Shown here: piece after piece, positions 1-64,000 of the stretch
How positions within the stretch are numbered: position 1 is the stretch's first letter
Layout: each line of letters opens with the position of its first letter
NCBI GenBank assembly: GCA_965279265.1
Contig: OZ257152.1
Location: 3,401,592-3,465,591, forward strand
DNA length: 64,000 bases
Direction: 5' to 3'
DNA from: Dyadobacter sp.
GTDB lineage: Bacteria; Bacteroidota; Bacteroidia; Cytophagales; Spirosomataceae
Notes under the pieces: model-generated
What the model was told of the DNA's origin: nothing
The model's database searches: none
The model's input: only the letters and a program-made list of their open reading frames with translations
Translations under genes and position numbers: made by a program

Positions 1-1400
1 TATGGACTTTGACCGAAATGCAGGCTGTACGGGGTTATAATAATCTGCCACTGTTGATAACCGCTACCTGTGATTTTGGCCGATACGATGACGCAGGTTT
101 GGTTTCAGGCGGGGAACAAATGGTGCTAAGCCCGAGAGGTGCGGCGATTGCGGCGGTGAGTACAACGAGGCCAGTCTATTCAAGTACCAATTTTTTGATC
201 AATCGAGCCTTTTATGAGGCACTTATTTCCGGCGGCCCTCAAACAAGGATGGGTGATATTTTCAGACTCACAAAAAACAATAGTCTGGTCGGCAGCCTTA
301 ACAGAAACTTTGCACTGCTGGGAGATCCGTCGATGAAACTGGCCCGTGGACAGCAACAGATCCGCTGGCGGGAAAAACCGGATACGCTTCGCGCTTTACA
401 GAAGGTAAAATTGAGGGGTGGCGTATATAAGGAAGGTGAAACCCGTCCGGATGAGAAATTTAATGGTACAGCTCGTGTCACTATTTACGACAAGCAGGTT
501 AGTTTCAGAACACTAGGCAACGAAGGAGATGCTAAGAGTTACAGCGAATTCAGAAGCAAATTATTTGACGGAAATGTAGTGGTGACAGCCGGCGTATTCA
601 CCTGTGAGTTCGTCATGCCAAAGGATATAGATTACCGCCTCGGAACAGGCAGAGTCTCGGTTTACGCAGTAAGTTCAGATAGCCTGAGCGACGCTGCCGG
701 GCAGCTTGATGTAACAGTCGGCGGGAGCGCAGAAGTGTCGGTGGATAATGAACCTCCGAAGATCAATGGTTACATGAATTCCGTCTCTTTTAAAAGCGGG
801 GATAAGATTCCTGCATCGTCAATACTGTTCTTAAAACTGCGTGATGAAAATGGAATTAACATATCCACAGCAGGAATAGGACATGGTATATTGTTGATAA
901 TCAATGATTCGTTGCAAATTGGTTTAAATGATTACTATACAGCAGACCAGGATCGCTTCGATTCCGGTACCGTTCGGTATCCGTTTGACAATCTGCCTTC
1001 AGGAGATTACACAATTCGAATAAAAGTATGGGATACATATAATAACTCTTCGGAATTAACGTTCGGATTTCAAGTAGGCCTTACGCAGGGAATTTCGTTT
1101 AATGCGTTCAAGGTTTATCCTAACCCTTTTGATCAGGAACTTTCGTTTGAATTTAACCATACCAGAGGTGATGAAGACATCGAGGTTACTTTTAGTTTGT
1201 ACCTTCAAACGGGCAGGCAGCTCTCAACTTTTAAATGGCAGTATTATAACAGTGAGCCGATTATCAGAGAAACAATCCCATCTTTGCGGTTAAATTTGTT
1301 AAATACCATCCTGAATCCATATATATATTCTCTACAGATCCGTTCATTAAAGGACAATTCCGTGGACAGGAAATCGGGGATTTTGTCGCGTTCACCTTAG
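1..1400 (+). CDS. porU: Type IX secretion sortase PorU, C-terminal part (peptidase C25 family; 5'-truncated by the window edge)
   Basis: The reading frame is open to the window edge. 'LLITATCDFGRYDD' looks like the C25/clan-CD catalytic Cys context. The C-terminal 'FKVYPNPFDQELSFEF' resembles a T9SS CTD motif. porV follows directly, matching the conserved porU-porV order. Confidence 0.8.
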   Translation, partial: WTLTEMQAVRGYNNLPLLITATCDFGRYDDAGLVSGGEQMVLSPRGAAIAAVSTTRPVYSSTNFLINRAFYEALISGGPQTRMGDIFRLTKNNSLVGSLNRNFALLGDPSMKLARGQQQIRWREKPDTLRALQKVKLRGGVYKEGETRPDEKFNGTARVTIYDKQVSFRTLGNEGDAKSYSEFRSKLFDGNVVVTAGVFTCEFVMPKDIDYRLGTGRVSVYAVSSDSLSDAAGQLDVTVGGSAEVSVDNEPPKINGYMNSVSFKSGDKIPASSILFLKLRDENGINISTAGIGHGILLIINDSLQIGLNDYYTADQDRFDSGTVRYPFDNLPSGDYTIRIKVWDTYNNSSELTFGFQVGLTQGISFNAFKVYPNPFDQELSFEFNHTRGDEDIEVTFSLYLQTGRQLSTFKWQYYNSEPIIRETIPSLRLNLLNTILNPYIYSLQIRSLKDNSVDRKSGILSRSP

Positions 1401-1449
1401 TATAGTAATAATTGTTGTAAATTTTTTTAGTAATAAATATCTTTCATTG

Positions 1450-1457
1450 TATTTTTG
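1450..1457 (+). promoter_or_regulatory. -7 promoter box (TAnnTTTG) upstream of porV
   Basis: TATTTTTG lies 51 nt upstream of the ATG. Confidence 0.35.
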
Positions 1458-1507
1458 ACCCTTTAAAAGAAGCAGAGTAATCTCTTCCTATCGCAAATCC
1501 AATTTAT

Positions 1508-2665
1508 ATGAGACTATTTTTTGTTGGTTTATCCTCTTTACTTCTTCTATCAAATTCTGACTTACTTGCTCAGGTTGTGACAGCAGACTCAGCAAGAATA
1601 CCAAGCACACCTATCTCTTTTTTAACTTTTGCTCCCGATGCCAGAAGTGCAGGTATGGGTGAAGCAGGAGTTGCGCTAAGCGCCGATGCAAATTCTACCT
1701 ACTGGAACGCCTCCAAACTTCCGTTCGCAGAAAAGGATTTTGGCGCATCCATTTCATACACACCATGGCTTCGTAATCTGGTTGACGACATGTGGCTGGG
1801 TTATGCTAGTGCTTACAAAAAATTAGGCAAGGGTGACGCAATCGCTGCATCGGTTAACTATTTCAGTAATGGTGAACTTGATTTGCGTGATGCAACCGGA
1901 AACCAGAATGGTTATTTCAGGTCGACTGAATTTGCCTTCAACGCAACTTATGCACGTCAGCTGAGTAAAAACTTTTCCATGGGTTTGACACTGAAATATA
2001 TTTCGTCAAACCTTGCCGGAAATGCAGTCGCAAACGGTGTTTCTCTGAAGCCCGGACGTGTTGCAGCGGGTGACATCAGTGCTTATTACAAGAAACAACT
2101 TAAAAACGAAGATACCGGCAGCGACCTGACTTGGTCATTCGGAGCCGTTCTTTCTAATCTGGGTGGTAAAATCAGCTACGGATCAGGTGCAGAGGAAAGC
2201 TTTATACCTACAACATTGAAACTGGGTGGTGGTCTGTCATTCACAGGCGATGGCCGCAACAGATTCAATTTTATTCTGGATGCAAGTAAACTGATGGTAC
2301 CTACACCACTTCCTGGGACAAACGTAAATACGAAACCATTGCTGAAAGGTGTATTCGGGTCATTCTCAGATGCGCCGGACGGATTTAAAGAGGAAGTACA
2401 GGAAGTAGCTCTTTCTGTGGGTGCTGAATATTGGTACAATGGTGTTTTTGCACTGCGCGGCGGTTATTTTGGAGAAAACAAAAACAAGGGAAACCGCAAA
2501 TTCTTCACTGCAGGTGCAGGTGCACGTTTCATGAAGAACTATGGCGTTGATTTTGCTTACCTCTTCCCGGTAACACAGGGCAGCCCGATTGCACAAACGC
2601 TACGAATTTCTCTCTCCATGTATCTGAACAAGAAAGAAAAACTGGACGTTGGTGACGAAAACTAG
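1508..2665 (+). CDS. porV: Type IX secretion outer-membrane protein PorV (LptO)
   Basis: Signal peptide ends in 'LLAQ'. 'ARSAGMGEAGVALSADANSTYWN' is a PorV-type motif. The ~385-aa beta-barrel-like composition and position after porU fit. Confidence 0.85.
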   Translation: MRLFFVGLSSLLLLSNSDLLAQVVTADSARIPSTPISFLTFAPDARSAGMGEAGVALSADANSTYWNASKLPFAEKDFGASISYTPWLRNLVDDMWLGYASAYKKLGKGDAIAASVNYFSNGELDLRDATGNQNGYFRSTEFAFNATYARQLSKNFSMGLTLKYISSNLAGNAVANGVSLKPGRVAAGDISAYYKKQLKNEDTGSDLTWSFGAVLSNLGGKISYGSGAEESFIPTTLKLGGGLSFTGDGRNRFNFILDASKLMVPTPLPGTNVNTKPLLKGVFGSFSDAPDGFKEEVQEVALSVGAEYWYNGVFALRGGYFGENKNKGNRKFFTAGAGARFMKNYGVDFAYLFPVTQGSPIAQTLRISLSMYLNKKEKLDVGDEN

Positions 2666-2690
2666 ATCAACCAAATATCATTAATTTACG

Positions 2691-2726
2691 GCGAATGACA
2701 TTTTAACAGATGTCATTCGCTTTTTT
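2691..2726 (+). terminator. Rho-independent terminator after porV
   Basis: GCGAATGACA / TGTCATTCGC is a 10-bp stem followed by a T6 run. Confidence 0.8.
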
Positions 2727-2740
2727 ATATAACCACATTT

Positions 2741-4021
2741 ATGCTTCTGGACCGTACGATTGCTCCCGATTTTAAGATTATTAATGAAATAAATCTGCCA
2801 CAGGCAAAATCTCATTTGCTGGACAACGGTATTCCGCTGCATGTGATCAATATCGGTGATCAGCCGGTGATCCGGCTGGAAGTTATTTTTGAAGCCGGTA
2901 ATTGGTACGAAAGGAAAAAGGGGGCGTCATTTTTTGCGATCAAGATGCTCAGTGAAGGCACATCGAACCTTACGTCGTCTGAAATCAGCGAAGCTTTTGA
3001 CCGCATCGGTGCTTTCATTGATATGACTCATTCATCTGATCGTGCCGTAATCGTGGTTTACTGCTTGTCCAGGTTCCTGCCTGAGGTGCTGAGTTTGGTT
3101 GGCGGACTGATACAGGACTCTGTTTTTCCAGAAAAGGAACTGAATGACCTGCGTAACATTACTCTGCAAAATCTGAAAGTCAACAAAGAAAAGACAGCAT
3201 ACCTAGCTTCTACGGCTATGAGAGCGGCACTTTTCGGCGAAAATCATCCTTACGGACAAAACCAGGAAGAAGAGACCATCCAGACTTTGCCGGAAGCGGA
3301 TATCAAAGCCCATTTCAATCATTTTATAAAAAATGGAAAAAAAACGATCGTACTGGCCGGGCAGGTGGGAGAGGCAGATGTTCTGTCCGTAAATGCATTT
3401 TTTGGTCAGGTTCAACACGCGGATCAGCCGGAAGAAGTAGCCCACCCAATCGAAATGGAATATGCAGGAAAGCAGATTTTGGTTGAGAAAGAAGATAGCG
3501 TGCAGTCTTCGATCCGGATCGGGCGCCGGTTGTTTACCCGTCATCACCCCGACTATTTCCGAATGCTTGTTACAAATGAAATTCTGGGAGGTTATTTCGG
3601 ATCACGTCTGATGAAGAATATTCGTGAAGAAAAAGGACTGACTTACGGGATCTCATCAAATGTGATCACACTCGGCAAGGAAGGTTATTTTATGATCGGG
3701 ACGGACGTTAAAAAAGAGTTCACGCAGCAGACAATTGATGAAATAAAAAAGGAAATTTACCGCCTGCAAACCGAGCCTGTTGGCGAAGAGGAGCTTACGA
3801 CAGTCAAAAACTTTATGGCAGGCGAATTTGCCGGATCACTAAACACAGCATTTGAAGTTGCTGACCGGCAGAAAATTTTGTTGCTGGACAATCTTCCGTC
3901 CGACTTCTTTAACCGCTACATCGATAACATTCACGCCACAACGGCTGAGGATATTATCTATGTAGCGAATACCTATTTGCAACCTGCCGATATGGTTGAA
4001 GTCGTGGTAGGAGGGAAATGA
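2741..4021 (+). CDS. M16 (pitrilysin) family protein, probably a non-catalytic M16B-type subunit
   Basis: M16 fold-like N-terminus ('IRLEVIFEAGNWYE...FFAIKMLSEGTSN'). I see no HxxEH zinc motif at the expected position. Length is typical at 426 aa. Confidence 0.7.
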   Translation: MLLDRTIAPDFKIINEINLPQAKSHLLDNGIPLHVINIGDQPVIRLEVIFEAGNWYERKKGASFFAIKMLSEGTSNLTSSEISEAFDRIGAFIDMTHSSDRAVIVVYCLSRFLPEVLSLVGGLIQDSVFPEKELNDLRNITLQNLKVNKEKTAYLASTAMRAALFGENHPYGQNQEEETIQTLPEADIKAHFNHFIKNGKKTIVLAGQVGEADVLSVNAFFGQVQHADQPEEVAHPIEMEYAGKQILVEKEDSVQSSIRIGRRLFTRHHPDYFRMLVTNEILGGYFGSRLMKNIREEKGLTYGISSNVITLGKEGYFMIGTDVKKEFTQQTIDEIKKEIYRLQTEPVGEEELTTVKNFMAGEFAGSLNTAFEVADRQKILLLDNLPSDFFNRYIDNIHATTAEDIIYVANTYLQPADMVEVVVGGK

Positions 4022-4025
4022 CCAG

Positions 4026-5348
4026 CTATGATTTGTTAAGTGCTTCTTTATAAGCTTTAAGGCATCTTTCGCGGGCCATTTTATGGTCCACAATGGGTTC
4101 AGGATATTCAAGTGTGTTGAGTTCCGGGACCCATTTTTTGATATACTCACCTTTCCCGTCAAACTTTTCTGCCTGCGCTGTCGGGTTAAAAATCCTGAAA
4201 TAGGGTGCCGCATCTGTTCCGGATCCTGCTGCCCATTGCCATCCGCCGTTGTTTGCAGCAAGGTCGAAATCAAGTAATTTCTCCGCAAAATAAGCCTCTC
4301 CCCACCGCCAGTCGATCAGCAAATGTTTTGAAAGGAAGCTAGCAACGACCATGCGTACGCGGTTGTGCATAAAACCAGTCGCGTTGATTTCGTGCATACC
4401 GGCATCTACAAGCGGGTAACCAGTTTTTCCCTCACACCATAATTTAAACTCACGCTCATTATTCCGCCATTTGATCCGGTCATATTCCGGTCGAAATGCT
4501 TTCCCATTTCCAACATGAGGGAAATTCCATAAAATTTGCTGGTAAAAATCCCGCCAGATGAGCTCATTAAGCCAGGTGTTACTCGTCTCAAAAGCTCTTC
4601 TCGCCAACTCACGAATGCTTACTGTTCCGAAACGGAGGTGTATGCCCAGATGTGTGGTTCCCGGAATGGCCGGGTAATTGCGGCGTTCGGAATAGTTTTC
4701 GAGCACCTCTGTTTTCACTTTTTGGGAAGGAAACGACTCTTCTGTCTTTTCAAAACCCATTTCTGCCAGAGATGGTATGTAGGTATTTTTTATCTTCAAA
4801 AATTGGGAATCATATTTTTCAGTTGGGTAGGACGAGAGAAAAAAGTCGTTGCACTTTGCCTTCCACGCTCTGCTGTATGGAGTAAAAACGGTATAAACTG
4901 TATTCTGTCCGGTTAGGATTTCACCCTTTTCAAAAATGACCTGGTCTTTATATGTTTTGAGCGGGATCTCGTTTTTCTTCAAAAATGCTGCAATTCCTTC
5001 GTCGCGTTCTCTGGCATATGGCTCGTAATCGTGGTTTGTGTAGACCTCGCCAACTTCATAATTTTCGAGTAGCTTTATCCAAACCTGTTCAGGTGATCCG
5101 TATTCAATCAACAGATCCGAGCCTTTTTGGTTTAACTCCTTTTTTAATCCGGAGACCGTGTCGTATATGAAAGTGACCCTTTTGTCCTGCTTGTTGCCAA
5201 GTTGATCCAGAATATTTTTATCAAAAATAAAGAGGCATAAAACTGGCAAACCGGAGCGTAAAGCACGATACAAACCCGCATTGTCATGAATTCTAAGGTC
5301 ACGGCGATACCAGAAGATCGCAACTTTCTCTTTTGATTTTACAGTCAT
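4026..5348 (-). CDS. phr: Deoxyribodipyrimidine photolyase / cryptochrome family protein
   Basis: N-terminal 'IFWYRRDLRIHDNAGLYRAL' and C-terminal FAD-binding motifs 'DLAANNGGWQWAAGSGTDAAPYFRIFNP' are present. Confidence 0.9.
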   Translation of the reverse strand: MTVKSKEKVAIFWYRRDLRIHDNAGLYRALRSGLPVLCLFIFDKNILDQLGNKQDKRVTFIYDTVSGLKKELNQKGSDLLIEYGSPEQVWIKLLENYEVGEVYTNHDYEPYARERDEGIAAFLKKNEIPLKTYKDQVIFEKGEILTGQNTVYTVFTPYSRAWKAKCNDFFLSSYPTEKYDSQFLKIKNTYIPSLAEMGFEKTEESFPSQKVKTEVLENYSERRNYPAIPGTTHLGIHLRFGTVSIRELARRAFETSNTWLNELIWRDFYQQILWNFPHVGNGKAFRPEYDRIKWRNNEREFKLWCEGKTGYPLVDAGMHEINATGFMHNRVRMVVASFLSKHLLIDWRWGEAYFAEKLLDFDLAANNGGWQWAAGSGTDAAPYFRIFNPTAQAEKFDGKGEYIKKWVPELNTLEYPEPIVDHKMARERCLKAYKEALNKS

Positions 5349-5355
5349 AAACGCT

Positions 5356-6273
5356 TTACAATGGTTTGGTTCCAGAAATTACATACATCATCGCGCCCCC
5401 GGCTGAGTGATATTTATTGGCATCAATATTTCGGAGCATGCGTTCTCCCAGATGCGCGTATTTCCTTTTATAATTTTCAAAAAATTCAAGACTGTCTTTT
5501 CCGATCGCCCTGAAATAGTCATAATCGGTAAACTGGTCATTACTCCAGGTGTTCCCGTTTTGCCATTGTTTCATGGTAGCAACCTGTTCGTCGGTATTGT
5601 AAGGCGGGTACATCGCAATGGCCTTGTCCGATAAACGCACTTCCACATTGTCGAAGCCTGCCTGCGACAAAAAGCCCGGCACCAGATCTCCCAGTGAATT
5701 GTCGCCCAGACCGAGTTTTTTCTTCCCTCTTTCGAATATGAGCGCATATTTAACATGGTCAAGCACTTCTTCAATCGGATCGTCCATAGATACAGAACTC
5801 TGGGTCAGGCTTTGAACGAGGTTATTGGGTTCAACGCAAAGAATTGTGCCACCAGGTTTCAATACACGTTTCATTTCACTGATGACCTTATTCGGATTCT
5901 GAACGTGTATCAGCAACGTCTGGCAGGTGACCAGGTCAAACTGACAATCGTCATAGGGCAACTGGTGCGCATCTCCCTTTTTAAGTTCAAAATCAACACC
6001 GGCTTCGTCAAAAAACGCGCTTATTTCATCTTCACCTTTCGACCATTTTCGGTCATTGTCTACACCGTATACTTTTGCGGGACTTCCCAGATAAGTTGCC
6101 AGAAGCCGGCTCCAGTGACACTGGCCGCATCCTACATCCAGTAAATTGTGATGATTATTGAGTTGTAACCTACGCGCCAGCAGATTTAAGAAACTTTCGT
6201 TCCACCAAAAGTCGCGATATGTACCAAAAAAATCTTCTGAGTGTCCTTTCCGCTTTGTATTTTTAGTTCTCAT
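5356..6273 (-). CDS. Class I SAM-dependent methyltransferase
   Basis: 'LLDVGCGQCHW' is a motif I glycine loop. 'VLKPGGTILCVEP' is a post-II motif. It lies 7 bp downstream of the photolyase on the same strand. Confidence 0.75.
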   Translation of the reverse strand: MRTKNTKRKGHSEDFFGTYRDFWWNESFLNLLARRLQLNNHHNLLDVGCGQCHWSRLLATYLGSPAKVYGVDNDRKWSKGEDEISAFFDEAGVDFELKKGDAHQLPYDDCQFDLVTCQTLLIHVQNPNKVISEMKRVLKPGGTILCVEPNNLVQSLTQSSVSMDDPIEEVLDHVKYALIFERGKKKLGLGDNSLGDLVPGFLSQAGFDNVEVRLSDKAIAMYPPYNTDEQVATMKQWQNGNTWSNDQFTDYDYFRAIGKDSLEFFENYKRKYAHLGERMLRNIDANKYHSAGGAMMYVISGTKPL

Positions 6274-6424
6274 AGTATATTTACATCGCCGGAGACTTAG
6301 ACGATGGACTCTAAAACATGTTTTAAAACAACACCATTGCCGGCAGTAAAATTCGTTGCGGCAAAAGTATCCATTTCGTCCGGCGGATCACGACTATTTT
6401 CAAACCATTTTTATCAATTCATTC

Positions 6425-7294
6425 ATGAAAATTCGATTGAGTATCCTGTTATGCTTTATTTGTCTTGCGTCATTTGCGCAAAAAAAGACCGATAAGGAAG
6501 AATGGAAGCAACTTTTTAATGGCAAAAATCTCGACGGCTGGGATCTGAAAATAAGGGGCTATGAGCTGAACGACAATTACAAAAATACCTTTCGGGTTGA
6601 AGACGGGAAAATGGTGGTGAGGTATGACGGATACGATGATTTTGCGCAAAAGTATGGCCATATTTTCTACAAGCAGGATTTTTCATACTACCGGATCGCC
6701 GTTGAATATCGTTTTGTAGGCGAGCAGGCACCAAAAGGAGAAGGATGGGCATGGCGAAACAGCGGCGTAATGATTCATGGCCAGCCAGCAGCTACAATGG
6801 GCAAAGACCAGGATTTTCCTGCTTCGATTGAAGTTCAGCTGTTAGGTGGCAATGATAAAAAACGTACGACCTGCAATTTGTGCACACCGGGAACGAACGT
6901 AGTAATGGACGGAAAACTGATTACCCAGCACTGTATCAATTCAACTTCACAAACCTACAATGGTGATCAGTGGGTGAGGGCGGAAATTTTGGTTTTGGGA
7001 GATTCGCTGGTGCGTCATTTTGCAAATGGTGAAAAAGTTTTGGAATACAACAAACCGCAGCTGGGTGGCGGAAATGTGAGCGGAGGGCCGGCCGGCCTTA
7101 TTGTAGATGGGAAATTGCTGGACCACGGGTCAATTTCACTGCAAAGCGAAAGTCATCCTGTTGAATTCAGGAAAGTTGAAATCCTGGATTTGAAAGGATG
7201 TATGGATCCCAAGGCAACGAATTATAAATCCTACTTTGTTAAGGCAGACAATTCAGCTTGCACTTATGGTAAGAAGAAAGTCGCAGGTAAATAA
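6425..7294 (+). CDS. DUF1080 (3-keto-disaccharide hydrolase-like) secreted protein
   Basis: I chose the internal ATG that gives signal peptide 'MKIRLSILLCFICLASFAQ'. 'LFNGKNLDGW' and C-terminal 'ISLQSESHPVEFRKVEI' are typical DUF1080 signatures. Confidence 0.75.
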   Translation: MKIRLSILLCFICLASFAQKKTDKEEWKQLFNGKNLDGWDLKIRGYELNDNYKNTFRVEDGKMVVRYDGYDDFAQKYGHIFYKQDFSYYRIAVEYRFVGEQAPKGEGWAWRNSGVMIHGQPAATMGKDQDFPASIEVQLLGGNDKKRTTCNLCTPGTNVVMDGKLITQHCINSTSQTYNGDQWVRAEILVLGDSLVRHFANGEKVLEYNKPQLGGGNVSGGPAGLIVDGKLLDHGSISLQSESHPVEFRKVEILDLKGCMDPKATNYKSYFVKADNSACTYGKKKVAGK

Positions 7295-7326
7295 AATTGC
7301 TTGCGAATTCAAATATTGTACAAAAA

Positions 7327-7357
7327 GGAAGGCGCCATCACCGGCGCCTTCCTTTTT
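7327..7357. terminator. Bidirectional terminator between the DUF1080 gene and murA
   Basis: GGAAGGCGCC / GGCGCCTTCC is a 10-bp GC-rich stem flanked by an A5 run and a T5 run. Confidence 0.85.
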
Positions 7358-7380
7358 GTACAATAGCAATTTACATCAAA

Positions 7381-8688
7381 TTAAAGTCTCACGATCTCTG
7401 CGCCGATCGCGTTTAATCTTTTGTCTATATTCTGATATCCGCGATCAATTTGTTCAATATTGTCAATAATACTTACACCCTTTGCAGAAAGCGCAGCGAT
7501 AAGCAAAGCCACTCCTGCACGAATGTCAGGTGATGTCATCCGGATTCCGCGTAGCTGCGTTTCTCTGTTGTGACCGATTACTGTTGCTCTGTGCGGATCA
7601 CAAAGTATGATCTGAGCACCCATTTCAATCAATTTGTCAACGAAAAACAAGCGGCTTTCAAACATTTTCTGATGCACAAGTACAGTTCCCTGCGCCTGAG
7701 TAGCTGTCACCAGAATAATACTCAGCAAATCAGGTGTGAAGCCAGGCCAAGGTGCGTCGGAAACCGATAACGTTGAGCCATCCAGATAATTTTCAATACG
7801 GTAATGGTCCTGTGCAGGGATGAAAATATCATCTCCGCGGAATTCCATTTGAATACCCAATCTTTGAAAAACATCAGGAATGATGCCTAATTCAGCGATC
7901 TGGCAGTTTTTGATCGTAATCTCCGACTTTGTCATCGCCGCCAGTCCGATAAAACTTCCGATTTCAATCATGTCCGGCAGCATGGTATGCTCTGTTCCAT
8001 GCAATTCGGTTACCCCTTCGACGGTCAGCAAATTGGAAGCAATCCCGGAAATTTTGGCCCCCATTCTGTTCAGCATTTTACAAAGCTGTTGCAAATACGG
8101 TTCGCAGGCGGCGTTGTAAATTGTAGTAGTGCCTTCCGCCATTACAGCGGCCATCAGCACATTGGCAGTACCTGTAACGGATGCTTCATCCAGGAGCATG
8201 AAAGCGCCTTTCAGATTCGCGGCATCTACTTTATAAAATCCGCCATCTTCTTCATCGTAACTGAAAGTAGCACCTAGCTTCTCAAAGCCTAAAAAGTGTG
8301 TATCCAGCCTTCTGCGGCCTATTTTGTCGCCTCCCGGCCGGGGAATCCGTCCTTTTCTAAAACGTGCAAGCATGGGGCCAAGAAGCATTACCGAGCCACG
8401 TAGCGCAGCAGCTTTTTGCTTGAACGATTCGGATTCCAGATAATCGAGATTGATGTCGCTGGCTTCAAAACGAACGGACGATTCGCTCAGACGTGTCGTG
8501 TGTACGCCCAGATCTCCCAGCAGATCAATCAATTGGTTTACGTCACGAATGTTTGGAATATTATGAATTGTAACCGGTTCCTTCGTAAGCAATACTGCGC
8601 AAATAATTTGTAATGCCTCGTTTTTTGCGCCCTGAGGTATAATTTCTCCTTTCAGACGCCTGTCTCCCGTTATTTTAAATGAAGCCAT
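7381..8688 (-). CDS. murA: UDP-N-acetylglucosamine 1-carboxyvinyltransferase
   Basis: 'FKITGDRRLKGEIIPQGAKNEALQI', 'PGGDKIGRRRLDTH' and full-length EPSP-synthase-fold similarity support the call. Confidence 0.95.
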   Translation of the reverse strand: MASFKITGDRRLKGEIIPQGAKNEALQIICAVLLTKEPVTIHNIPNIRDVNQLIDLLGDLGVHTTRLSESSVRFEASDINLDYLESESFKQKAAALRGSVMLLGPMLARFRKGRIPRPGGDKIGRRRLDTHFLGFEKLGATFSYDEEDGGFYKVDAANLKGAFMLLDEASVTGTANVLMAAVMAEGTTTIYNAACEPYLQQLCKMLNRMGAKISGIASNLLTVEGVTELHGTEHTMLPDMIEIGSFIGLAAMTKSEITIKNCQIAELGIIPDVFQRLGIQMEFRGDDIFIPAQDHYRIENYLDGSTLSVSDAPWPGFTPDLLSIILVTATQAQGTVLVHQKMFESRLFFVDKLIEMGAQIILCDPHRATVIGHNRETQLRGIRMTSPDIRAGVALLIAALSAKGVSIIDNIEQIDRGYQNIDKRLNAIGAEIVRL

Positions 8689-8822
8689 ATTCAGTAGTTG
8701 GGCAGCAAAACGCTGCGAGGTTAGTAAGCAATTTCAGGACTGCGCCATGAACGGACCTGCAAGCCGAAATCACAGAGGCTCGTCCGCCATGTTCGGATAT
8801 AATTTCTCAGAAGCCGGGAAAA

Positions 8823-9560
8823 TCAGATACCCGGTTTCTTACGGTTCCGATTTTGGTTGTTATTATTGTTGTTGTTATTTCTGCCTCCAAACTTATTGTT
8901 GTTGTTTGGGCGGTTACGGTTGGGATTATTTCCCTGATTATTGGGTCCCTGACGCTCCTGATTGTGCGTTGATTGTGCCTTGAAACCTCCCTGGTGATTG
9001 TTACCGCGGTTTCGTTCCTGATTGCTGTTACGATCTTTCGGTGCTGCATCCACAGGGCCATTTGCACGAATGTAGTCGATCTCCGTTTTTAGTTTGCCTT
9101 TGGAAAGCAATTCGAGCTGCCCTAGTAGTACGTGGTCCTCGGGATTATCTTTATTCCAGGTGTTGAAAAAAGAACGCATAAGGCGAAAAATATAAGAGAC
9201 GAAAGCAAGTCTGTCTTCTTCATTTTCGGTCTGAACGGCCTTTTCAAGTAGCAGATCAATATTGCGGCCGTAATGGCGGTACATCAGATTTCTCTGATTG
9301 TAACCAACGGTCAAGGGTTTTTTGCCAAGAGATTCTTTTGAAGGCGGCGGAAAAGGGCTGTCAACATCCAGTTCAAACCCAGACATGATGTACAAATCGT
9401 CCCAGAGTTTATTGGTGTAATCCTGGTTGTCTCTCATGTTTGGATGAATCTGACGCATCAGTTCCACCAATATATTTGCGTACAGATTACGTTTTGTCTT
9501 GTCCTCGATCTTTACGATGTGATCGGCAAGTTTTTGTACGTTACTACCGTATTCTTTCAA
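8823..9560 (-). CDS. DUF4290 domain protein with an N/Q/R/G-rich low-complexity C-terminal tail
   Basis: 'MKEYGSNVQKLADHIVKIEDKTKRN' is a DUF4290-type N-terminus. It is adjacent to and co-directional with murA, as is usual in Bacteroidota. The tail ends '...GGRNNNNNNNNQNRNRKKPGI'. Confidence 0.75.
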   Translation of the reverse strand: MKEYGSNVQKLADHIVKIEDKTKRNLYANILVELMRQIHPNMRDNQDYTNKLWDDLYIMSGFELDVDSPFPPPSKESLGKKPLTVGYNQRNLMYRHYGRNIDLLLEKAVQTENEEDRLAFVSYIFRLMRSFFNTWNKDNPEDHVLLGQLELLSKGKLKTEIDYIRANGPVDAAPKDRNSNQERNRGNNHQGGFKAQSTHNQERQGPNNQGNNPNRNRPNNNNKFGGRNNNNNNNNQNRNRKKPGI

Positions 9561-9660
9561 GTGTTTGAATATTTGATATAATTACAAAAATACGAAGTTT
9601 TTACCGAAAGAAAAGCGGTTGTTCGGAGAAAAGGATTTGTGAATAACATGCAGTCAAAGC

Positions 9661-12600
9661 CTAGGGCATCCAGACTAACTTGCCTTCTTTAATGATCCTG
9701 TCGATTGAATCTTCATTTGCTGTCAGTGACATACGATAAATGTACACGCCGGGAGGAAGATTTACGGGTTGCCAGAACGCTTCATTTTTGCCGGGAAGAA
9801 TCGTTTCTTCGATTTTTTTTACAAATCTTCCCGCCAGATCACTAACCACGATCTGCCATACGCCAGCGTTTTGACTGCCTTTTTCGAGATAAAACCGGAA
9901 CCAGAAACGGGAAGGATTTGGTGCAGCTCCGGTATCCACAACATCATCTCCATCCTGCACACGGAAGCGTATTTTGTAGGGTGTCGCTGCATTGTTACTC
10001 AGGTCGTTCGCTTTAACCGTAAGCATATATTGTCCGTTTTTTAAAGCAATTTCTGGTTGCAGATTTAATTGAAAATTGTTGGCCGGTAGACTTTTGGTTT
10101 TCGCGGACCGGAGGCTCATTCTTTGCTCGGGACAGGTTGCACAATTTTCCCTGATCCTAATCTCAATTCCAATGGTGTCAGAGCGAACAATCCATTTATT
10201 TTCATCCTTGATCTGAATGCCGATGGAGGGTTTTTTACTCACTAAATCGTTGTCCGTCAAATATCTGTTATCGATGGTAATAGTCAGAATAGGCGGTAGG
10301 ATATCCGGGAGGACGGTATAGGCAGAGGTTGCGTTATTATTGATGTGGAGTTCCTCAGGTAGCTCGCCGTGATTGAAATAAAGGGAAACCTGTTGGTCGC
10401 CAACCTGGCCTAAGCTGCCAATCTGATGTACAATCGTTCGAGTTTCGTAAGCTTTTAAAGGCGCTATTCTGATGATTTCCTCTTTCGTTTTGAACATGTA
10501 GGAATGTATTATCCGAATCAATATCGAATCTCTGAATCCTGTGCCGGTAATATTTTGCAGGTTGAATTTTGCATTGAAAACTTCCCCTTCCTCTATTTCT
10601 GCGAGATTTGACGCGTCCGCTAAAACAACGACCTCCGGTAGCACAACATCGCCATCTGTTTCCGGATCGTAATTGACGTTCCGTGTTTTCGACGGCCGTA
10701 GGCTGTCTGCTTCAAGAAATACACGCCAGTAAAGTTTTGTCGAAACGTTTTTTTGTATTGTAATTTTCTGACCGGCAATCCGGTTCCGGGCCTGCTTTGA
10801 GGCTTTAAATGAAGTAGTGAAATTTGGATTTGTATCCCATTCGAAAATGATGGCCGCGTTTTCACTACCCAAGGGCGTCTGTGCAACAAACTCTATTTCA
10901 TTGATGTTGGTTATGTCCCCGTTTTTTGGCAGCAGTGGAACTGCGCCATGCTCCGGAACAAGCACATTTGTTGTGACAACATTGTTGGATTCATCTTCCT
11001 CCGAAATTAGATTTTCGGGATCCAGCTCAAAACGCCATTCTTCCCGGCCAGAAGCACGGGAACTGTTTTGAAACCGGAACTCAAATGTTTCGGAATTGGC
11101 AATAACTGGGAATTGATATCTGAATATTTCGGTTGAATTATCTTCTTTTTTTCGTGTAAAAAGTAAGGTGCAATTCGGGGGTGTTACGCGTCCGTTATTT
11201 TGTATATTAATTTGGACTTCTATACTGTCGCTGAGAGATGTTTTTGTGGCCCCATTTATAATGGAAAAATTAAATCCCGAAAGGTCTGTTGTGTAATCCG
11301 GCAGAGATGCGGGGAAGATGCGGACGGCAGGGTCACCGTGGAGGTTCATCTGTTGCAGATTTGCCAGATCCGAAATTCCATGGCTTTTCGATAAATTCCT
11401 GCGGATCGCTTCCCTTTGAATTGTCCCGAAAGGCTCGCTTGTGAATGCGCTATCTGCAAAAACTTCATAGATTGATTCGGTATAGCGTTGCAATGAGGTG
11501 GAAACACCGTTAGATGTGTGGGCAAGAAACAATATTGCGCCACTTTTAGGCGCAAAAATCCAGTCGCTGCTGATTGTGTTTGGGGTAAAAAAAATACTGC
11601 CTGTTGCGCAACCGTTTACGATCACAGCCGGATACATCGGACCATTGTGGTAATTCCTTTCCGGATCACTTGCATAGCCAATGTCCAAATCTGTCACATT
11701 GATTTCAGAATGACCGAATAACGTCATCAGTGAAACACCTTGATTGACGGCAATGTCCAAAGGAAATTGTTCAACCGGATCGGTTGTTCTTTTTGAAATG
11801 GTTGTTACCGAAGCGCCCAGCGAGGAATTTTTTAGTTTTTTTTCAAATCCATTGATGTATTCCCGAAACAGCAGCAGCTCTTCTTCGGATCGTCCGCCGC
11901 TTAGATGGAGCACATTTTTACGCCAGCGTGCCGCCTTCGGCTCAGCTTCAAAATCCTTTACTTTTTGTAAATATATTCGTACCTGCTCCGCATTTTCCGC
12001 ATTAATTCTTCCAACTGCGACAGAAGGAATATAGGAATCTGCTGTTTCACCAGGCTCCGTGGCGAGGGAGAGGTCGGAACCCGGCCAGCCTGCATTTGGG
12101 ATCATGTCTGCGGTACGCGGCGATTTTTGTTTTCTGGCAGTCTGCGGATCTATCGATTTGCCAACCAGGAAAACAAAACGAAGTTTCCCATTCATATTAA
12201 GCCATTTTATTGCATTTCTGATTCCGGCAGGACCGGGATCGCCATAATTGAAACGGTCAAAAATTTCTTGTATGTTCATAATCAACGGATTGTAACTACC
12301 TCCTTCCGAAGAGGACCGATACGCTGCGTAAGCTGCAACAGGATCCGCTGTGGTGGATTCCCGGACAATCGGGTGGCTGATGAAAAGATAATCCGTAGTT
12401 AACTCAATGCCTGGGAACTTAACGATCCGCAGGCTTTCCGCCTTCAAATGGTCTTTTACAGCTATGACTCTTGAAGTTTTATAAATGTTAAGTCCTGAAT
12501 CTCCGATGGGCATTTCTTTCAGGTCATAAGGATCAGTACAATCAAAAAAGCGAAGGTTGGCCTGGCCGGAAAACTTCCATATTTTGTCTTGCATCGACGA

Positions 12601-13575
12601 GTCAAACGTAAACTCTTTTTGAGACTTGATTTTTGATAGACTTGTTTTTTGAGCGTAGTGCCAATCAATGGCTGAGACAGATACGGACCCGGTAATGTTC
12701 AAAACCGCGACGGAAATTTGTAGTTTTCCTGCGGCATCCAGATTCTCACGTTCCAAAGGAATTTTGATAGTTACAGCCTGATAGTCCTCTAAAACGAAAC
12801 TGTGGGGTTTTTTAGCAGGAATAGTGCTTCGTATTTCGACTTCATGCTTCCCTGCTGACCTGCCTACAATTGTAACTTCGGAAAAGGAATTGCTGAAATT
12901 TTCCCGAAATGGGTTTTCAGTTGAGATTGAAAATGTAGCAGGAGTTTCATTTTTTATTTCCCTTCCAGTCCATCCTTCACCTGTGTCATAAGTTGAAAGC
13001 GCGATTCCTGTGTCAAAACTACTTCCCGGCGGATAAAAATTGCCAGCCGAATAAAATGTGTTATAGAGCTGTAAAGATCTTTCGATGTGATAAATAAGCG
13101 TGTCCGTTGACAGCTTTATCGCTGCCGTTTTTATTCGTTTTCCTGTTACATTACGCGGTCCCCAGGTAAGGAAATAGGATGCAGTATCGGAATACAGGCT
13201 GTAGTGCGGGTGCGGCATCGCTCCGGAGCGGATGTATAGCAAAGAGTCCGCATTTCCATCATTTTTCTGACCGTAAAAATCAATGTATCCGTTGTTTCCG
13301 AGGATGTTGAAGTTGTCGTTTTTTACTTCAATACTTACCTCTTTTCCCCGCCTGAATAATTGAAGCGTAGTAGAAAAGATGGAGTCGGGCGAAATGCCGG
13401 CTGCGGACAGTTCGCTTGCAGAAATCCTGTAAAAACCTGTCTGAGATACAGGAATTCGTAAATAAGTTTGCTCCGGACGAATCCATTCGTTGCCAAAAGT
13501 TGTCTGACATTTGACTTTTTGGATACCCGCGCATTGCGCAATAACGATCAATAGTATGTGACAAATCCGCTTCAT
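9661..13575 (-). CDS. Peptidase C25 family protein, PorU-like paralog (putative second T9SS sortase), with a T9SS C-terminal domain
   Basis: I chose the ATG at 13575; the track start at 13581 is a TTG. The signal peptide is 'MKRICHILLIVIAQCAG'. The clan-CD His/Cys dyad context is 'LFGHSEINV' and 'VIVNGCATGSIFF'. The C-terminal 'GVYIYRMSL...GKLVWMP' looks like a CTD. Confidence 0.7.
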   Translation of the reverse strand: MKRICHILLIVIAQCAGIQKVKCQTTFGNEWIRPEQTYLRIPVSQTGFYRISASELSAAGISPDSIFSTTLQLFRRGKEVSIEVKNDNFNILGNNGYIDFYGQKNDGNADSLLYIRSGAMPHPHYSLYSDTASYFLTWGPRNVTGKRIKTAAIKLSTDTLIYHIERSLQLYNTFYSAGNFYPPGSSFDTGIALSTYDTGEGWTGREIKNETPATFSISTENPFRENFSNSFSEVTIVGRSAGKHEVEIRSTIPAKKPHSFVLEDYQAVTIKIPLERENLDAAGKLQISVAVLNITGSVSVSAIDWHYAQKTSLSKIKSQKEFTFDSSMQDKIWKFSGQANLRFFDCTDPYDLKEMPIGDSGLNIYKTSRVIAVKDHLKAESLRIVKFPGIELTTDYLFISHPIVRESTTADPVAAYAAYRSSSEGGSYNPLIMNIQEIFDRFNYGDPGPAGIRNAIKWLNMNGKLRFVFLVGKSIDPQTARKQKSPRTADMIPNAGWPGSDLSLATEPGETADSYIPSVAVGRINAENAEQVRIYLQKVKDFEAEPKAARWRKNVLHLSGGRSEEELLLFREYINGFEKKLKNSSLGASVTTISKRTTDPVEQFPLDIAVNQGVSLMTLFGHSEINVTDLDIGYASDPERNYHNGPMYPAVIVNGCATGSIFFTPNTISSDWIFAPKSGAILFLAHTSNGVSTSLQRYTESIYEVFADSAFTSEPFGTIQREAIRRNLSKSHGISDLANLQQMNLHGDPAVRIFPASLPDYTTDLSGFNFSIINGATKTSLSDSIEVQINIQNNGRVTPPNCTLLFTRKKEDNSTEIFRYQFPVIANSETFEFRFQNSSRASGREEWRFELDPENLISEEDESNNVVTTNVLVPEHGAVPLLPKNGDITNINEIEFVAQTPLGSENAAIIFEWDTNPNFTTSFKASKQARNRIAGQKITIQKNVSTKLYWRVFLEADSLRPSKTRNVNYDPETDGDVVLPEVVVLADASNLAEIEEGEVFNAKFNLQNITGTGFRDSILIRIIHSYMFKTKEEIIRIAPLKAYETRTIVHQIGSLGQVGDQQVSLYFNHGELPEELHINNNATSAYTVLPDILPPILTITIDNRYLTDNDLVSKKPSIGIQIKDENKWIVRSDTIGIEIRIRENCATCPEQRMSLRSAKTKSLPANNFQLNLQPEIALKNGQYMLTVKANDLSNNAATPYKIRFRVQDGDDVVDTGAAPNPSRFWFRFYLEKGSQNAGVWQIVVSDLAGRFVKKIEETILPGKNEAFWQPVNLPPGVYIYRMSLTANEDSIDRIIKEGKLVWMP

Positions 13576-13598
13576 TTCCAAGGACAGTAATGGTACCT

Positions 13599-14114
13599 TT
13601 AACCGGAATCTGAAGTTTTTCTTACGTATTGGTTCATTGAGAAAGCGTACGCGTGCTCGGGATCGATGCCATGATATTCGGAGCTGGTCAGTTCCCAGTC
13701 CTGTAAACTGACGGTCGGGAAAAAGGCGTCGCCTTCGACATGTGCGTGTACAATCGTGAGAAATAATTTACCGACAATTGATATTGCCTGTTCGAAAACA
13801 GAGGCGCCCCCGAGTATAAATACTTCGCTTTCAGTATTAAGTAACGCCAAAGCTTCACTTAAATCTTTTGCATACTCGGTCTCCGCGGCGCCATCATGTG
13901 TTTTAGCGCTAATGACGACATTTCTGTATGAGGAATGGAGCGCATCAGGGGCCTCAAAACTCTTTCTCCCCATTAGAAAAGGCTTACCATCGGTTAACCG
14001 TTTGAAATTCTTCCATTCGTCGGGAAGGTGCCAGGGCAAACGATTATTTATACCGATGACGTTGTTTTCGCTCATGGCAGCGATGATGTAAAGATTTGGT
14101 GTGTGATTACTCAT
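13599..14114 (-). CDS. folA: Dihydrofolate reductase
   Basis: 'IIAAMSENNVIGINNRLPWHLPDEWKNFKRLTDGKPFLMGRKSFE' is the canonical DHFR N-terminus. Confidence 0.9.
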   Translation of the reverse strand: MSNHTPNLYIIAAMSENNVIGINNRLPWHLPDEWKNFKRLTDGKPFLMGRKSFEAPDALHSSYRNVVISAKTHDGAAETEYAKDLSEALALLNTESEVFILGGASVFEQAISIVGKLFLTIVHAHVEGDAFFPTVSLQDWELTSSEYHGIDPEHAYAFSMNQYVRKTSDSG

Positions 14115-14411
14115 ATCAGATCGTTATGCTTTCTGTCAGATTTTTTCAATGATATTATACATGGTGTTCCGTAAATTATATCAATAGTTTTTTTCTTCCA
14201 AAATCGGGCCAGTAACATGGTTTGGAAATCGGCATTTGCGGCTTTTGTCGAGCAATCCGGCCGGGGAAATTAATATTACTATACGTTATACTTCAAAGTA
14301 TATGTTAACGTGCAGTTTTTCAGTATTTTGACTGATATTTCGCCCTGAAAAAGTGACTTCCGGTTTACTATTTTGTCTAACATTGAAAACTAACCTTCTT
14401 TTTTCTCAATT

Positions 14412-15224
14412 ATGGATCTCGAAATTTACAAATCGCAAATTGTTGCTGCTGTCACCCAGTATGGTGGTAAGATCGTTCTGGCAGTAATTGCCCTGATTAT
14501 TGGACGTATTATTATTGGTAAAATTACTGCGTTGATTGGGCGCATGATGGATAAAAGGCAAATTGATCGCGATGTTCAGCCCTTTTTAAATTCTCTGATC
14601 AGTGTATTGCTGAATGTTATGCTATTGCTGAGCATTGCCGGCATTGTTGGGATTCAGACATCCTCTTTTGTGGCTGTACTTGGTGCCGCGAGTTTGGCAG
14701 TTGGGTTTGCTCTTCAGGGCAGCCTTGCCAATTTTGCCGGTGGTGTACTGATCCTGATCTTTAAGCCATACCGTGTTGGCGACCTGATCAATGCGCAGGG
14801 TTTCACAGGTGTTGTGGAAGGAGTTCAGATATTTAATACGGTTCTTGTCACACCTGATAACAAGACAATTATTCTTCCGAACGGCGCGCTGTCGACTTCT
14901 CCGATCACGAATATTTCAGGAAAAGGCAAAATTCGGGTAGACATGGTATTTGCGGCGGGAAGTCAGAACGGCGTGGATAAGATCCGGACTTCGCTCAAAA
15001 AAGTCACCGACACGTGTCCGACTGCGCTGAAAAATGTTGAACATGATTTGCTTGTTACTAAAATTACCGAAAATGCAATCTTTTTTGATGTGCGGGTCTG
15101 GACGCCGAGTGAAAATTATTGGGACACTTATTACAGTGTAACGGAAGGAATCAGCAGGCAATTTGCTGCGGATGGCATTCAGGCACCGCAACCTGCCCAG
15201 TTGAGCGTGGCATTGAAGCAATAA
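14412..15224 (+). CDS. Mechanosensitive ion channel (MscS family)
   Basis: Three N-terminal TM helices are followed by 'ILIFKPYRVGDLI...G.V..V.IFNTVLVTPDNKTIILPNG', the MscS beta-domain signature. Confidence 0.85.
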   Translation: MDLEIYKSQIVAAVTQYGGKIVLAVIALIIGRIIIGKITALIGRMMDKRQIDRDVQPFLNSLISVLLNVMLLLSIAGIVGIQTSSFVAVLGAASLAVGFALQGSLANFAGGVLILIFKPYRVGDLINAQGFTGVVEGVQIFNTVLVTPDNKTIILPNGALSTSPITNISGKGKIRVDMVFAAGSQNGVDKIRTSLKKVTDTCPTALKNVEHDLLVTKITENAIFFDVRVWTPSENYWDTYYSVTEGISRQFAADGIQAPQPAQLSVALKQ

Positions 15225-15240
15225 CAATTTAAAGGGATTA

Positions 15241-15281
15241 ATGCCAAAAGGCACCGGGTGTTATCCGGTGCCTTTTGGCAT
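15241..15281 (+). terminator. Long hairpin after the MscS gene (probable terminator)
   Basis: ATGCCAAAAGGCACCGG-gtgttat-CCGGTGCCTTTTGGCAT is a 17-bp perfect stem. No clean T-run follows it. Confidence 0.5.
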
Positions 15282-15407
15282 TAATAAATACTGACTTATG
15301 AAATGCAAAATGGATTCAAAAGGTTTCCGGCACCAATTTCAGTAGCAAATTTTTGTAAGGAAAGCGTTCTTGGTCAAATCAGGAATCGAAAATCCGCTGT
15401 GTATTTA

Positions 15408-15415
15408 TACCTTTG
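15408..15415 (+). promoter_or_regulatory. -7 promoter box (TAnnTTTG) upstream of ffh
   Basis: TACCTTTG lies 43 nt upstream of the ATG. Confidence 0.4.
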
Positions 15416-15457
15416 TGAATTATTTCAGTCCAGATTCCGAATAATACATACATTTCC

Positions 15458-16780
15458 ATGTTTGAAAACTTACAGGATAAGCTTAATAATGCCTTTCGTA
15501 CCTTAAAAGGGAAGGATCGTATTTCAGATATAAACGTTGCTGCTACCACCAAAGAAGTGCGCAAGGCGCTTGTTGATGCGGACGTTAACTTCAAGATAGC
15601 AAAAGATATAACCGACCGGATAAGAGACAAAGCACTGGATCGTAAGATTTTGATATCTGTCGAGCCCGGCCAAATGTTTGTGAAAATCGTTCAGGAGGAA
15701 CTTACTGAACTAATGGGCGGCCAGGCCGAGGGCATTAATATAAAAGGTGACCCCGCGGTGATTCTGATAGCTGGTTTACAGGGATCAGGTAAAACGACCT
15801 TTACCGGAAAACTTGCTTATCTATTAAAAAAGCAGGGTCGGCAGGTTTTACTTACCGCCTGTGATGTTTATCGCCCGGCTGCGATAGATCAGCTCAAAGT
15901 ACTTGGTGAGCAGGTTGGGGTGGAAGTGTATTCCGAACCGGACAATAAAAACCCGGTAAGCATCGCTCAGAATGCGATTGCACACGCGAGAAAAATCGGA
16001 AAGAAAATTGTGATCGTCGATACGGCGGGTCGTTTGGCAGTGGATGAGGTGATGATGCAGGAAGTTGCGGACATCAAGGCAGCTATCAAACCGTCGGAAA
16101 TTCTGTTCGTAGTGGATTCGATGACCGGGCAGGATGCGGTAAATACAGCCAAAACTTTCAATGAACGTCTCAATTTTGATGGTGTCGTTTTGACCAAACT
16201 GGATGGTGATGCCCGAGGTGGTGCTGCGCTTTCCATTCGGCAGATCGTCGACAAGCCGATAAAGTACATCAGTACAGGCGAAAAGATGGAAGCACTTGAT
16301 TCCTTTTATCCTGATCGTATGGCGAGCAGGATTTTGGGGATGGGTGACGTAATCTCCCTGGTTGAGCGTGCTCAGCAGGCATTTGATGAAGATGAAGCGA
16401 AGCGTATCAACGCTAAAATGCGTCAGAATAAGTTTGATTTTGACGACTTTCTTGGCCAGCTTCAGCAAATCAAAAAGATGGGTAACGTCAAAGATCTGAT
16501 TGGAATGATACCCGGGATGGGCAGCGCGATGAAAGACATGGACATTGACAATGAGTCGTTTAAGCCTATTGAAGCGATCATCCAATCTATGACCAAAAAG
16601 GAAAGAGAAAATCCGGACATGATCGACGGTAGCAGAAAGAAAAGAATTGCAAATGGTAGCGGCACATCTATTTTACAAGTCAACAATCTGATCAAGCAGT
16701 TTGACGAAATGCGTAAAATGATGAAAAAAATGAACACCATGCAGGCAGCAGGGAAACTTGGAAAGGCGTTGAGGAAATAA
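15458..16780 (+). CDS. ffh: Signal recognition particle protein Ffh
   Basis: The SRP54 N and G domains are present ('GLQGSGKTTFTGKLA', 'DTAGRL', 'TKLDGDARGGAALS'), as is a Met-rich M domain. Confidence 0.95.
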   Translation: MFENLQDKLNNAFRTLKGKDRISDINVAATTKEVRKALVDADVNFKIAKDITDRIRDKALDRKILISVEPGQMFVKIVQEELTELMGGQAEGINIKGDPAVILIAGLQGSGKTTFTGKLAYLLKKQGRQVLLTACDVYRPAAIDQLKVLGEQVGVEVYSEPDNKNPVSIAQNAIAHARKIGKKIVIVDTAGRLAVDEVMMQEVADIKAAIKPSEILFVVDSMTGQDAVNTAKTFNERLNFDGVVLTKLDGDARGGAALSIRQIVDKPIKYISTGEKMEALDSFYPDRMASRILGMGDVISLVERAQQAFDEDEAKRINAKMRQNKFDFDDFLGQLQQIKKMGNVKDLIGMIPGMGSAMKDMDIDNESFKPIEAIIQSMTKKERENPDMIDGSRKKRIANGSGTSILQVNNLIKQFDEMRKMMKKMNTMQAAGKLGKALRK

Positions 16781-16833
16781 TAACCGGTTGAAAATCTGAG
16801 CCAATCCAAATACGTTTTACCTAATCGCATTTC

Positions 16834-17319
16834 ATGAAGCGAACCTTTCTGTTGACTTTTATATTTTTAGTTTTGACAAAAAGCCTGCTTTTTGCTCAGG
16901 CGTCTGTCGGCTATTACCCATGGAGCAATCTGTTATCCGTCAGCACAAATCCACGCAAGGTAGTTTGGGTAGATACGCGCTTTCAGACCAATTCGCTTTT
17001 TAGTAGTTTGAGCGTGGATATTTTGCCGATGATCAATTTGAAAAGAGGTGAAGTGGTGCAGTGGTATGTTGGCGGAGGATTACGGTTAAATCCACTTTAC
17101 CGTATCGCAGATGCCAAGGCAGATCTTGTTACCATTGATGGTTATTCGATTAACGTGGGCGTAAGAATAGCGCCGATTCCGCAGAACAGGCAGATACAAC
17201 TTGCGCTGGAACTGAATCCATATGTAAAGGATGATTTTGCCAGCGGCGTTTTGAAAAGCCACTTTGGTGTAGTTTATGTTTTTAAGAAAAAAAATAAAGA
17301 CAAACCTCTGGAAAATTAA
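16834..17319 (+). CDS. Hypothetical secreted / outer-membrane protein
   Basis: The signal peptide is 'MKRTFLLTFIFLVLTKSLLFAQ'. Alternating beta-strand-like composition is seen. No family was recognised. Confidence 0.5.
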   Translation: MKRTFLLTFIFLVLTKSLLFAQASVGYYPWSNLLSVSTNPRKVVWVDTRFQTNSLFSSLSVDILPMINLKRGEVVQWYVGGGLRLNPLYRIADAKADLVTIDGYSINVGVRIAPIPQNRQIQLALELNPYVKDDFASGVLKSHFGVVYVFKKKNKDKPLEN

Positions 17320-17366
17320 TTTTTTAAGCATCTGTCTTCATACGGCACACGCTGATATTAAAAACT

Positions 17367-17409
17367 AAAAAAGGCCTGAACGATTCTTTAACCATCGTTC
17401 AGGCCTTTT
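17367..17409. terminator. Bidirectional terminator between convergent hypothetical genes
   Basis: AGGCCTGAACGAT / ATCGTTCAGGCCT is a 13-bp stem flanked by an A-run and a T-run. Confidence 0.8.
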
Positions 17410-17464
17410 GGATATTGCTTTCAGCAGAAAAAACTAATGCTCCCGCATCTATCGCGCAGCGATA

Positions 17465-18130
17465 TCAGTTTCCTCCGCGACCGGCTTTGTAAGAATCGTA
17501 TTCCTGTAAAAGGCTGATCAGGTCGTCTTCGGCGGCGAAATCCAGTTGCTGCTCTTTGATGACGTACAGCATTTTGTTTTTCTCATCAGGCAGCAATTTT
17601 AAAAAACTATTTTTATCGCTCAGTTTTACCAGCGATAATTTGTCGTCTTTCAAAATATAAATCTTCGCATCGGGGTCCATTTCTCTGGTCGCACTCGCTT
17701 TTTCCTGTGTAATCTGACTCTTGTATTTTTTAAGCAGTTTGGTATTTCCGTCATACATGACACGGTAAAAGCTTTTGTCCGTGTTTCCGTCAACCGATGG
17801 GAACCCGTTTTTAAAAGTATAAAGATCTGTTCCGGTTGGAATTGTAAATTCTTTCACGCCTGTGGAAAGCCGGTAAAGTGCTGATCCCAGTTGATATTCC
17901 ACCTCGTCTTTTTTCAGGTCGTAGCGAATTTTTATTCCATCATGAATCTGCTCGTCACTTGTACGTATTGTTCCTGAATACCATTCTTCGAATAAATAAG
18001 GAGAACTCTTCGAATCGGTGTATTTGATCTCCTGGAAAGGAGTGCCTGAAAGCCCTGTCGAATCCTGGGCAACTATGATGTCAGTGATGCAGAGGATCAA
18101 AAGCAGACTGGTGAGACCTGAGTATTTCAT
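17465..18130 (-). CDS. Hypothetical secreted protein
   Basis: The signal peptide is 'MKYSGLTSLLLILCITDIIVAQ'. No family was recognised. It is followed by a bidirectional terminator. Confidence 0.55.
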   Translation of the reverse strand: MKYSGLTSLLLILCITDIIVAQDSTGLSGTPFQEIKYTDSKSSPYLFEEWYSGTIRTSDEQIHDGIKIRYDLKKDEVEYQLGSALYRLSTGVKEFTIPTGTDLYTFKNGFPSVDGNTDKSFYRVMYDGNTKLLKKYKSQITQEKASATREMDPDAKIYILKDDKLSLVKLSDKNSFLKLLPDEKNKMLYVIKEQQLDFAAEDDLISLLQEYDSYKAGRGGN

Positions 18131-18256
18131 AAGTAAATTTGATTAAATTATAAGTTCGATTGGTACTAAAATGCTATTTTGGTAAAAAGTTAGGGAAATT
18201 GAATCTGATAACGGCTTAATTCCTGTCGTTGTCTTAGATTCCCTACCATCTTTATG

Positions 18257-18264
18257 TACTTTTG
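18257..18264 (+). promoter_or_regulatory. -7 promoter box (TAnnTTTG) upstream of the NuoN-like gene
   Basis: TACTTTTG lies 24 nt upstream of the TTG start. Confidence 0.35.
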
Positions 18265-18287
18265 CCAAAAAAATTGTACCCGCATAA

Positions 18288-19745
18288 TTGGACATTAACG
18301 AACAGCTCTTTCATATCCGCCAAAGTTTGGGAGGAATAGTACCTGAAATCTTTTTAGGCCTTTTTTTCTGTTTATTTCTTTTTTTTGAATTGCTCTTTGT
18401 CAAACAGCTCGGAAAGGAACGAGCAGCGAATTGGTTACAGAATATTGCCTTTTTGGGGAGTTTGGTGACCTTATTGCTTGTTCTGGGACAGTGGAATGCC
18501 GAGCCCTCATACCGGTTTCACCCGCTTCTTTTTCTGGACAGACAGGCAGTTTTTTTTAAATTACTCATCGTAATTGCCTGGATGTTCACGCTTGTTCATG
18601 TACGTATCCTAAAATACGACTTTCCCCATGAGTTTAATGCCTTGCTGATTGCCTCCGTTGCCGGTCTCCATTTGCTTACAATGTCCACGCATTTGCTGAC
18701 GATTTATATTTCTCTAGAACTTATTTCAATCAGCTCATACCTGCTTGTGGCAATTTCTCCATACAAAAAGGCGGCAGAAGGAGGGATTAAATATTTACTT
18801 TTCGGTGCTGCAAGTTCAGCGGTCATGCTGTACGGCATCTCTCTGATTTACGGTATTTCGGGCACAATGGATATTACCAGTAACGTCATGACGGAGGGGT
18901 TGATGAACAATTCGGCGCTTGTCATCATTGTTTCAATCGTACTGATGCTTGCGGGTTTACTTTTCAAATTGTCACTCGTTCCTTTTCATGTCTGGACGCC
19001 TGATGTTTATGAGGCCGCTCCCACGCCTTTGGTTTCGTTTTTATCTGTTGCGCCAAAAGTGGCAGTTGTTTTGGTTTTGATGCGGCTGGCGGGTGTTTTG
19101 CCCGCACAGTATTTTCCTGTTTTGGGTGGAATCGCGCTGATTAGCATTACTGTCGGAAATGTGGCCGCGCTTTGGCAAAGCAACGCGCGTCGTTTACTTG
19201 CCTATTCTTCAATTGCCCAGGCTGGCTATTTATTGGTAGGAGTGGTGGCTTACAGTAAATTTGGTTTTGAGACAGCGGTTTTTTACACTGCTGTTTATTT
19301 GATCATCAACATGGCAGCTTTCTTTTTGATTGACCTTTTGCAACCACAATCGTCAACAGATCTGGCATCGTTCGCAGGCTTGGGTAAGAAGCAGATTTGG
19401 ATAGCAGGCGTGCTGACTGTGGTGATGGTTGCGCTGGCGGGTTTACCGCCAACGGCAGGATTTTCCTCCAAATTATTGATTTTTTCCTCACTTTGGGATA
19501 GTTACCATCAACAGGGATTGCCATGGATGTTGTGGCTGCTGATAGGCGGGATACTGAATGCGGCCATTTCTCTGGGTTATTATCTGAGGCTTCCGTATCT
19601 GTTGTTTTTTAAAGAAACCGGAGCGCTAGCAATATCATCAGACAATGGTGTATCGGGTAAAGTTATTGCCGGTGTATTATTGCTGATTATACTCGCACTG
19701 TTCTTTAATCCGGAGTTGCTGATGTCCTGGGTAACTTCGTTTTAA
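18288..19745 (+). CDS. nuoN: NADH-quinone oxidoreductase subunit N-like (Mrp/complex I antiporter-type) membrane protein, stand-alone
   Basis: It has a TTG start and about 14 TM helices. NuoN/ND2 motifs 'GGIKYLLFGAASSAVMLYG' and 'KLSLVPFHVWTPDVYEAAPTP' are present. No other nuo genes flank it. Confidence 0.75.
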   Translation: MDINEQLFHIRQSLGGIVPEIFLGLFFCLFLFFELLFVKQLGKERAANWLQNIAFLGSLVTLLLVLGQWNAEPSYRFHPLLFLDRQAVFFKLLIVIAWMFTLVHVRILKYDFPHEFNALLIASVAGLHLLTMSTHLLTIYISLELISISSYLLVAISPYKKAAEGGIKYLLFGAASSAVMLYGISLIYGISGTMDITSNVMTEGLMNNSALVIIVSIVLMLAGLLFKLSLVPFHVWTPDVYEAAPTPLVSFLSVAPKVAVVLVLMRLAGVLPAQYFPVLGGIALISITVGNVAALWQSNARRLLAYSSIAQAGYLLVGVVAYSKFGFETAVFYTAVYLIINMAAFFLIDLLQPQSSTDLASFAGLGKKQIWIAGVLTVVMVALAGLPPTAGFSSKLLIFSSLWDSYHQQGLPWMLWLLIGGILNAAISLGYYLRLPYLLFFKETGALAISSDNGVSGKVIAGVLLLIILALFFNPELLMSWVTSF

Positions 19746-19751
19746 ATGAAG

Positions 19752-20615
19752 TTACTTTAAGATGGGCCTGACCTTGTAGCCTGCCTTGCGAAGCAGTGCG
19801 ATCACTCCCCGTTCACCGCCCAAATGTGCCGCTCCGACAGCAATGAGCGTTGGTTTCTGATCGATAATTCCTGCAATCCGGCCAATCCAGTTCTGGTTAC
19901 GTTTGAAAAGCATTACCTCATCCTGCCCATCCATGCCAAATTCACTTTTCATAGTCATCTCATACAATCCTGGTAAATCCTGCTTTTTGTACAAATTGAC
20001 CAGACTCTGAAATTCGGCTCTTGCATGCGGAAGGCTATCAATCATATTCAATAACATTTTCACCTGCTGTTTGTAGGGAATGGTATCGAAAATTGCCATT
20101 TGCTCCTCAATGGTTTCAAGTCCGATTACCTCCGATTTTTTGTTTTCGGCCAACTTCACCAGCGTCATTTCATAAGATTCTGGCTGACAGGAAAGTATTT
20201 TGTTAAAAAGTGGCCCCATCATTACGAATGGTTTCGCGCGATCGAACGTCGCTATTTCCATTCCAACTGAATCTTTGTAAAACTGATTCAGGCGGGTATA
20301 ATCACCGGCATCCAGAATTCCTTTCAGGGTTTTACCATCTGCCATAAACATGGTTTTTGTCATAGCAGCCATAAGGCCCGGATCATCCATGTCAATTTCA
20401 AGGGCAATTTGCTGTGTTCTGGAGACCGCATTTTTGAGCGAATCCGTTATCTCGAAGTCAGCCGGGCAGATCAGATGTATTGTGCCAAATAAATAGGAGG
20501 GTGCGGGCAATCCTTTTCCTGAAATCTCCCAGAGCAACGATTTTTCAACCGGCGTTTGTGCTTTCGATAATTGAGAAAGAAGCAAAGTGAAAATTAGCAA
20601 CAACATCTTCTTCAT
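19752..20615 (-). CDS. TraB/GumN family protein
   Basis: I chose the internal ATG that gives signal peptide 'MKKMLLLIFTLLLSQLSKAQ'. 'SLLWEISGKGLPAPSYLFGTIHL' and C-terminal 'LIAVGAAHLGGERGV' are GumN signatures. Confidence 0.8.
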   Translation of the reverse strand: MKKMLLLIFTLLLSQLSKAQTPVEKSLLWEISGKGLPAPSYLFGTIHLICPADFEITDSLKNAVSRTQQIALEIDMDDPGLMAAMTKTMFMADGKTLKGILDAGDYTRLNQFYKDSVGMEIATFDRAKPFVMMGPLFNKILSCQPESYEMTLVKLAENKKSEVIGLETIEEQMAIFDTIPYKQQVKMLLNMIDSLPHARAEFQSLVNLYKKQDLPGLYEMTMKSEFGMDGQDEVMLFKRNQNWIGRIAGIIDQKPTLIAVGAAHLGGERGVIALLRKAGYKVRPILK

Positions 20616-20719
20616 ATAAAAGCTCTGGTTTCGTATCCCTAAAAGTATGCAAACGCAAAACCTGAACAAAGGAGGGTCTTGTTTTAGTTTTTCAATCTTT
20701 ATTTATGACTGTATATAAT

Positions 20720-21313
20720 TTATGACTGCATATACAAAGATTTTTGGTCCATAAGCTCAGGAAAGAGATTGAATTGCTCCTGAAGAATATCCATAACTTC
20801 CGGAACATTCGCATTCAAGTCTGCTGAAATCTCATCCTTCATAAGCGGTCCGCCTCCTGCGTATGCGAATCCCCAACCATGAAACTGAATTTCAATTGAA
20901 CCGGATTCATCAATTCTACAATCAATAAAATAGTCGATGTGACCCTTCGCATCAGAGCAGTACCAGGGAGTGCGGTATTGAAAATCGAAAGTCATCTTAA
21001 GAAACAGATCCGTTCTGCCGGCACGCGACTGGTATGGAAGTTTTGCACCCGGCACCCATTTCAGACACAGGCTGGTAGTGCGGTTGATTTTGTCAAAAAA
21101 CAAGTCAACGAGGCTCAAAATTACAGGACGATTCAGCAATGCGGCCAGATCGTAGCCAATTTCGGCCTCTCCCCTTTGCCAGTCCAAAGTAGTACCTCCG
21201 CAGTTCGACCACTGTATGCGCGTCCATCCGTCACCTGGATGATACGTGCTCAGGATGGTCGTTTGCTCTTTGAAACCGGAGCATCCTGAAAAAGAATTTG
21301 ATTGTGATTTCAT
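20720..21313 (-). CDS. Hypothetical protein (197 aa), last gene of a four-gene operon
   Basis: The ORF is long and uninterrupted, lies 23 bp downstream of the 84-aa ORF, and has no recognisable motif or signal peptide. Confidence 0.55.
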   Translation of the reverse strand: MKSQSNSFSGCSGFKEQTTILSTYHPGDGWTRIQWSNCGGTTLDWQRGEAEIGYDLAALLNRPVILSLVDLFFDKINRTTSLCLKWVPGAKLPYQSRAGRTDLFLKMTFDFQYRTPWYCSDAKGHIDYFIDCRIDESGSIEIQFHGWGFAYAGGGPLMKDEISADLNANVPEVMDILQEQFNLFPELMDQKSLYMQS

Positions 21314-21336
21314 AAAGGGCTGGGGTTAAATACACT

Positions 21337-21591
21337 TCAGATTGCCTTCAATACCGGAACATGGCGCATGGACATGGCGTCTCTGTAATCAATCAGCTGC
21401 CTGTCGCCAGGCTGAGTGAACAGGTAAAGTTTTCCGGTGACAGGCCCGGTCACCGTAAGTGTTTTCTGCCCGGTGTATTCAAACCTGACGTCTCTCCATA
21501 ATTGAGGGAGCGGGGCGTTGTGTGGAGTGGCTATCTGATTTTTGCCCGACTCCTGTTTGTATTCATTTCGTTTTTGTCCACAGCACGACAT
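21337..21591 (-). CDS. Hypothetical small protein (84 aa)
   Basis: It starts 'MSCCGQKR'. The 'FEYTGQKTLTVTGPVTGKLYLF' beta-rich core is present. It lies 12 bp downstream of the DUF1360 ORF. Confidence 0.5.
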   Translation of the reverse strand: MSCCGQKRNEYKQESGKNQIATPHNAPLPQLWRDVRFEYTGQKTLTVTGPVTGKLYLFTQPGDRQLIDYRDAMSMRHVPVLKAI

Positions 21592-21603
21592 AATGGTGAA
21601 TTT

Positions 21604-21918
21604 TTAATCTTCTGAATAAAAAGGTTTTTTTAAATCCGTATTCTTCCGTGAAGTTGCTTTTTCCAGCAAACAGGCCGCGCCGGAAAAGGCAAGCCACAAC
21701 AGCGTTATTTGTTTCCAGCCAAAACCTCCGGAATATGCAAATGGAATAGATATCCACAGACTCAGGCAGTAGAAGCAGTCGAGCAGGTTTCCGAAGAAAC
21801 CCGCCCCTGCTTTTTTTCGAATCAGGAAAATGATATCAAAAGGACCATCTTCCTTGCTGAGCAAATGGGTGATCCTCCATACTGCCAGGACTACCAGTGA
21901 AAAATCAATCAATTGCAT
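21604..21918 (-). CDS. DUF1360 domain membrane protein
   Basis: I chose the internal ATG ('MQLIDFSLVVLAVWRITHLLSKEDGPFD...CFYCLSLWISIPFA'). The longer track ORF would overlap the upstream gene by about 100 nt. There are three hydrophobic helices. Confidence 0.65.
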   Translation of the reverse strand: MQLIDFSLVVLAVWRITHLLSKEDGPFDIIFLIRKKAGAGFFGNLLDCFYCLSLWISIPFAYSGGFGWKQITLLWLAFSGAACLLEKATSRKNTDLKKPFYSED

Positions 21919-21937
21919 GTCGGTCCAGATTAAAAGG

Positions 21938-24049
21938 CTACTTGTCGCCCAGTGGCTTGTCACGTAGACAGAATCCCTGCAGGTCACCGGCCGGGAGGCC
22001 AATTGTGTGGGAATTAACAATGGTTCTGTCGGTGGCATCTATTCTCACATTGTAGCCACAGCGCACCATTGCAGATGTGTCAATTGTAAATGTTCCGCTG
22101 GTGCTGCCGTCGGGCAAAGTGCCCGCATAGTAGCTTCTCACGTGCGCACTGGTTGCATCGAGCTGAACAACTGCGCCGTTGGCAGGTGTTACAGTGACAT
22201 TAAGTGATCCGGCGTGGCTGTCTGTGTAACTGTATGTTCCCGTAATGCTTTGACCAATTGTAATATCTCCGCAATTGCCACCTGCAACAGGATCAATATC
22301 AATCTGAACCACAGGCGCTTTGTCGTCCACGAGGATTGTTACGGCACCGTTCGGGTCATTGTAAATCACATTCGTGCTGTCTTTCGCCTGAATTCTGATT
22401 ATATGTTTTCCCGGCGTCGTTGCCATGTATCTGCCTAGTAAATCGCCAACGATTTTTGTTGAGGCTGTTTCGAAATATGGAATCCAGCCATCGGAAGCAG
22501 GGTTAAATGTTTCATCATCAAAAACGCCTGAGGTATCCGTCGTAATGATCTGCTGATCAGTTAGCGGCAGTTCGGTGCCTCCGGGTTTGGTGACAAGGAA
22601 CCGATACTGCATACCGGATGTGGCAAAGAAGATATTGCCGATCAACTCCATGGTGCCGTAAAATGGACTGTGTAGCGCGCCTCCGAGTGATCCTGTCAGG
22701 CCTGTCGTAGCCAATCCGGTTGCGTTATCAATATCGGCTACGACCATGCCGCCTACCTTTTCCAGGATAATGGTTTGTTTTCCCGGAACGACGCTGTCGG
22801 GCAAAGGTTTGATTTCGACTGTGCATTCTTCCCAGTCGCCGTAAGCAGCTATGTAGTTGGGATTGTTAACGGGCGGCGCCACGTTCCAGGATAGAATGGC
22901 TTTCAATTTTGCTTTGCCAGCATTACACCAGGCTTTCTGATGGGGCTGTAAATCAACAGGTAACGCCAGATTATACCATAAACCGTCTCTTGGGATCGTG
23001 TTGATGTCATGAACGCTGGTGGATGAAGTTCCCATGTATTTATAACCTGCGCCGAAATCCATGTAAAATGCCACATATTCTTTGGTGCCTGCCTGACAAA
23101 GATTACCCAGATAGCCACTAGGCTTTTTAATAATTACGCTTGCATGTAAGCTGTTCAGCTCGCGGTTGAGCGCCACACATTTCACTTCTTCGAAAGTTGT
23201 ATCGAATTTGAGCAGTGGTATTTTTGATATGATGTCATGCCAGTCAAAATCGATCGGGAGCGTGAATTCCGGATGCGTTGAAATGGCTGAGTATTTTTTT
23301 AGCTCGGCAACGTGCTTCACTACCAGGCGGGTATCTTCTATTTTCCCCTGATACAATTTTTTGAAATAGGATGGATCAGCGACGATAGGTTCCGGCTGGG
23401 GAGGAACTGGTGGCAAGGTAAGTTGCAATTTATCCAGATTGAGCAACAGCTGATTCTTAATCTTATCGTCAATAAAGATATCTTTTTTCAGCAGGCACCA
23501 GATGCTTTTACTTGGAGCGATCTGGATATTGGTCTGCATCGTATTTCCCCATACCGGATTCCAATTGACATGGTTGGCGGGAGGTGCGCTGTTCCATGAC
23601 AAAATAGCTTTCACCCTTGGCAGTATGGCGGGATCGTCACAGCAACTTTGTTTTTTTGCATTAAGTTTAAGCTGTACGTTGTAGCACAAATCTTCCTGAA
23701 AAGGCAAATCGTGCACATTGGTACTGGCTAAACCCTCGTCGATCCAATTCCCGTCACGCAGATAATCTACATAAAAACGAACGTATTCCAGGCTGCCGTT
23801 GGTGCAGGAATTGCCTCCATATCCTCCATTCTGCTTAATTGAAATCGCCGCATTCAGCATCTTGGTAAAAGGATTGTAACTGACACACTTCAATTCTTCG
23901 TAAAAGACATTTCCTGCGATTACCTGGATTGCCTTGAACTTGCTTTCGTTCAGGTTGCCAAAATAATTAGGATTTGTTAACTGCAACAATTTGAAATCGG
24001 AACGTAGATTGATGTGTTCCAGCTTTTCGGTCGAATCTGGTTTTGACAT
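21938..24049 (-). CDS. Large hypothetical protein (703 aa) with a tandemly duplicated Cys-containing domain and a beta-rich C-terminal region
   Basis: I chose the start at 'MSKPDSTEKLEH'. There is an internal duplication: 'YEELKCVSYNP...GSLEYVRFYVDY...KAILSWNSAPP' versus 'FEEVKCVALNR...GTKEYVAFYMDF...KAILSWNVAPP'. No signal peptide or family was recognised. Confidence 0.65.
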   Translation of the reverse strand: MSKPDSTEKLEHINLRSDFKLLQLTNPNYFGNLNESKFKAIQVIAGNVFYEELKCVSYNPFTKMLNAAISIKQNGGYGGNSCTNGSLEYVRFYVDYLRDGNWIDEGLASTNVHDLPFQEDLCYNVQLKLNAKKQSCCDDPAILPRVKAILSWNSAPPANHVNWNPVWGNTMQTNIQIAPSKSIWCLLKKDIFIDDKIKNQLLLNLDKLQLTLPPVPPQPEPIVADPSYFKKLYQGKIEDTRLVVKHVAELKKYSAISTHPEFTLPIDFDWHDIISKIPLLKFDTTFEEVKCVALNRELNSLHASVIIKKPSGYLGNLCQAGTKEYVAFYMDFGAGYKYMGTSSTSVHDINTIPRDGLWYNLALPVDLQPHQKAWCNAGKAKLKAILSWNVAPPVNNPNYIAAYGDWEECTVEIKPLPDSVVPGKQTIILEKVGGMVVADIDNATGLATTGLTGSLGGALHSPFYGTMELIGNIFFATSGMQYRFLVTKPGGTELPLTDQQIITTDTSGVFDDETFNPASDGWIPYFETASTKIVGDLLGRYMATTPGKHIIRIQAKDSTNVIYNDPNGAVTILVDDKAPVVQIDIDPVAGGNCGDITIGQSITGTYSYTDSHAGSLNVTVTPANGAVVQLDATSAHVRSYYAGTLPDGSTSGTFTIDTSAMVRCGYNVRIDATDRTIVNSHTIGLPAGDLQGFCLRDKPLGDK

Positions 24050-24509
24050 GGTGGTAAGGTGAAAAGGTTGAGAAATAGGAAATTTTGAGCACAAGAATTC
24101 TCTTTCCGGGTACTCTCCGGAATTTTCCTTTTATTGTAAACACTTGCGTTTCTTTTAGAAGCCGTTGTTCAGCGAAACTGCTTTTAGTATACGTTCGAAG
24201 CAGTTTTTATTCAGCGATTCAAATTTCTGGAATCGTGCCTTTATCAATTCTGCTTCAAAACCGGGGTGCCATTTTCAGGGAAATTTGATCGACTGCCTAC
24301 TCATGGATACCCTTTTCTCTGTTTACGGGCTGTTGCTTGAACAGCTATTATTTTATGCGAAATCAACCTGGTTTTTTTAAGACTCATCCGGGTGAATTGT
24401 TAGTCGGATTTTGGCCTGGCGTGGAAACAATTTCGGGGATAATTTTTAGTGATTTTTTTGAATGTCATCTGAAAGTGATTTTGAAGCTATTTTGACGGGA
24501 TGTAAGGAC

Positions 24510-24539
24510 AAAAAAATCCCCGGCCGAAAAGCCGGGGAT
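24510..24539 (-). terminator. Rho-independent terminator downstream of the M28 peptidase gene
   Basis: ATCCCCGGC / GCCGGGGAT is a 9-bp GC-rich stem, followed on the minus strand by a T-run (plus-strand A-run 24510-24516). Confidence 0.7.
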
Positions 24540-24570
24540 GTCTCTTTTAAACAAATATTCAAATATCAGG

Positions 24571-26163
24571 TCATTCCTTATGACTATCAACAACAATTCT
24601 CGCGTCACGGTTAACAAGTTCCCAGGCGGTATAAAACACAAGTTTCACAATTGGTGCCTGCTTGTCGAACATGATCTTTTCGACGTCGTCGCCCGGACGG
24701 TGGTAGTCTTCATGAACGCCGGTGAAATAAAAGATTACCGGTACGCCCATTTTAGCAAAATTATAATGGTCTGAACGGTAGTAGAACCGGTTCGGATCTT
24801 TCGGGTCATTGAAAGTATAGTCCAGCTTATAATTGATGTATTTTTTGTTCGCTGCTTCGCTGATGTTGTGAAGTTCCGATGAGAGTTTGTCAGCCCCGAT
24901 CACGTACACATATTTCGGGTCCTTTTCATGCGCAGCGTCAACCCGTCCGATCATGTCGATGTTCAAATCAGCAATTGTATTTTTTAACGGAAGCAGCGGA
25001 TGTTCCGAATAATATTCAGAACCAAACAGTCCTTTCTCTTCGCCGGTTACATTCAAAAACAGAATGCTTCTTCTTGGTCCCTTGCCTTCTGCTTTTGCCT
25101 TACTGAACGCTTCTGCCAATTCGAGCAATGACACAGTTCCTGAGCCGTCATCATCTGCACCGTTGTTGATTTCCCCGTTGGGAGAAATCCCGATATGATC
25201 CAAATGAGCGCTTATCACCAGAACTTCGTCTTTTTTATCCGAGCCTTCAAGGAATGCGGCCACATTCTCGGTTTCGATGGTTTCATTTTTTCGCTCCGCT
25301 TTGAAACTGACCTCTCCCTTAATCGTGCCGGAAACAGGCTTTCCCGTGTTGTCAATATCGCTTTTGTATTTCTCAATTTTGGTGGTCGTGGTTCCCAGTA
25401 TCTGGGCGGCCATAGCAGGGGTGATCACAAATGAAGCAACATTGTTAGGTGCTTCCTGAACAGGTTTTAGTGTAGGAGCGCTAAATCTGCGGGCCATCAC
25501 TGCGCGTTGCCGAATTTCCTTGTCCAGATCTTCGCCGGTTTTTGTGGTGATAATGAATACATATCTGGCACCTTTTTCCAAAGCAAGTTTTACCTTGGGC
25601 TGCCATGAAACAGGGCCGCTCCATTTGGATTTCTCACTGTTTCCGCTGAGCAGAAATTGATCAGTGCCGCTGGTGGGTTCTCCTTCAAAAATTAGAACGG
25701 ATTTCTCTTTAACGTCCAGTTTGGCGTAATCGTTGTAGTTTTTTTCCTCGATGCCATAACCGGCAAAAACCACTTGGGTTTCGATTTCCTGCGGTTCACT
25801 AAGCAGACCGTTGAGGTAAAAATCTTTATTGAATTCATATTTTTTTCCCCGGCTTTTGGCATAAACCTCGCCCCAGCTGCGCTTGTATAAATTGTATTTT
25901 TGAAGAAAGGATTTGGTGCCATCGCCATTGTCAGCAATCGGTTGTAAACCGTATTCCTTGAAATACTTCGTTACATAGTCAGCAGCCATTTTCTGCCCTT
26001 TTGAGCCAGTGTCTCTACCTTCCAGGCTATCGGATGAAATAATCACCAGGTGCTTTTTAAGGTCTTCCGGCGTAATGGTGTTGGCGTATTTGGTAGCGTC
26101 ATCCTGTGCATAAGCCGCAGTTGAGAGTGTCAGGAATATTCCGGCCAGCAGGTTTTTGTTCAT
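24571..26163 (-). CDS. M28 family metallopeptidase (aminopeptidase) with a PA domain
   Basis: A signal peptide is present. 'VLVISAHLDHIG', 'GADDDGSGTVSLLELA', 'FLNVTGEEKGLFGSEYY' and 'VHEDYHRPGDD' are zinc-ligand motifs. Confidence 0.85.
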   Translation of the reverse strand: MNKNLLAGIFLTLSTAAYAQDDATKYANTITPEDLKKHLVIISSDSLEGRDTGSKGQKMAADYVTKYFKEYGLQPIADNGDGTKSFLQKYNLYKRSWGEVYAKSRGKKYEFNKDFYLNGLLSEPQEIETQVVFAGYGIEEKNYNDYAKLDVKEKSVLIFEGEPTSGTDQFLLSGNSEKSKWSGPVSWQPKVKLALEKGARYVFIITTKTGEDLDKEIRQRAVMARRFSAPTLKPVQEAPNNVASFVITPAMAAQILGTTTTKIEKYKSDIDNTGKPVSGTIKGEVSFKAERKNETIETENVAAFLEGSDKKDEVLVISAHLDHIGISPNGEINNGADDDGSGTVSLLELAEAFSKAKAEGKGPRRSILFLNVTGEEKGLFGSEYYSEHPLLPLKNTIADLNIDMIGRVDAAHEKDPKYVYVIGADKLSSELHNISEAANKKYINYKLDYTFNDPKDPNRFYYRSDHYNFAKMGVPVIFYFTGVHEDYHRPGDDVEKIMFDKQAPIVKLVFYTAWELVNRDARIVVDSHKE

Positions 26164-26249
26164 TGCGAAGTTTTAAAAGATTTAACACAAAGAAAGGAAA
26201 TGATCATAATAAAATAAAGTCAAAGTTTTGGCTATCGGATAAAGGTGTT

Positions 26250-26280
26250 TTGCCACGGATACACGAATGGACACGAATTT
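26250..26280 (-). repeat. Inverted, diverged copy of the first 31 nt of the 99-bp repeat unit
   Basis: The reverse complement 'aaattcgtgtccattcgtgtatccgtggcaa' matches the unit head 'aaattcgtgtttattcgtgcatcggtggcaa' at about 27 of 31 positions. Confidence 0.7.
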
Positions 26281-26379
26281 GTGGTTCGGTAAAGGAAAAG
26301 GGCGTTAGTGTTTTTGGAGCTTGAAAGAATTTTAAGTGTTCTCTATACGATCAAAAAAGAACGTACACGTCAGGTTTTT

Positions 26380-27005
26380 AAATTCGTGTTTATTCGTGCA
26401 TCGGTGGCAATTGAGTTTGAAAGAATCACAAACTTGGCTTCGATCTCAAAACTGATGGGACTCGTCTGATATCAAAATAAATTCGTGTTTATTCGTGCAT
26501 CGGTGGCAATTGAGTTTGAAGGAATCACAAACTTGGCTTCGATCTCAAAACTGATGGGACTCGTCTGATATCAAAATAAATTCGTGTTTATTCGTGCATC
26601 GGTGGCAATTGAGTTTGAAGGAATCACAAACTTGGCTTCGATCTCAAAACTGATGGGAATCGTCTGATATCAAAATAAATTCGTGTTTATTCGTGCATCG
26701 GTGGCAATTGAGTTTGAAAGAATCACAAACTTGGCTTCGATCTCAAAACTGATGGGACTCGTCTGATAAAATAAATTCGTGTTTATTCGTGCATCGGTGG
26801 CAATTGAGTTTGAAGGAATCACAAACTTGGCTTCGATCTAAAACTGATGGGACTCGTCTGATATCAAAATAAATTCGTGTTTATTCGTGCATCGGTGGCA
26901 ATTGAGTTTGAAAGAATCACAAACTTGGCTTCGATCTCAAAACTGATGGGACTCGTCTGATATCAAAATAAATTCGTGTTTATTCGTGCATCCGTGGCAA
27001 TTAAG
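26380..27005 (+). repeat. Non-coding tandem repeat array, ~99-bp unit, six full copies plus a partial seventh
   Basis: Unit starts at 26380, 26479, 26578, 26677, 26773, 26871 and 26970 give periods of 99, 99, 99, 96, 98 and 99. Units are near-identical with a few SNPs and indels. Stops occur in all frames. Confidence 0.95.
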
Positions 27006-27235
27006 CCATCTACAAAAAATTCAAAACAGGTTTTTATTAACAAACTGGCACGAAAGTCTATGAATTTTAGTTTCAACAAAAGAAGAGCAAATTGCACGGT
27101 TGTGGGCAAAAACTTAAAATTGTAACCATTCAATAATTTTCTTCACTATTTGCACTTCTCTCAGTCTAAACACTGTTTTTAGTTTGATAACATTAAAATA
27201 ATTGTAAAATACTGTTATTCAGCGAAAAAACTCCG

Positions 27236-27243
27236 TACATTTG
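27236..27243 (+). promoter_or_regulatory. Bacteroidota-type -7 promoter box (TAnnTTTG) upstream of typA
   Basis: TACATTTG lies about 100 nt upstream of the typA ATG. Confidence 0.3.
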
Positions 27244-27345
27244 CACCCTATTTGACGAAGTTCAATAAGAATTAAGCTCACGGCGGCTCAGAGCACAATT
27301 CAGAAAAATCAACAGGCCCGCCGTAAACAACTGATCCATAAAACA

Positions 27346-29160
27346 ATGCAAGCCATTCGTAACATCGCAATCATTGCGCACGTTGACCACGGTAAAACAA
27401 CATTGGTTGACAAAATTATTCACGCTTCAAAGTTATTTCGCGATAACCAGGAGTTTGATGACCTTATCCTTGATAATAATGACCTTGAACGGGAACGTGG
27501 TATAACCATCACTTCCAAAAACGTATCTGTACGTTATAAAGATGTAAAAATCAATGTGATTGATACACCTGGTCACGCCGACTTTGGTGGTGAAGTGGAG
27601 CGTGTACTTAAAATGGCGGATGGTGTATTGCTTCTGGTAGATGCTTTCGAAGGGCCAATGCCTCAGACGCGTTTCGTATTGGGCAAAGCAATAGACCTGG
27701 GTTTGAAACCAATCGTTGTTGTTAATAAAGTTGACAAAGAAAACTGTCGTCCGGAAGAAGTTCAGGAAAGCGTTTTTGATTTGATGTTCAACCTCGGAGC
27801 AACCGAAGACCAGCTTGATTTCGTAACTGTTTACGGTTCGTCAAAACAAGGCTGGATGGGTCCGGATTGGCAACATCCTACCGACAACATTACTTATTTG
27901 CTTGATACGATCATTGAATCAATTCCAGCTCCGGTAATTAAAGAAGGTACTCCGCAGATGCAGATTACTTCACTTGACTACAACGCATTCGTAGGCCGTA
28001 TCGCGATTGGTCGTCTTAAACGCGGAACGTTGAAAGAAGGCGGAACTTACACTTTGTGCAAAGCAGATGGTGTAATGAAAAAGGTTAAAATTAAAGAACT
28101 TCAGATTTTTGAAGGACTTGGAAGAGTAAAAGTAGCCGAAGTAATTGCCGGAGATATCTGCGCGGTAACTGGTATTGAAGATTTCGAAATTGGTGATACA
28201 ATTGCTGATCTTGAAAATCCGGAACCAATCGAGCGTATCGAAGTGGATGAGCCAACGATGAACATGTTGTTCACGATAAATAACTCACCATTTTTTGGTA
28301 AAGAAGGTAAATTCGTTACATCACGTCACTTGCGTGACCGTCTGTTGAAAGAAACAGAAAAGAACCTTGCACTTCGTGTAGAACCAACGGACACAGAAGA
28401 TAAATTCTTGGTATTCGGCCGTGGTATCCTTCACTTGTCAGTTTTGATCGAAACGATGCGTCGCGAAGGTTATGAACTGCAACTGGGTCAGCCACAGGTT
28501 TTGTTCAAAGAAGATGAAAAAGGACAGCGTTTGGAACCAATCGAAACATTGGTAGTTGATGTTCCTGAATCTACTGCCGGAAAAGTAATCGAATTGGCTA
28601 CACAAAGAAGAGGTGAGCTTTTGATCATGGAACCAAAAGGAGATTTGCAGCATCTTGAATTCGAAATTCCTTCACGTGGATTGATCGGTCTCCGCTCTAA
28701 CGTGCTTACTGCAACGCAGGGTGAAGCTGTGATGACACATCGTTTCAAATCTTTCGAAACTTACCGTGGAGCAATTCCTGGCCGTTTGAGTGGTTCTATC
28801 ATCTCAAAAGGAACGGGTATGGCAACAGGTTATACTATTGATAAATTGCAGGATCGCGGTCGTTTCTTCGTAGAGCCGGGTGATGAAATTTACGGTGGAC
28901 AAGTTATCGGTGAACACAATCGCCCTAACGATATCGTTGTAAACTTGCAGGAAGCGAAAAAATTGACCAACATGCGTGCTTCCGGTACGGACGATGGTTT
29001 GAGAATCGCTCCGAAAATCAACTTCTCTCTTGAAGAATCAATGGAATACATCCAGAAGGATGAGTATCTTGAAGTAACGCCGCAAAGCATGCGTATGCGT
29101 AAAATATATCTTGAAGAAAACGATCGTAAACGTTATGCTTCAAAAGTTGAAATGGCTTAA
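27346..29160 (+). CDS. typA: Translational GTPase TypA/BipA
   Basis: 'IRNIAIIAHVDHGKTTLVD', 'DTPGHADFGGEVER' and 'VVNKVDK' are present, with full-length EF-G-like architecture. Confidence 0.95.
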   Translation: MQAIRNIAIIAHVDHGKTTLVDKIIHASKLFRDNQEFDDLILDNNDLERERGITITSKNVSVRYKDVKINVIDTPGHADFGGEVERVLKMADGVLLLVDAFEGPMPQTRFVLGKAIDLGLKPIVVVNKVDKENCRPEEVQESVFDLMFNLGATEDQLDFVTVYGSSKQGWMGPDWQHPTDNITYLLDTIIESIPAPVIKEGTPQMQITSLDYNAFVGRIAIGRLKRGTLKEGGTYTLCKADGVMKKVKIKELQIFEGLGRVKVAEVIAGDICAVTGIEDFEIGDTIADLENPEPIERIEVDEPTMNMLFTINNSPFFGKEGKFVTSRHLRDRLLKETEKNLALRVEPTDTEDKFLVFGRGILHLSVLIETMRREGYELQLGQPQVLFKEDEKGQRLEPIETLVVDVPESTAGKVIELATQRRGELLIMEPKGDLQHLEFEIPSRGLIGLRSNVLTATQGEAVMTHRFKSFETYRGAIPGRLSGSIISKGTGMATGYTIDKLQDRGRFFVEPGDEIYGGQVIGEHNRPNDIVVNLQEAKKLTNMRASGTDDGLRIAPKINFSLEESMEYIQKDEYLEVTPQSMRMRKIYLEENDRKRYASKVEMA

Positions 29161-29183
29161 TTCTCATTTCAAACTAGTACAAC

Positions 29184-29216
29184 AAAAAAGGAGTTGCAAT
29201 TTGCAACTCCTTTTTT
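29184..29216. terminator. Bidirectional rho-independent terminator between typA and the GH2 gene
   Basis: AAAAAAGGAGTTGCA-att-TGCAACTCCTTTTTT is a perfect stem flanked by an A-run and a T-run. Confidence 0.85.
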
Positions 29217-29233
29217 GTTGTCGGTAATTTCAC

Positions 29234-31867
29234 TTATTTAATTTCTACCAACTTTTCGGGTACATTCCATCCTTCAATGGAGACAAGCGGATTTACAGAT
29301 GTTGTCTCCGTAAATTCAAGAGTTACCTTTTTGTTTTCACCTGGTAAAACAGACACATAGTTGTCATCGTAAAAAACAGGGAGGATTCTCTTTTTCGTTT
29401 TGGGATCAATTAAAGCGAGTCGGTTGAAAAAGGCAACCGGATTTGCAGATGGATTTGTCATCGTAACCTCAACTTTTCCAGAGCCGATCTTTCGGGCTTT
29501 GATATTCACCGGTGCGGCCGCCATTTGCTGCAAACCGCTGTGATTTCCGTTCTTATCAGCCAGCCAATACAGGTTATCGCTGACAATTTCCTTGTTCAGG
29601 TTCAAGAGGCGAAGTGAGAGAAACATACCTTCTTTTTGTGCCATTTCCTGAATGTCTTTTTTGATACTGAGAATGCTACGCGTAGTGGACGGACCGATCT
29701 CTATAAACACCTGGCCAAGGCTTTTCTCTTTTCCGTTCATGTCAATGGCCTTAATAGAGAGCATCAGGTCATATTGATGTTTAAATGTATTATTCACAAC
29801 GGCAATCGCTGTATCTGCGGGATTGTACATGACATGCAAAGGTTCGCTGCCGCTGTGCAGGCCGTACAAACAAGCATTTGGGTCGAGGTAATAATCGTAC
29901 ATCTGTCCGCGCAATGACGTCCATGGATTTTGTGTTTTCCAGATGATTACGCCTGTGTACCAGTCCCACATGTGCGCGCTGAAACCTTCCATCAGTGCAC
30001 GATACTGGTCAAAATTGACTAGCTGCGCTTTCCTGCCAAAATCCTTGGCGCCCATTGGCTTACCATACAAATCAATGTATTTGTCGTAGCCAATATACTT
30101 ATGGTAATTCCAGACGGAATCTACTTTTTCCTTGCCCGTCTTGTCATTATATGCAGGCGGTGTGAGGTTCTCTTTTGGAATAAAACGTTCCAGTGATTCG
30201 ATGTCGCCAACGCCAACTGAGCCAATTTCTGAGTTGAAGGGCCAGGTTCTGTAATTCCAGAAATAAGGGAGCGACTGGACGCCATACGGCCCGTCACCGT
30301 TCCCGCCAAGAGAATTGAAAGACATGTCGTCGGAATTGGAGTAGTCAACAAACCAGCGCGTGCCATCCAGTTTTGTTAAAATTGAATCCCGTAACGGTAG
30401 CATAATATCCTGTGGCAACGTAATTTCGTTTCCGCCACACCAGATTGCCAGTGAAGGAAAATTGCGAATCATTTTGATCTGGTCAGCGGCTGATTTGAGG
30501 AACAGTCCGTGGTCATCCGGATATTTCCGGCGTGTCCATTGATCTTCTTTTTTCATCGGATCCACCCAGCGCCCGTTGCAGTCGCCTGAGCCCCAGAAGT
30601 CCTGCATGACCAGAATTCCGTATTTATCGCAGGCATTATAAAACTCCGGACGTTCGGTCAATGCACCCCCCCAGATACGTAAAAGATTCAGGTTCATGTC
30701 GCGGTGAAAACGTACTTCTGCATCGTATCGTGAATCAGAAAAGCGTAGCATTGCATCGGAGATGATCCAGTTTCCGCCTTTGATAAACACACGCTGGCCG
30801 TTTACATTGATTTGTTTGCTTCGGGTAGTTGTGTTCCATTCGGATGTTATTTCACGGATTCCAACGTTTATTTCTTCGTGATCGGATTCTTTTCCGTTGA
30901 CGGTAAAAATTACTTTGGAAGGGTACAAGTTCTGTTTGCCGTATCCATTTGGCCACCAGAGTTTCGGATTATTTACCGTCAGGTCGGGTAAAGCAATTTC
31001 GGTCGTTGATTTTGCTTTGACCACAACTTCTTTCGATACTTTTTGTCCGTTCAAAACAAAACTGAGTGTTCCTTTCACAGGCGTTGCGGCAGGATTTTCG
31101 ATTTCGGAAGTCACCTTTACTACGGCAGGCGCCTGTTGTCCTTCAGGATTTCTTTTTCCGGGAACCACTGTCACTACATGCGGATTTTTGATCAGAACGT
31201 TTCCGGTTTTTTCAATGATCACTTTGTCCCAGATACCTGTGTTCCGGTCGCGGATGGGCTGAATCCAGTCCCAGCCAGCTACATACTGGTGCGCCACATT
31301 TTTAGCAATGGTGCCATCGCCACCTTGTCCGCCATTGGGATTGCCCACCGGATCAGGCGGATAAACGATTACCGCTAAACGATTATCTCCACCCTTGCTC
31401 ATTTGATCGGTGATATTGTAGGACTGGCGCAGGAACATACCATAATGTGTTTCCTTATTTAACTTTACGCCGTTTAAAAACACATCGCTGCTGTAATTGA
31501 CACCCCTTAAATGCAGCCAAACATTTTCTCCGGCGCCGGCGGTTTCTTTAAATTCTTTTACGAACCAATACGTGTAGTAGTCGCGGCCGGTATGAAAAAT
31601 ATCCTTGATGGCTTCATTGTTCATGCCATAAAACGGATCGGGTATTTCTTTGTTTTCGAGCATCGTGGTCAGTACAGTGCCCGGAACAACTGCCGGCTTC
31701 CAATTTTTGAGATCAAAAGCGCTCTTGGATATTTCGCTACCCTTTGCCGTGACTCCGGAAATGGGCGCACATTTCCAGCCTGAGTTTAGTTCATACTGTG
31801 CCTGTCCGTAACAATGCGGGTTGATTGATGCCAGAAAAACGAAAATTGAGCAGAATAATATTTTCAT
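29234..31867 (-). CDS. Glycoside hydrolase family 2 protein (beta-mannosidase / exo-beta-glucosaminidase-like)
   Basis: A signal peptide is present. 'VWLHLRGVNYSSDVFLNG' fits the sugar-binding domain. 'LLRIWGGALTERPEFYNACDKYGILVMQDF' and 'WCGGNE' fit the GH2 TIM barrel and acid/base region. Confidence 0.8.
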   Translation of the reverse strand: MKILFCSIFVFLASINPHCYGQAQYELNSGWKCAPISGVTAKGSEISKSAFDLKNWKPAVVPGTVLTTMLENKEIPDPFYGMNNEAIKDIFHTGRDYYTYWFVKEFKETAGAGENVWLHLRGVNYSSDVFLNGVKLNKETHYGMFLRQSYNITDQMSKGGDNRLAVIVYPPDPVGNPNGGQGGDGTIAKNVAHQYVAGWDWIQPIRDRNTGIWDKVIIEKTGNVLIKNPHVVTVVPGKRNPEGQQAPAVVKVTSEIENPAATPVKGTLSFVLNGQKVSKEVVVKAKSTTEIALPDLTVNNPKLWWPNGYGKQNLYPSKVIFTVNGKESDHEEINVGIREITSEWNTTTRSKQINVNGQRVFIKGGNWIISDAMLRFSDSRYDAEVRFHRDMNLNLLRIWGGALTERPEFYNACDKYGILVMQDFWGSGDCNGRWVDPMKKEDQWTRRKYPDDHGLFLKSAADQIKMIRNFPSLAIWCGGNEITLPQDIMLPLRDSILTKLDGTRWFVDYSNSDDMSFNSLGGNGDGPYGVQSLPYFWNYRTWPFNSEIGSVGVGDIESLERFIPKENLTPPAYNDKTGKEKVDSVWNYHKYIGYDKYIDLYGKPMGAKDFGRKAQLVNFDQYRALMEGFSAHMWDWYTGVIIWKTQNPWTSLRGQMYDYYLDPNACLYGLHSGSEPLHVMYNPADTAIAVVNNTFKHQYDLMLSIKAIDMNGKEKSLGQVFIEIGPSTTRSILSIKKDIQEMAQKEGMFLSLRLLNLNKEIVSDNLYWLADKNGNHSGLQQMAAAPVNIKARKIGSGKVEVTMTNPSANPVAFFNRLALIDPKTKKRILPVFYDDNYVSVLPGENKKVTLEFTETTSVNPLVSIEGWNVPEKLVEIK

Positions 31868-32264
31868 TAAATCAATAGGAGTAAATGATATTTTGACAAA
31901 TATACCCTTGCGATTGGCAGGTAATCAAGAACTACTTTTGGTATAATGGGAATAACAACGAACATTCTTTTTATTATTAAATTATTTTAAGAAATATCTC
32001 TTAGTCCCGTTGCAGGTTTTGCATGTTTTGGCACAGTAATTGGAAATTTGAGATCTATCAGAATATAATTTGGGAAATAATATGTTTTTCTAAAATTTCC
32101 ACATTCTAAAATTAAGGGAAAATCATAGTTTTAATTTTGCTTAATCCAGCAAAACAAACACTTCATTTCAAGCTTATCAAGTAGCATGAAACAATCTATG
32201 CTAGGCTGATTTTTATACTATTCCAAGAATTTTTAAGTTTTTGTAATTATCGGATTAAATGCAT

Positions 32265-32272
32265 TAAGTTTG
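32265..32272 (+). promoter_or_regulatory. -7 promoter box (TAnnTTTG) upstream of gdh
   Basis: TAAGTTTG lies 63 nt upstream of the ATG, in an AT-rich 466-bp intergenic region. Confidence 0.35.
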
Positions 32273-32334
32273 TGTTGTTATTCATTATATGTTCATTAAC
32301 ATACTTATTATCAATAGTTTAAAACTGAATAAAA

Positions 32335-33609
32335 ATGTCTTATATAGAACCGGCACCAATTAAGGATAAGGAAAATCCATTGGAGTCTATGATGCAGCGA
32401 TTCGATAAAGCGGTGGATCTTCTGGGGATCTCGGAGGAGATGTATCACATATTAAAGGTGCCCAGAAAACAGGTGATCGTTGGAATTCCGGTAACAATGG
32501 ATTCCGGTAAAATCAGAACATTTGAGGGTTACCGGGTAATTCACTCAACAATTCTTGGGCCAAGTAAAGGAGGCATTCGATTTGATCCGGATGTGAATCT
32601 GGATGAGGTAAGGGCCCTTGCTGCCTGGATGACCTGGAAATGCGCGGTTGTGGATATCCCATACGGAGGTGCAAAAGGGGGAGTTGCCTGCAACCCGCGT
32701 GAGATGTCGGCAGGAGAGATGGAAAGACTGATGCGCGCTTACACAACTGCTTTGCTGGATGTTTTTGGCCCGGACCAGGACATTCCTGCGCCTGACATGG
32801 GAACAGGTCCGAGGGAAATGGCCTGGTTGATGGACGAATATTCAAAAGCAAAAGGAATGACGGTGCCAGCCGTTGTGACGGGAAAGCCGCTTGTGCTCGG
32901 CGGATCGTTGGGCCGCACGGAGGCGACCGGCCGTGGTGTGATGGTTTCCGCTTTGGCTGGTATGGAAAAATTGCGGATCAATCCGTATCGTGCAACTGCG
33001 GTAGTTCAGGGTTTTGGAAACGTTGGGTCTCATGCGGCTTTGCTGCTGCGTGAACGAGGTGTTGCGATTCATGCAATCAGCGATATTTCGGGGGCTTATT
33101 ATAATGACAAAGGGATTGATGTAGCTGCCGCCGTTGCCTATCGCGATAATAACAAAGGTTCTTTGGAAGGTTTTTCAGGTGCGGAACTGATTCCGGGCGA
33201 CGATCTGCTGACATTGCCGGTAGATGTGCTTGTTCCGGCTGCCAAGGAAGATGTGATCACACGCAAAAATGTTTCGGGAATTCAGGCGAAAATGATCGTG
33301 GAAGGTGCAAACGGGCCAACGTCATCAAAAGCGGATGATATCATCAATGAAAAAGGGATCATGGTGGTTCCTGATATTCTGGCAAATGCCGGCGGAGTCA
33401 CGGTGTCTTATTTTGAATGGGTTCAAAACCGGATCGGTTACAAATGGACCCTGGAAAGGGTAAATCGCCGTACGGATCGGATCATGAAAGATTCGTTTGA
33501 CAAAGTCTATGAAACGTCACTTAAGTATAAAGTTTCTTTGCGGATTGCCGCGTACATTGTTGCGATTGACAAAGTGTCGAGCACTTACAAATATCGCGGA
33601 GGATTCTGA
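32335..33609 (+). CDS. gdh: Glutamate dehydrogenase (Glu/Leu/Phe/Val dehydrogenase family)
   Basis: 'GPSKGGIRF', 'KCAVVDIPYGGAKGGV' and 'VQGFGNVGSH' (a Rossmann motif) are present. Confidence 0.9.
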   Translation: MSYIEPAPIKDKENPLESMMQRFDKAVDLLGISEEMYHILKVPRKQVIVGIPVTMDSGKIRTFEGYRVIHSTILGPSKGGIRFDPDVNLDEVRALAAWMTWKCAVVDIPYGGAKGGVACNPREMSAGEMERLMRAYTTALLDVFGPDQDIPAPDMGTGPREMAWLMDEYSKAKGMTVPAVVTGKPLVLGGSLGRTEATGRGVMVSALAGMEKLRINPYRATAVVQGFGNVGSHAALLLRERGVAIHAISDISGAYYNDKGIDVAAAVAYRDNNKGSLEGFSGAELIPGDDLLTLPVDVLVPAAKEDVITRKNVSGIQAKMIVEGANGPTSSKADDIINEKGIMVVPDILANAGGVTVSYFEWVQNRIGYKWTLERVNRRTDRIMKDSFDKVYETSLKYKVSLRIAAYIVAIDKVSSTYKYRGGF

Positions 33610-33630
33610 TTACGGTATTTTAAGTTAGAG

Positions 33631-33663
33631 AGGAGAAGGCCGCCGGGCTTTCTCCTTTTTTTT
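33631..33663 (+). terminator. Rho-independent terminator after gdh
   Basis: AGGAGAAGGCC / GGCTTTCTCCT is an 11-bp stem with one G-U pair and a 4-nt loop, followed by a T8 run. Confidence 0.8.
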
Positions 33664-33800
33664 AAGATGGTGGACTCTCATATTACCAAAACATTAACAA
33701 AGGCCAAGGCTTAGCAATAAAAACGATTTTCCTGGAAACAGAATGTTAACTTTATGGGATATTTGTAAATCACAATCCGGTTCATGTTAAGACGCCCACC

Positions 33801-34892
33801 ATGTCATTGAGTCCTCGCTTTATTGCAATTATTCTGGCATTTCTCATCTCGCTGATCACGACATCCTTTTTGGCATTTGTCGATGGAGTTACAAAGAGTA
33901 TGCTTTTTGTGGCCTCCATTTCGGCTTTTATTGCTTCATTTTTTTTGGTGCTTTACACGGTTGACATTCTCGTGTTCCGGGAAGTAAACAAAATGTACCG
34001 GACGATTCACAAACTTAAAATGAAGGATTTTAACATGACTCCGCGTAAAAAGCTGATCATTGAGTCGAATCCGCTGAAAACCATCAATGACGAAATCTTC
34101 GTGTATGTTTCAAAAAAGCAGAAGGAAATTGATGAACTGAAAAAGCTCGAGTTGTTCAGGAGGGAATTTCTCGCGGACGTATCTCACGAATTCAAAACGC
34201 CGATTTTTGCTGCTCAGGGATTTATCCACACTTTGCTGGATGGTGCGATGGACGATGAAAATGTTCGTGAGCGTTTTCTGAAAAAGGCGGCGAAAAATCT
34301 GGATAGTCTGGATGTTCTGGTAAAGGATCTTCTGGTCCTTTCCCAAATGGAAACGGGCGATATTAAAATGAATCTCGCGCAGGTCGACATCAGACTTTTG
34401 ACGCTGGGGATTTTCAGCCGACTTGAAAACATTGCAGCTGACCGCAATATCTCGTTAAAAGTAAAACCCGACGAGGTGAAGCAGGTTTGGGTAAAAGCAG
34501 ACAAAGACCGCCTTGAGCAGGTTATGCTGAATCTTGTGGAAAACGCCATAAAATATGGAAATGAGGGAGGCAAGGTGATCGTTCATTTCAACGAGGGGAA
34601 AAAATACATTGAAATTTCGGTGCGTGACAACGGTCCGGGTATTCCGCAGGAACATTTGAATCGTATCTTTGAACGTTTCTATCGGGTCGACAAAAGCCGT
34701 TCAAAAGACAGAGGTGGGACAGGTCTGGGATTGGCGATAGTGAAGCACATCATCAATGCGCATGACACCAAAATAGCGGTGATGTCCAAACCCGAAAAAG
34801 GGACTACATTTTCATTCAAACTTGAAAAGTTTTTTCCCGCATCAGGGTTAGATATTACGCCAGCCCAATCTTTTGAAGAAATTAATTCTTAA
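33801..34892 (+). CDS. Sensor histidine kinase (HisKA + HATPase_c), with no adjacent response regulator
   Basis: There are two N-terminal TM helices. The H-box is 'FLADVSHEFKTPIF'. The N, G1 and G2 boxes are 'LVENAIKYG', 'VRDNGPGIP' and 'GGTGLGLAIVK'. Confidence 0.85.
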   Translation: MSLSPRFIAIILAFLISLITTSFLAFVDGVTKSMLFVASISAFIASFFLVLYTVDILVFREVNKMYRTIHKLKMKDFNMTPRKKLIIESNPLKTINDEIFVYVSKKQKEIDELKKLELFRREFLADVSHEFKTPIFAAQGFIHTLLDGAMDDENVRERFLKKAAKNLDSLDVLVKDLLVLSQMETGDIKMNLAQVDIRLLTLGIFSRLENIAADRNISLKVKPDEVKQVWVKADKDRLEQVMLNLVENAIKYGNEGGKVIVHFNEGKKYIEISVRDNGPGIPQEHLNRIFERFYRVDKSRSKDRGGTGLGLAIVKHIINAHDTKIAVMSKPEKGTTFSFKLEKFFPASGLDITPAQSFEEINS

Positions 34893-34921
34893 TCAATTTA
34901 CCAATCCATAAATCTGTATCC

Positions 34922-35221
34922 ATGTTTGTACATAACGTATTTTTTTGGCTGAAAGAAAAAGACAACGAGGAAGCTCAAAAAGAACTTCTGGCTGGAATCA
35001 AAAGTCTTGAAGCAATAGAATCCATCGAATCCGTGTACATCGGAACACCCGCTTCGACGCGCCGTCCCGTAATTGACGCTACCTACGATTTTGCTGAAAT
35101 TCTTGTCTTTGCTGACGAGGCTGCACATGATGTTTATCAGGTGCACCCACTGCATACCAAGTTCGTTGCTGACTGTGCTCACCTTTGGGAGAAGGTGCTT
35201 ATCTATGATGTAGAAGCCTGA
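34922..35221 (+). CDS. Dabb (stress-responsive A/B barrel) family protein
   Basis: It is ~99 aa, with 'MFVHNVFFWLKE...' and 'HPLHTKFV', which are typical Dabb signatures. Confidence 0.75.
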   Translation: MFVHNVFFWLKEKDNEEAQKELLAGIKSLEAIESIESVYIGTPASTRRPVIDATYDFAEILVFADEAAHDVYQVHPLHTKFVADCAHLWEKVLIYDVEA

Positions 35222-35236
35222 TTACGTATCCATGAG

Positions 35237-35336
35237 TTATCCACATCAGGTGTGTGGATAACCTGTGGATAAATCTGCAAATTGTGCCATTACAGCGTGT
35301 TGTATGTGGTTTACTACTTGTTTTGAGTGTGGATAA
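35237..35336. promoter_or_regulatory. Cluster of four perfect DnaA boxes (TTATCCACA / TGTGGATAA)
   Basis: TTATCCACA is at 35237-35245. TGTGGATAA is at 35253-35261, 35264-35272 and 35328-35336. A degenerate TGTGGTTTA is at 35305-35313. Confidence 0.7.
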
Positions 35337-35420
35337 CGCAAGATAGAGCGGTTGTTAACACTTGTTAAGGTCAATTATTTTGCACTAATCATGTCTTGAA
35401 AACGTTATGTATACATAACA

Positions 35421-35735
35421 ATGAATAGAAAAGTCATGAATAGATCCAGAATAATTTTGACAATTGCCGGGATGCTGATTATTGCTTTAAGCTTTTCATC
35501 CTGCGTGTATCACTCCCGTGGTCCTGGCTATGATTATGGTTACAGGAACGGGTACGGCAATGGAGGTTATGGTTATCGCCACAGGCCACCGAGACCGGTA
35601 GTCGTGGTGCCTGCTCCGCCGCCGCGTGTGGTTTATAGGGACAGAGGCCGGCACAGTCACGGACGAAGTAACAGAAATTACAATCGACAGAATTATAGGC
35701 AGTATGGACACAACGGCAGGCCCGGTCCAAGATAA
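35421..35735 (+). CDS. Small putative lipoprotein with a G/Y/R/P-rich low-complexity mature region
   Basis: A hydrophobic signal is followed by the lipobox-like 'LSFSSC'. The mature part reads 'GYDYGYRNGYGNGGYGYRHRPPRPVVVVPAPPPR...'. Confidence 0.55.
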   Translation: MNRKVMNRSRIILTIAGMLIIALSFSSCVYHSRGPGYDYGYRNGYGNGGYGYRHRPPRPVVVVPAPPPRVVYRDRGRHSHGRSNRNYNRQNYRQYGHNGRPGPR

Positions 35736-35753
35736 TTTATTGGTTTAAGTAAA

Positions 35754-35793
35754 AGCCGGGAATTTGAGTCAAACTCATTTCCTGGCTTTTTTT
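35754..35793 (+). terminator. Rho-independent terminator after the small lipoprotein gene
   Basis: A long imperfect hairpin, AGCCGGGAATTTGAGT / ACTCATTTCCTGGCT, is followed by a T7 run. Confidence 0.7.
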
Positions 35794-35921
35794 AATATAG
35801 ATGGTCGGGAAATAGTCTTAATTGTTGTGTTACAAGATGGGTTGTTTAGCTCAGAAAAACTCATTTCCTTCTATCTGGGTTATTTTCAAAGGAATAAGTT
35901 TATACTCTTCGGCTAATGAAT

Positions 35922-35929
35922 TAAGTTTG
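35922..35929 (+). promoter_or_regulatory. -7 promoter box (TAnnTTTG) upstream of the GNAT-like gene
   Basis: TAAGTTTG ends 29 nt before the ATG at 35958, downstream of the preceding terminator. Confidence 0.4.
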
Positions 35930-35957
35930 GACAAAAAATATCCCAATTTCATCACAT

Positions 35958-36890
35958 ATGACTAATTACGCCGATTACGCTTTTGAAATTATCCGTATTA
36001 CGAAGTCCGAAGATCTGGACGAATATCCCGAATTAATAGATTCCTTTTTTGCTCTTTATGAAGATCCTTCAAACTTCCCTGACCCGGACGAAAGAGAGGA
36101 TCCCGCTTTTATCAAAGAGCGCATTTCAGAAGGTACTGATAATCCACACACGCACTTGCTGGCCTATCAACTTGTGAGTCCCATCGGGGAAAAAAAGTTT
36201 GCGGCAGGCTGTATTGTCGAATTTTATCCGGACTGTGCCTGTGGTCTGGTTACCTATCTTTTTGTAGACCAAAGGTTTCGTGGGGTGAAAATTGGGGCCG
36301 GGCAGCAGAAAATTGCTGAGTCATTGATCAAGAGCGATCAAGGATTGAAAGGATTGGTGGTATTTTTTGAAAAGGAGTATAAAAAACCAGTAAACGCGGT
36401 ACTTTTTGAATCAAATAACCCCTTTGACACGTTGCCAGAGCAGGACTCTATGCCACCTGCCAAAAGGCTCAAATTTTTTAGCAGAATGGGAGCGAAACGA
36501 ATTGATTTCAACTACATTCAGCCACCTTTGGGAGATGACAAGGGAATTGTCACAAATCTTTACCTGCTGTCATTTCCGGAGCTTACCGGACTAAAAGATG
36601 AAATCCCTGTGAACACTGTGATCCGGTTTGTCATGGAGCTGGCTAAAAGTCTTGATGCTAACAAGGAGCCCGGCTCGGCAACGCGTTATGGTTATGAAAA
36701 CTACCTGAAAGACCTCGCCTTTATCAACCAATACGAAAGTGCTTCGGGAGCTGAATTTCCGGCTAATAAATTGATTGGGTTGAATGCGGATGGTAGAAAT
36801 ATAATCCAAGAAATGTTTCAAAATTTGATTGGTCAAAGTATTGATTCACAATCCGTAGCACTAACAACAATACCTGGAATAGAAATCTAA
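35958..36890 (+). CDS. GNAT-like N-acetyltransferase family protein (310 aa), function unknown
   Basis: 'VTYLFVDQRFRGVKIGAGQQKIAESL' matches the GNAT motif A pattern Q/R-x-x-G-x-G/A. No signal peptide is present. Confidence 0.6.
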   Translation: MTNYADYAFEIIRITKSEDLDEYPELIDSFFALYEDPSNFPDPDEREDPAFIKERISEGTDNPHTHLLAYQLVSPIGEKKFAAGCIVEFYPDCACGLVTYLFVDQRFRGVKIGAGQQKIAESLIKSDQGLKGLVVFFEKEYKKPVNAVLFESNNPFDTLPEQDSMPPAKRLKFFSRMGAKRIDFNYIQPPLGDDKGIVTNLYLLSFPELTGLKDEIPVNTVIRFVMELAKSLDANKEPGSATRYGYENYLKDLAFINQYESASGAEFPANKLIGLNADGRNIIQEMFQNLIGQSIDSQSVALTTIPGIEI

Positions 36891-36931
36891 TTAATTCTAG
36901 AATTTTATTGCGGTTACAAAGCTTGCTGATT

Positions 36932-36971
36932 AAATTACGAAGAAGTACTCAACCCTACCTCTTCGTAATTT
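36932..36971 (+). promoter_or_regulatory. Perfect 12-bp stem-loop directly abutting the start codon of the 1147-aa gene
   Basis: AAATTACGAAGA (36932-36943) pairs with TCTTCGTAATTT (36960-36971) around a 16-nt loop. The ATG follows at 36972. Confidence 0.6.
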
Positions 36972-39900
36972 ATGAAATCTTCTATTAAACGGCAGCTCAA
37001 AACTTTTTTTGATCAATTCTCAGTATTTTCTGAAAGGGCTGCGAGGCATTGGCCTATTCCGGAGAAGGCGAACAATCCTTATGAAGATGATGAAATCAAA
37101 TACCAATTTGAATTAATCCTTACAGATTCTCATTGGAGCGATGATAGTAATATTCAAATCATAAAATCATTTTTTGAACTATATAATAAATCGCCGGAAG
37201 CTGTATTTAGCAGAGGCGCCCGAATGATTTCGGAAGATGAGATAAGGGGTCAAATCAGGAATTTAAATACCCTTGCTCAGTGTTTGCATAATCCGACAGA
37301 GAAACCATTTACCTTTTTGATAATTGGTTTTGTCCCGAAAGAAATTGAGGTAAGAGTAGGTTGTGTAGGCCATTACTTACCGGGTTCAAGGTCTGTATTC
37401 ATCGAGTCGGTTTTAATCAATGATGATCTTCTCGGAACTTCCAGACGGCCTTTGTCAGATAACGCAGTTTCTGACGACTTCAAGAAGGCGTTAGAATTTG
37501 AAATTAGTCAGCAAAAGGTCCTGGGATGGCTTTTAACTCATATTCCCAGACATCAGGACGGACAGAAGGGAGCCTTGTATAGCCTGGTCAATTTTTTGGA
37601 AGAAAATGTTGCGTGGATTCCAATTATCTCCTCCGAAAAGAAGTCTCCGAATTTTGCCAATAAGGTTGTACTGGGTGTCTTTCATGAAGCGGTTAATCCC
37701 ATCATGATAAAGAAAGTGAATCACGATGCGGCAAGTGCAACTTTGCCTTCTCCAAAGTTCCGAGAGAGATTGGCGGTCAAAACGCTTTCCGCATTTCACG
37801 GAATAGATGCGCGCTTTCTGAGATTCGCGTACAGGCATCCGTCATTTGATTCAAAATTGAATGATGACCGCAATTACTTTTTACTGACTTTTCCTCAGGC
37901 TTTAAAAGTTCCGGATTGGCTTGCTGTCGAGTCAGGAATAATTATGGCCTTTATTGTAAATCATAGTTATGCTTTGCAAAATTCATATATACATTTTCAA
38001 ACAGATTTGAATCGTTGCTGGAATTTTGTGCCGGCAAAACGAACGCCTTTAAGAGGCTTTAAGGACGGGAGTAACAACGATTCGATAAGCCTGAATTCGA
38101 AATCATTATTTGAAAACAGATTTACAGAGCATTCGACAGTTCTATATTTACATAAGGTTCCAAGCCTCGAAGAGCCACGTTTTCTGTACAAACGCGCTAG
38201 CATCGGTTTTGAAATAATTATAGATGAAGACTACTTCGAGCCAACAGGGATTGATCCATATCATGATATGGCACCTCGGAAACCTGTCAGAACAAGGCTG
38301 GGCCGTATTGTAGACATGGTGAAAAAAGAGCTGCGGTTGACATCATCAGTTAAGCCGGTCGCATTGTATTGCCCGGTAGCCCATTCTGGCGAAAGTGATC
38401 TCTTTGCTTACAAGTATCAGTCAGAGCCTCCCTATTTCACTCGCTATTATGGTTTGCGGTCCAATAAAGTAACTGTGCACTTTCCTTCGCATTTCGAGTT
38501 CACTTCGGAGGGACGGGTAGAAACATTTTACCGGTTACCGCACAATGACGCAATTGAACCGGTTTTGTTCAATATGGAAACGGGACAAGATAACGCCCTG
38601 CCGTCATTCATGTATCAGGTCGAAATGACAGCCTGTGTCAGCTATACTTATTTTTTGAAGAGCGCAATCAGGGTGTGGCATCTTGTTTTAAAACCCAACG
38701 AGGACCAGAATGGCATTACAGAATTGGAAACAATCAAGTTGATGCGTTTTTTTAGCGGATCTCAGGAGCACGAAAGTGAGGAAGACAGGCGTAAGGTAAT
38801 GCGGGAAGTTAAATTTGTGGTTGGGGACAACAAGTTTAATAAAGAAACTCAGATTGAAGACAAAAAGTCTGATTCGGGTGGGCTGTTTTTTTTCGACCGG
38901 GACTGGTGTTTTCCAAAAAGACATTTTATAGAAAATATATCCGAGGAAGCGCTTGAAAAAGGTATTCGCAAGATATTATGGTGGGTAAAAACTATTCCAT
39001 GGTTTCTGAGAGGAATTGAAAGGAGCTGCATAGAAATTGTGGAAATTCTTAGGAGGATTTTTTACAGTTTTTTTAATATCGAAAGGTTGGAAGTAGACAT
39101 GCCCTGGCTTACTAAACCAGATAATTTGGTAGAGCTGCTCACACAACTGACGGGAGTGAAATACTCTCAGAATCAAGATGGGAAAATTGAGCGGCTTATG
39201 GATAAGGCTGACTTAGCGGTCTCACTTCGCAATGTACGTTCCGGGGTAGTGGAGATAGATACCGGTGATATTACCCCGAAACCGACAAATCCCGGGGAAG
39301 TTGATGAGGAAAAATTAGATTTTAATAATTTTCTTCGTTTTGAGAAAAATCCCGATGCGCCAACCCTGACTCTTGATGAAAAAAATACAATACGGGAAAA
39401 GGTGAGGGCGCTGTATAAAAGCCTGCACGATGATGATGTTGAAATGCCGAAAAAGCCTGAGGACTTTTCGGCAGAAGAATACGCAGATTATGTATTCAAA
39501 TCCTATTGCGGGATTTGTTTGGGAATTTTCGATTACGATCGCATGGGTTTTCAGGAAATTGATGACACACTTGTGCCATTGCCGGATAGCAAGACTGAAA
39601 CATCTTTTATGGTGATCCATCGTGGTGTGTTAGCAATGCTTGGTTATGAAGACGATGTGATGGATACTTTCTGGAATACACTCGGTATTAATGCGTATTT
39701 GCTTATTCCAAGTGCAGTGCTTGCAAATAACGATTACATTTCCCGTGATGCAGAAGGACGCCTTAATCAATTGTTGGACGAGCTTCGCAATGGGAAGTCT
39801 AAAAGATCGATTCCTGAGCTAATTGGTCAGCGTAATACAATTGACGATTTGTTGAATGACGACATTTTGGGAAATGTTTTTCAATACAAAACGGAAACAG

Positions 39901-40415
39901 AGCTGTTTACCCAGGGGATGGAGAGAAGAGGTATCTCTGAACGGATAAAGGATTCTGTGCTTAAGTTAGAGCAGCTGGATAAACTTATAAGTGCAAAGCA
40001 GGAGGAGCTTTCAAGCAAGTATCAACGTCGCATTCAAAATCTGGTTACTATTGTGGGTGCATTTAGTTTTTACCAAATAATTCGTGATTTCTTTAAAGAC
40101 GAGCTTTCTAAGAAAGTGCCTGGAAATGAGAACGTGGTGGTATGTCTGGAAGATGTTCCGGTTTGGTTTAAGGTGCCACTTCAGGCCTTGGACAGGATCT
40201 CGCCCATTCGGATTTTCTCATTGAAAGAAAGTTATGATCCGTTAGATCTTGCGCACTTATCCATTCAAATTGTATTTGCTGTTCTGATTATCTATCTGCT
40301 GATTACAAATCTTTTTGATCCAAATCGAAGCCGTAAATATTTTTGGCAGCGAAAGCGCAGCGCCAAAAGAATCCTTCCGCAGATGAGGCCAAAAACCGGA
40401 AAGGCAGCTCAGTAA
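36972..40415 (+). CDS. Large hypothetical protein (1147 aa): degenerate GNAT-like N-terminal domain, unknown central region, C-terminal membrane anchor
   Basis: The ORF runs 3.4 kb without interruption. The N-terminal ~330 aa are paralogous to the upstream 310-aa protein. C-terminal hydrophobic helices are 'LVTIVGAFSFYQII' and 'LSIQIVFAVLIIYLLITNLF', followed by a basic tail. Confidence 0.7.
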   Translation: MKSSIKRQLKTFFDQFSVFSERAARHWPIPEKANNPYEDDEIKYQFELILTDSHWSDDSNIQIIKSFFELYNKSPEAVFSRGARMISEDEIRGQIRNLNTLAQCLHNPTEKPFTFLIIGFVPKEIEVRVGCVGHYLPGSRSVFIESVLINDDLLGTSRRPLSDNAVSDDFKKALEFEISQQKVLGWLLTHIPRHQDGQKGALYSLVNFLEENVAWIPIISSEKKSPNFANKVVLGVFHEAVNPIMIKKVNHDAASATLPSPKFRERLAVKTLSAFHGIDARFLRFAYRHPSFDSKLNDDRNYFLLTFPQALKVPDWLAVESGIIMAFIVNHSYALQNSYIHFQTDLNRCWNFVPAKRTPLRGFKDGSNNDSISLNSKSLFENRFTEHSTVLYLHKVPSLEEPRFLYKRASIGFEIIIDEDYFEPTGIDPYHDMAPRKPVRTRLGRIVDMVKKELRLTSSVKPVALYCPVAHSGESDLFAYKYQSEPPYFTRYYGLRSNKVTVHFPSHFEFTSEGRVETFYRLPHNDAIEPVLFNMETGQDNALPSFMYQVEMTACVSYTYFLKSAIRVWHLVLKPNEDQNGITELETIKLMRFFSGSQEHESEEDRRKVMREVKFVVGDNKFNKETQIEDKKSDSGGLFFFDRDWCFPKRHFIENISEEALEKGIRKILWWVKTIPWFLRGIERSCIEIVEILRRIFYSFFNIERLEVDMPWLTKPDNLVELLTQLTGVKYSQNQDGKIERLMDKADLAVSLRNVRSGVVEIDTGDITPKPTNPGEVDEEKLDFNNFLRFEKNPDAPTLTLDEKNTIREKVRALYKSLHDDDVEMPKKPEDFSAEEYADYVFKSYCGICLGIFDYDRMGFQEIDDTLVPLPDSKTETSFMVIHRGVLAMLGYEDDVMDTFWNTLGINAYLLIPSAVLANNDYISRDAEGRLNQLLDELRNGKSKRSIPELIGQRNTIDDLLNDDILGNVFQYKTETELFTQGMERRGISERIKDSVLKLEQLDKLISAKQEELSSKYQRRIQNLVTIVGAFSFYQIIRDFFKDELSKKVPGNENVVVCLEDVPVWFKVPLQALDRISPIRIFSLKESYDPLDLAHLSIQIVFAVLIIYLLITNLFDPNRSRKYFWQRKRSAKRILPQMRPKTGKAAQ

Positions 40416-40424
40416 AAGGCATTC

Positions 40425-40757
40425 CTATCCGCCCGTACCAAACTCATAATCCCGTTCAACTTTGGCGATACGAACTTTAAATTCCTGAAACCATTTTTTA
40501 CGTCCCAAGTCTCTGGCGATCACATGTGCTGCTACATGGCGCCAGTTACTTATGGACTCCAGGCTGTCCCAATACGAAATTGTCAGTTCTGCCTCCCCAC
40601 CGCCATACTCCATACCCAGGAAACCGGGTTGCTGATAGGCAAGTTCGACCATTTGGCCTCCCATTTCCTCGTAACCTTCCAGGTCGTTTGTTAGGACAAT
40701 TGTAAATACCACCACATAGTAGGGCGGCGCGGGTGTGTTGGCGATCAGTTGGCTCAT
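40425..40757 (-). CDS. Antibiotic biosynthesis monooxygenase (ABM) domain protein
   Basis: It is ~110 aa. 'YYVVVFT...' and 'ISYWDSLESISNWRHVAAH' are typical of the ABM/ferredoxin-like fold. Confidence 0.7.
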   Translation of the reverse strand: MSQLIANTPAPPYYVVVFTIVLTNDLEGYEEMGGQMVELAYQQPGFLGMEYGGGEAELTISYWDSLESISNWRHVAAHVIARDLGRKKWFQEFKVRIAKVERDYEFGTGG

Positions 40758-40780
40758 AAAATAGAATTTTTCGAATATAT

Positions 40781-42289
40781 TTATTTTGTATGCAGATATT
40801 TTACACCGGACTTTTTAAGAATTTGTTGTGCGGCCTGTCTGCCGGTTTCTGCTGCTCCGTTCATGAAGCCCTGGAAATTGTTGCTGCAATGCTCTCCTGC
40901 AAAAAACATGTTGCCGACTGGCTCACTTTCTGCGCCACCCAAACTGGCCACCTGCCCAACTTTATAGCAGGCATAAGCACCGCGGGTCATCGGGTTATTG
41001 TTCCAATTGTAAAGATTTTTACGCCCGTTAGCTGCTTTTTTTATGCCGGGAAATATCTGCTCACATGAGTCCAGATAAGAATCATATTGAGAGATGGTCA
41101 GATTCTTGCCTTTGTCAGCTCCTAAAAAAAGACTGTAAGCTCCAGGGCCTGTGTTTGATTTTTGCATTTGACTGCTATCCCAGCCATTGTGAATTGTGTC
41201 GCTGAGGGCATAGCCGGAATATCCCTGATGGCGCCAAATGCGCTGGTTTACCCCAATGAATAATTTGGACTGCATACCGTACCCAAGTTCATTGATACAC
41301 TTTCGTTTTCGTTCGGGTAAGGGGATGTTGAGCTCAACTTCTCGCAAAACTGAGAACGGAAGCGTGACAATCAGCACGTCCGCATTTACCTCCTCACCAT
41401 TGTCAAAGGCCAGTTTGTATCCAGTGCCGTTGGGGTTGATTCGTTTCAGATGATATCCTGTCCTGACAATGCTCTTAAGCCCTCTTCTCAGCTCTGAAAT
41501 GATGCGTTCGTTGCCACCTAAAACCTTGTAGCGTTCGTCGCTGTCACCATATATTTCAAAGCCTTTTGTAGTATCGGTGTTTAGCGAAACAAGCATATTA
41601 AGGCTCGACTGTTCGTCGGCTGGAATTCCCAGTTCACTTGTGAAGGAAGTACTGATGATGTCAAACAGCCAGCCTGTCATTCCGATTTTACGCAGATATG
41701 CGTCAACGGATAGGCGGTCCAGCTCAATAACCTTCGGATGAGTGGGATCAAGAGATTCCGGCAGAGCATCTATGTCCTTTTTCATAAGAGGTGAAAACAG
41801 CTTAAATTCATGGATGATCTGCTGCTCGCTGATTCTTTTACCTCCAAAGTAATAGTCTGTCCCGATGAGCTTTTTTTCCGAAGCAGCCCGCATGTCAAGC
41901 AGTGGTAATTTAAATTCGCGACAGAAATTAAGGATGTCGGTGTGTGTCGAATCTATAAACTCTCCACCCAATTCAGTGGTGATGTTATCAGCAACAAGAC
42001 CATTTGCCGAAATGATTCTGCCTCCTATTCTGCTTTGTGATTCGAAGATCTGGGCTTGTAATCCTGCCTTTTCAAGATGATAAGCCGCAGTAAGTCCCGA
42101 TAACCCGCCACCAATAATGACGATTTTAGGGAGATTGCGAGACTGATACGCGGACAGCATCTGAAACGCACTTCCTGCTGCGAGTATTCTGGAACTCTCG
42201 CGAATAAACGAGCGTCGCGAAAAAGAAGATAAATTCTCTGAAAGAGATTCTGTCCTGAATTTTTTTATAATATCCGGTATACGAGACAT
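40781..42289 (-). CDS. Flavin-containing amine oxidase family oxidoreductase with a twin-arginine signal
   Basis: 'SRRSFIRESSRILAAGSAF' looks like a Tat signal. 'KIVIIGGGLSGLTAAYHLEKAGLQAQIFESQSRIGGRI' is a dinucleotide-binding motif. The C-terminal 'FFAGEH' is present. Confidence 0.8.
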   Translation of the reverse strand: MSRIPDIIKKFRTESLSENLSSFSRRSFIRESSRILAAGSAFQMLSAYQSRNLPKIVIIGGGLSGLTAAYHLEKAGLQAQIFESQSRIGGRIISANGLVADNITTELGGEFIDSTHTDILNFCREFKLPLLDMRAASEKKLIGTDYYFGGKRISEQQIIHEFKLFSPLMKKDIDALPESLDPTHPKVIELDRLSVDAYLRKIGMTGWLFDIISTSFTSELGIPADEQSSLNMLVSLNTDTTKGFEIYGDSDERYKVLGGNERIISELRRGLKSIVRTGYHLKRINPNGTGYKLAFDNGEEVNADVLIVTLPFSVLREVELNIPLPERKRKCINELGYGMQSKLFIGVNQRIWRHQGYSGYALSDTIHNGWDSSQMQKSNTGPGAYSLFLGADKGKNLTISQYDSYLDSCEQIFPGIKKAANGRKNLYNWNNNPMTRGAYACYKVGQVASLGGAESEPVGNMFFAGEHCSNNFQGFMNGAAETGRQAAQQILKKSGVKYLHTK

Positions 42290-42480
42290 TGGCCTGCTTT
42301 AAAAAATCGGAGGTAGTTATTAGTAATAATACCTGGTTTTTTCGAAATATTTATTGACAAAAGTTAAAAAGAAATCTAAACTTTTCTTTTAATAAGTGCT
42401 TTATACGATGAAGCACGTATTTTTATCTCAATCTTGGCACTTGCCTGCCAATAAACTTAACAGGTAAAGGAGTTTTTTAC

Positions 42481-43911
42481 TTGTTTTCTATCATTTTTCA
42501 TACAAAACCCTTTCGGAAAGGAATGCTGGCTTTTTCCATCATTTTGTATTTGTGTCTCAATCTTTGCATAGGCGTGTGGGCCTCCAAAAGAATCGCGAGC
42601 ACTACTGATTTCGTATTGGCCGGGAGGCGTTTGCCACTTATTTTGGTGGCGTCGATCACATTCGCAACCTGGTTTGGTTCGGAAACCATTATGGGAGCGC
42701 CCACAGAATTCATCAAAAACGGACTGCTAGGCGTTATCGAGGATCCATTCGGTGCAGCTTTGTGCCTTTTTCTTGTCGGAATGTTTTTTGCCAGGCATTT
42801 CTATAGAATGAATGTGATCACTTTCTGTGATTTCTTCAGAATTCGCTATGGGAGGCAGGCCGAACTACTATCAGCTATTCTGATCATTCCGTCGTATTTC
42901 AGCTGGATCGCCGCGCAGTTATTGGCAATGGGTATCGTTCTGAAAGTTGTTCTGGGCTGGCAGCTCACAGAATGCATTTTACTAAGTTCCATCGTTGTCA
43001 CGTTGTACACCATCTGGGGCGGTATGTGGTCCATTTCAATCACTGATTTTGTTCAGACTATTACAATCATAATTGGTCTGTTGATTGTCAGCGTAATTCT
43101 TTATTTAAAAGTTGGGGGCTTTTCTCCGCTGATCAATTCGGCGCCCAAAGACTTTTTTAGATTTTATCCTAAACCTGATTTTAAAAGTTATGTAGCCTAC
43201 TTCGCAGCCTGGATCACAATCGGGCTTGGATCCATTCCGCAGCAGGATGTTTTTCAAAGAGTAATGTCAGCGGAGTCAGCCGACGTATCCGTAAAGGCTA
43301 CCCTGCTATCGTCGCTGATGTATGTTACCGTTGCCTTGCTTCCATTGTTTATCGGGCTCTGTGGGCATCATTTATATCCGGAAGAATCTAAGGCAGCCGG
43401 GCAGATGATCATTCCCAACATGGTGCTGAAACACATGTCATTACCGCTTCAGATACTTTTCTTCGGCGCGTTGGTATCTGCAATATTGAGCACAACCAGC
43501 AGTGCCATTATGGCTCCTGCCACGGTTTTGGGAGAGAATATTATTAAATTTTTCAAGCCGGAACTTACCGACAAGCAGTTACTTGCAACCATACGCTGGG
43601 GAATCCTCGGGATTACTGCAGTTTGCATTTACATGGCAGCAACGCGGGAAAGTATTTTTGAACTTGTGGCGGAATCCTCCGCTTTCAGTCTCGTGTCGCT
43701 TTTTGTGCCGCTGGCAGCCGGGCTCTATTGGAGAAATTCGAATCAGGCAGGCTGCCTTGTTTCTATGCTTATGGGGCTGGTAGTATGGCTTACCTGTGTG
43801 TTCATTGAAACAGAGTATCCCGCCACAATTTATGGACTAATCGCCGGGTTTCTCGGGATGTGGATTGGCTCACAATTTGCAAAAAAAGCAGAGGTCCTGA
43901 TAATAAAATAA
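42481..43911 (+). CDS. Sodium:solute symporter (SSF) family transporter
   Basis: There are about 12-13 TM helices. 'LAGRRLPLILVASITFATWFGSETIMG' is an SSF N-terminal signature. The track start is a TTG; an alternative ATG is at 42523. Confidence 0.8.
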   Translation: MFSIIFHTKPFRKGMLAFSIILYLCLNLCIGVWASKRIASTTDFVLAGRRLPLILVASITFATWFGSETIMGAPTEFIKNGLLGVIEDPFGAALCLFLVGMFFARHFYRMNVITFCDFFRIRYGRQAELLSAILIIPSYFSWIAAQLLAMGIVLKVVLGWQLTECILLSSIVVTLYTIWGGMWSISITDFVQTITIIIGLLIVSVILYLKVGGFSPLINSAPKDFFRFYPKPDFKSYVAYFAAWITIGLGSIPQQDVFQRVMSAESADVSVKATLLSSLMYVTVALLPLFIGLCGHHLYPEESKAAGQMIIPNMVLKHMSLPLQILFFGALVSAILSTTSSAIMAPATVLGENIIKFFKPELTDKQLLATIRWGILGITAVCIYMAATRESIFELVAESSAFSLVSLFVPLAAGLYWRNSNQAGCLVSMLMGLVVWLTCVFIETEYPATIYGLIAGFLGMWIGSQFAKKAEVLIIK

Positions 43912-43980
43912 TCCAGGACCGGCGGTAAGGATATGCTAAAATCAATAAACGCAACCTCGCCACCGGTTCCAAATCTTCAA

Positions 43981-44775
43981 TCAAATTATAAATTTCGCCA
44001 CGCCACCATCTACTTTCAATGCCGATCCGTTTGTTGCAGAGGACAATGGGCTCGATACATAAGCGATCAAATTGGCTATTTCGTCCACAGAAGCAAAACG
44101 TTGCAGCAATGAAGTCGGCCGCGCTGTTTTGAAAAAATCATTCTCTGCGTCTTCCTGCGTTACGTTTCCGGCAGCTGCCAGCTGTTTTACAAATTCGTCG
44201 ACACCTTCTGAGCGGGTCGGGCCGGGCAGCACCGAATTAACTGTAACTCCCGTTCCTTTTGTCAGCTCGGCAAGTCCGCGGCTGACAGCAAGCTGAGCCG
44301 TTTTGGTCATACCATAATGGATCATTTCCTCCGGAATATTTACTCCGGATTCGCTGGAAATGAATATAATTCTGCCCCAGTTTTTATCGAGCATTTTCGG
44401 AAAAAGTGCTCTTGATAACCGGACACCGCTCATGACGTTCACTTCAAAAAACCGGAACCAATCTTCGTCGGAAATTTCGGCGAAGGGTTTTGGCTCAAAT
44501 ATCCCGGCGTTATTAATTAATATATCTACGTCGGGCAATTTCTCCAGCAACGCGTTTACTTCTTCCACTTTGGAAAAGTCGGCTGCAATACCGGAAATGT
44601 GTACATCAGGACTGTTGTTCCTCAACTTTTCGATTGCCTCCACTACCCGTTCTTCTGACCTGCCGTTGATAATGACTGTCGCTCCCTCTCCCAACAAACG
44701 TTTCGCAGTAGCAAGTCCTATACCTTGGGTAGAACCCGTAATAAATGCAGTTTTTCCTTTTAATTGTAAATCCAT
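43981..44775 (-). CDS. SDR family oxidoreductase
   Basis: I chose the ATG that gives 'MDLQLKGKTAFITGSTQGIGLA' (the TGxxxGxG motif). 'NNAG' and the 'YGMTK' catalytic Y-x-x-x-K are present. Confidence 0.85.
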   Translation of the reverse strand: MDLQLKGKTAFITGSTQGIGLATAKRLLGEGATVIINGRSEERVVEAIEKLRNNSPDVHISGIAADFSKVEEVNALLEKLPDVDILINNAGIFEPKPFAEISDEDWFRFFEVNVMSGVRLSRALFPKMLDKNWGRIIFISSESGVNIPEEMIHYGMTKTAQLAVSRGLAELTKGTGVTVNSVLPGPTRSEGVDEFVKQLAAAGNVTQEDAENDFFKTARPTSLLQRFASVDEIANLIAYVSSPLSSATNGSALKVDGGVAKFII

Positions 44776-44903
44776 TATAAAGCCATTTACTTGTTTCAAA
44801 ACATTTCAACAATAGTTTGAGCGAAAACAATCCGCAAAACCAACCATGCGGAAGATTACTGACAAAGCATTACATTTATAACTCACATGCGAAATTCATT
44901 TCT

Positions 44904-45782
44904 ATGAAAATTTTCGTTTACGTCCTGGTCATTCTTCCAATGATCACATTTGCACAAAGTCCACGTGTACTGATCGTTACAGCGCATCCGGATGATGAAA
45001 CAATGTTTCCTGTAACAATTTTCAAGATTACACATGAACTGAAAGGTTCGGCGGATCTTGCCCTCATCACAGATGCATCGGGCGGCTACAATGGACTGGT
45101 TGCATCCAGTTACTATGGCATGAATATGGTCGATTCCGTGGTTGGACGGAAACATTTACCATTGATACGCAAAAAGGAAATGATGGCTTCAGGAGAGATT
45201 TTGGGAATCGGGAATTTTTTCTTTTTGGACCAAAAGGATGACTATTACAGCAGAGACGAACGGCCATATCTTGAAGGGACGAATTGGGATATTGATTTCG
45301 TGAACCGACGTCTGGACGAAATTTTAGCGCGGGGTCAATACGATTTTGTATTCTGTTTATTGCCGCATGAGGGCCAGCACGGACATCACAAAACAGCCTC
45401 GCTTAGTGCACTTCGTGCTGTGCAACGGATGAAAACCGGTAAAAAACCGATTGTTCTCGGTGCGCAATCACAAAATAGGGATTCGGGGTTTGAATTTACA
45501 TCGCTGAAAAATTATCCTGAAACCAGGGTAACCAGTCCTGCTCCTTCGTTTGTATTTGACCGTTCTTATAGTTTTGGAGAAGAGAAAAAACACAGTTATA
45601 TGATCGTTGCGGATTGGGTCAAAGCCGCACATAAATCGCAAAGCGGTGATATGAATCAGGCCATGCACCGTGGTGAACTGGAAGCATTCTGGTATTTTGA
45701 TATAAATGGAAAGGACAAGATCAATGAGGTCAGAAACTTGTTTGATGCATTAAAAAAGACAGGGTTTTCATCAACGGAGTAA
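44904..45782 (+). CDS. PIG-L (LmbE-like) family deacetylase, secreted
   Basis: I chose the internal ATG that gives signal peptide 'MKIFVYVLVILPMITFAQ'. 'VTAHPDDETMF' and 'HGHH' are PIG-L zinc motifs. Confidence 0.75.
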   Translation: MKIFVYVLVILPMITFAQSPRVLIVTAHPDDETMFPVTIFKITHELKGSADLALITDASGGYNGLVASSYYGMNMVDSVVGRKHLPLIRKKEMMASGEILGIGNFFFLDQKDDYYSRDERPYLEGTNWDIDFVNRRLDEILARGQYDFVFCLLPHEGQHGHHKTASLSALRAVQRMKTGKKPIVLGAQSQNRDSGFEFTSLKNYPETRVTSPAPSFVFDRSYSFGEEKKHSYMIVADWVKAAHKSQSGDMNQAMHRGELEAFWYFDINGKDKINEVRNLFDALKKTGFSSTE

Positions 45783-45793
45783 TCTCTGTATTT

Positions 45794-48700
45794 TCAGAAA
45801 AGTAAAGGAAGCACGAAACGCACCTTGGTTTCCAGTTCAGTTTCGCTGATCGTAACGGCTGTTTTCATATTGTGCAAATCACCGAAAGAAGCGATCCTTT
45901 TCACTGTTTCGTCCATGCCCATGGATTTGTGAAAACCAGTCTTTCCGTCGTTAAACCTGAAACCATTGCCATTGTCGGAGATTTCAACCAGCAATTTCTT
46001 TTTATCTGCTTTGAGCGAGATCTTGAGGAAGCCCTTTTCACTTTTAGGATTTCGGAGGCCGTGTTCAATGGCATTTTCAATAAATGATTGCAGCAGGAGC
46101 GGAGGAATTTGATTCCGGTTTTCAATTAATGCCGGATCCACGTCAAATTCTGTAACAAACAAATTTCCGTAACGCTCTTCTTCCAGCCTGGTAAAAAGCC
46201 GAAGTGTTTCAAGATCATCTTCAATTGAGATTAGCTCGTACTTGCTGTTCTCCAACATTTTCCGCATCATTCTTGAAAATATCTGCAGGAAATTTGAAGC
46301 ATCTTTTCGTTTGTTGATTAAAATGTACGCGTCGACCGAATTCAGGCTATTGTATATAATCTGGGGACTGATCTGCGCCCGCAGCGACAACATTTCTGCC
46401 TCCGAACGGATTCTTTGAATCTCGGCCTTTTGCCTTTCCTCTTCCCTGATCCTGGCTGCACGATTGCGAAAAGCAATGTAAATGACCCCTGCGATCGCCA
46501 GGGATATCAGCGATCGGAACCACCAGGTCTGCCAGTAGGGAGGGTTGATGTGTATTTCCAGATTTGTTTCTAAAGGATTTTCGATGCCGTCGTCATTTGC
46601 GCCCCGCACGCTGAAAACGTAATTCCCGGGAGGTAAATTGGTGTATTTTGCAACGTGCTGATAGCCTGCTTTAACCCAGTTTTCCTGGATTCCTTCCAGT
46701 TTGTACTGATAAGTATTTTTTTCAGAATTGGAGAGGTTGAATGCCGAGAATTCAATTGAAATGAAGTTCTGATCGTATGGCAGCTTTATTGATTTCAGAT
46801 AAGGTGTTGCGATGCTATCCTTAAACACTTCGTCCATCACCTCGATAGCTGTAATTTTTACAGGTGGTACAAATGAATTTGTAACTATGTCGGCCGGATT
46901 GAAATAGCTGATTCCTTTCACACCCCCGAAATAGAGCAATCCGGCACTGTCGGCGAGCGCGCAATTGGTGTTGAATTCGTTACTCTGTAAACCGTCAGAA
47001 GCGGTGTACGTTTTAAAGCTTTTTTTAATTGGATTGTAATGGGTAATCCCGTTATTGGTTGACAACCAATAGCTGCCGCTGCGGTCCTTTAAAATGGCAT
47101 AAACCACATTATTCGGCAATCCGTTTGATTCTGTAAAGTGACTGGAAACTCCATTTTTTTTATTGAGAACAAAAGCGCCGCAGTCGGTTCCGATCCAAAA
47201 GCTTTTTTCGTCTTCGAAGACGGACCTGATATTGGCACAATCAATTCCTTTTTTTTGATCCAGATGAGAGACTATTTTTGTTTTTTTTGAATATTTAAAC
47301 AATCCGTGGCCAATGGTCCCGATCCAGATATTGGTTTCGGAATCTTCAAAAATTAACCTGATCACATATTTTGAAATGGCTTTAATCTGCGGCAAATCGC
47401 CCCAGGTTTTCCATTTGTTTTCTTTCGTGTCAAAACGGTGCAGTCCCCGTTGGCCGCCTGTCCATACTTCATTTTGGCCTCTGATTGCCTGGGCAGCAAA
47501 TAAATAAACCAGGCCCGGTTCTTCCTTTTCCGTGAAAGATTCAAAACGTTGCGTTTTTGTATCAAATCTGCACAATCCTTTTCCGGTGGCCACCCATAAT
47601 TTCCCCGCGTCGTCGGCAGATATATCATAAACCTCGTTATGCAGCAAGCTGGTGGGGTTTCCGGGGATGTTTTTGTAAGTCTTGAATTCTCTTTTGTTAG
47701 GATCATAGGTGGTAATTCCGCCAGACTGCGTGCCGATGTATAAATAATGCTGATGTTGGAAAATTTTAAAAACCATGTTGTCGGAGAGAGATTCTGCTAG
47801 ATTCGGTTCATTTTTCCGAATCAGGTTAAACTGGTATTTTCGAGGGTCGTACTTGTCAAAACCACCGCCACTTAATCCAACCCAGACATTCTTTTGCCGG
47901 TCCTCCGAAAAAGAAAGTACGAAGTTTTCAGCCAGGCTGTTTATTTTATTTTCCGCGTGTAAAGCTTGTTTGAAGTGCTGATTGTCAGGGTTATAAACTG
48001 ATATTCCGCCAGTTCTTGTTCCGATCCAGATCTGATTTTTGGAATCTTCCATTAACCGTGTGATCTCGTTGCTGCTGATGTTTTGAGGGGAGTTACCCTT
48101 TACGATGTGTCGGCTCACATTTAATATTTTTCCATTTTGCTGCAACGTAAAAAGACCATTTTCATAGGTGCCGACCCAGAGCTGATTCAGATGATCGGAA
48201 AGGATCGCGCGTATGATTGCGTTTTCATTCAGGCCAAGTATTGATTTGATGCGAAGTGCTGAAAAACTTTTTTTATCGGCGTCGAGCCGGAATACATCTT
48301 CGTCCGTCGCGACAAAAATACTTCCATTGGCACCCTCCGAAATGTCAATTAATTTATTTGAAAAATCAGGGAAGCTTTGGGTAGTTTTGTTTTTGAAATT
48401 GTAATGAAAAGCCCCGTCCTTATCGGTTAAGATCCAGATATTTCCTGACTTGTCGCGTTGGAGTTGCCTGACAGAAGCAGTTTGCAGCGGATGTTCGTGA
48501 CCGATAAATTTTTCAAATGTGAGAAAACCATCCGTTTTCGGGTCATAAATTGCGAGTCCACGACTGGTTCCACCCACAGATGACCATGGAGGTCATTCAG
48601 TAACGCGGCAACAAAATTTGAGACAGGAAGATTTTTGTAAATCTTAAATCCATAACCGTCAAACCGATTCAGGCCATCCTGAGTACCAAGCCATACAAAA

Positions 48701-48879
48701 TCATCGAACTGAACGGAGGTATAACCACTTCCCTGCGAAAGTCCGTTTTCCTGTGCGTAATGTTCGAAATAGTAGGGTTTGGGATTTTGACCGAAGGCCT
48801 GATTTTTCGTCAACAAGCTTAACATGAGGAAAATACCCATGCATGTGAATGAAGTATGCCTGCGAGTGAAACAAATCAT
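45794..48879 (-). pseudogene. Two-component-regulator-propeller / Y_Y_Y / LytS-type histidine kinase, disrupted by a 1-nt frameshift near 48568-48577
   Basis: The 150-aa ORF (48427-48879) and the 927-aa ORF (45794-48577) read as one protein if a G is added in the run CTGTGGGTGGAACC, giving '...HGHLWVGTSRGLAIYD'. Propeller repeats of type 'WIGT..GG', the Y_Y_Y motif 'YQYKLEGIQENW' and the HATPase motif 'ISDNGNGF' are present. Confidence 0.75.
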
Positions 48880-49197
48880 GACGATGTTGGTTCGACAAAT
48901 TAAATGATCAGAAGTGCTTATTTGGCATTCCTTAGCGGGTTGTACTGCAAATAACGGTTTTATTTTTATATAATTTTATAGTAAAACTACCCGATTTTAC
49001 CTGTCATTTTGAAAGATTATTTTTCTGTTGAGATAACCGCATTTCACTGCAATAATGACAAAATAACGAAGTCGCAACGCATAGGAGGGGTCGTCAATGC
49101 TTCGCAACAAATGCTGAGCGTGTTATATTTCGTAGCGGCAACGGAAACCCAGCGAAACTTTTACCTATATACGTAATCTGGTGAGCGGCCGGACTGG

Positions 49198-49959
49198 TTA
49201 TTGAAATGTCATAAAAAGAGAACTGCCAAAAGGGGATCTGGGGAGCAATTTTTCTTCGACTTTGAGGATTTTTAGTAGCAGATTATTGATAGTATCGCCG
49301 GGATAACTCACATCGGACTCTGTATGTTCAGTGGTTATTCCGTCTTTTTTGATCTTGTATCGTTGCCATTGGCGAACCGCCAAAATTGGCAAAGAAAGTG
49401 CAAATGGCCAGTAGGTATTGTGGGTTATTTTCAAATCCGATGAAAATGCGTAGCCAAAAAAATCTTTTAATTCGAACCTGCGCGAACTGCCAACTGCTAT
49501 ATCGTGCGTGCCTGAAAAGGCTTCAAAAGCGTGGATATTGACAATAACAAGGCCGTTTGGATTCAATCGCTTGCGAAAGCTTTTCAATGCGGATATGATT
49601 TCAGCATCCGTTAAAAAATACAGCGCGTCGTTGCAGATAATTACGTCAAATTTTTCCGTGGGACGGAAGGAGTCGACGTTGCGCAAATCTCCGAAGCTTA
49701 CATCCAGGTTCCGTTCCGCGGATAAAGAAATGGCATGCTCCGAATAGTCGAAGCCGGTAAGATTTTGATAGCCTTTTTCTCTCAGAAATGTCAGCAAACC
49801 ACCCGTTCCGCAAGCTGCATCCAGAATACGCACTTCCGGTTTGAAGCCTGAAAAGTGTTTGGTTAGCTGCGACAATACTTTTCCGTGGAGCGTTTTGTAC
49901 CACCATAATTTTTGCTCGACCTCAAACATGCGCTGAAACTCCTTCCGGTTGTTGATCAT
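49198..49959 (-). CDS. Class I SAM-dependent methyltransferase
   Basis: The 'ILDAACGTGGL' motif I is present. There is a 4-bp start/stop overlap with the upstream GT2 gene. Confidence 0.75.
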   Translation of the reverse strand: MINNRKEFQRMFEVEQKLWWYKTLHGKVLSQLTKHFSGFKPEVRILDAACGTGGLLTFLREKGYQNLTGFDYSEHAISLSAERNLDVSFGDLRNVDSFRPTEKFDVIICNDALYFLTDAEIISALKSFRKRLNPNGLVIVNIHAFEAFSGTHDIAVGSSRRFELKDFFGYAFSSDLKITHNTYWPFALSLPILAVRQWQRYKIKKDGITTEHTESDVSYPGDTINNLLLKILKVEEKLLPRSPFGSSLFMTFQ

Positions 49960-50873
49960 GATTCGGAGCTGTTATACTTGATTACGTATTGAGGCTGCCC
50001 GCTTTGTGCCATAAAACTTTTCCCAATGTACTCGCCCAAAACGCTGAGTAATGTGCATTGGATACCGCCGATAAACATGATCGCAGCGGTCATAACCTGC
50101 CATCCTTTCGGATCAGGGCCAATGATCCACTGAACGAACATCAGTAACAACAATGCAAAACCGGTTGCAAACAGGCCAAGCCCAATTGGCATAAACAGAC
50201 GTATAGGCAACGAAGAATAGCAGAATAATATATTGAGAAACAATGAAATCAGTTTCCGCCAGGTGTAATTGGACATTCCTTCCTTTCTTTTCAGGTGTGC
50301 CACCTGAACCGTACCGATGTTTCTCGTAATCCGGAAAATCAGTCCGTCTATATATGGATAAGGTCCCTGGTATTTGATGATCTCCTTAACGACCTCCATT
50401 CGGATCAGTTTAAAACTTGACAGATATAAGTCTTTTGGTTTATTCAAAAGATAACTTGTGATCCAGTTCACGAATTTACTTCCCGCATTCCGGTACAGCG
50501 CGTGCTCTTTTTTGCTGTAATAAGTATAGACAACATCATAAGCACCGGTTTCAGCGATGGCCATGAGTTTTAAAATTTCTTCCGGGGGATTTTGGAAGTC
50601 ATCATCAATCATCACACAGTAGTCTCCCTTCGCCCAGTTGAGACCGCACATGACAGCATTAAATTCTCCGTAATTTCTTCTAAGCGAGATGAAACGTACA
50701 TTTTCGTGTAATGCAGCCAACTCTTTACAAATCTTCTCGGACTGGTCCGGGCTGCAATCATTGACCAGAATAATCTCAAAATCAATGGAAGAAAGTGCAA
50801 GCCACAACCGTTCCACGAGCAGGGCGATCGTATGTTGGCTGTTGTAAACAGGTATGATAACGGATAACTTCAT
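49956..50873 (-). CDS. Family 2 glycosyltransferase, polyprenyl-phosphate glycosyltransferase-like (ArnC/GtrB/DPM1 type)
   Basis: '[12 protein letters not shown]', 'ILVNDCSPD' and '[12 protein letters not shown]' are present, with two C-terminal TM helices. There is a 4-bp overlap with the aminotransferase gene. Confidence 0.8.
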
Positions 50874-51967
50874 TTTTTTACCTCAAATTGATTGACTGCA
50901 CGAATAATAAATGAAACGTCCTCGTCAGAAAGTACCGGATTCAAAGGTAAGCTAATTACCTGATTATGAATTTGCTCCGTAATTGGCAAATGCAGGTCGT
51001 TCAGATGGGCAAAGGCCTTTTGTTTGTGAATGGGCAACGGATAATGCACGTTTGTCTGCACGCCTGATTTTTCCAGAAAGTCAATAAGGTCGGCGCGGTT
51101 TGGATGCCTTACCACAAAAAGGTGCCAAACGTCCTCATCGATACGGTCGTCCGGTGGCAAAACAAGTTCCGCCAAATTGATTTCGGTCAAATATCGCCTG
51201 GCAATTGTACGTCGTCTCTTGTTTTCAGCATCCAAAAAAGGCAACTTCACCGACAGTATAGCGGCCTGTATTTCGTCAAGTCTGCTGTTTACACCCTTAT
51301 AATCGTTTTTGTATTTTTCCAGCGAGCCGTAGTTTCTCAGATAGCGGAGTTTGTCCGCCAGTTGATCGTCCGAGGTGGTAATGGCGCCGGCATCGCCGAG
51401 TGCGCCGAGGTTTTTGGTCGGGTAAAAACTGAAAGCGGTGGCATCGGCAATACTACCGGTTTTTTGTCCTGCGTAAATAGCTCCGTGCGCCTGCGCTGCA
51501 TCGGTGACCACTTTGAGGTCATATTTTTTGGCCAGGTCCAGAATCGGACCCATCTCACAGCTTCTTCCGTATAAATCGGCAGTCAGAATTGCCCTTGTAC
51601 GGGGTGTAATTTCAGCCTCAATTTTCGTTGGGTCAAGCAGCATCGAAACTGGATCCGGTTCGACCATTACCAATTTAAAACCAAGAAAATTTACAGGTAA
51701 AACTGTGGCTATGTATGTGTTTGCGGGAACAATGATTTCGCTTCCCTCAGGAAATTCGAACGCCATGATGATCAGGGAAATTGCATCCAATCCATTAGCA
51801 ACGCCCACACAATGCTTCGCATCACAATATTCGGCAAAGGCGCTTTCGAATTTTTTAAGCTCTGTTCCCAGAATGTACCATCCCGAATTCACCACACGAA
51901 GTGTAGCTTCTTCAATAGCAGCTAAATGCGGCTTGTTGATTTGATTTAAGTCAAGAAATGGAATCAT
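50870..51967 (-). CDS. DegT/DnrJ/EryC1/StrS family sugar aminotransferase
   Basis: '[24 protein letters not shown]', 'DAAQAHGA' and '[15 protein letters not shown]' (PLP lysine region) are present. Confidence 0.9.
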
Positions 51968-52350
51968 ACTGATAATTTCTGCTGAGCAAGATATGGCTCA
52001 TCAATATAATCGGATTGGTCATAGAATTCATTCGAAAGTACGAGAAGAATCGCATCAGGCGAAAATGTATCCATAATATGCCAGTCTTTTGGTTCAAGGA
52101 CCAGGCAGGTTTTGGGATTATCCAAAACGAATGTATCTTCTTTTTCCCCGTCGTTTGAGTAAACCCGGCAGCTGCCATGGAGGCAAATCAGTGCATTCCA
52201 TGATTTGTGGTGCCTGTGACCGCCCCTTTGTGAATGGCTCGTACCGTATATGTAGAAAACCCGTTTGATATTCCCTGGAATAATCTTTTCAAACACGGTC
52301 AGATTTCCGGCATCGGAGTGGAATGTATCTAACTCAATAATTTGGGGCAT
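51964..52350 (-). CDS. Sugar 3,4-ketoisomerase (FdtA/WxcM-like cupin)
   Basis: The ~128-aa cupin shows '[34 protein letters not shown]'. It is the first gene of an operon with overlapping stop and start codons. Confidence 0.75.
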
Positions 52351-52729
52351 AAAAATTTATCAACGTTAGGGATGTAGTGAGCAGTTTTTATCAATATACG
52401 GCGGAAGTGTTGATAAAGTGCCTCCGAAAATTAAATATTTTTTATAATAATTCAGGAGTAATAGAATTCTCTCTATGTTTTATTTTTTTAAAAGTGATGC
52501 TGTAACTCACAGGTTAAGAAAATTATCTGATTCACAGTCTGATTTTCAATCATATTATTCCCTTCTGATCATGTCCAGTATCAGGTTGAAATGTTAAGTG
52601 TCATTCAGCTTTTGGAGTTACATTTTTGCGTTGCAACTGTTTGGTCGCCAATCAACCCGAAATACAACCATTCATCATTACTACGAATAAATTTCTGCCT
52701 AGTACCTTGCATCACAAAGTACCTGTGTA

Positions 52730-52737
52730 TACCTTTG
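52730..52737 (+). promoter_or_regulatory. -7 promoter box (TAnnTTTG) upstream of padR
   Basis: TACCTTTG lies about 70 nt upstream of the ATG at 52808. Confidence 0.35.
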
Positions 52738-52807
52738 TTGTGTAGAAAGTGAGAATCTTATCTATTAGCCATGAACTTATTTCATTTTAAAAACACATGA
52801 AACCCGT

Positions 52808-53173
52808 ATGAATATCGAAAATGCCCAAGTGCAGATGCGGAAAGGAATTTTGGAATTCTGTATCCTGCACATCATATCCCGGGGCGAGGTTTACGCTTCA
52901 GATATGCTGGATGAACTTACATCAGCCAGGATAATGGTGGTGGAAGGCACGCTTTATCCGCTTTTGACAAGACTAAAAAATTCAGGCTGGCTCGACTATA
53001 AATGGGTGGAGTCTTCTTCCGGGCCTCCAAGAAAATATTATGTGTTGACCGAGGAGGGGAAAATATTTCTGGATGCAATGCAGGCAACCTGGTTCGAACT
53101 GGCAGACTCCGTGCAAACGGTCATCAACCGGTCGGGGGAACTTAGTAAAGCCGCAGACTCAAAAAATTCCTGA
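52808..53173 (+). CDS. PadR family transcriptional regulator
   Basis: 'LEFCILHIISRGEVYASDMLDEL...GTLYPLLTRLKNSGWL...RKYYVLTEEG' is a winged-helix PadR signature. Confidence 0.9.
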   Translation: MNIENAQVQMRKGILEFCILHIISRGEVYASDMLDELTSARIMVVEGTLYPLLTRLKNSGWLDYKWVESSSGPPRKYYVLTEEGKIFLDAMQATWFELADSVQTVINRSGELSKAADSKNS

Positions 53174-53212
53174 CCCTAACTGATCAATTTAAGACCTTCG
53201 ATTATTACAATC

Positions 53213-55744
53213 ATGAAAAAAACAATCAGCATAAATATAGGTGGCATCATCTTTCATATTGAGGAGGACGGCTACGAAAAGCTTAAAGGCTACCTTTCGT
53301 CAATACAGAAATATTTTTCATCTTTTGCCGACAGCAAAGAGATACTCTCTGATATAGAAGGAAGAATTGCAGAACGCTTTTTGAATAAACAAAAAGTGGA
53401 AGCAAAACAGGTTATATCCCTTGCCGATGTAGATGAACTCATCGCAGCAATGGGAACCGTTGCCGATTTCGAAGCCATTGAGCAGGCAGAAGATATTTTG
53501 GCAGACCCGTTGGAATCCGCTACCGCTGCCGGGTTCACGCCTAAGGAAGAAACTGGATTTGACCAGCCAGCATATATCCCTGAAAATCCGTCTGTTGCGA
53601 ATGAAAAAACTTTTGTTCCCAGAAAACTGGTTCGCGATCTTAAAAGAAAACTTCTGGGTGGCGTGGCATCCGGGTTGGCGCACTATTTCACTATTGATCC
53701 TTTGTGGGTTCGGATCGCGTTTTTAGCCGCTGTTTTCAGTTTGCCTGCGGGAGCCGGGATGTGGGGTGCCGAAGATCTTTTTGGCCCTGTTGCGGGATTT
53801 AGTATTTTGGTTTACATCGCCATGTGGATCGCATTTCCGGGATCATCCACGCTTGAAGAAGATACCAAGATCAAGAAATTTTATCGTAATCCCGATCGCA
53901 AAGTGGTTGGCGGTGTTGCGGCAGGAGTTGCATCTTATTTCGGTGTAGATCTGGGCGTGGTTCGTTTTCTTTGGGTATTGTCCATCATGCTTTTCGGAAC
54001 CGGGTTCATTGTATACATCGTGTTGTGGATCATCGCCCCGTCGGCCAATACACTTACTGAAAAAATGGAAATGCAGGGAGAGCCAATTACGCTGTCAAAT
54101 ATTGAAACCAATATCAAACAAAGCCTGAATCTGGATGAGAAAACAGGTGAGGAACACGTGGTTACAAAGATTTTACTCTTTCCATTTCGCGCCATCGCAC
54201 TGGTGATCGGGGCGTTGGGGAAGTTGCTTAAAAGTCTTGGGCCGGTTGTGCGCATTCTCATAGGTGTAATCCTGATCGGGTTCTCAGTTGTAGCACTTTT
54301 TGGTCTTATCGTTGGCGGAAGTGTAGGTTTTGGATTGAGCAATTTTGTTCCCTGGGGAGATATTCCGCCGATGCTGATCATCCGTGAAGTTCCGTCGACA
54401 ATGATATTTTCCGCAGTATTGCTTTGTGCCATTCCTTTCGTAATCGTGCTCATCCTTGGCCTGACATTAATTGCCAATCGCCGTGTGGTAAGCGCAAGCG
54501 TTTGGCTTACACTTGCAGGTTTGTGGATCGTAGGGATTATCGGCTCCGCTATCACCGGAGGTATTTATCAAAAGAATTTTACCAAACGCGGCGAATTCAA
54601 GGTTACAGACACTTACGTTATTCCTGCCGGTACGCTGTTGCTCGATGAAGAAGATAACGATGATCTGGATGAATACCACTGGGAATCACATTTGTCATTG
54701 GAAGGTTATGCTGGAGACAGCATCCGCCTTGAAAAAGAATTTTCGGCCCGTGGCAAAGACAGGGATGATGCGAAAAGAAATGCGCAGGACATTACATACC
54801 GTGTCGTGCAAAAGGATTCGATACTTATTTTCGATGAGAATCCTGTTTTTGTAGAAAAGGGCAAGTTTCGTGACCAGAGACTGCGGATGACCCTCCAGAT
54901 TCCATACGAACGTCAGTTCGCAATGACCAGCTCTTTTTATCATGAAAAAATCAATCACTGGGATTACAATCATAAATATAATCTTAACGATGATGATGTG
55001 AATTGGGACAAACTGAGATGGGTGATGCGTCGCGATTCCGGACTGATTTGTGTCAATATCCCAGCCAAATTCATTGCTCACGATGATCGTGAAGAAGATA
55101 ATGACGACGGTGACTATGATTTTGATGATGATAACAGTGCCGTTGATATTGGAGAACGTGGAAATTTTATCAAACAATTTACAGTATCCGACTTCAAAAA
55201 AGTGAGTATCGGAGGTGCATATTCGATTGTGATACGCCAGGGAGCTGAGTTGAACGTTGCAGCTGATGGTAATGAGGATGATGTGGATGATCTGAAAATT
55301 TCAGTAGAAGACGGTGTTCTGAAAGTGAAGCGTACCGGTGATTTCAATCTTTTGGATTTCAAAGATCATGAACGCATTGGCCTGGTGATTACGATGCCTA
55401 CGATTGAAGGGCTGGATTTGTCGGGTGTCAACAAAACCCGTGTTGTTGGTTTTGCCAACCTGCAAAAATTGGACGTGGATATTTCGGGTGCTTCCAAAAC
55501 AGAGATTGATGTGCAGGCAGATCAACTGACTCTTGGGCTTTCGGGAGCTTCGAAAGCAACGCTGAAAGGATCTGCAAAATCTGCCAGAATAGATTTGACC
55601 GGTGCATGTAAACTGGATGCGGTTCAGATGAACATCCAGTCGGCGGAAGTTGACGCAACCGGAGCTTCCAAAGCAGATTTTGGAAGAATCGTGAATATCA
55701 GAAAAAGTACCAGCGGTGTAAGCAAAATAAATGTTCAGCCTTGA
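53213..55744 (+). CDS. PspC domain protein (two PspC domains, multiple TM helices) fused to a C-terminal GIN/DUF2807-like domain
   Basis: 'KLLGGVASGLAHYFTIDPLWVRIAF' and 'KVVGGVAAGVASYFGVDLGVVRFLW' are PspC motifs. The C-terminal 'DLSGVNK...DISGASK...LSGASK' repeats are paralogous to the next gene. Confidence 0.8.
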   Translation: MKKTISINIGGIIFHIEEDGYEKLKGYLSSIQKYFSSFADSKEILSDIEGRIAERFLNKQKVEAKQVISLADVDELIAAMGTVADFEAIEQAEDILADPLESATAAGFTPKEETGFDQPAYIPENPSVANEKTFVPRKLVRDLKRKLLGGVASGLAHYFTIDPLWVRIAFLAAVFSLPAGAGMWGAEDLFGPVAGFSILVYIAMWIAFPGSSTLEEDTKIKKFYRNPDRKVVGGVAAGVASYFGVDLGVVRFLWVLSIMLFGTGFIVYIVLWIIAPSANTLTEKMEMQGEPITLSNIETNIKQSLNLDEKTGEEHVVTKILLFPFRAIALVIGALGKLLKSLGPVVRILIGVILIGFSVVALFGLIVGGSVGFGLSNFVPWGDIPPMLIIREVPSTMIFSAVLLCAIPFVIVLILGLTLIANRRVVSASVWLTLAGLWIVGIIGSAITGGIYQKNFTKRGEFKVTDTYVIPAGTLLLDEEDNDDLDEYHWESHLSLEGYAGDSIRLEKEFSARGKDRDDAKRNAQDITYRVVQKDSILIFDENPVFVEKGKFRDQRLRMTLQIPYERQFAMTSSFYHEKINHWDYNHKYNLNDDDVNWDKLRWVMRRDSGLICVNIPAKFIAHDDREEDNDDGDYDFDDDNSAVDIGERGNFIKQFTVSDFKKVSIGGAYSIVIRQGAELNVAADGNEDDVDDLKISVEDGVLKVKRTGDFNLLDFKDHERIGLVITMPTIEGLDLSGVNKTRVVGFANLQKLDVDISGASKTEIDVQADQLTLGLSGASKATLKGSAKSARIDLTGACKLDAVQMNIQSAEVDATGASKADFGRIVNIRKSTSGVSKINVQP

Positions 55745-55818
55745 AAATTTGCAGTTATGCAACTTTTGAATCGTAAAGAACATCCTTATAAAAATTATAA
55801 ACGAACCTGTTCCTGATC

Positions 55819-56514
55819 ATGAAAAAAATATTCTTTTTCAGTATTGTTTGCCTCGTGGCTTCACTGACCCCATATTCCGTTCTTGCACAAAACACAAGAA
55901 ATTTTTCTGTCTCCGGATTTAACCGGCTTGATCTGGGAAGTGCCTTTAAAATTGACGTGAAGCAGGGAAGCAAGTACAGCGTCGTTGCCGAAGGGCGTAG
56001 TGAAGATCTTGATGAGCTTGAATCCAATGTTTCGGGCGGCGTTTTCAAATTGAAATATAAAAGCAACGGCTGGAACAAAAACCGTAAAACGGTAAATGTG
56101 AGTATCACAATGCCAAATCTTCAGGGGGTTGACTTTTCTGGTGCAAGCAAAGCCACAGTCGGTACCTTTACCGGGGTTAAAAACATGGATATTGAAGTTT
56201 CCGGTGCATCTTCGGTAACAATGGATTTCAACGCCTCCAAAGTTACTTTCGACCTTTCAGGAGCATCTGCACTAACACTTACCGGCCAGAGCGACATCAT
56301 CAACGGAGAAGTTTCGGGCGCATCGACTTTTAGAGGGAAAGATTTTCCTGCAAAAGAAGTAAGCATTGACGCTTCGGGTGCAAGCAGTGCATCCATTGTT
56401 GCCAGTTCCGTGATTCACGCAGAGGCCAGCGGGGCGAGCAGCATTCGCTATTCAGGCAACGTAAAAGACATCCATTCGAGCAGTTCCGGTGCCAGTTCAA
56501 TAAAGCGCCAGTAA
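55819..56514 (+). CDS. Head GIN domain (DUF2807) protein, secreted
   Basis: A signal peptide is present. Repeated 'xSGASxxxx' beta-helix-like units are seen ('DFSGASKATV', 'EVSGASSVTM', 'DLSGASALTL'). Confidence 0.7.
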   Translation: MKKIFFFSIVCLVASLTPYSVLAQNTRNFSVSGFNRLDLGSAFKIDVKQGSKYSVVAEGRSEDLDELESNVSGGVFKLKYKSNGWNKNRKTVNVSITMPNLQGVDFSGASKATVGTFTGVKNMDIEVSGASSVTMDFNASKVTFDLSGASALTLTGQSDIINGEVSGASTFRGKDFPAKEVSIDASGASSASIVASSVIHAEASGASSIRYSGNVKDIHSSSSGASSIKRQ

Positions 56515-56540
56515 CAGCCCAAAATATTTGCCAAAAAATG

Positions 56541-56566
56541 AGCCGGTTTATGCCGGCTTTTTTTTG
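56541..56566 (+). terminator. Rho-independent terminator after the PadR-PspC-GIN cluster
   Basis: The AGCCGG / CCGGCT stem is followed by a T8 run. Confidence 0.65.
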
Positions 56567-56720
56567 TGCCAAATATTTGCGGGAAGCCAACATTACATTA
56601 TAAATGATATATTTACCGACTGGTTACCTTTTCTATTATTTCCTTCGTTATTGAAAAATCGACTTCTTGCCAGGTTGTGAGAATCCATTTTAATAAACAT
56701 TTATTGCTTTTTTTGAGGAA

Positions 56721-57584
56721 ATGAGACCGCTATTTATGAAGCATGCGTTAGTTATATCTGTTTTTATTTCTTGTTTGACACTTTCAATTTTTGATGCCCG
56801 GGCGCAGAACCGCTCTAAATTTGGCACAAAATATGTTTCCCCTTTTGGTGTGGTTAGCCTGACCGCAGGCTTGGGCGTAGCCTATTATGGCGGCGACCTC
56901 AATGATGGATTGAACATGAAACACCTCGGGCTGGGCCCTGCAATTTCTCTGGGCGGTTTGTACAGGCTCACGGAAAATATAAGCGCGAGAGGTGAAATCC
57001 GGTTTTATCAGGTTTCGGCCGATCAAAAATATTCGAAAAATAATCAGCACAATCTTTCCTTCCGTACGCGTAATCCGGATGTGAATCTGGGACTTCAGTT
57101 TGACCTTTTTTCTTTCAACAGACAATCGAAAATCAATCCGTATCTTTTCGGCGGACTTGGTTTTACCCTGTTAAACCCCAAAGCAAAATTAGAAGGTGAA
57201 TGGTACAGCCTTGCGCCGCTGACCACAGAAGGTATAAAGTACAGCAGAGTTCCGCTCGTTCTGACCGGTGGCATTGGTGTTTCTTTCAAAACAACCGAAC
57301 GGTTGAGTCTGGGTCTGGAGCTGAACAACAACTTTGTACGCTCCGATTATCTGGATGATGTAAGTACGGTTTACCCGAATCCCGACAATTTACCAAGTGA
57401 CCTCTCGCGGCAATTGTCCGACCGTTCCGGTGAAATCGGTTTGACTCCGCAACAGCCGGGCTGGATCCGGGGAAATGCGAAGAACAAAGACAGCTATCTG
57501 TTTTTTCAGGTTCGGGCCACCTATCTGATCGGAAACCGGATGCAGGCATTGGAACGAAGGAAAACCAGATGCCCGAAGTTTTGA
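56721..57584 (+). CDS. Outer-membrane beta-barrel protein (OmpA-like barrel / DUF6089-like)
   Basis: A signal peptide ending 'FDARAQ' is present. Alternating aromatic and glycine beta-strand patterns are seen. An alternative ATG is at 56739. Confidence 0.55.
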   Translation: MRPLFMKHALVISVFISCLTLSIFDARAQNRSKFGTKYVSPFGVVSLTAGLGVAYYGGDLNDGLNMKHLGLGPAISLGGLYRLTENISARGEIRFYQVSADQKYSKNNQHNLSFRTRNPDVNLGLQFDLFSFNRQSKINPYLFGGLGFTLLNPKAKLEGEWYSLAPLTTEGIKYSRVPLVLTGGIGVSFKTTERLSLGLELNNNFVRSDYLDDVSTVYPNPDNLPSDLSRQLSDRSGEIGLTPQQPGWIRGNAKNKDSYLFFQVRATYLIGNRMQALERRKTRCPKF

Positions 57585-57684
57585 AGTTTTGAGCAAATTG
57601 TCGTAAGTCACGGTCAATGCTGATTAAATTGATTATTCTTGCAAAATATTAAGCACTAAGAAAAAAATCTGAGTACTATTTCCT

Positions 57685-58200
57685 ATGTTGAAAGCAAAAA
57701 ATCCGCATCAGTCAGAAGTGATCATGACCGAGATGGTCCTGCCGAATGACACCAATACACTGAATAACCTGATGGGAGGAAGGCTGCTGCACTGGATGGA
57801 CATTTGTGCCGCAATTTCTGCTCAGAAACATTCTAACAGAATCGTTGTGACGGCCTCTGTGGATAACGTTTCCTTTACGGAACCGATCAGGCTTGGAAAT
57901 ATTGTGACTATGCATGCGAAGGTAACCCGCGCTTTCAACTCTTCCATGGAAGTTTTTCTGGAAGTTTGGGCCGAAGATATTCCTGCCGGGCTGCGGATAA
58001 GTACCAATCGTGCCTTCTATACCTTTGTCGCCGTTGACCAGAACGGTCGGCCCATTGAAGTTCCGCCGCTTGAAGCAGAGACGGATGAAGAAAAGGAGCT
58101 CTTTGTGAGTGCATTGCGCCGCCGCCAGCTTCGCCTTGTTTTGGCAGGAAGAATGAAACCATCTGATGCAACGGAATTAAAAGCGCTCTTCGAAGTGTAA
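57685..58200 (+). CDS. Acyl-CoA thioesterase (hotdog fold, YciA-like)
   Basis: 'MVLPNDTNTLNNLMGGRLLHWMDICAAISA' and 'VTASVDNVSFTEPIRLGNIV' are present. Confidence 0.85.
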   Translation: MLKAKNPHQSEVIMTEMVLPNDTNTLNNLMGGRLLHWMDICAAISAQKHSNRIVVTASVDNVSFTEPIRLGNIVTMHAKVTRAFNSSMEVFLEVWAEDIPAGLRISTNRAFYTFVAVDQNGRPIEVPPLEAETDEEKELFVSALRRRQLRLVLAGRMKPSDATELKALFEV

Positions 58201-58229
58201 TAAGCTACCCCTCATGCCATTATTTTTGA

Positions 58230-58237
58230 TACTTTTG
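58230..58237 (+). promoter_or_regulatory. -7 promoter box (TAnnTTTG) upstream of ridA
   Basis: TACTTTTG is at this position, and an overlapping TATTTTTG is at 58221-58228. Confidence 0.3.
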
Positions 58238-58320
58238 CAGGATTAATTTACTGCTGAGAATGAAGTGTGTATCAGGTTCAGCCTGTTTCATTACATTCTG
58301 TTATTCATCATTTATTTTAT

Positions 58321-58692
58321 ATGGCAAAAGAAATCATTTTTTCAGATAAAGCGCCTGCACCAATCGGGCCATACAGCCAGGCTGTAAAAGTTAAAGGAAC
58401 ATTGTATGTTTCAGGACAAATTGCTGCTGAACTGGCGAAATCCGGAGATATCAAGGCAGAAGCCGGCGTAGTCATGCAGAATATCGGCCATATTTTAGGA
58501 GCCGCAGGTCTTGGGTTTTCCCATGTGGTTAAATCCACAATCTTTCTGAAAGATATGAACGACTTCGCATCTGTCAATGAGATTTACGGCACTTATTTCA
58601 AAAGCGAACCTCCTGCACGTGAAACAGTTCAGGTTGCACGTCTTCCAAAAGATGTCAATGTTGAAATTTCGGTGATTGCAGTAGAATTATAA
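58321..58692 (+). CDS. ridA: RidA family reactive-intermediate (enamine/imine) deaminase
   Basis: I chose the internal ATG that gives 'MAKEIIFSDKAPAPIGPYSQAVKVKGTLYVSGQI'. The C-terminal 'PARETVQVARLPKDVNVEI' is present. Confidence 0.9.
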   Translation: MAKEIIFSDKAPAPIGPYSQAVKVKGTLYVSGQIAAELAKSGDIKAEAGVVMQNIGHILGAAGLGFSHVVKSTIFLKDMNDFASVNEIYGTYFKSEPPARETVQVARLPKDVNVEISVIAVEL

Positions 58693-58805
58693 GTCAGGGG
58701 ATTGTCAGGAAGTGGTCATGAAATAGTCAGGGATCGTCACTAAGTGGTCAGGGATGGTTAAAGAAAATGACAATTGCTGACAATAAATGGCCAGGCCTGA
58801 CTTAA
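58692..58805. repeat. Short-motif repeat cluster (GTCAGG(G)AT / AAGTGGTCA) between ridA and gltX
   Basis: AGTCAGGGGATTGTCAGGAAGTGGTCATGAAAT is followed by AGTCAGGGATCGTCACTAAGTGGTCAGGGATGG. An inverted GTCAGG lies within GGCCAGGCCTGAC. Confidence 0.6.
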
Positions 58806-58844
58806 TTCCCATGGCTAAGAATATATTTTAATGTTAAAATAATA

Positions 58845-60395
58845 ATGAATAAGTTACCAGTAAGGGTAAGATTTGCCCCTAGTCCAACCGGCCCGCTGCA
58901 TGCAGGAGGAGTTCGTACGGCTTTATATAATTACCTTTTTGCTCGTCAGCAAGGCGGTCAGATGCTGCTGCGCATTGAAGACACAGATCAGAACCGTTAT
59001 GTCCCCGGCGCAGAAGCATACATTCTGGAAGCATTGGAATGGTTGGGGATTTCTATTGATGAAGGCCCGTTGAACGGGGGGCCTCATGCGCCCTACCGCC
59101 AGTCGGAGCGGAAGCCAATGTACCTGGAATATGCGGAAAGGCTTGTAAAAGAAGGGAAAGCATACTACGCGTTTGACACGGCAGAGGAACTTGATGTAAT
59201 GCGCAAGCGGCTTGAAGAAGCAAAAGTAGCGGCAGTTCAATACAATGCGATCACAAGGCTGGAAATGTCAAATTCACTGACACTTTCACCAGAAGAAACC
59301 AAAGCACGGATTGACAGTGGTGATCCTTACGTGATCAGAATGAAGATCATGCCGAAGGAAGACATTCGTTTTAATGACCTGATCCGCGGCTGGGTTGTGG
59401 TACATTCATCGCAGATTGACGACAAAGTGTTATTGAAGTCCGATGGTATGCCAACGTACCATCTGGCCAATATAGTGGATGATCATTTGATGGGAATTAC
59501 CCATGTAATCCGTGGCGAAGAATGGCTGCCTTCTGCGCCTTTACACGTGCTGCTTTATCGGTACCTTGGCTGGGAGAGCACGATGCCGCAATTTGCCCAC
59601 CTGCCCTTGTTGTTAAAACCTGATGGAAACGGTAAATTGTCTAAAAGAGACGCGGATCTTGGCGGGTTTCCGATCTTCCCGCTCGAATGGACCGATCCTG
59701 TTACTGGCGACAAAGCGAAGGGTTTCAGAGAGGAAGGCTATTCTCCGGAAGCTACTGCGAATTTCCTGGCATTGCTGGGGTGGAATGCAGGAACAGAGCA
59801 GGAGCTTTTTGATATGGATGAGCTGATTAAGTCTTTCAGCTTTGAAAGGGTGCATAAAGCAGGTGCCAGATTTGACATACAAAAGGCCAACTGGTTCAAT
59901 CAGCAATATCTCAAACAGCGGAGTGATGCATCAATTGCGGAAGAAATTAAACCGCTTTTCGGGAAAAAAGGAGTTCAGGTAACGGATGGGCAGATTGCTC
60001 AGATTATTCATTTATTGAAAGACCGCGTTCATTTTCTCAAAGAAATTGTAGAAGAATCGAGCTTTTTGTTTCACCAACCTGAAACCTATGATCAGGACGT
60101 GGTTATGAAAAAATGGAATGAAGAGGCCGTTAACGCGATATCGGGGTTCCGGGATGCGCTAGGAGGATATGAAGGAAATTTTGTTGCGGACGAAATCAAA
60201 CACCTGCTCTCAGGTACCATGGAAGCGCTCGGAATCAAAATGGGAAAAATCATGCAGCCGCTTCGCCTGGCCGTTACCGGTGCAGGCGCAGGACCGGATC
60301 TGATGATCACCATGGAGATTTTAGGTAGGGAAGAGGTAATTTCCCGGCTAGCCAATGCCATTGACCGTTTGCCCGCTCAAATTCGCCTGGCATAA
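58845..60395 (+). CDS. gltX: Glutamate--tRNA ligase
   Basis: 'VRFAPSPTGPLHAGGVRTALYN' is the HIGH region and 'KLSKR' is the KMSKS motif. Confidence 0.95.
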   Translation: MNKLPVRVRFAPSPTGPLHAGGVRTALYNYLFARQQGGQMLLRIEDTDQNRYVPGAEAYILEALEWLGISIDEGPLNGGPHAPYRQSERKPMYLEYAERLVKEGKAYYAFDTAEELDVMRKRLEEAKVAAVQYNAITRLEMSNSLTLSPEETKARIDSGDPYVIRMKIMPKEDIRFNDLIRGWVVVHSSQIDDKVLLKSDGMPTYHLANIVDDHLMGITHVIRGEEWLPSAPLHVLLYRYLGWESTMPQFAHLPLLLKPDGNGKLSKRDADLGGFPIFPLEWTDPVTGDKAKGFREEGYSPEATANFLALLGWNAGTEQELFDMDELIKSFSFERVHKAGARFDIQKANWFNQQYLKQRSDASIAEEIKPLFGKKGVQVTDGQIAQIIHLLKDRVHFLKEIVEESSFLFHQPETYDQDVVMKKWNEEAVNAISGFRDALGGYEGNFVADEIKHLLSGTMEALGIKMGKIMQPLRLAVTGAGAGPDLMITMEILGREEVISRLANAIDRLPAQIRLA

Positions 60396-60583
60396 GGTTT
60401 TTGTACCATTCGATCAAATTGTTTTGCCAATTCAGTTTTGCCCGGTTATTTTCGTAAAGTCAGACAGTGAAAACGTGTTTCATTCAGTGGTTTTGCAGCG
60501 TATCCGGGCAAACTGTTATTTCATAAAATAGATTTTTCACAGGCACATGCGCTGAGCGTAACGAGCCAATAGCTAAAACGAAT

Positions 60584-60838
60584 ATGGCTAAGAAAAAACC
60601 GGGGGACGCGTCGAAACCTACGAATGAAAAACCGAGGGTACATAAAGATCTGGATGGATTCGATATTAAAATCAATTCATTCGGTGAAATTACTACCAGC
60701 TTTGACATGGATCGGATCAATGCATTTTTGAACAAAAATGTGGATGATAAAAAACTCCGTGACCGGGAAGATATTACGGGCAGAAAGTTGCCAAAAGGCA
60801 AAAAGAAAACTGGTGAAGAGGAGGAGGAAGAAGAATAG
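60584..60838 (+). CDS. Hypothetical small K/E-rich protein
   Basis: This 84-aa ORF has an acidic tail, 'GEEEEEEE'. No family was recognised. Confidence 0.4.
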   Translation: MAKKKPGDASKPTNEKPRVHKDLDGFDIKINSFGEITTSFDMDRINAFLNKNVDDKKLRDREDITGRKLPKGKKKTGEEEEEEE

Positions 60839-60922
60839 TTTTCCCTTACGCAACGATGTTATCAAGCAAAACCGGCTCTTTTCCGCAGCAAACAGTTTAA
60901 ACCTATAAATATTAGACGTTAG

Positions 60923-61702
60923 ATGATCTCACACGAAATTGATTACAAAATTATTGGCGATGATATCCAGATCGTTGAAATCGAGCTTGATCCAAACGAA
61001 ACTGTAATTGCTGAGGCGGGAGCCATGTTGTATATGGAAGACGGAATCCAGTTCCAGACCAAAATGGGTGACGGATCGGAGGCCAATCAAAGTATCATGG
61101 GCAAAATATTTCAGGCGGGAACGCGCGTGCTGACCGGCGAATCCCTGTTTATGACGCACTTTACCAACCTGGGCGTAGGCAAAAGAAAGGTGGCGTTTTC
61201 TGCCCCTTATCCCGGAACAGTAATGCCTATTGACCTTTCCAAAATATACGGCAATGAACTGATTGTCCAAAAGGATGGATTTTTGTGTGCCGCAATGGGG
61301 ACGAGCATGAAGATACATTTCAACCAGCGGTTCGGGTCAGGGCTTTTTGGAGGAGAAGGTTTCATTCTTCAGAAGTTGCGGGGAGATGGTATGGCATTTG
61401 TGCATGCCGGCGGAGTGGTAATCGAACGGCAGTTGAATAATGAGATGCTGCGTGTTGATACAGGCTGCGTAGTTGCTTTTGAACAATCATTGAGTTTTGA
61501 TATCCAACGTTCAGGAGGTTTAAAATCCATGGTGTTTGGTGGTGAGGGAATGTTTCTTGCAACGTTACGCGGAACGGGACGTGTCTGGATACAGTCGATG
61601 CCAATTTCCAAACTGATTCAGCGACTTTCAGTTGGCGGTCCAAATGCCAAAAAAGAGAGCGGCTCGATCATCGGTGGATTAGGTAATCTGTTTGAGGGTT
61701 AG
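60923..61702 (+). CDS. TIGR00266 / AIM24 (DUF124) family protein
   Basis: '[29 protein letters not shown]' and '[21 protein letters not shown]' are present. Confidence 0.8.
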
Positions 61703-61728
61703 ACAAATGAGTTTATCGGTATTTGATG

Positions 61729-61755
61729 AGGTATGGATTCGTTCATACCTTTTTT
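61729..61755 (+). terminator. Rho-independent terminator after the AIM24-family gene
   Basis: The AGGTATG / CATACCT stem is followed by a T6 run. Confidence 0.65.
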
Positions 61756-61825
61756 GTTTACAAATGTTTTACGTTTCACTTGGGTAATGCGGGCGAATAC
61801 CAAATTCTATCTCCTGGCGGCCGGG

Positions 61826-63868
61826 TTATCTGAAAATAAGTTTTTGTCTGGAAACAACACCGGCTTGCTCAATATGGAGAATGTAAATACCAGGCACAAG
61901 AGGGAGCATTGTTCTTAAAAGCGTAAGCCCCTGGATGTCACTTGCGGGAGTAACCAATGCATGGTTACGGCCGTGCATGTCATAAAGTGTGCAGGTAAAA
62001 ACCTCTGTGGCTTCCGAACGAACATAGAACCCCTGTCCCGAAACAGGATTTGGGAAAGCTATAAACTTCGGAGGTGCATTTTTTCCAAACACAACGACTG
62101 CAGACGAATAGCTGTTTGTGCCGTCCAGATAATTAAATTTAATGCGGTAAAAAACTGTTTCTTCGTCCGAATAGTTGTCGGTGGCCGTGTACAAATGTGA
62201 TGCGGAAGCGTTCTTGATCGCTGGTAACACGCCTGCGTCGGTATATAAATCATGGTTAAAACTTTTCTGCAGAACCATATTGTCAAGATTTGCCACTGCC
62301 GAAACAAGCCACGAAAGCATGATTTTCTGATTTTTAATTGCCGTGGTGAATGGATGTGAAAAAATAATTTTTTCATTGCTGCCCGCTATGTGAATTTGTT
62401 CAGAAGCACTTCCCGGTAAAATTGGATTTTGAGAAACGATACGCAACCTGTAAAACCCATCCGGCAGCGAAGCCGGAACTTTTATGCTGACCGGGCTTTG
62501 TTTGCCCGAACCGGCAATGGCGACGAACCGACCTTTTGAATCCAAGAGTTCAGCCTGTATGGTGAATGAACCATGAACAGTGCCGTCGATTCGGTAAGGA
62601 AGGTCAAACGCTGCTCCGGGGTGGGCTGCTGCTGGTACTACTCCGGTATGTATAAAATTTTCGGGCTGCAGTGGGGTTATTCGTTTCAGGAGCGAATCAG
62701 AGAGGCCGCGATTCCATGCCTTTGCAGCTTCGGACAAACCTTGGATACCGCCTGCAACATTTTCGAAATGACCATGCGACGGCCTGGGTATCTGAATCGT
62801 ATCCATATCGGGCCCGGGCCAAACATTAAACTTCGGGATTTTGGTGAGTGCTGTTTGTGCATTTACAACTGGAAGATATGGCTTTGCAGAAGCATTACTT
62901 GCGGAGTTGCGTGCGATCAGCCAAGGAACGTTTTGACCAATATCTTCTCTCGTCCGGCGGATCAGGTATTGAATGTTATTGAAATAATTTTCCTGTGTAA
63001 TTTGCAAATGAACAGCATCATTTTCCCCATGCGACCATAAAATCCCTCTGATTCCGAGCCAGGAATTAAAATATTTCAATGTGTTGACAATGTTGCTGTA
63101 AGGCTGCAGATTCGGCCAGTTTTTACCTACATACATGTTGTAGGCATTTTTACCTGATGCGGCGTCACGATAGTTTTCCGAATTCGCTGCTGCCCATGCG
63201 GCATTCAGGATCAGTACAGGCACCTGTAAACGGTCGTGAAGCAGATCTCCGAATTCACCCCAGTACCAGGAAGTTTCTCCTGATGGAAAGAGGAAGCCTG
63301 CACTTTTCATCGGGCTGAATGCAGGAAGCGGCATAGGCTCATTTGGGGCAACTGTAATATCCTCTGAATTCAGAAATTTGTTAACAGCATTAAAACTGAT
63401 GACATCGCCCTTCGGATCTTTGGCGCCGAGTTTGGGTAGGCCCATGGCATTGGAATTGCCCGCTACCAGAAAAACTTCACCAATACCGACCCTGCCAACC
63501 GATATTGAATCAATATTTTCTTCCAAGGTCGTCCCTTCGGCGCGCATATTGTACCAGCCGGTTTTTGCTTTAATGATGAGGCTAAAAAATCCCTGGTCGA
63601 GCTGTTCCTGATCAGGAAAGAAAATTTGTGAAGGTGATTTACCCGGGACGAGGGGTGTCAGGCTTACAGAGAAGTTTTTGTAGGGCTGATGAATGTAGCC
63701 GGAAACTGAAATAGTCGCAGAATCTTGCTGGCTGCGCTGAAGTACCTGGTTATGTAGCGGTGAGGTGATCACAATCTGTGCATATACCAAAGGAGCGGAG
63801 ATACTCAGTCCGAAGGAAATTAATCCTGTTTGTAAATTTCCCCAAAAATTATCGTAGTGTGCTTCCAT
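61826..63868 (-). CDS. Secreted SGNH/sialate-O-acetylesterase-like (DUF303-type) protein with a T9SS C-terminal sorting domain
   Basis: 'VFLVAGNSNAMG' and 'ILWSHGENDA' resemble the GQSN/GESN esterase motifs. The C-terminal 'FPNPVSGQGFYV...GIYILHIEQ...QKLIFR' looks like a CTD. Confidence 0.6.
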   Translation of the reverse strand: MEAHYDNFWGNLQTGLISFGLSISAPLVYAQIVITSPLHNQVLQRSQQDSATISVSGYIHQPYKNFSVSLTPLVPGKSPSQIFFPDQEQLDQGFFSLIIKAKTGWYNMRAEGTTLEENIDSISVGRVGIGEVFLVAGNSNAMGLPKLGAKDPKGDVISFNAVNKFLNSEDITVAPNEPMPLPAFSPMKSAGFLFPSGETSWYWGEFGDLLHDRLQVPVLILNAAWAAANSENYRDAASGKNAYNMYVGKNWPNLQPYSNIVNTLKYFNSWLGIRGILWSHGENDAVHLQITQENYFNNIQYLIRRTREDIGQNVPWLIARNSASNASAKPYLPVVNAQTALTKIPKFNVWPGPDMDTIQIPRPSHGHFENVAGGIQGLSEAAKAWNRGLSDSLLKRITPLQPENFIHTGVVPAAAHPGAAFDLPYRIDGTVHGSFTIQAELLDSKGRFVAIAGSGKQSPVSIKVPASLPDGFYRLRIVSQNPILPGSASEQIHIAGSNEKIIFSHPFTTAIKNQKIMLSWLVSAVANLDNMVLQKSFNHDLYTDAGVLPAIKNASASHLYTATDNYSDEETVFYRIKFNYLDGTNSYSSAVVVFGKNAPPKFIAFPNPVSGQGFYVRSEATEVFTCTLYDMHGRNHALVTPASDIQGLTLLRTMLPLVPGIYILHIEQAGVVSRQKLIFR

Positions 63869-63928
63869 TCCTTTACCCGCATACGCTGTTGATGGAGAGC
63901 CAATTTAACACCTTACGGATAACGGAAC

Positions 63929-63956
63929 AAAAAAACCGCTCCGGAATCCGGAACGG
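63929..63956 (-). terminator. Rho-independent terminator (minus strand) for a gene beyond the right window edge
   Basis: On the minus strand, CCGTTCCGG-att-CCGGAGCGG is followed by a T7 run. Confidence 0.5.
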
Positions 63957-64000
63957 CTCTTTACTGGTATTTGGAGATTTTAGATTAATATCCCGGATTC

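Follow-up and report, generated by a model that had tools for sequence, protein, structure and literature searches.

Two adjacent genes in the 64,000-nucleotide stretch of Dyadobacter sp. DNA analyzed here (the window) represent, in split form, an undescribed Bacteroidota family in which a GNAT acetyltransferase is joined to a membrane module predicted to be CorA-like. The reading that we favor, at a little better than even odds (approximately 0.55), is that the two products are subunits of one machine, with a GNAT acyl-CoA-dependent acyltransferase on the cytoplasmic face of the predicted CorA-like module. The superfamily comprises at least 394 clusters at E ≤ 1e-3; it is unannotated, and every named member comes from Bacteroidota. 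A single polypeptide, running from GNAT through a beta-rich M domain to a C-terminal domain (C) with two transmembrane (TM) helices, is the ancestral as well as the commonest form: in a census of 156 representatives, 97 were GNAT+M+C, 44 were M+C, and 13, mostly fragments, were C only. PF00583 was matched in 47 of 52 fused members, in the Neolewinella fusion (21.9 bits versus a cut-off of 20.7), and in each of the three upstream genes from split systems (29.0, 21.6, and 21.3 bits). In the split lineages, the GNAT gene ends within the beginning of the M-C-TM gene, with an overlap of 4 nt.

The GNAT and membrane genes are adjacent at all five other paired loci (L001–L004 and L018) and in every Spirosomataceae genome examined. 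The two genes are considered to be functionally linked because they are adjacent in Spirosomataceae, fused in most relatives, and split with an overlap in others; co-occurrence of this kind had been proposed as a check in the earlier note, which was made from the sequence alone.

That note had also aligned the whole small protein by eye with the N terminus of the large protein. Profile-profile comparison of the two family alignments with hhalign agreed (probability 99.3%, E = 1.2e-20, 285 columns), placing small-protein residues 6–309 collinear with large-protein residues 41–400, and the control comparison of the small family with the rest of the large protein gave E = 0.33. Pairwise BLASTP, in contrast, aligned a C-terminal piece only (E = 0.005). 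Judged by sequence, the large protein carries a degenerate copy of the small GNAT at its N terminus, and in Spirosomataceae the GNAT part has been duplicated to give a free copy and a membrane-fused copy. The best Foldseek matches to the structure model of the pseudo-GNAT region were GNATs, with probabilities of 0.91 or less. The fused copy retains 11 of the 32 family-conserved positions, nearly all of them structural, and has lost all conserved polar or charged positions but E151 and Y186; an insert replaces the cofactor loop, and the reported loss of the glycine motif was confirmed. When the same genomes were compared, identity was 28–38% for the fused GNAT copy versus 60–71% for the small protein, an approximately 2-fold faster evolution of the fused copy. 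It is therefore considered a pseudoenzyme, based on both its few retained positions and its faster evolution. Among Spirosomataceae, the fused pseudo-GNAT has acquired large inserts but has never been deleted.

The small protein retains 25 of the 32 positions, every polar one included, and on this evidence is probably an intact GNAT-type enzyme, in agreement with the enzyme and membrane pseudoenzyme pairing suggested earlier. Its GNAT core spans approximately residues 10–235, and its tail (residues 236–310) aligns with the linker of the large protein (residues 346–400). The Pfam scan returned no match to any Pfam GNAT model; the protein shares 46–48% identity (E about 1e-60) with the N-domain of Saprospiraceae fusion proteins, which are above the Pfam GNAT threshold. 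The GNAT motif A assigned to it held in part: R108-G109 is invariant, but the canonical spacing is broken by an insertion of approximately seven residues where fused relatives keep R-x-x-G-x-G/A. The acetyl-CoA loop of the small family is non-canonical and lacks the conserved glycine of R-x-x-G-x-A; therefore, catalysis could be altered even in the free copy.

Table 1. Features of the gene pair and its neighbors (positions are those of the window; residues are those of the large protein)
Feature	Position	Strand	Description
Terminator-like hairpin and T-run	35745..35795	+	End of upstream gene; left boundary of the unit
TAAGTTTG	35922..35929	+	Candidate promoter -7 element, 29 nt 5' of the small gene's ATG; sequence reading
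Small gene	35958..36890	+	310 aa; stand-alone GNAT-type subunit
Spacer hairpin	36931..36972	+	3' arm extends to the A of the large gene's ATG
Large gene	36972..40415	+	1147 aa
Pseudo-GNAT, residues 40-345	37089..38006	+	Degenerate GNAT fold; insert of 30-40 residues replaces cofactor loop
M domain, residues 385-620	38124..38831	+	Conserved, beta-rich
Variable insert, residues 621-714	38832..39113	+	Lineage-specific
C domain, residues 715-1035	39114..40076	+	Conserved, cytoplasmic; predicted CorA-like alpha/beta domain, helical bundle, and stalk
TM1 (IQNLVTIVGAFSFYQII), residues 1021-1037	40032..40082	+	Runs on from stalk helix; without GMN motif
TM2 (LSIQIVFAVLIIYLLIT), residues 1096-1112	40257..40307	+	Hydrophobic helix
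Basic C-terminal tail, residues 1113-1147	40308..40412	+	Predicted cytoplasmic
ABM-like 110-aa gene	40425..40757	-	Conserved neighbor
Flavin amine oxidase with twin-arginine signal	40781..42289	-	Conserved neighbor; PF01593 E = 1e-47

The C-terminal 430 residues of the large protein are predicted to adopt a CorA-channel fold. In the structure model (pLDDT 73, pTM 0.73; C domain pLDDT 90–98), the 17 best PDB fold matches for the last ~430 residues were all CorA, ZntB, or CmaX, the best of them at E = 3.3e-4 and probability 1.00, with low TM-scores (0.25–0.31) and high rmsd for a query that is itself a predicted structure; CmaX was also matched by the first structure model. This bears out the loose CorA resemblance that had been suggested, and the two hydrophobic C-terminal helices, the basic tail, and the missing GMN motif were likewise all seen. 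CorA, ZntB, and CmaX (MIT superfamily; PDB: 7nh9, 8tmc, 4i0u, 3nvo, and 5n77) are metal-ion channels and have in common with the predicted fold a cytoplasmic alpha/beta domain, a helical bundle, a very long stalk helix running into TM1, TM2, and a basic cytoplasmic tail. Two TM helices and the tail are present in 77/77 members, with a family median net charge past the last TM of +4. The family differs from these channels in that the G-[MVI]-N pore signature was found in 0/77 members, the periplasmic loop between TM1 and TM2 is long (median 24 residues) and variable, and there are two additions, a beta-rich M domain and, at the N terminus, a GNAT or pseudo-GNAT. Pfam CorA is nearly blind to the family, matching one of 93 scanned relatives (6e-5) and neither the other 92 nor the large protein of the window. 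Across the superfamily, no part is more widely conserved than the C domain. The M domain (mean pairwise identity 56%) was found in 141/156 representatives and had no match in Pfam, in the PDB, or by fold; the insert that follows it has a mean identity of 19% and is short or missing in distant relatives.

In the proposed mechanism, the free 310-aa copy would be the catalytic subunit, and the fused pseudo-GNAT would persist as a scaffold for docking or regulation, positioning the enzyme at the mouth of a membrane module that is probably oligomeric. A cationic amine-type substrate might be acetylated on its way in or out through the pore, or else the pore might be gated by the ligand state of the GNAT; we speculatively favor substrate-coupled acetylation of a small cationic amine over ligand gating. 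Analogy and co-inheritance suggest that the small protein may dock on the pseudo-GNAT. Tandem-GNAT enzymes, e.g., mycothiol synthase MshD and the tandem GNAT of the clavulanic acid pathway (PDB: 2wpw), keep one inactive lobe. There, as here, the GNAT fold is duplicated: the cofactor and catalytic residues are retained in one copy and lost from the inactive copy, which has a structural or substrate-binding role, a parallel to the pseudo-GNAT; unlike in those enzymes, the two copies here are on separate polypeptides, with the inactive one welded to a membrane protein, and their heterodimerization is presumed. MprF/lysyl-phosphatidylglycerol synthase (PDB: 4v36 and 5vrv), which was among the GNAT-fold matches of the model, likewise has a GNAT-fold transferase covalently joined to an integral membrane domain and couples modification with translocation, but its membrane domain, a flippase with many TM helices, is unrelated, and there are further differences in domain order, substrate, and sequence family.

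The interpretation in the earlier note was partly supported overall; its inference of a conflict module was not. Under that reading (anti-phage defense or toxin-immunity), the GNAT would act as a toxin or sensor, with the large protein as a membrane-disrupting effector or immunity pseudoenzyme, and the pairing of enzyme and pseudoenzyme does recall toxin/immunity logic. TacT and AtaT, GNAT toxins of type II TA systems, are ~170–180 aa and have a small DNA-binding antitoxin partner; they resemble the window's pair as GNAT enzymes in a two-gene cassette, but here the enzyme has as its partner an 1147-aa membrane protein to which it is homologous, and in most relatives the two parts form one fused gene. 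CorA-fold membrane effectors are used in type III CRISPR defense (PMC10600005) and are activated by SAM-AMP (PMC10600005, PMC12255297). Like the protein predicted here, they are divergent CorA-fold membrane proteins whose cytoplasmic part is coupled to an enzyme/ligand system, in place of simple Mg2+ uptake; unlike them, the family here has a GNAT as partner, fused or adjacent, with no cas genes, NrN or SAM-AMP lyase partners, or defense context. The G+C content of the two genes (0.425 and 0.412) is the lowest among 32 long ORFs (0.449 ± 0.017), and GC3 is 0.41 versus 0.458 ± 0.034; the reported dip is thus real but lies 3–4 points below the mean, not at the 28–43% of the spot counts, and the compositional deviation is small and marginal. 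PADLOC matched neither protein; the window neighbors are ordinary (sensor kinase, Dabb, amine oxidase, and transporter), and no mobile-element or defense neighbors were found here or beside relatives. No integrases, transposases, tRNA borders, or repeats are near the pair, and the flanks are syntenic with four other Spirosomataceae genomes (Larkinella, Fibrella, and Spirosoma). The locus is chromosomal and syntenic, and it is neither a variable island nor an autonomous unit in the mobile sense; with a lone single gene as the commonest form of the family, a conflict system is quite improbable.

It is unlikely that the large protein is a true divalent-cation (Mg2+/Co2+/Zn2+) channel of the CorA/ZntB type, with GNAT domains that are only regulatory (e.g., acetyl-CoA sensing or channel auto-acetylation) and no separate small-molecule substrate. 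CorA, ZntB, and CmaX gave the best fold matches and the only consistent ones, the basic tail and the topology agree, and conserved acidic residues in the cytoplasmic domain (D854, E862, D865, E975, and others) could form CorA-like cation-sensing sites, but the missing pore signature, the near silence of Pfam CorA, the long variable loop, and the extra conserved M domain argue against such a channel. A specific version of the two-subunit acyltransferase explanation, which we consider doubtful, is that the GNAT acetylates a polyamine-like cation (or other biogenic amine) crossing the pore and that the neighboring exported flavin amine oxidase processes the product or substrate. Polyamine back-conversion by SSAT/PAOX combines a GNAT with a flavin amine oxidase, and CorA pores pass or bind small polycations. 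The PF01593 twin-arginine oxidase adjoins the pair in the window and L001–L004 despite inversions, and in L001 and L002 it runs in the same direction as the large gene and overlaps its end; the ABM-like gene adjoins the pair in the window, L001, L003, and L004, also in varying orientation. No amine oxidase adjoins the fused homologues of Neolewinella, Dyadobacter, and L009, however, and its linkage could therefore be inherited synteny in one family; there is also no sequence similarity to SpeG/SSAT past the GNAT fold. That the genes are unrelated neighbors, similar and adjacent by coincidence, would fit with neither protein matching a curated family by itself, but this is ruled out by the fusion and co-occurrence data (97 fused representatives, overlapping split genes, and adjacency at 5/5 other paired loci), with the hhalign E of 1e-20 pointing the same way.

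The gene layout was as first described: two co-directional ORFs separated by an 81-nt spacer, with the terminator-like hairpin upstream and, on the other side, the convergent 110-aa gene, which ends 9 nt past the stop of the large gene. In RNA folding, the terminator-like hairpin had an energy of -22.8 kcal/mol (z = -6.8), and 0/200 shuffles were as stable. TAnnTTTG is the -7 element of Bacteroidetes sigma-A promoters, and the -7 box noted before is present and fits this consensus. The spacer stretch at 36891-36975 (85 nt, including the spacer hairpin) folds at -18.4 kcal/mol (z = -3.2), and this hairpin is a possible translational throttle on the large gene. Comparable spacer hairpins, with a common GATTAA(A/G)ATTA arm, occur in L001 and L003.

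The two co-directional open reading frames (ORFs) of 310 and 1147 aa, separated by an 81-nt spacer, are present exactly as the earlier note described them, and the features of the locus are collected in the table. The terminator claimed upstream of the pair was recovered as a stable hairpin followed by a T-run, and the proposed box TAAGTTTG was located. A sigma-70 promoter and terminator scan missed the upstream hairpin and was uninformative for this member of the Bacteroidota. Just 5' of this hairpin lies a 104-aa ORF without a Pfam match; its product has a hydrophobic segment at the N terminus and a low-complexity tail rich in Gly, Tyr, Arg, and Pro.

Features of the gene pair and its immediate surroundings (positions count along the window)
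Feature	Position	Strand	Details
104-aa ORF	35421-35735	+	
Long hairpin, then T-run	35745-35795		fold -22.8 kcal/mol, z = -6.8
TAAGTTTG	35922-35929		sequence inspection
Small ORF	35958-36890	+	310 aa
Inter-gene hairpin	36931-36972		approximately -18 kcal/mol
Large ORF	36972-40415	+	1147 aa
N-terminal helix of large protein	36972-37088		residues 1-39
Variable insert of large protein	38832-39113		residues 621-714
Convergent ABM-like 110-aa gene			end 9 nt past the large gene's stop
This ABM-like gene and flavin amine oxidase	40425-42289	-	oxidase: PF01593, twin-arginine signal SRRSFI

Homology between the small protein and the N terminus of the large protein had been proposed from alignment by eye. 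BLASTP recovered only the C-terminal stretch that had been singled out (small 168-232, large 269-335; E = 0.005), which alone is too weak. Homologues were therefore compared as families: 34 close relatives of the small protein and 11 of the large protein, all from Spirosomataceae or metagenomes, were gathered, and profiles were built from the respective alignments (A1 and A2). Comparison with hhalign gave a probability of 99.3% (E = 1.2e-20), with small residues 6-309 collinear with large residues 41-400, versus E = 0.33 for the control comparison of the small family with the other 800 residues of the large protein. By these profiles, the entire small protein, its non-GNAT tail included, is paralogous to the N-terminal 400 residues of its partner, in support of the proposed homology.

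Searches of the small protein against Pfam and NCBIfam returned no families at E ≤ 1, and hence no curated GNAT profile match. It is, however, 46-48% identical (E ~1e-60) to the N-domain carried by proteins of 840-857 aa in Neolewinella and Lewinella, and one such fused Neolewinella domain scores 21.9 bits against PF00583, over the Pfam gathering threshold of 20.7. The same model matches 47/52 fused relatives and is present in two homologues of the small protein itself (P0035 and P0036). Homology to proteins above the GNAT threshold places the small protein, at the level of sequence, in the GNAT superfamily. It also contains all three family motifs: FPDxxERE, E-[ST]-N-N-P, and Y-[IV]-Q-P-x-L.

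In GNATs, the acetyl-CoA pyrophosphate is bound by a Q/R-x-x-G-x-G/A loop between beta4 and alpha3. The fused relatives retain a canonical R-x-x-G-x-A/G loop. In the Spirosomataceae small family, R108-G109 is invariant and G113 nearly so, with an insertion of approximately 7 residues that disrupts the canonical spacing; the family-conserved glycine at fused-form position 118 is retained in 3% of small proteins. Cofactor binding by the small protein is likely but not assured, because of the insertion that follows R108-G109.

The N-terminal domain of the large protein is predicted to have a GNAT fold, based on its 99.3% hhalign match to the small family and on an AlphaFold2 (AF2) model with pLDDT 80-90 over residues 45-150. 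The best PDB matches of this model are GNATs (3igr, 9iy3, GCN5, and 3owc), with probabilities up to 0.91 but E ≥ 0.05. The two copies were compared at the 32 positions of the GNAT domain with a conservation of at least 80% across 52 fused homologues. The small family keeps 25 of these, including all of the conserved polar or charged residues (D42, E45, E47, R55, Y90, Y100, R108, E151, R170, and Q188). The large N-domain keeps 11, which, besides E151 and Y186, are all hydrophobic, Gly, Pro, or Ala positions; the equivalents of D42, E45, R46, E47, R55, Y90, Y100, R108, R170, and Q188 are all gone. The reported loss of the glycine motif also held, the cofactor loop being replaced by a variable insert of 30-40 residues. 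Between the same genome pairs, identity is 60-71% for the small protein, 50-63% for the M domain (large residues 385-620), 54-70% for the C domain (715-1035), and only 28-38% for the fused N-domain. With its polar residues and cofactor loop lost and its identity this low, the fused copy is a pseudo-GNAT that evolves fast yet is retained in every case. Most simply, the GNAT-plus-linker portion of a fused ancestor would have been duplicated, and the tethered copy would then have decayed. Ahead of the pseudo-GNAT, the large proteins of Spirosomataceae, and only these, carry an N-terminal helix with a conserved FSERAxKHWPLP motif, which may be where the free subunit docks.

Direct scans of the large protein against Pfam, NCBIfam, and PADLOC gave nothing useful, and no curated model covers the M or C region. 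The M domain had no match in Pfam, PDB sequence, or fold searches; PDB sequence searches with the small-family profile A1 gave nothing, and those with A2 and a further family alignment, A3, were equally empty. A viral fold library likewise yielded no match of note (best probability 0.25). A full-length AF2 model (12 sequences, pLDDT 63) gave weak PDB matches to GNATs for the N-domain and one match to CmaX, a CorA-family channel. It was superseded by a model covering residues 385-1147, for which a more diverse alignment was used (pLDDT 73, pTM 0.73; C domain and stalk 90-98). The top 17 Foldseek matches of the latter to the PDB all belong to the CorA superfamily, and all lower-ranked matches have E values of 0.4 or worse. 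CmaX (7nh9) was best (E = 3.3e-4, probability 1.00), and the others include T. maritima CorA, the ZntB soluble domain, C. jejuni CorA, and E. coli CorA; TM-scores of the 17 are low, at 0.25-0.31. The order of secondary structure follows CorA, with an alpha/beta domain, two long helices, a stalk of approximately 60 residues leading into TM1, TM2, and a basic tail, and the model places helices at residues 988-1048 and 1090-1114. Two hydrophobic segments end 73/77 family members and three end the remaining 4/77, with a median tail charge of +4. Two C-terminal TM helices, a predicted N-in/C-in topology, and a basic C-terminal tail are features shared with the CorA/MIT proteins.

The CorA signature G-[MVI]-N at the outer end of TM1 is found in 0/77 members, which agrees with the earlier remark that a GMN motif is absent. 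Pfam CorA (PF01544) did not match the large protein and matched only 1/52 fused relatives (E = 6e-5); because the 41 GNAT-less sequences of A3 gave no match to it either, the link to CorA stands at the level of fold only. Since the signature is absent, the Pfam model nearly silent, and the TM-scores low, we consider the membrane module CorA-like in predicted fold and topology but place it outside the CorA family; the loose CorA likeness noted previously is upheld to that extent. The variable insert between M and C carries two extra hydrophobic helices in five homologues (P0041, P0043, P0044, P0046, and P0052; A2 columns ~860-960), which may form an additional membrane hairpin, and the window protein has a short version.

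Homologues were collected by exhaustive profile search, which returned 394 representative clusters (50% identity) at E ≤ 1e-3, so the Bacteroidota family comprises at least this number; a word-index search with a diverse profile gave at least 27 proteins. Local HMMs were made for four parts (the small family, large N-domain, M domain, and C domain) and applied to 156 sequences. GNAT, M, and C occurred together in 97, M and C in 44, and C only in 13, mostly fragments. The standard architecture places GNAT, M, C, and two TM helices on one chain, because this GNAT-containing form predominates and nearly all of the sequences end in two hydrophobic helices.

Both functions reside in one gene in Saprospiraceae. 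A gene for 306-327 aa lies directly 5' of one for 1168-1245 aa, on the same strand, in Larkinella knui, Fibrella forsythiae, Spirosoma sp. 48-14, and Larkinella soli. GNAT-less forms of approximately 460 aa were counted at three loci, three others (L014-L016) being left out for having too short an upstream sequence; in 3/3 (L012, L013, and L017), a 233-248-aa gene overlaps the start by 4 nt. The products of these upstream genes match the small-protein HMM (E = 7e-43, 4e-21, and 1e-17, respectively), and all exceed the Pfam GNAT threshold. A metagenomic locus (L018) is intermediate: an orthologue of the small protein (308 aa) precedes a partner of 747 aa in which the N-terminal ~200 residues can no longer be recognized. 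Taken together, the fusions, the translationally coupled splits, and the strict adjacency show that GNAT and membrane module work jointly. This natural series, from fused to split to duplicated with a pseudoenzyme, offers a clean system for following the decay of a catalytic domain into a scaffold.

The spacer of the pair folds into a hairpin that is paired up to or over the start codon of the large gene. Equivalent hairpins occur at L001 (~9950-10003), another Spirosomataceae locus with the pair, and in Spirosoma sp. 48-14 (L003, ~9933-9982), and all three share the 5' arm GATTAA(A/G)ATTA. The hairpin might hold translation of the large subunit below that of the small one. At L018 (1043-1191), the spacer has a very strong terminator-like hairpin and T-run (-37.7 kcal/mol over a 152-nt stretch), which points to attenuation, or to the two genes being transcribed separately.

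A defence or toxin-immunity role, as the earlier note had read into the pair, seems improbable. PADLOC-DB gave 0 matches for either window protein, and the neighbors are ordinary and syntenic, here and beside relatives, rather than those of a defence or mobile island; in the window they are a sensor kinase, a Dabb protein, the low-complexity 104-aa protein, the ABM-like protein, the flavin amine oxidase, and a transporter. Type II GNAT toxin-antitoxin modules pair a small toxin with a small DNA-binding antitoxin, but here no such antitoxin ORF adjoins the pair, the partner is a 1147-aa membrane protein, and the relatives are single fused genes. The amine oxidase adjoins the pair in 4/4 other Spirosomataceae loci (L001-L004) and the ABM-like gene in 3/4 (L001, L003, and L004), despite inversions and a varying orientation. 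A co-directional oxidase gene overlaps the large gene's end at L001 and L002, and at L001 one strand carries ABM, small, large, and oxidase in that order. These conserved flanks argue for vertical inheritance rather than a mobile island. The low G+C content, a further claim of the earlier note, was real but exaggerated by its spot counts: windowed values over the pair are 0.40-0.43 versus a window mean of 0.435, the small (0.425) and large (0.412) genes are the lowest two among 32 long ORFs (0.449 ± 0.017), and GC3 is 0.41 versus 0.458 ± 0.034. With a dip of only 3-4 points and syntenic flanks, the idea of a horizontally acquired island was rejected. Adjacency to the oxidase hints weakly at a link to amine metabolism. 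No amine oxidase was seen beside fused homologues at the loci examined elsewhere; those in Dyadobacter soli and in an 8.6-Mb genome stand alone amid regulators, efflux, and metabolic genes.

Beyond the demonstrated domain composition, GNAT-membrane coupling, pseudoenzyme status of the fused copy, and non-mobile context, we infer that the free GNAT is the catalytic subunit. GNATs commonly dimerize, and there are well-known tandem GNATs in which one lobe is dead; by analogy, the pseudo-GNAT may be a docking or regulatory site for the free GNAT. The CorA-like part would form an oligomeric pore with an activity tied to acetylation. Our favored version, in which a small cationic amine is acetylated in transit through the pore, is held with low confidence. 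The alternatives are a ligand-gated pore and a true cation channel. A more far-reaching reading, to which we give a probability of roughly 0.2, is a new class of enzyme-coupled pore. It would be a GNAT-capped CorA-fold channel that either acetylates a cationic substrate during crossing, a vectorial "group acetylation" analogous in logic to PTS group translocation, or is gated by acetyl-CoA, which would tie membrane flux to the central metabolic state. In Spirosomataceae, a pseudoenzyme would then have evolved as the site where a detachable catalytic subunit docks.

The GNAT and CorA folds are each textbook. In full-text literature searches, no paper was met that describes a GNAT/CorA-like combination or fusion, and none of relevance turned up for GNAT pseudoenzyme pairs. 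The combination is absent from Pfam, NCBIfam, PADLOC, and the searchable literature and represents a sizeable unannotated Bacteroidota family. The closest functional precedent is the SAM-AMP-activated CRISPR effector, which repurposes a CorA scaffold (PMC10600005); the present family would be the second case, after CRISPR-associated CorA effectors, of a repurposed CorA scaffold wired to an enzyme. At source, family members are named simply "GNAT family N-acetyltransferase" or else "hypothetical protein", and such automatic naming overlooks the membrane module entirely. One large orthologue (P0046, 1141 aa, JGI) is named "6-pyruvoyl-tetrahydropterin synthase" at source, a name that sequence analysis does not support.

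Two further proteins carry the GNAT domain. In Spirosoma sp. 48-14 (L003, 7370-8794, +), a third paralogue lies immediately upstream of the small gene; its 474-aa product has a GNAT domain that belongs to this family (family HMM E = 1e-23; PF00583, 22.6 bits). A eukaryote-like protein from a JGI metagenome (P0037, 527 aa) combines a GNAT domain of this YIQPPL-motif family with an adenylate kinase one (PF00406, E = 5e-43).
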